A stretch of 25,527 nucleotides of DNA from Candidatus Aenigmatarchaeota archaeon (GTDB lineage Archaea; Aenigmatarchaeota; Aenigmatarchaeia; QMZP01; JAFGSV01). Position numbers and translations under genes: made by a program. Below the pieces are notes generated by a model that worked only from the letters and a program-made list of their open reading frames with translations, was not told where the DNA came from and did no database searches. The first letter of the stretch is position 1; every line of letters begins with the position of its first letter. Below are positions 1 to 25,527 of this stretch, in pieces. The DNA lies in NCBI GenBank assembly GCA_043803615.1, contig JAZDJY010000120.1:1-25527 (forward strand), written 5' to 3'.

Positions 1-44
1 GCATGAAACAGGCGGAGCAGGAGTACAAGATTCACAAAAACTGA
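1..44 (+). CDS. probable 3' end of an upstream CDS (partial, ...MKQAEQEYKIHKN*)
   Basis: Open frame 3-41 ends in TGA at 42-44, 9 nt before the next ATG. Too short to identify. Confidence 0.3.
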   Translation, partial: MKQAEQEYKIHKN

Positions 45-53
45 GATGTCCAT

Positions 54-497
54 ATGCTAGGCCTCGACTTCGTCTCCCTCGAATACTTCCTGCCATTCCT
101 TCTCGTAGTGGCGATTGTCTACGGAGCCCTTGAGACTGCGGGGATGTTCAGGAGCAAGGGCGTGAAGGTCATCATTGCGGTGGTGCTGGGTTTCTTCTCG
201 GTCATGAGCTACCAGGTCGTCCAGATGATAAACTCTTTCCTCCCCTTCGCGGCCATAGTCTTCGTCTTCATATTCATCGCGGGCTACATGAAGAAGTCGC
301 TTTCGGGAAAGCAAGGACAGGAGAAGGACAACACCTTAATCATAATCGTCTTCGGGCTCGGCATCCTCTTCATCGCGTCCATCGCGAATTCCACCGGCGG
401 CTTCAGCCTTTATCAGTACACGGACTTCCTGTGGCTCATCGGGGTGGTCGCCGTGGTAGCGATACTGTACGCCGCCTACAAGATGGGCTCCCAGTGA
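54..497 (+). CDS. multi-pass membrane protein (about 4 TM), paralog 1
   Basis: 147 aa, mostly hydrophobic helices. YFLPFLLVVAIVYGALE...KVIIAVVLGFF matches the 956-1507 product. Confidence 0.8.
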   Translation: MLGLDFVSLEYFLPFLLVVAIVYGALETAGMFRSKGVKVIIAVVLGFFSVMSYQVVQMINSFLPFAAIVFVFIFIAGYMKKSLSGKQGQEKDNTLIIIVFGLGILFIASIANSTGGFSLYQYTDFLWLIGVVAVVAILYAAYKMGSQ

Positions 498-501
498 TTC
501 C

Positions 502-858
502 ATGGCCGGGCCGTTCTCCGACATGCTCGGTTTCATGAGCGCCGCGGGCGTGTTCAACTACCTTGCGCTCTTCCTCGCACTCATAGTCCTGTACTACCTG
601 TTCCTTTACCTGATAGGAAAGCACATGAAGTCTGCGTTCCTGAAGAAGGGTGTAAGGCCGAAGGTGCTCTCCGTCATTCTTTCCATGCTGGTCACCGCGC
701 TCCTCTACGTGGCCTTCTTCTCGGTGGCCGGAGGTGCGGCCATGGTGGTGATTGCAGCCATCTTCGTGATAGCCGTGGTGTTCATCCTGTTCGTTGCCAT
801 AGGAAAGCTTGCGGGAATAGACGTCCCCGAGCTCCTTGGCATGAAGGACAAGGAGTAG
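502..858 (+). CDS. membrane protein (about 3 TM), divergent paralog 2
   Basis: 118 aa hydrophobic protein, 4 nt after the previous stop. GVFNYLALFL...KVLSVILSMLV pattern resembles its neighbours. Confidence 0.75.
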   Translation: MAGPFSDMLGFMSAAGVFNYLALFLALIVLYYLFLYLIGKHMKSAFLKKGVRPKVLSVILSMLVTALLYVAFFSVAGGAAMVVIAAIFVIAVVFILFVAIGKLAGIDVPELLGMKDKE

Positions 859-955
859 TCAGGGCGCATCCGGGACGGCTTTGGAGCGGTCCTGTATGCC
901 CGGGGTCCCGGCGGTAGGCGTAATATTTATAAGTGTTTCCCCCCAATAGAATAAC

Positions 956-1507
956 ATGGCACTGTTCGAAGACATGATACAGAACATGAGCAGGATGGGA
1001 CTGTTCCAGTACCTGTTCCCGTTCCTTCTGTCATTTGCTCTCCTCTATGGACTCATGGAATGGGTCTTCAAGGGCGGCAAGCTCGGCGGCAAGCAGGTCC
1101 ACGCGCTGATTGCCATAGTCCTGTCGTTCTTCGTGATGCTATACTCAAGCCTGAACTCCCAGCTTTACCAGCTCCTCACACAGGCTTCCGGCGTGTGGCT
1201 CGGCATAGGCGTGGTCTTGCTGCTCATAGTCCTTGCGACTGAGCTGCTTGGCCTGAACCTGAGGGAACTGCTGGGTGGTGAGAAGGGCGAACAGAACAAA
1301 TGGATAAAGTACGCTGTAGTGCTGGTATTCATCTACATCGTGCTTTATGCAATCTTTGGCAACATCATGACAGGATTCCTGCCAGCAGGCCTGAACAACA
1401 GCGACATCTGGACCGTCGTGCTCGTGATAATCATAATAGGCATAGTCTTCGCGTTCGTGGGCGGCAAGGACAAGGAAGCGGCACCCGCCGGTTCGAAGCC
1501 AGTATAG
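956..1507 (+). CDS. multi-pass membrane protein (4-5 TM), paralog 3
   Basis: 183 aa with GLFQYLFPFLLSFALLYGLME...HALIAIVLSFF. TTTATAA box at 926-932. Confidence 0.8.
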   Translation: MALFEDMIQNMSRMGLFQYLFPFLLSFALLYGLMEWVFKGGKLGGKQVHALIAIVLSFFVMLYSSLNSQLYQLLTQASGVWLGIGVVLLLIVLATELLGLNLRELLGGEKGEQNKWIKYAVVLVFIYIVLYAIFGNIMTGFLPAGLNNSDIWTVVLVIIIIGIVFAFVGGKDKEAAPAGSKPV

Positions 1508-1632
1508 ATTCAGCGTAGTTTTTCGGTTTCTGATAGTTCTGAATTTGATACGCTATGCCTTTGGCTTTACTAGAAATGAACTAATAAAATAGCCGGATAG
1601 AATGCCAGAACTCTAGCTAAACTGCGATTAAT
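1508..1632. terminator. AT-rich convergent intergenic region with T-tracts (probable archaeal terminators)
   Basis: Lies between converging genes. T-rich runs on the + strand after 1507 and A-rich runs near 1584-1632. Confidence 0.35.
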
Positions 1633-2616
1633 TTACTCGTCCTCGTCGCTCTTCGGCGCGTACCTTGGGATGGCGTAGGAGCTCTCTGGCGCCTGCTGGG
1701 GCAGCCTTGCAGGCGGGCGCTCCAGCCTTTCCGGCGCAGCCGATGGTGCGGCGCCGCGAAGCTTCCTTATCGAGTCTATCATCGGCGAAAGCGAGCCCTT
1801 GACGACTTCCTCTAGCGAGTCTATCCTCGCGTTGGTCTCCTCAACGCTCTGCCTGATCGTAGAAATATCGTTTTTGAGCGAGGAAAGCTCCTCGGGCGCG
1901 GCGCCGCCGGGGGTGCGTGCCGGGGCGTTCTTCAGGTCGGAAGAGAGCTTCTCAGCCTTCTCCTCGACGTCGTGGACCCTGCGGGCCATGTCCTGCCACT
2001 TCTCCTCGGCTATCTGCTCGACGAGCTCCTCAACTTCCCTCCTGCGCCTGTCTTTTACTTCCCTGTCCCTTTCGTCCCTCTCCTTTGGGAGCGGGGCCTC
2101 TGCGAACCGCAGCGGCTGCATGTCCCCCCTTGCGCCCGGGGGCGGCGGGAGCTTCTCATCATCGAGTTCCGAGAACATGGCGCCGGGGCCGAGCCTCTTG
2201 TCCTTGGGGACGTCGTCCATATCCAGGTCGTCGTCTGGGAGGTCGTCTTCCGCGTCCCAGTCCGTCGGGGCGTACTTGTTCTTCCCCCCGAATTGCTGCT
2301 GCTGTTCGTATCCGCCAAACGGCTGCTGGCCCTGGGGAGCCGGCGGCATGGGCCTCTGGTAAGGCGCTGCCTGCTGGTATCCCGGCTGCGGGGCCATCCT
2401 CGGCTGACCCTGCGCCTGTCCTGCGCCGCTCCTCATGGCGTCCTTCATGGCCCTGTCGACCTCAAGCGGCGCATACCCCTCCTGCCGCAGCGTCTTTAAT
2501 ATCTCAGGCTCTGACATGCCCTGCGAAGAAAGCGATAGCACCCTCTGGGTCGGTACTCCCATGCCTCCGGGCGGAGTCTGGGGAGCCTGTTGACCTTTGT
2601 TTCCGAATCCTAGCAT
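1633..2616 (-). CDS. cytoplasmic protein: small helical N-domain, Pro/Gln-rich and acidic linker, C-terminal coiled coil
   Basis: ATG at 2616 (MLGFGNKG) preferred over GTG 2625. N-domain VPTQRVLSLSSQGMSEPEILKTLRQEGY; coiled coil EELVEQIAEEKW...NARIDSLEEVVK. Confidence 0.75.
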   Translation of the reverse strand: MLGFGNKGQQAPQTPPGGMGVPTQRVLSLSSQGMSEPEILKTLRQEGYAPLEVDRAMKDAMRSGAGQAQGQPRMAPQPGYQQAAPYQRPMPPAPQGQQPFGGYEQQQQFGGKNKYAPTDWDAEDDLPDDDLDMDDVPKDKRLGPGAMFSELDDEKLPPPPGARGDMQPLRFAEAPLPKERDERDREVKDRRRREVEELVEQIAEEKWQDMARRVHDVEEKAEKLSSDLKNAPARTPGGAAPEELSSLKNDISTIRQSVEETNARIDSLEEVVKGSLSPMIDSIRKLRGAAPSAAPERLERPPARLPQQAPESSYAIPRYAPKSDEDE

Positions 2617-2631
2617 AATGAGCACTGCTCT

Positions 2632-3060
2632 TTATAATTCGGGCTTTTTACTTAAATCTTTACCCGCTTCTGGTCCGCTGTCGGCAAGCCCGGAGAGCAT
2701 CGACTCCAGTATCTTCAGCGTTTCCTCCATCTTCCTGACCTCGGTCTTCTTCGCGAGGAACATCATCTGCTTGACGACTTCCTTGAGCGTGTTGTTCAGG
2801 GTCTCTGTCTTCCCTTCCATTGCCACAACCTTGGCCTCGAGCCCCTTCATCGACTCCGCGACGCTTTCGAGCTTCGAACCCATGGAATCGTCCATGGAAG
2901 AGACCCTCGCCGTCACTATCTTTTCCCGCTGCTCGAGAAGCCTTAGCCTCTTCGTGTTGTCGTTTACCCTCCCGACTATCTCGTTGACTATAGGGACGGC
3001 CGAAGGCTTTCCTTTTCCCTGCTGCTCACCGAAAACTGGCATGTCAAACACTCCGGGCAT
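2632..3060 (-). CDS. coiled-coil protein
   Basis: 142 aa with heptad pattern (KRLRLLEQREKIV...LEAKVVAMEGKTETLNNTLKEV). Divergent from the ATPase. Confidence 0.75.
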   Translation of the reverse strand: MPGVFDMPVFGEQQGKGKPSAVPIVNEIVGRVNDNTKRLRLLEQREKIVTARVSSMDDSMGSKLESVAESMKGLEAKVVAMEGKTETLNNTLKEVVKQMMFLAKKTEVRKMEETLKILESMLSGLADSGPEAGKDLSKKPEL

Positions 3061-3128
3061 TTTTATTTAGTCCCCGACAATATAAAAATAGCCGGCGGCG
3101 ATTTAAATTGAGCCGGCGGGGGATGTAA
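3061..3128. promoter_or_regulatory. divergent promoter region with two TATA-like boxes and an AGCCGGCGG direct repeat
   Basis: TTTAAA at 3102-3107 lies 27 nt before ATG 3129. TATAAAAA at 3081-3088 reads TTTTTATA on the - strand. AGCCGGCGG occurs at 3090-3098 and 3111-3119. Confidence 0.55.
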
Positions 3129-6100
3129 ATGGCAGCAGCCGGGTATGCTTATGACGAGAACGAGCAGAGGCTTAGGATAAACTATCTCGGTTCCATCTTC
3201 GGCGCAAGCATCGAGGACTACGCGGAGTGCATGGCCGACGTCCTGGACAAGATCCTCGAAGTCAAGAACGTGAAGAGCGTCGTCCTCATAAAGGACAGGG
3301 AGTACGAGTACGGCCCCGAGCAGTCGGCCATGCTAGTCGAGATAGCAAAGGTCATAGAAGACGTCGTCCGCGAGAGGCTCATGTCGAGAGTGAAGGTCTC
3401 AGACGACCTGCAGAAGAAGCTTTTTCCCGAGATGAACGCGCGGATGCAGGACATCGTCGTAAACCTCCTGCGCAGGGACCCCATAGGCGCCTACGCCGAG
3501 GTGGTGCGCGAGATTAGGCGCATCAGGATAAGGATGGCGGAGACCAAGTACAGGAGCGCCTACGACATCTACGCCGACTACCTCAAGAACGTACTCGGCG
3601 TCATGAGGACGAGGCTTGAAGCGACACAGCTCATAAAGACGGCAAAGCCGCATGTCGCCGGCTACCACAGCGGGGACAGGTCGCTATATAGGGAGATATT
3701 CATTCCCAGCATCCGGCCCAATTTCATGCTCACGAGGTACATGATAACGCCCCCCGAGAACGGCAAGTCCGTGAAGAGGTATAACGTCGGGGACGTCGAG
3801 GTCGAGATATTCAGGCTCCCAGAGAGCGCCGAGTACTTCTACCACGTCCTCCCCCCCGAATTCGTGCTCACCGAGGAGAAGTACGCAGTCCTGGACGCGG
3901 CGAGGAGGTACATGGCGACGCACCAGCCCAAGACCGCGGAGTTCGTGAGGACGGGCAAGATCAGGGAAGTCTTCTATAACATCGGGCGGGACATGATAAG
4001 GGAGGTCGCCGACCAGCACGGCGTCTTCATGAGCGCAAAGGAACTGGACCAGCTGGCGACCATACTCACGAGATATACTGCAGGCCTCGGCGTCCTGGAA
4101 CTGCTCCTGGCAGACGAGAACGTGCAGGACGTCTACATAAACTCCCCTGTCGAGTCGCAGCCCATACTCATAAACCACGCCGAGTTCGAGGAGTGCAGGA
4201 CCAACCTCATCCCGACGCAGGATGACGCGGAGTCCTGGGCGACGAGGCTTAGGATGGAATCGGGAAGGCCGCTTGACGAGGCAAACCCGGTCCTGGACAC
4301 GGACATAGGCGTCCCGGGCGGGAAGGCCAGGTTCTGCGTCATAACGAGGACGCTTTCGCCGCGCGGCCTGGGTTTTGCCATAAGGAGGCACAGGGACAAG
4401 CCGTGGACGCTTCCCCTTTTCATCAAGGCCAAGACCCTTTCCCCGCTTGCGGCAGGCGTCCTGTCATTCCTGATAGACGGCACGGCGAGCATGCTCGTCG
4501 CCGGAGGCAGAGGCGCGGGAAAGACCTCAGTCCTTGCGGCCCTGATGCTGGAGATACTGCCAAAGACGAGAATAGTATCCATCGAAGACAGCGTCACCGG
4601 GGACGCTTCCATCATATACGAGAACGGGGGCGAAATGAAGATTGGCACGGTGGGGGAGCTTGTAGACACGATGGTTGAAAAGTATGACAGTGAAAACATC
4701 CTTGGAAGGGACATACTCGCCTCGAACCCAAAGAATGTGAAGGTTTTTGCAATGGACAGCAAGGGGAAGATACGCCTCGCCCCAGTCAGCAGGTTCATAA
4801 GGCACAAGGTGAACAAGGAAATCTTTGAAATAAGGACGTCTACCGGCAGGAAGATATCCGTCACGGAGGACCACTCCCTCTTCTCGATGGGAGAAGACGG
4901 CTCTGTTTCTTCCGTGAAGTCGAAGAATCTCCGGGAAGGGGACTTCATCGTGACTCCGCGGGTGCTGAAGTTCGAAAACAAGCATGCAAAGTGCATCGAT
5001 TTGTCAAAGCACGCTGAAAAATTGGGTGGTTTTTACCTCACCGGCGCGGCAGTGAGGGAATTTGCCGCCGCCAACAGGAACGCGATAAAGGCGGCCGGGA
5101 AGAAGCTTTGCTACAGCAAGCCGGGAATAAACTACTGGTTCAGGACCGGGACATTCCCTGCAAGGGTATTGTCTTCCATGAAGGAAAGGATAAAGGCAGG
5201 GGACGGCATTTCAATAAAGGCGAACAGGTATTCCCAGCCGATTCCTGCAATCATACACCTTGACGAGGATTTCCTGAAATTTGCCGGCATGTGGCTTGCA
5301 GATGGATGCTGCTACAAGAATTCCGTGATAATATCCGTGATGGAAAAGGAGGAAAGGGACGTTGTAAGAAGTGTCGCAGAAAAGATGGGACTCCGGGTCA
5401 GGATGCATTCCGACGAATGTTCCCTGATGCTGAATTCCGCGGTTCTGGTAAGGGTGATGGGCGACGTCCTTGGCCTCCGGGGAAATGCCTACACGAAAAG
5501 GATGCCTCCCTGGGCCTTCAGGCTTTCGGGAAAGCAGACCGGATGGCTCCTCAATGGCTTTTTCAGCGGCGACGGGTGCGCCTCGGACAAGGAGGTCGTC
5601 GCGTCCATATCCTCGGAAAAGCTCTTGGTGGATATACAGACCATGCTTCTTTCCTTCGGTGTTATATTGAGGATAGGAAAATACAGGAAAAGCGATAAGA
5701 CGTGGCCATCGCACATAAGCTCGCTGAAATCACTGAAGCTTTTCAGGGAAAACGTAGGCTTCGTCCAGCAAAGGAAAATGAAGAGGCTGGATGCACTATG
5801 TTCTAAAGTTTCAACCCACGACAGCTCTGACGTCATACCCCTTTCGGTCGGCCTGAAGAAAAAGATAGCCGGGGTTTGCCCATTTTTCAACAAGAACGAC
5901 TATATCGTGAGGGGAAACGAAATAGGAAGGGAACATATGAAAAAACTTCTTAAGAAGATTGACCCGGAAGAAAAAGAACTGGTAGGGAAGCTTTCCGTTC
6001 TGGCTGAATCCGACATCCTGTGGGACAGGATAACGGAAATAAAATCAGTGACGAAGCCGCAGTACGTCTATGACTTCTCCGTCCCCGGCTTTGAGAACTT

Positions 6101-6914
6101 CGTCTGCAACAATATCCTTGCCCACAACACGCTCGAGCTTCCCATAGACCAGCTCCGGGACATAGGCTATAACGTCGAGAGCCTGAAGTCGCGCTCCGTC
6201 CTCACGATGGTCGAGACCGAGATACCGGCAGACGAGGCCCTGAGGACGGCGCTTCGGCTTGGCGACTCCGCGCTCGTGGTAGGCGAGGTCAGGTCCACCG
6301 AGGCGCGTGCGCTCTACGAGGCCATGAGGATAGGCGCCCTCTCAAACGTCGTCATGGGCACCATCCACGGCGAGAGCGCCTACGGCGTCTTCGACAGGGT
6401 GGTAAACGATCTCCAAGTGCCGCTCACGTCGTTCAAGGCGACCGACATCATACCGATTTGTAAGACGCTGCGGACCGCCGACGGCCTGCACAGGTTCAGA
6501 AGGATGACCGAGATAACCGAAATCCGGAAGAAGTGGGACAAGAATCCGGACAAGGAGGGCGGCTTTGTGAACCTCTTCGAGTACTCGGCAAAGGAGGACA
6601 AGCTCAAGCCGACCGACACGCTCGTAAACGGCGAGTCCGAGACCCTCAACAGGATAGCGGGCTACGTAAAAGAGTGGCACGGGGACTGGCAGGCCGTGTG
6701 GGAGAACATAAACCTGCGCGCAAAGATTAAGAGCGCAACCGTCGAGATGAGCGACAAGCTAGGAAACCCCGAAATCCTCGAGGCGCAGTGGATAATGAAG
6801 TCCAACTCCCAGTTCCATCTCATATCCGAGGCGGTCAGGAAGGAGACGGGGGCAGTCGATTCGGCGCGCGTCTACGACCAGTGGCTTTCGTGGTTCCGCT
6901 CAAAAATCAAGTAG
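3129..6914 (+). CDS. type IV pilus/Tad assembly ATPase (TadA/CpaF/VirB11 family, T2SSE), intein-containing; 748 aa after splicing
   Basis: Walker A GGRGAGKTS, Asp box IED|TLEL (split by the intein), Walker B LVVGEVR, His box GTIHG and RLESGRPLDEANP...AIRRH. Followed by a TadC-like gene and pilins. Confidence 0.92.
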   Translation: MAAAGYAYDENEQRLRINYLGSIFGASIEDYAECMADVLDKILEVKNVKSVVLIKDREYEYGPEQSAMLVEIAKVIEDVVRERLMSRVKVSDDLQKKLFPEMNARMQDIVVNLLRRDPIGAYAEVVREIRRIRIRMAETKYRSAYDIYADYLKNVLGVMRTRLEATQLIKTAKPHVAGYHSGDRSLYREIFIPSIRPNFMLTRYMITPPENGKSVKRYNVGDVEVEIFRLPESAEYFYHVLPPEFVLTEEKYAVLDAARRYMATHQPKTAEFVRTGKIREVFYNIGRDMIREVADQHGVFMSAKELDQLATILTRYTAGLGVLELLLADENVQDVYINSPVESQPILINHAEFEECRTNLIPTQDDAESWATRLRMESGRPLDEANPVLDTDIGVPGGKARFCVITRTLSPRGLGFAIRRHRDKPWTLPLFIKAKTLSPLAAGVLSFLIDGTASMLVAGGRGAGKTSVLAALMLEILPKTRIVSIEDSVTGDASIIYENGGEMKIGTVGELVDTMVEKYDSENILGRDILASNPKNVKVFAMDSKGKIRLAPVSRFIRHKVNKEIFEIRTSTGRKISVTEDHSLFSMGEDGSVSSVKSKNLREGDFIVTPRVLKFENKHAKCIDLSKHAEKLGGFYLTGAAVREFAAANRNAIKAAGKKLCYSKPGINYWFRTGTFPARVLSSMKERIKAGDGISIKANRYSQPIPAIIHLDEDFLKFAGMWLADGCCYKNSVIISVMEKEERDVVRSVAEKMGLRVRMHSDECSLMLNSAVLVRVMGDVLGLRGNAYTKRMPPWAFRLSGKQTGWLLNGFFSGDGCASDKEVVASISSEKLLVDIQTMLLSFGVILRIGKYRKSDKTWPSHISSLKSLKLFRENVGFVQQRKMKRLDALCSKVSTHDSSDVIPLSVGLKKKIAGVCPFFNKNDYIVRGNEIGREHMKKLLKKIDPEEKELVGKLSVLAESDILWDRITEIKSVTKPQYVYDFSVPGFENFVCNNILAHNTLELPIDQLRDIGYNVESLKSRSVLTMVETEIPADEALRTALRLGDSALVVGEVRSTEARALYEAMRIGALSNVVMGTIHGESAYGVFDRVVNDLQVPLTSFKATDIIPICKTLRTADGLHRFRRMTEITEIRKKWDKNPDKEGGFVNLFEYSAKEDKLKPTDTLVNGESETLNRIAGYVKEWHGDWQAVWENINLRAKIKSATVEMSDKLGNPEILEAQWIMKSNSQFHLISEAVRKETGAVDSARVYDQWLSWFRSKIK
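4590..6128 (+). mobile_element. intein with LAGLIDADG homing endonuclease (513 aa)
   Basis: Starts SVTGD, block B TEDHSL, LAGLIDADG motifs FAGMWLADG and LNGFFSGDG, block F/G YVYDFSVPGFENFVCNNILAHN, then +1 Thr. Removal restores IEDTLELP. Visibly more A-rich than the flanking exteins. Confidence 0.95.
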
Positions 6915-6960
6915 CATCGCGTGTTCTTCCAATAAATTAAAGCCGCGGCAAATATTTATC

Positions 6961-9075
6961 ATGGGTCTTTTTTCAATCAAGCGAAAGCCCGCGGCAGCTG
7001 AAGGCTACGTGAGCCGTGGGGTCTCCACAGCATCGCCAGGGGGCATAAGCATAGCGTCGAGGGACTATCGGCTCTTCCGGCAGAGGGACAAGGAGAGGCT
7101 TACCTGGTACGAGGTGCTTGCCCAGTCCTCCAGCAAAGTGCTGGACATGAGCTTCGACGAAAAGACGAAAAAGGAGCTTTCCGCCGCAATCGATTTCACG
7201 GGCCTGCGGATAAAGGAGAATTCCCCGGTCGCCCTCTTCATCCTCACAGTCGTTATCTTCTCCTTTGCCGGAGGCTTTGCCTTCGCCCTGAAGGTCCTCC
7301 CTAACGTCTACGGCGTCGTGGCCTTCGTCATGGCGGGGCTGGGCTTCGGATACTATCTCATGCGCTATCCCATAAACCTCATGAAGGCCATGAGGATACA
7401 GGCAAGCTCCCAGGTGGTGCTTGCCGTGCTCTACATGGTCGTCTCGATGAGGATAATCCCAAACATAGAGCACGCGCTGCGGTTTGCGTCTTCGAACATC
7501 TCCGGCGTGCTGGCCTGGGACATGCGAAGGCTCCTATGGGACATAGAGATGGGCAAGTACTACTCCGCAAACGAGGCGCTCCTTGCGTACATAGCCAAGT
7601 GGAAGGCAGAAAACGAGGAGTTCTCCGATGCCCTGCGGCTCCTCATGGAATCCCAAAGCCAGGTGCCGCAGAAGGCCGAAAAGACCCTGGACGAGGCCCT
7701 GCGCGTGGTCCTGGACGGCACGCGCGACAGGATGAAGCACTACTCCCAGGACCTGCAGATGCCAGTCACCATGATACACATGATGGGCATAGTCCTCCCA
7801 ATCCTTGGCTCCGTCATGGCCCCGATGGCCGCAATCTTCCTCGCCGACACCGTGACGTTCTGGCACTTCCTCATCGGCTACGACGTCATCCTCCCGATAC
7901 TCCTCGTGTGGTTCATAAACAACACGCTCGCAAAGAGGCCCGTCACGTTCTCAAAGATTGACATCTCCCACCATCCGGACATGCCCCCAAGCGGAAGCTT
8001 CATGCTGGGCAAGGGAAAGAAGAAGGTCGCAATCCCGATGCTTCCGATTGCGCTCCTCGTGGGCGTCCTCATAGCGCTCCCCGGCGTGATGCACTTCATG
8101 CAGCATCCCGACTACCTCGTCACGCCCATGGTGGACAAGGGGTCCGGCATCCTCGAGCCCGCCGAGGTAGACGACCCGGACCAGTTCCTCACGCTTGTGA
8201 TGTCGCTTCTGATAATACTCGGGGTCAGCGCCGCGGCATCGATATACTTCATCCTGAGCAACGTCCAGCGTTCGCGCGTCGAGGACTCGGTGTACAAGAT
8301 GGAGTCCCAGTTCGAGCTTGCCCTCTTCCACCTGGGGAACAGGATATCCGGCGGGACGCCACTTGAGATAGCGATAGAAAAGGCAAACGAGGACGTAAAA
8401 GACCTGGAGATATCCAACATGTTTTCCATAATCATGCGCAACATGAGGACTCTGGGCATGACGTTTGAGCAGGCGCTCCTCAACCCGCAGTGCGGCGCCC
8501 TGCGCTACTACCCAAGCATCCTGATACAAAACGTCATGAGGACCATAACCGACACGGCCAGGCGCGGCGTGCAGTTTGCCTCCGAGTCCATGCTCACCGT
8601 GTCCCGCTACCTGAAGAACGTGAGGGAGACACAGGAGTTCATGAGGGACATACTCTCCGAGACCACGAGCAGCATGCAGTTCCAGGCCTACGCCATGGCG
8701 CCCCTCGTGAGCGGCCTCATAGTCGCGATGTCCCAGGTCATAATACAGGTGCTCGTGTTCCTGGGAAAGAAGCTTTCCGACTTCGGCGTAAGCGACGCCT
8801 TCCAGATAGACCTCTCCCAGATACTGGGCTCAAGCTCCTCCATAAGCTCCCCCATGTTCCAGCTCATCATCGGCATCTATCTCCTCGAGGTCATAATCAT
8901 CCTTGCCATGTTCGTGACCAAGATCAACCGGGGCGACGACAAGTCCATGCAGTGGTTCCTCGCCGGGAAGATGATAATGGTCGCAATCGCCATATACGCG
9001 ATGGTTGCCATCGGCGCAAGCCTGATGTTCGGCGGCATGATAGAGGGCGCCATGAGCCAGCTGACCACTGGATAG
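6961..9075 (+). CDS. type IV pilus membrane platform protein (TadC/GspF/ArlJ-like, two T2SSF-type halves)
   Basis: 704 aa polytopic protein directly after the ATPase. Two cytoplasmic repeats (LYMVVSMRIIPNIEHAL; LGNRISGGTPLEIAI), each followed by TM bundles. Confidence 0.88.
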   Translation: MGLFSIKRKPAAAEGYVSRGVSTASPGGISIASRDYRLFRQRDKERLTWYEVLAQSSSKVLDMSFDEKTKKELSAAIDFTGLRIKENSPVALFILTVVIFSFAGGFAFALKVLPNVYGVVAFVMAGLGFGYYLMRYPINLMKAMRIQASSQVVLAVLYMVVSMRIIPNIEHALRFASSNISGVLAWDMRRLLWDIEMGKYYSANEALLAYIAKWKAENEEFSDALRLLMESQSQVPQKAEKTLDEALRVVLDGTRDRMKHYSQDLQMPVTMIHMMGIVLPILGSVMAPMAAIFLADTVTFWHFLIGYDVILPILLVWFINNTLAKRPVTFSKIDISHHPDMPPSGSFMLGKGKKKVAIPMLPIALLVGVLIALPGVMHFMQHPDYLVTPMVDKGSGILEPAEVDDPDQFLTLVMSLLIILGVSAAASIYFILSNVQRSRVEDSVYKMESQFELALFHLGNRISGGTPLEIAIEKANEDVKDLEISNMFSIIMRNMRTLGMTFEQALLNPQCGALRYYPSILIQNVMRTITDTARRGVQFASESMLTVSRYLKNVRETQEFMRDILSETTSSMQFQAYAMAPLVSGLIVAMSQVIIQVLVFLGKKLSDFGVSDAFQIDLSQILGSSSSISSPMFQLIIGIYLLEVIIILAMFVTKINRGDDKSMQWFLAGKMIMVAIAIYAMVAIGASLMFGGMIEGAMSQLTTG

Positions 9076-9138
9076 GCAAATCGCCTCCGCAGGGAGCGGG
9101 GAAGCCAAGATTTAAACCGCGGAAAGCAATATTTATCC

Positions 9139-11970
9139 ATGGTGCGCCGCGGCGAAGTTTTCGGCATGAACACGACCGTCATGCTATTGCTTGTCCTCGT
9201 CGCGGCGATTGGCTTTACCGCCTTCCTCACGACAAGCTCCGGGGGCATGCAGTCGCTTTTGAAAGGCGTCTGCGAGAAGAACCCACAGCTCGCATTCTGC
9301 AACCCTGAAGAGGCGCCCGGAACCTTTGATTCCGAGGTCGCAAGGAAGTCAACGGAAGCCCTCGTCTGCGCCGTGAACAGCGTGGGCGCGGGGTCGGAGT
9401 GGTCCGGTGACAGAAGCATCGAGTGCTCCGATTACCAGAACACTCCGGGAAGGCCGGTCAGCGCGGAGGACTACCTGACGCTGACAAGGGAGATAGGGAA
9501 GAAAGACGATTGCGTGAAGGCCTGCATGGATGACCAGGCGGACCTTTGCAAAGGCCTTGCGGACTGCAAGGTCACCGGAGGCGCATATCTTCAAAGAGAT
9601 TGGCTTGGGCTTGACAGCCTCTCGAGGGACAAGTGCGAATGCACACTCACTACATCGAGCAGGCCATACTTCGGCTGCAATAGCGCTTCCGGCACCTTCG
9701 AGTGCACGATTTCAAATTTCCGGCTGCCGCAGGAAGCCACGGCAGCCAATGAGTGGATACCATATTTTGGCGACCCCAAGTTCCTCGTCTACTGGCAGTC
9801 GTTCCCCATGAGCGAGGACACGTGGACCTTCCATGACGCCGGCTGGATGTATGCCGCAACGATAGCGGCGTCTGCAATCCCGCTTGGGGGCGCGGGAAAG
9901 GTCCTTGTGGGAGCAGGTTTAAAGACGGCGGGAGCCATAGCAAAGACAGCCTTCTCTGACATCAAGTCCAGTGTCTTCAAGTATGAAGCAAAACAAATTG
10001 AGAGAACTACCCTGAAGGCGGAAACCGCAGCGATAAGCAAGAAAGTAAGGGCGGACCTAAAGACTGTCGTCCTGAAAGACGTCAAGGACAAGGCCTTTGG
10101 CCTGCTTGGAAGGCCGGGCTCTATTTTCAGGCAGGGTGGAAAGCTCGTCCTGGGGGCGGGCGTCGTCACGACCCTGAGCTTTTATGATGTCGTAGACAGC
10201 TGGCTCTCGAAGATGGAAGTCCGCAAGAACATGATGGTCCTGAAGAGAGCAGGCGTCGTCGACCCTGGAACGTACCTGGTGGAAAAACGCCTGCCTGTTA
10301 TCCTCAGCTACAAGAGCGGCATGCTAAGCAAGTCCACGCCCACCTTCGTGCTCGCCTCGCCATGCTACATCTCGGAGATGAAGGTCAGCAAGATAGAAGG
10401 TGTCGTATGCGGGAACTTCGGCTATGACGGGACGACCGGTTACATAAGCTGTACAGATCCTGACACTAATCAGGGAATTTTGAGCAAGGGATACCCAAGG
10501 AAGGGGGATGGCTACCCTTCCTGCTACGAACCTGACAATTACATCAGGACGCGCTTCCAGGCAGATAACTGGGATACGGGGAAAGAGGACCCGGTGAACA
10601 GTTACGTCCTGGGCTTCAGGAATACGATGCCTGGTTACGTGGAGATGACAAGCAGCGTCGTGACATCCGTAGTTTCTGACAAGGCCGTGCTGAAGTTCAA
10701 CAAGGATGTAATAGCAAGCCTTGCCGGTGCCGAACTCCAGTTCGATACCGACGGCGGCCTGAAGAGCCTCCCATTTGCGGGCACCGGTGAGAAGGAGAAC
10801 GACGACGGCGACCTGGCCTATTCCGGGATCGCAAGGTACTGCGGCATCACCGTTGACGCGTATTTCGACAAGCCCTCCGGGAGTTGTGACATAACGGAAG
10901 GAGGATTTGCGAAAGCCCAGCAGGTCTCGGCCACCTTATGGGATTCCTTATTGAACAAGCCTTTTGCGGGGACTGGATTCGCCCTCAGGGAACTTGAAGG
11001 CGTAGGCTGCTACGCATATCTGGAGATTTCTGGGGATTTAGGCAAGGAGGAAAAGGTTGACGACCCCGCAATCCTTGACGGCCTCAAGGCCACATCAGGC
11101 CTTTACGAAGAGAAGCCCTTCATCGAGTACGAGGAAGATGATTTTTCAGATAAGAGGAACGTGCTCTACAGATACAGCGGGTCCTCGTGGGAGTGGAGGT
11201 TTGCCGGACCTATCGGTGATTTGCTTCTGGATGGCGCATTGTTTTCGCCGGTCAGCGCGCTGTCTCCTGACTACCTGAAAGAGCATGGAATCGCGACGGT
11301 TAACGCAGACATAACCAAGGAGCTTGTGGGGAAAGACTATGCAGGGGGCATCGACGTGTTCAAGGACGTGCTTTCGAAGGACACCGACTCCAGCGGAGAT
11401 GATGATACAAGCGACGATTACGTGGACATCACATACGACACGGTAAATGATGGCGTGTGCGGCGTCATGGATAGCATGGACAAGAGAAGAAAGATAGGCC
11501 TGAGGTACGGCTCCCAGTGGTCCATAAGCAGCGTTCCAAGCTCGCTTCCAGGTACCGAAAGCGACTACTGGATAGAGCTATTCGACAACAATGGGGATAC
11601 GTTCGTGGACATGGTTGGCATAAACAACGGCTACGGCAGCGTCAGGGAGCAGTACATAGCATTCACTGAAAGCGAAAGCGGAAACATGGATTCCTACATC
11701 ATGAGCCACTGCAGCATCCCTGAATCCATACTCGTCGGGAACGTGGATAAGATGAATGATTACGAAAACAACTACTGCTTTGCGCAGCCTACCAAAACGG
11801 AGATGGCATTGAGCATAGGAAGCACCGCAGTCATTGCAGCGGGTACGATTGCCGCAGGCTTCGTAGCCGACGGCGCGGCGATAGGGCTTCTGGTGGCTAG
11901 CGGCGCCGCTTCCGGGACCATGGACGTCATCGGAGAGCACTCCTCCAAGTGGCCCAATTCCGGAGGATAG
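9139..11970 (+). CDS. giant pilin-like/adhesin protein with class III signal peptide
   Basis: 943 aa. MVRRG|EVFGMNTTVMLLLVLVAAIGF leader, Cys-rich, with internal and C-terminal Gly/Ala-rich hydrophobic segments. Confidence 0.75.
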   Translation: MVRRGEVFGMNTTVMLLLVLVAAIGFTAFLTTSSGGMQSLLKGVCEKNPQLAFCNPEEAPGTFDSEVARKSTEALVCAVNSVGAGSEWSGDRSIECSDYQNTPGRPVSAEDYLTLTREIGKKDDCVKACMDDQADLCKGLADCKVTGGAYLQRDWLGLDSLSRDKCECTLTTSSRPYFGCNSASGTFECTISNFRLPQEATAANEWIPYFGDPKFLVYWQSFPMSEDTWTFHDAGWMYAATIAASAIPLGGAGKVLVGAGLKTAGAIAKTAFSDIKSSVFKYEAKQIERTTLKAETAAISKKVRADLKTVVLKDVKDKAFGLLGRPGSIFRQGGKLVLGAGVVTTLSFYDVVDSWLSKMEVRKNMMVLKRAGVVDPGTYLVEKRLPVILSYKSGMLSKSTPTFVLASPCYISEMKVSKIEGVVCGNFGYDGTTGYISCTDPDTNQGILSKGYPRKGDGYPSCYEPDNYIRTRFQADNWDTGKEDPVNSYVLGFRNTMPGYVEMTSSVVTSVVSDKAVLKFNKDVIASLAGAELQFDTDGGLKSLPFAGTGEKENDDGDLAYSGIARYCGITVDAYFDKPSGSCDITEGGFAKAQQVSATLWDSLLNKPFAGTGFALRELEGVGCYAYLEISGDLGKEEKVDDPAILDGLKATSGLYEEKPFIEYEEDDFSDKRNVLYRYSGSSWEWRFAGPIGDLLLDGALFSPVSALSPDYLKEHGIATVNADITKELVGKDYAGGIDVFKDVLSKDTDSSGDDDTSDDYVDITYDTVNDGVCGVMDSMDKRRKIGLRYGSQWSISSVPSSLPGTESDYWIELFDNNGDTFVDMVGINNGYGSVREQYIAFTESESGNMDSYIMSHCSIPESILVGNVDKMNDYENNYCFAQPTKTEMALSIGSTAVIAAGTIAAGFVADGAAIGLLVASGAASGTMDVIGEHSSKWPNSGG

Positions 11971-12076
11971 TGCAGTGTTGTTTTGGCCCACCAGCGGTTA
12001 TAATCCAAGCCAATTCTCAGATACGGGAGCCGTTCCTTCCGGAAAAGATAAATAGCCGCAAAAAGAAGTGATTGTC

Positions 12077-12235
12077 ATGGAGTTCACGTTTCGGACCGTA
12101 ATCGTCATGATACTCCTCCTTATCATGGCGCTCGTCTGCGCGACCATAATCCTCGGGTGGAGCGGCGACGCAAACAACCTCTTCCACGCCGTGATAGGCC
12201 CGTTCAGGGATATGGTGTCTTCGAAGCCTTCTTAG
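12077..12235 (+). CDS. 52-aa pilin-like peptide lacking a basic leader (not in ORF track)
   Basis: MEFTFRTVIVMILLLIMALVCATIILGWSGDANNLFHAVIGPFRDMVSSKPS*. ATAAATA box 29 nt upstream; in-frame TAG at 12053. Confidence 0.65.
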   Translation: MEFTFRTVIVMILLLIMALVCATIILGWSGDANNLFHAVIGPFRDMVSSKPS

Positions 12236-12302
12236 TGCGCAAGACCGCCTTCTTTCGCAGCCTGACGCAAATATTTAAGTAGAGCCTCCCATAATTATAA
12301 CC

Positions 12303-12626
12303 ATGAAGGGCCTCTCGATGACGCTTGAGATAGTCATCATAGCGATAGTGCTTCTTGTCACGGCTCTCGTCATTCTGACCATATTCGGCGGCCAGATGGC
12401 AAACGTCCTTTCGGCCCTCGGCATACTCCAGACCAGCACGGTTGAGTCTAGCCAGTGCCAGACCATGTGCAGCAATTGGTGCCTTGTGAACAGACCAGAT
12501 ACAAAAGTTGCTTGGACGACGCTCACCTTCACTAGAAACAAAGCCGACGGAACAGGGCCAGAGACAATTGGATGTAATACGATTATGTCTAAGTTAGGCT
12601 CTACCGAATGCAAGTGCACGATTTAG
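12303..12626 (+). CDS. archaeal type IV pilin (candidate major pilin)
   Basis: MKG|LSMTLEIVIIAIVLLVTALVIL class III signal peptide, Cys-rich head (CQTMCSNWC...C...CKC) and its own TATA box at 12274. Confidence 0.85.
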   Translation: MKGLSMTLEIVIIAIVLLVTALVILTIFGGQMANVLSALGILQTSTVESSQCQTMCSNWCLVNRPDTKVAWTTLTFTRNKADGTGPETIGCNTIMSKLGSTECKCTI

Positions 12627-12695
12627 CCCAGCGGCCATTCTTTTCTGCAGTTCTTGGTTACGCCATTTTTATTTCATCCCACCGAAGTATTTGTT

Positions 12696-13343
12696 ATGAA
12701 AGGCGCCGTGCCGGGGATGAACGAGTGGCTTTTTGTCGTGCTCACGATAGTCATCGGGGCACTTGCAATCATGTGGGGCATGGGAAAGCTTGATTTCTCC
12801 GGAGCGAATCCCGACGGGGCTTCTGATGGCAGCAGCAGCGTGATTTTCAGCCGCCAGGAAAGCAAGGTCTCAGCCGGGACGCTTAATGCCTACCTTGAGA
12901 AGAACGCAGGCGAAAAGCTCAAAGGGAAGGGTCAGGTGTTCTACGACCTTGGCGTCAGGTACGACATAGACCCGGCGTTTGCCGTCGCGGTTTCGCAGAA
13001 GGAGACGTCCCTTGGCAGGCAGACGTGCCAGGGGATAAGTGAGAGCTGTAGCAACTTCTTCTGCATAAAGGCCACCGGCGGCGCGGGCGGGAGCGGGGCT
13101 TGCGGCTCCTGGGCGTCCTACGGCACGCCGGAGCAGGGCATCGAGGCATTCTATTCCCTGATAAAGACGGGCTACGTCGACTCCGGACAGGACACGATAG
13201 CCGAGATTGGCTGCGCTCCGGGCTCCGGCTATTCCTCGCACTGCTACTGCGCAGGCGATACGACGCCGTACTGCTCGTCATGGATCGGGGGCGCTTCAGG
13301 CGTTCCCGCGCTAACCGAAAAGGTTGTGGACTACGCCGCCTGA
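12696..13343 (+). CDS. pilin-like protein with lysozyme-fold GH73-like glucosaminidase domain
   Basis: Start MKG|AVPGMNEWLFVVLTIVIGALAIMWG. Domain YDIDPAFAVAVSQKETSLG (putative catalytic Glu at 13002), NFFCIK and SWASYGTPEQGIEAFYSLIKTGY parallel the GH73 motifs A..ES.G, NLFGIK and FR.Y.S.E.SI..Y...L...Y. Confidence 0.78.
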   Translation: MKGAVPGMNEWLFVVLTIVIGALAIMWGMGKLDFSGANPDGASDGSSSVIFSRQESKVSAGTLNAYLEKNAGEKLKGKGQVFYDLGVRYDIDPAFAVAVSQKETSLGRQTCQGISESCSNFFCIKATGGAGGSGACGSWASYGTPEQGIEAFYSLIKTGYVDSGQDTIAEIGCAPGSGYSSHCYCAGDTTPYCSSWIGGASGVPALTEKVVDYAA

Positions 13344-13391
13344 TGATTGTGGGAAGCCTCGGTTTTTAAGCCTCCGCGGGAACAATATATC

Positions 13392-13505
13392 ATGGCGAAG
13401 GGCCAGGTGCCCGAGATGGGCATGGGCATGGTCGAGCTCATCATAACCGTCGCGACGATTTCGGTCGTGATTGCGGTCGTCATGTTCCTGATACAAGGCA
13501 AGTGA
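13392..13505 (+). CDS. 37-aa minimal pilin (not in ORF track)
   Basis: MAKG|QVPEMGMGMVELIITVATISVVIAVVMFLIQGK*, a canonical KG|Q cleavage motif. TTTAAG box 27 nt upstream. Confidence 0.75.
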   Translation: MAKGQVPEMGMGMVELIITVATISVVIAVVMFLIQGK

Positions 13506-13542
13506 CCCGGCAGATTTAAGGCTCCCGCCGCGAATAATTAAG

Positions 13543-14130
13543 ATGGCACGCAAGGGGTCAAACGTCCTCTCAAAGCCCCTCTTCGGGGTCATCGCGCTCG
13601 CGCTCGTGATTTTTGCGATAGTGTTCCTGTACGTTAAACTGGCATCGATAAGCAACCCCTGCTGGCAGGAAGTCCTCTTAGGCCTTGAGCCCCTTAAGAC
13701 CGGGACCTCCATGCCCGTCGTCATGAAGTTTGACGGGGAGTGCCTCTCAAAGTTCGTCATCACTACGAACAGGGCCGCATGCGGCATCGAGTGCAGGAGC
13801 ATAGGCGACGATGACGAGGAGCGCGCGTGCGCCTCCAAGTGCTCGTACGGCGACGATGAAAGCCCCAGAACCTTCATAATCGCCGTGCCCAAGGACAGCG
13901 GATTCTTCGAAAAAGCAGGAAAGGTCATCTACGACCGGAACCTCTACTGGATCATGGGCGGGAAGACTGAGGTCTTTTCGGTGGGCTGCCAGGCAAATTC
14001 CGTGGACGCCGCGCTGGGCTGCGAGGATGAGCACGGCGTCTGGGCATGCGAGCCCGGGGAGAACGCGGCAAGCTACACGCTCGCAATCGATGACACGCAG
14101 AAAATATGCGATATAAAGGTGAAGGCGTAG
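13543..14130 (+). CDS. minor pilin-like protein, Cys-rich
   Basis: MARKG|SNVLSKPLFGVIALALVIFAIVFLY leader; about ten Cys in the head domain. Confidence 0.78.
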   Translation: MARKGSNVLSKPLFGVIALALVIFAIVFLYVKLASISNPCWQEVLLGLEPLKTGTSMPVVMKFDGECLSKFVITTNRAACGIECRSIGDDDEERACASKCSYGDDESPRTFIIAVPKDSGFFEKAGKVIYDRNLYWIMGGKTEVFSVGCQANSVDAALGCEDEHGVWACEPGENAASYTLAIDDTQKICDIKVKA

Positions 14131-14137
14131 TGGTTGC

Positions 14138-14572
14138 ATGGAAGGCAACAAGATGATAATCGCGATGTCCTTTGCGCTCATCCTGATATCATTCTTCTGG
14201 ATACAGGGCGTCTACGTCATAGCACCCATCCTCCAGGGCGGCATATACGCAACCGAGAAAGGCATATCCGTCCAGATAGACGCGCTTTCCTCGGTAGACG
14301 AGGGCCGGGTGAAACTGAATATTCCAGTGAACATGATAAAGAGCGTCTCGGTATCGTACGAAACGAAGGGGGACAAGGAGAGCTATAAGATAAGCGAGGA
14401 TGGCTGGTACGTCATAGTGTCATACAAGCTGGGGACGGGAAGCGTGAAAGGGGTAAGCCTCATAAGGTCCTATCCTAAGGGTGCCGCGATGGAAAAGACC
14501 ATACTCTCCCCATCAGACCTCTGCGTCGTGAAGAGGGCGGATAGCCCGTATGCGGAGGTGGCAAGATGCTGA
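14138..14572 (+). CDS. pilin-like membrane-anchored protein with atypical leader
   Basis: MEGNKMIIAMSFALILISFFWIQG N-terminal TM followed by a beta-rich domain. Overlaps the next gene by 7 nt. Confidence 0.7.
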   Translation: MEGNKMIIAMSFALILISFFWIQGVYVIAPILQGGIYATEKGISVQIDALSSVDEGRVKLNIPVNMIKSVSVSYETKGDKESYKISEDGWYVIVSYKLGTGSVKGVSLIRSYPKGAAMEKTILSPSDLCVVKRADSPYAEVARC

Positions 14573-15390
14573 AGAAGGGGCAGCTTGACATAGACATAGA
14601 GTTCATGGGAGGGACCATCATATTCGTGGCACTGGGATGCCTCCTCTACCTGATGATAATAGCGCCGCTCCTTGCCGTCCAGTACGCGACGTCCGAGGCA
14701 GGCTCTAACGTCGGCTCGATGGAGTATTCCAACTACATGAAGAGAAGCCTCCTTGACGCCCGCGGTGACGGCAGCATGATGAGCCGCGCCGGTCTTTCCC
14801 TTGCCGTCTCTTCAGGGCAGCACCCGGCCGGGGCAGGCGCAGGCTACGTCGCGGTGACCGACATGCTCGGGCTGGCAGAATGGGTATTCGACGGGGAAAA
14901 GGATAAGACGTCGTCCCACGAGACCTTCGCCGTGATGTCGACCGACGTCTTCCCCGCACCGGAAGGTTCCTTTTCCGTGATGCAGAAGGGGAAGGACTAC
15001 GTCGTCCACGCCTACAAGGCCGGGGGCACCCTGATGCTAGACATCCACTATGACGTCATATGCGGGAGCGTTTCGCGCGAGGACCCGTCAGCCTTCACGG
15101 CGCCTAGGTGCGAGGACGTGAAACCGCTCAGGGCCGTCGCACTCGACGCGAAGGGCGTTTCTTCATCGTGCGTCGTCCCTGTCAAGAACGGCAAGCAGGA
15201 GAGGACCCTCACGCTGGTCACGGCTTCGTCGGACGTGGAGGCATCTGACCTCGTGCCCGCGGGTCTTGACCTCCTTTTGGCATCAGACTGTGTTCCGGGG
15301 AAGGATGGCGGCATGTGCGTGAGGCTCGTCGGGAGGCAGGCTCTGCCCCTCAGGATTTACGCCGCGTACAAGGGAGGAGCATTCTCATGA
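14566..15390 (+). CDS. minor pilin-like protein
   Basis: MLKKG|QLDIDIEFMGGTIIFVALGCLLYLMII, a canonical KG|Q class III signal peptide. Confidence 0.8.
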   Translation: MLKKGQLDIDIEFMGGTIIFVALGCLLYLMIIAPLLAVQYATSEAGSNVGSMEYSNYMKRSLLDARGDGSMMSRAGLSLAVSSGQHPAGAGAGYVAVTDMLGLAEWVFDGEKDKTSSHETFAVMSTDVFPAPEGSFSVMQKGKDYVVHAYKAGGTLMLDIHYDVICGSVSREDPSAFTAPRCEDVKPLRAVALDAKGVSSSCVVPVKNGKQERTLTLVTASSDVEASDLVPAGLDLLLASDCVPGKDGGMCVRLVGRQALPLRIYAAYKGGAFS

Positions 15391-16403
15391 GGTCCAAGGC
15401 ATCCATCGGGCTCTTCGGCATGGTCATAATAGGGATAATAATACTTGCAATCGTCGCAGTCCTGCACACCTTTCCAAGCATACAGAAATTCGCAAAAGTC
15501 AGGGGCGATGCCGTCACATTCGTCTCCATGAACGACGAGGCCGGGAAGGTCTTCCCCTTGCTTGCAGCATCATACGCCGGCAAGTCCGGCATGGATTTCC
15601 TCGCCTGCAGCATCTCCGGGGTGAAGGACTGCGGGACCATGGGCGATGACCTTGAGCTCCTCGCAGAGGAGATGGACACGGGAGTGGTCCTTTACAGCAA
15701 GACCGGGGCTTTTGCAACCTACGGCAAAAGGAAGGACGGCGAGATATTCGTCGTCGAGATTCCTCTTCCGGGCGGCAAAACCGGGACCGTAGGGTTCATG
15801 TTGGACAGGCCCTCCGTGCAGCCCATGGTCACCGACTGGATATGGCCCCTTGACACGGGCGCAGGCCTTACGGTCCGCAGCTGCTACGGTGAGAAGAGGG
15901 TGAGCGCAAAGAGCGGCCGGCCGTACACCCATTCCGGGATAGACCTCGGGGGCAGCAGCGGCGACAGTGTCTACGCGGTTTCCGGCGGCACCGTCAAGTA
16001 CGTGTGCACCGGGGCAACCGAAGGGGACGTGAACGGCTGCCATGGATACGGCAACATGCTTATCATAAAGCACGGGGACTACTACGTGCGCTACAGCCAC
16101 CTTTCGAAGATTGCTGAGGGAGTTAAGGAAGACCTGAAGGTGGACAAGGGCGACACCATAGGCTACGTCGGCAACACCGGATACTCGTTTGGAAGCCATC
16201 TCGACTTCAAGGTGTACTCCTACGACCCTGACGAGTGGGGATACAATGCGAACATCGACCCGCTGTGCATGTACGGCGAAGGCTACCTGAGCGGCGTCGT
16301 GAAGCTTTCGTACGCCGCAGGCGACGAGGACTGCGGCAGGGCAAGGAGCGTGTGCTCTTCTCAAAGCACGGCAGGGTACGCGCCTTCGGAGAATGACGAG
16401 TGA
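15387..16403 (+). CDS. pilin-like protein with C-terminal M23 family zinc metallopeptidase
   Basis: ATG 15387 overlaps the upstream TGA (ATGA). MRSKA|SIGLFGMVIIGIIILAIVAVL leader. M23 motifs WIWPL, HSGID (15930), GYGNMLIIKH, YSHL, KGDTIGYVGNTGYSFGSHLDF (16197) and DPL. Confidence 0.9.
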   Translation: MRSKASIGLFGMVIIGIIILAIVAVLHTFPSIQKFAKVRGDAVTFVSMNDEAGKVFPLLAASYAGKSGMDFLACSISGVKDCGTMGDDLELLAEEMDTGVVLYSKTGAFATYGKRKDGEIFVVEIPLPGGKTGTVGFMLDRPSVQPMVTDWIWPLDTGAGLTVRSCYGEKRVSAKSGRPYTHSGIDLGGSSGDSVYAVSGGTVKYVCTGATEGDVNGCHGYGNMLIIKHGDYYVRYSHLSKIAEGVKEDLKVDKGDTIGYVGNTGYSFGSHLDFKVYSYDPDEWGYNANIDPLCMYGEGYLSGVVKLSYAAGDEDCGRARSVCSSQSTAGYAPSENDE

Positions 16404-16411
16404 GGGATGTC

Positions 16412-24578: not shown

Positions 24579-25406
24579 TCACTCTATCCAGGGGTAGGCC
24601 TTCCTGACTTCCTGGACGAAGACTGATGGTGAGAAATTCCCCAGTTCGGAGATTATGGAGGTTATGAGCTTCCTGTCGACGTTCTCAAAGGCCAGGTTCA
24701 TTATCTTTACTCCCCTCGGGGGTTTGTCCCAGATTTCCTTTGCGTCCCTCCGTTCGACCGGCTCCTTCTTCCCAAAGACCGTGATGGGGTCGTACTTCCA
24801 GGAATTGGTGCAGCAGTAGGCATCCTTGCCATAACTGTCGGCAATCTGGGCAAACATCTCGGTGCCTATCTTGTTCACAACTTTTCCCTCACTCGTTATC
24901 GCGTCTGCCCCGAAGAGGAACATGTCGCTTTCCTTCATGGCAATCCTTGCCCCGGAGTCCACCCACATCGTGACGGGAATCCCCATGGACGCGACGTCCC
25001 TTGCCGTCTTCCTTCCCTGCATGAGCGGCCTGGTCTCGGTGCAGTTGACGCAGAACTTCTTCCCGTCTTCCTTGGCCTTCCTGATTATGTCGATGACGAC
25101 CGATGAATGGCAGTGGGTGAAGACCGTCATCCCGTCCTCTATCTTCATCGAGCCGTACTGCGCAATCTTCCTGCGCGACTCCTCGAAGTGGGCTAGCGCC
25201 AGCGGGCCGAACTTCTCCGGGTTCCCTTTGACATACCTTACGACGTTCCTAAGGCACGGCTCGGTGGGCCTAAGCGAGATGAGCTTTGAGACGGCCCTTT
25301 GGTCACTTCGGAGCATGAGCGCGTCGACTGCGGCCTTTGCCACGTTCTCGGCGCCCTGTATCCTGACCGCCTTTATGTCACTGCAGATCCTTTCGAATTT
25401 GTCCAT
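24579..25406 (-). CDS. e2b2: ribose-1,5-bisphosphate isomerase (eIF-2B-like family)
   Basis: IRIQGA-like VRIQGAE, RPTEP, THCHSS (catalytic Cys), ETRP..QG, GADAIT (catalytic Asp), NKIGT and NLAFE. Upstream of rbcL and AMP phosphorylase. Confidence 0.93.
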   Translation of the reverse strand: MDKFERICSDIKAVRIQGAENVAKAAVDALMLRSDQRAVSKLISLRPTEPCLRNVVRYVKGNPEKFGPLALAHFEESRRKIAQYGSMKIEDGMTVFTHCHSSVVIDIIRKAKEDGKKFCVNCTETRPLMQGRKTARDVASMGIPVTMWVDSGARIAMKESDMFLFGADAITSEGKVVNKIGTEMFAQIADSYGKDAYCCTNSWKYDPITVFGKKEPVERRDAKEIWDKPPRGVKIMNLAFENVDRKLITSIISELGNFSPSVFVQEVRKAYPWIE

Positions 25407-25426
25407 ATAATTAAATTTAAAACTCC

Positions 25427-25436
25427 CTATATATAG
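25427..25436. promoter_or_regulatory. palindromic TATA box (CTATATATAG) between divergent R15P isomerase and tRNA genes
   Basis: Perfect palindrome centred about 25 nt from both ATG 25406 (-) and the tRNA 5' end at 25456 (+). Confidence 0.6.
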
Positions 25437-25455
25437 AGATACCGGGTAGAAGCCC

Positions 25456-25527
25456 GCGGAGATGGCCGAGAGGCTCAGGCGATCGGCTGCAGGCGGTGCC
25501 AGGCTTCCTTTGCTGAAGCCCGCGCCC
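25456..25527 (+). tRNA. tRNA-Cys(GCA), 5' exon plus start of an intron at 37/38; truncated by the window end
   Basis: GCGGAGA-TG-GCC GAGAGGCTCA GGC-G-ATCGG-CT GCA G, anticodon at 25489-25491. The expected CCGAT is replaced by a hairpin (GGTGC/GCGCC, GGCTTC/GAAGCC). Confidence 0.8.

What the first reader, a model, noticed from the sequence alone, without database searches (positions are those of the whole stretch)
15387..16403. Pilin fused to an M23 endopeptidase with an HxD variant of the HxH motif
Seen: KA|S leader, a pilin-like domain of about 125 aa, then a complete M23 domain with HxxxD (HSGID), YSH and SHLDF. Established: M23 enzymes (LytM, lysostaphin, MepM) bind Zn through HxxxD plus the second His of HxH. 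Here that ligand is Asp, which can still bind metal. Inference: an active or tuned peptidoglycan cross-link peptidase, or, if inactive, a wall-binding adhesin domain. Either way it implies a peptidoglycan-bearing target.
Basis: partly seen in the sequence, partly recalled or inferred. Interest (0 to 1): 0.85.

Follow-up and report, generated by a model that had tools for sequence, protein, structure and literature searches.

The report
Archaeal pilin-like carrier of wall-cutting peptidase
A tiny DPANN archaeon (Aenigmarchaeota) encodes, in a pilus-building operon, a pilin-style carrier protein ending in a bacterial-cell-wall peptidase with an Asp at one metal-binding position; close relatives carry other wall-cutting enzymes or none in the same gene slot, which points to bacteria as the target.

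Summary
ORF 15387-16403 (+) encodes 338 aa: a pilin-type leader (MRSKA|S), a hydrophobic helix, a conserved 110-aa head, a linker and a full M23 domain (Pfam E 1e-21). The motifs are H182-x3-D186, H238 and H271-L-D273, and D273 aligns on the zinc-ligand His of solved M23 enzymes.

The HxD motif is not a one-off. It marks a large M23 subfamily, mostly in DPANN archaea but also in Carnobacteriaceae. It goes with Lys two residues later: HLHFE becomes HLDFK (K in 0/137 HxH domains, 49/59 HxD domains). One orthologue in the same genus has HLHFE.

The strongest result is comparative. In the same operon slot, relatives carry the same carrier module joined to M23-HxD, M23-HxH, Peptidase_M15_4 or CHAP, or to nothing. 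Neighbouring pilin-like genes carry GH73-like, SLT, Amidase_3+YkuD or PG_binding_1 domains. This argues that the target is bacterial murein.

Catalysis, metal use and incorporation into a filament are not shown, and the carrier head matches no solved pilin fold.

Earlier notes of this scan report pilin-linked wall hydrolases on other DPANN DNA (42 notes, at least 37 genomes) and HLD-type M23 domains. I found no paper in the searched library that describes archaeal pilin-peptidoglycan-hydrolase fusions. I class it as a new variant of known kinds: modular pilins and archaeal peptidoglycan hydrolases.

The parts
15387..16403 (+). Whole gene: 338-aa pilin-like carrier fused to an M23 peptidase (stop codon included)
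   Evidence: translationally coupled to both neighbours
15387..15401 (+). Putative class III (prepilin-type) leader MRSKA; predicted cleavage after Ala5
   Evidence: Sequence; [KR][GA] conserved in 21 homologues of the carrier module; a Peptidase_A24 gene is present elsewhere in the genome. Cleavage not tested.
15402..15473 (+). Hydrophobic alpha1-N helix (SIGLFGMVIIGIIILAIVAVLHTF)
   Evidence: helix 3-41 in the AF2 models
15474..15806 (+). Conserved carrier head (three helices plus a four-stranded sheet; ND[ED], PLL and IPLPGG motifs). It also occurs alone or joined to other wall hydrolases.
   Evidence: no PDB fold match
15807..15866 (+). Linker (RPSVQPMVTDWIWPLDTGAG), low model confidence
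   Evidence: pLDDT <50 for residues 142-159
15867..16271 (+). M23 (LytM-type) peptidase domain; six invariant Cys in the protein (C166, C207, C218, C294, C316, C323)
15930..15944 (+). HxxxD motif HSGID (H182, D186: metal ligands by homology)
16098..16100 (+). H238 of YSH (equivalent of catalytic H260 of LytM, by homology)
16197..16211 (+). HLDFK: H271 (catalytic His), D273 in place of the Zn-ligand His, K275 in place of the usual Glu
16272..16403 (+). Conserved Cys-containing C-terminal tail with an acidic end; function unknown; poorly modelled
3129..6914 (+). Context: type IV filament ATPase (T2SSE) interrupted by an intein
6961..9075 (+). Context: platform protein (T2SSF/GspF-like by feature and structure look-alikes)
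   Evidence: no Pfam hit
12696..13343 (+). Context: pilin-like protein with a weak GH73/glucosaminidase-like domain
   Evidence: Pfam E 2.3e-4, below cut-off; AtlE E 0.15; same weak hit in orthologous loci
13392..13505 (+). Context: 37-aa pilin-like peptide MAKG|QVPE... (candidate filament core subunit)
   Evidence: 38-46-aa genes at the same place in relatives
16412..17278 (+). Context: last pilin-like gene of the operon. Its counterpart in the same operon position carries PKD+YkuD+Amidase_3 in one relative and PG_binding_1 in another.

Best explanation
The gene encodes a modular type-IV-pilin-like protein of a wall-less DPANN archaeon. Proposed steps, all inferred unless marked:
1. The short leader (MRSKA) is removed by the genome's A24 prepilin peptidase.
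2. The hydrophobic helix holds the protein in the membrane. It is then taken up by the ATPase/platform machine encoded upstream, together with the nine other pilin-like products of the operon, into a pilus or short pseudopilus.
3. The conserved head acts as a carrier, and the M23 domain on a roughly 20-residue linker is the cargo.
4. The M23 domain is a working metallo-endopeptidase that cuts peptide stems or cross-links of bacterial murein. Its metal is held by H182, D186 and D273, and K275 takes the second-shell place that Glu has in HLHFE enzymes.
5. Together with the glycan-cutting pilin-like neighbour, it opens the sacculus of a bacterium on contact, for attachment, parasitism or predation.
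Shown here: the gene, the domains, the motifs, their conservation, the operon, and the cargo swapping in relatives.
For: - M23 domain: Pfam 77 bits, PDB profile hits to active enzymes (zoocin A 1e-17, ShyA, Csd3), Foldseek matches to M23 structures.
- Four of the five catalytic or ligand residues are kept and the fifth is Asp. All five are invariant across orthologues of 41-91% identity and across 59 HxD domains.
- The E-to-K change two residues after the ligand goes with it: K in 0/137 HxH domains against 49/59 HxD domains.
- A same-genus orthologue with 59% identity in the M23 domain has HLHFE, so the two states replace each other within one orthologous lineage.
- Pilus context: T2SSE ATPase, T2SSF-like platform, ten genes with [KR][GA]+hydrophobic N-termini, translational coupling, an A24 peptidase in the genome.
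- Synteny is conserved down to 41% identity.
- Cargo swap at the same slot: M15_4 in G029, G031 and G067 of the same genus, none in the sister genus, CHAP in a metagenomic relative.
- Other murein-directed modules sit on neighbouring pilin-like genes: SLT and PG_binding_1 in family f3, Amidase_3+YkuD in G054.
- The genome has only this one M23 gene.
- No NagA or MurQ above cut-off in five genomes of the genus, two of them at least 91% complete. This speaks weakly against amino-sugar feeding.
Against: - No activity, metal or localisation data exist.
- No solved structure among the five best PDB matches to the HxD-clade profile has HLD.
- The Zn co-folding job was not folded, so it gives no evidence either way.
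- The carrier head has no detectable similarity to solved pilins, and no pilin HMM hits. The N-terminus could be a plain membrane anchor.
- The D/K covariation rests on only one well-supported independent contrast.
- The host or prey is unknown. All cultivated DPANN have archaeal hosts (abstract of PMC11291902, listed).
- No sequencing run was listed, so expression is unknown.
- The genome is 65.5% complete.
Confidence: 0.55

Rival explanations
1. Surface 'hydrolosome' for scavenging. The pilin-like N-termini only anchor or assemble a cell-surface array, analogous to the Sulfolobus bindosome. The enzymes digest free murein debris to release peptides or amino sugars as nutrients, without contact with living bacteria.
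For: [quoted passage not shown] DPANN have small genomes and depend on external building blocks. The operon lies beside a nucleotide-salvage and lower-glycolysis cluster.
Against: No ABC transporter or binding protein is in the locus. No NagA or MurQ above cut-off in five genomes of the genus. The locus has ten pilin-like genes, including a 37-aa core-like subunit, plus a dedicated ATPase and platform, which is more than an anchor needs.
Confidence: 0.2
2. The M23 domain is catalytically dead. It serves as a murein-binding adhesin, or as a LytM-type activator of a partner hydrolase, as EnvC and NlpD activate Amidase_3 enzymes.
For: A canonical Zn ligand is replaced. In one relative the next gene carries Amidase_3. 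Degenerate LytM domains are common in bacteria (EnvC and SpoIIQ appear among the structural matches).
Against: EnvC/NlpD-type domains have lost several ligand and catalytic residues (established knowledge). Here four of five are invariant, and the fifth is a metal-binding Asp with a coupled Lys. The slot is otherwise filled by the catalytic families M15_4 and CHAP, or by an HxH M23. The window's own genome and three of four close relatives have no Amidase_3.
Confidence: 0.13
3. The substrate is not bacterial murein. It could be pseudomurein of a methanogen host, a Gly-rich surface protein of an archaeal host, or the organism's own pilins or surface proteins.
For: Cultivated DPANN live on archaea (abstract of PMC11291902, listed). 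Some M23 enzymes cut Gly-rich proteins (LasA; own knowledge). Stand-alone carrier modules end in Gly-rich tails.
Against: The domain types that replace or accompany M23 here are Peptidase_M15_4 (Pfam: D-alanyl-D-alanine carboxypeptidase), Amidase_3 (Pfam: N-acetylmuramoyl-L-alanine amidase), YkuD, SLT, GH73-like and PG_binding_1. They act on or bind features that pseudomurein lacks, namely D-amino acids, MurNAc and beta-1,4 glycan (established knowledge).
Confidence: 0.08

Closest known systems
Bacterial modular type IV pilins (Streptococcus sanguinis PilB-vWA and PilC-lectin; survey of 264 architectures; PMC8179133)
   Same: [quoted passage not shown] Peptidase modules (S74, M26) are listed in that survey.
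   Different: This is archaeal, the cargo is a murein hydrolase, and the carrier head is a distinct conserved module with no PDB pilin match. In the passages found in that paper for the terms peptidase, hydrolase and enzym, only S74 and M26 peptidase modules appear. Incorporation into a filament is not shown here.
Catalytic M23B peptidases: zoocin A, LytM, lysostaphin, ShyA, Csd3, EnpA
   Same: Same fold and same HxxxD, catalytic His and first His of HxH. Zoocin A is the best PDB sequence match and shares the C-terminal G(Y/F)xxxIDP extension.
   Different: The second His of HxH (Zn ligand) is Asp, and the following Glu/Gln is Lys. There are extra conserved Cys and an insertion between residues 207 and 218. 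The domain is fused to a pilin-like carrier, not to SH3b, LysM or a coiled coil.
Archaeal peptidoglycan hydrolases that kill bacteria (Woldo/Danwoldo of Halogranum salarium; PMC12352652)
   Same: An archaeon without murein encodes an M23 domain of zoocin A type aimed at bacteria.
   Different: Those proteins join M23 to PG_binding_1 domains, and the paper does not mention pilins or pili (0 occurrences). The protein here is a pilin-like fusion inside a filament operon of a DPANN archaeon, with an HxD metal site.
Sulfolobus bindosome and archaeal binding proteins with class III signal peptides (PMC13705601)
   Same: [quoted passage not shown]
   Different: The cargo there is a substrate-binding protein linked to ABC transporters. 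Here the cargo is a hydrolase, the gene lies inside the machine's own operon, and no transporter is present. That paper does not mention peptidoglycan, hydrolases or M23.
Degenerate LytM factors EnvC, NlpD and SpoIIQ
   Same: An M23 fold with an altered metal site; possible partnership with Amidase_3 in one relative.
   Different: Those have lost several active-site residues (established knowledge). Here only one is changed, to another metal-binding residue, and it is strictly conserved.

Membership tests
Peptidase family M23 (Pfam PF01551; MEROPS M23B) | Domain recognised by the family HMM above the curated cut-off, with a LytM-type fold | tested here: met
   77.3 bits against a cut-off of 28.7; 80.1 bits in the genome scan; Foldseek E 1.5e-8 to 6jmy, ShyA, EnpA and LytM
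Peptidase family M23 (Pfam PF01551; MEROPS M23B) | HxxxD motif (two metal ligands) | tested here: met
   H182 and D186, invariant in 8 homologues; aligned to zoocin A, Gp16 and Csd3
Peptidase family M23 (Pfam PF01551; MEROPS M23B) | Catalytic His of the central strand (LytM H260) and first His of HxH (LytM H291) | tested here: met
   H238 and H271 invariant
Peptidase family M23 (Pfam PF01551; MEROPS M23B) | Second His of HxH as the third metal ligand (LytM H293) | tested here: not met
   Asp273 aligns on that His. The same holds in 59 related domains. This is a variant subfamily, not the canonical site.
Peptidase family M23 (Pfam PF01551; MEROPS M23B) | Zn-dependent cleavage of murein peptides | not testable with these tools
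   The Zn co-folding job was not folded; no biochemical data
Type IV pilins / class III signal peptide proteins | Short basic leader ending in Gly/Ala, followed at once by about 20 hydrophobic residues | tested here: met
   MRSKA|SIGLFGMVIIGIIILAIVAVLHTF; pattern conserved in 21 homologues and in nine other genes of the operon
Type IV pilins / class III signal peptide proteins | Recognition by a pilin or archaeal class III signal HMM | tested here: not met
   No pilin family in Pfam or NCBIfam at E<=1
Type IV pilins / class III signal peptide proteins | Prepilin peptidase, assembly ATPase and platform protein available | tested here: met
   Peptidase_A24 on contig C138; T2SSE ATPase at 3129-6914; T2SSF-like platform at 6961-9075, all in or near the operon
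Type IV pilins / class III signal peptide proteins | Lollipop fold: long alpha1 helix plus a beta-sheet head resembling known pilins | tested here: inconclusive
   AF2 gives helix 3-41 and an alpha/beta head with four strands (pLDDT 75), but no PDB match at E<1e-3
Type IV pilins / class III signal peptide proteins | Leader cleavage and incorporation into a filament | not testable with these tools
   Needs biochemistry or microscopy
Degenerate LytM activators (EnvC/NlpD type) | Loss of most metal-ligand and catalytic residues | tested here: not met
   Four of five kept, and the fifth is Asp
Bindosome-type class III signal peptide binding proteins | Substrate-binding domain and linkage to an ABC transporter | tested here: not met
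   No binding-protein or ABC domains in the locus

The most novel reading that the evidence does not exclude
The coupled change HLHFE to HLDFK turns the M23 metal site from His/Asp/His with a second-shell Glu into His/Asp/Asp with a second-shell Lys. This might alter metal preference or affinity, for example towards Fe(II), Mn(II) or Co(II), or give function when zinc is scarce in anoxic, sulfidic or alkaline habitats. It would define a functionally distinct class of murein endopeptidases that DPANN archaea mount on pilus subunits to breach bacteria. That would make bacteria, not archaea, the partners or prey of this Aenigmarchaeota lineage.
Probability: 0.2. Interest if true: 0.8.

Novelty: new variant of a known kind. 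Interest (0 to 1): 0.6.

Why it matters
All cultivated DPANN archaea live on other archaea, and the partners of Aenigmarchaeota are unknown. A conserved pilus operon whose subunits carry interchangeable murein-specific enzymes is concrete, testable evidence that this lineage touches bacteria. It also names the proteins to tag or assay. Separately, the HxD+K site is a natural, strictly conserved alternative to the textbook M23 zinc site. An orthologue in the same genus that differs in just this pair offers a ready-made comparison for asking what the third ligand does for metal choice and activity in lysostaphin-type enzymes.

Tried and rejected
- Zn co-folding of the M23 domain: the job was not folded, so it is not evidence.
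I replaced it with a degenerate DNA pattern.
- Word-based search with the carrier module alone: found only a fragment of a close homologue.
- Public sequencing runs: none was listed, so there is no expression or habitat information.
- Taxon names for the HxD clade through cluster look-ups: mostly unnamed. The only names were Woesearchaeota and 'archaeon'.
- Foldseek of the carrier head: only chance-level hits (ribosomal protein S3, CqsR). I rejected these as meaningless.
- Mur_ligase_M hit in the own genome: rejected as evidence for an own wall, because the wall-less controls M. jannaschii and H. volcanii also match.
- TIGR00274 (MurQ) hits: below cut-off and confined to a partial region of roughly 600-aa ORFs. 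They are not MurQ.
- Independent-contrast test of the D/K covariation: only one contrast lies on supported branches, so I make no statistical claim.
- Recent transfer from a bacterial donor: not supported, because carrier-M23 fusions occur in three families of the order and the domain groups with DPANN sequences. The tree is too poorly resolved to exclude older transfer.
Full report
**The gene and its parts.** The window is archaeal. It holds Alba, form III RuBisCO with AMP phosphorylase, and an intein-bearing T2SSE ATPase. The assembly is 688 kb in 138 contigs and 65.5% complete. The nearest named relatives of the protein are Candidatus Aenigmarchaeota/Aenigmatarchaeota MAGs.

ORF 15387-16403 (+) encodes 338 aa. 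Its ATG has a GGAGG 8 nt upstream and overlaps the stop of the preceding gene. The next gene starts 9 nt after its stop. The product reads:
- leader MRSKA
- 24 hydrophobic residues
- a 110-residue head
- a linker of about 20 residues
- an M23 domain
- a Cys-containing acidic tail

Pfam Peptidase_M23 scores 77.3 bits (cut-off 28.7, E 1e-21, residues 181-278). NCBIfam gives only partial, sub-threshold matches to MepM, ShyA, NlpD and others. This is far beyond chance.

**The HxD observation.** Eight full-length homologues of 41-91% identity keep H182, D186, H238, H271 and D273 without exception. They also keep six Cys. A profile of these sequences matches solved M23 enzymes: zoocin A 1e-17, phage Gp16, Csd3, ShyA, LytM and lysostaphin. 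It puts HLD exactly on their HLH. From established work on LytM, Zn is bound by H210, D214 and H293, and H260 and H291 are catalytic. An AF2 model (pLDDT 61 overall, 70-90 in the M23 part) matches M23 structures by Foldseek.

**HxD is a subfamily trait, not a peculiarity.** An exhaustive HMMER search of 1.84 billion representatives gave 38,474 hits at E<=1e-3. The figures are:
- In the 150 best hits plus the hits, 59 domains have H-x-D and 137 have H-x-H.
- On a tree of 166 domains, 46 of 57 HxD rows fall in one group of 50, and a clade with 98% SH-aLRT holds 36 HxD of 38. The label needs 10 changes against 46.6 for shuffled labels.
- The tree has few columns and is mostly unresolved.
- A degenerate DNA pattern for G-x-HLDFKVY found 21 places in the species-level genome collection, and 18 are true M23 domains.
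- Twelve of these are in DPANN-type archaeal MAGs: Pace-, Woese-, Nano- and Aenigmat-archaeota, plus MAGs labelled 'uncultured archaeon' or 'uncultured Methanosarcinales archaeon'. Six are in Carnobacteriaceae (Alkalibacterium, Marinilactibacillus).

Named cluster members include a Woesearchaeota M23B+Amidase_3 protein. Among the five best PDB matches to the HxD-clade profile, all have HLH. A search of the paper library for M23, HxH and HxD together found nothing.

**A coupled second change.** The residue two positions after the ligand is Glu in 106 of 137 HxH domains and never Lys. In HxD domains it is Lys in 49 of 59 and Arg in 3. Alternate residues of a beta-strand face the same side, as H271 and D273 do. 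I therefore infer that Lys275 sits next to Asp273, in the position where Glu can back the ligand His in canonical enzymes. This is inference; I could not read model coordinates. The statistical support is limited: only one independent contrast lies on well-supported branches.

There is a natural test case. In the same genus, G238 has a full-length orthologue whose M23 domain is 59% identical to the window's. That is within the range of the HxD orthologues (53-66%). With the motif masked, it is nearest to them on the tree. It reads HLHFE. So the two states replace each other within one orthologous lineage. This fits a working alternative site better than decay.

**The N-terminal part.** Residues 1-140 form a module found on its own in proteins of 147-190 aa, and with other C-terminal domains. 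The alignment shows [KR][GA] before a hydrophobic stretch, then ND[ED], PLL and IPLPGG motifs. AF2 on this alignment (pLDDT 75) gives a long N-terminal helix and an alpha/beta head with four strands. Foldseek finds no PDB match at E<1e-3, and no pilin HMM hits.

The case for 'pilin-like' therefore rests on three things:
- the signal-peptide pattern
- an A24 prepilin peptidase in the genome
- the operon, which has a T2SSE ATPase, a T2SSF-like platform protein (no Pfam hit) and ten consecutive genes with the same kind of N-terminus, one of them a 37-aa helix-only peptide

**Comparative evidence on function.** The operon is syntenic in relatives down to 41% identity. The order is ATPase, platform, a roughly 900-aa protein, small pilin-like genes, a GH73-like gene, a mini-pilin, three further genes, the M23 fusion, a last pilin-like gene, then Alba, enolase and iPGM.

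A survey of 301 genomes of the phylum found matches in 97. The contents of the slot vary as follows:

| Group | Genomes | Cargo on the carrier module |
|---|---|---|
| Own genus | window, G054, G012, G143 | M23 with HxD |
| Own genus | G238 | M23 with HxH |
| Own genus | G029, G031, G067 | Peptidase_M15_4, same slot with identical flanks |
| Sister genus | G104, G242, G299 | none (carrier alone) |
| Metagenomic relative | P0141 | CHAP |
| Families f3 and f4, same order | several | M23 with HLHFE, 330-360 aa |

Neighbouring pilin-like genes also carry murein-directed modules. In G073 the neighbours carry SLT (E 1.3e-15) and PG_binding_1 (E 8e-8). In G054 the last gene has PKD, YkuD and Amidase_3. 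The window's own GH73-like neighbour is only weakly supported (Pfam E 2.3e-4; AtlE E 0.15).

All these modules act on or bind features of bacterial murein: D-amino-acid stems, MurNAc-L-Ala and the beta-1,4 glycan. Pseudomurein lacks these features (established knowledge). Cargo at this slot has turned over repeatedly, and every cargo found is murein-directed. This is the main argument that the target is a bacterial wall.

**Mechanism and rivals.** The best reading (0.55) is a pilus- or pseudopilus-borne, catalytically competent endopeptidase used on contact with bacteria.
- Scavenging by a bindosome-like surface array (0.2) is possible. No transporter is linked, and NagA and MurQ were not found above cut-off in five genomes of the genus. 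These genomes are incomplete, so absence is not proven.
- A dead binding or activator domain (0.13) fits the changed ligand. It does not fit the strict conservation of all five positions or the catalytic families that replace M23.
- A substrate other than murein (0.08) is the least compatible with the set of domains.

**What is known.** Modular pilins are established in bacteria, with peptidase modules noted (PMC8179133). Binding proteins with class III signal peptides are widespread in archaea (PMC13705601). Archaeal M23 hydrolases kill bacteria (PMC12352652). Murein-degrading genes in DPANN have been read as 'vampiristic' (PMC9723730). None of the papers I read describes pilin-hydrolase fusions in archaea or the HxD+K site.

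Earlier notes of this scan report the same kind of locus on other DNA (42 notes, at least 37 genomes) and HLD-type M23 domains, including bacterial ones. My tests agree with them. They add the within-genus cargo series, the HLHFE orthologue and the E/K coupling.

**Verdict.** The gene is real and well conserved. It is a new variant of known kinds. The locus as a whole is a good experimental handle on the question of the partner of Aenigmarchaeota.

Noticed in passing
window 3129-6914 (+): The pilus ATPase (T2SSE) is split by an intein with a LAGLIDADG homing-endonuclease domain (Intein_splicing E 1.5e-28). The orthologous ATPases in two relatives are listed at 748 aa, against 1261 aa here, so they apparently lack the insert.
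   Followed up: partly
window 13392-13505 (+): A 37-aa ORF, MAKG|QVPE followed by a hydrophobic helix, is conserved as a 38-46-aa gene at the same place in relatives. It is a candidate head-less core subunit of the filament.
   Followed up: partly
window 12077-12235 (+): A 52-aa hydrophobic ORF (MEFTFRTVIVMILLL...) lies between the 943-aa and 107-aa genes. It matches the position of 49-59-aa called genes in related loci.
   Followed up: no
L003 11046-14657 (G054, same genus): The last pilin-like gene of the operon is expanded to 1203 aa with PKD, YkuD (L,D-transpeptidase fold) and Amidase_3 domains. It is the only Amidase_3 hit among five genomes of the genus.
   Followed up: partly
L066 8971-12942 (G073, another family of the same order): The equivalent cluster carries SLT on one gene with an N-terminal hydrophobic helix, M23 (HLHFE) on a pilin-like gene, and PG_binding_1 on the last pilin-like gene.
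   Followed up: partly
L021, L024, L029, L030, L039, L041 (Alkalibacterium, Marinilactibacillus): Cultured Carnobacteriaceae have proteins of about 470 aa ending in an M23 domain with the exact HLDFKVY motif. They could serve as tractable bacterial models for the HxD+K site.
   Followed up: no
P0050, P0168, P0159, P0098 (stand-alone carrier modules): Carrier modules without an enzyme end in Gly-rich tails (for example GGGGGGFGGG), possibly linker remnants or flexible tips.
   Followed up: no
window 17381-25406: Directly downstream lie Alba, enolase, iPGM, a 131-aa ORF, AMP phosphorylase and form III RuBisCO. In relatives, R15P isomerase and RadA follow. This neighbourhood is conserved next to the pilus operon in all related loci examined.
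   Followed up: no
G000 contigs C57, C133, C83: Three further T2SSE ATPases are in the genome, so the organism probably has several type IV filament systems. The one in the window is the most divergent from the Pfam model.
   Followed up: no
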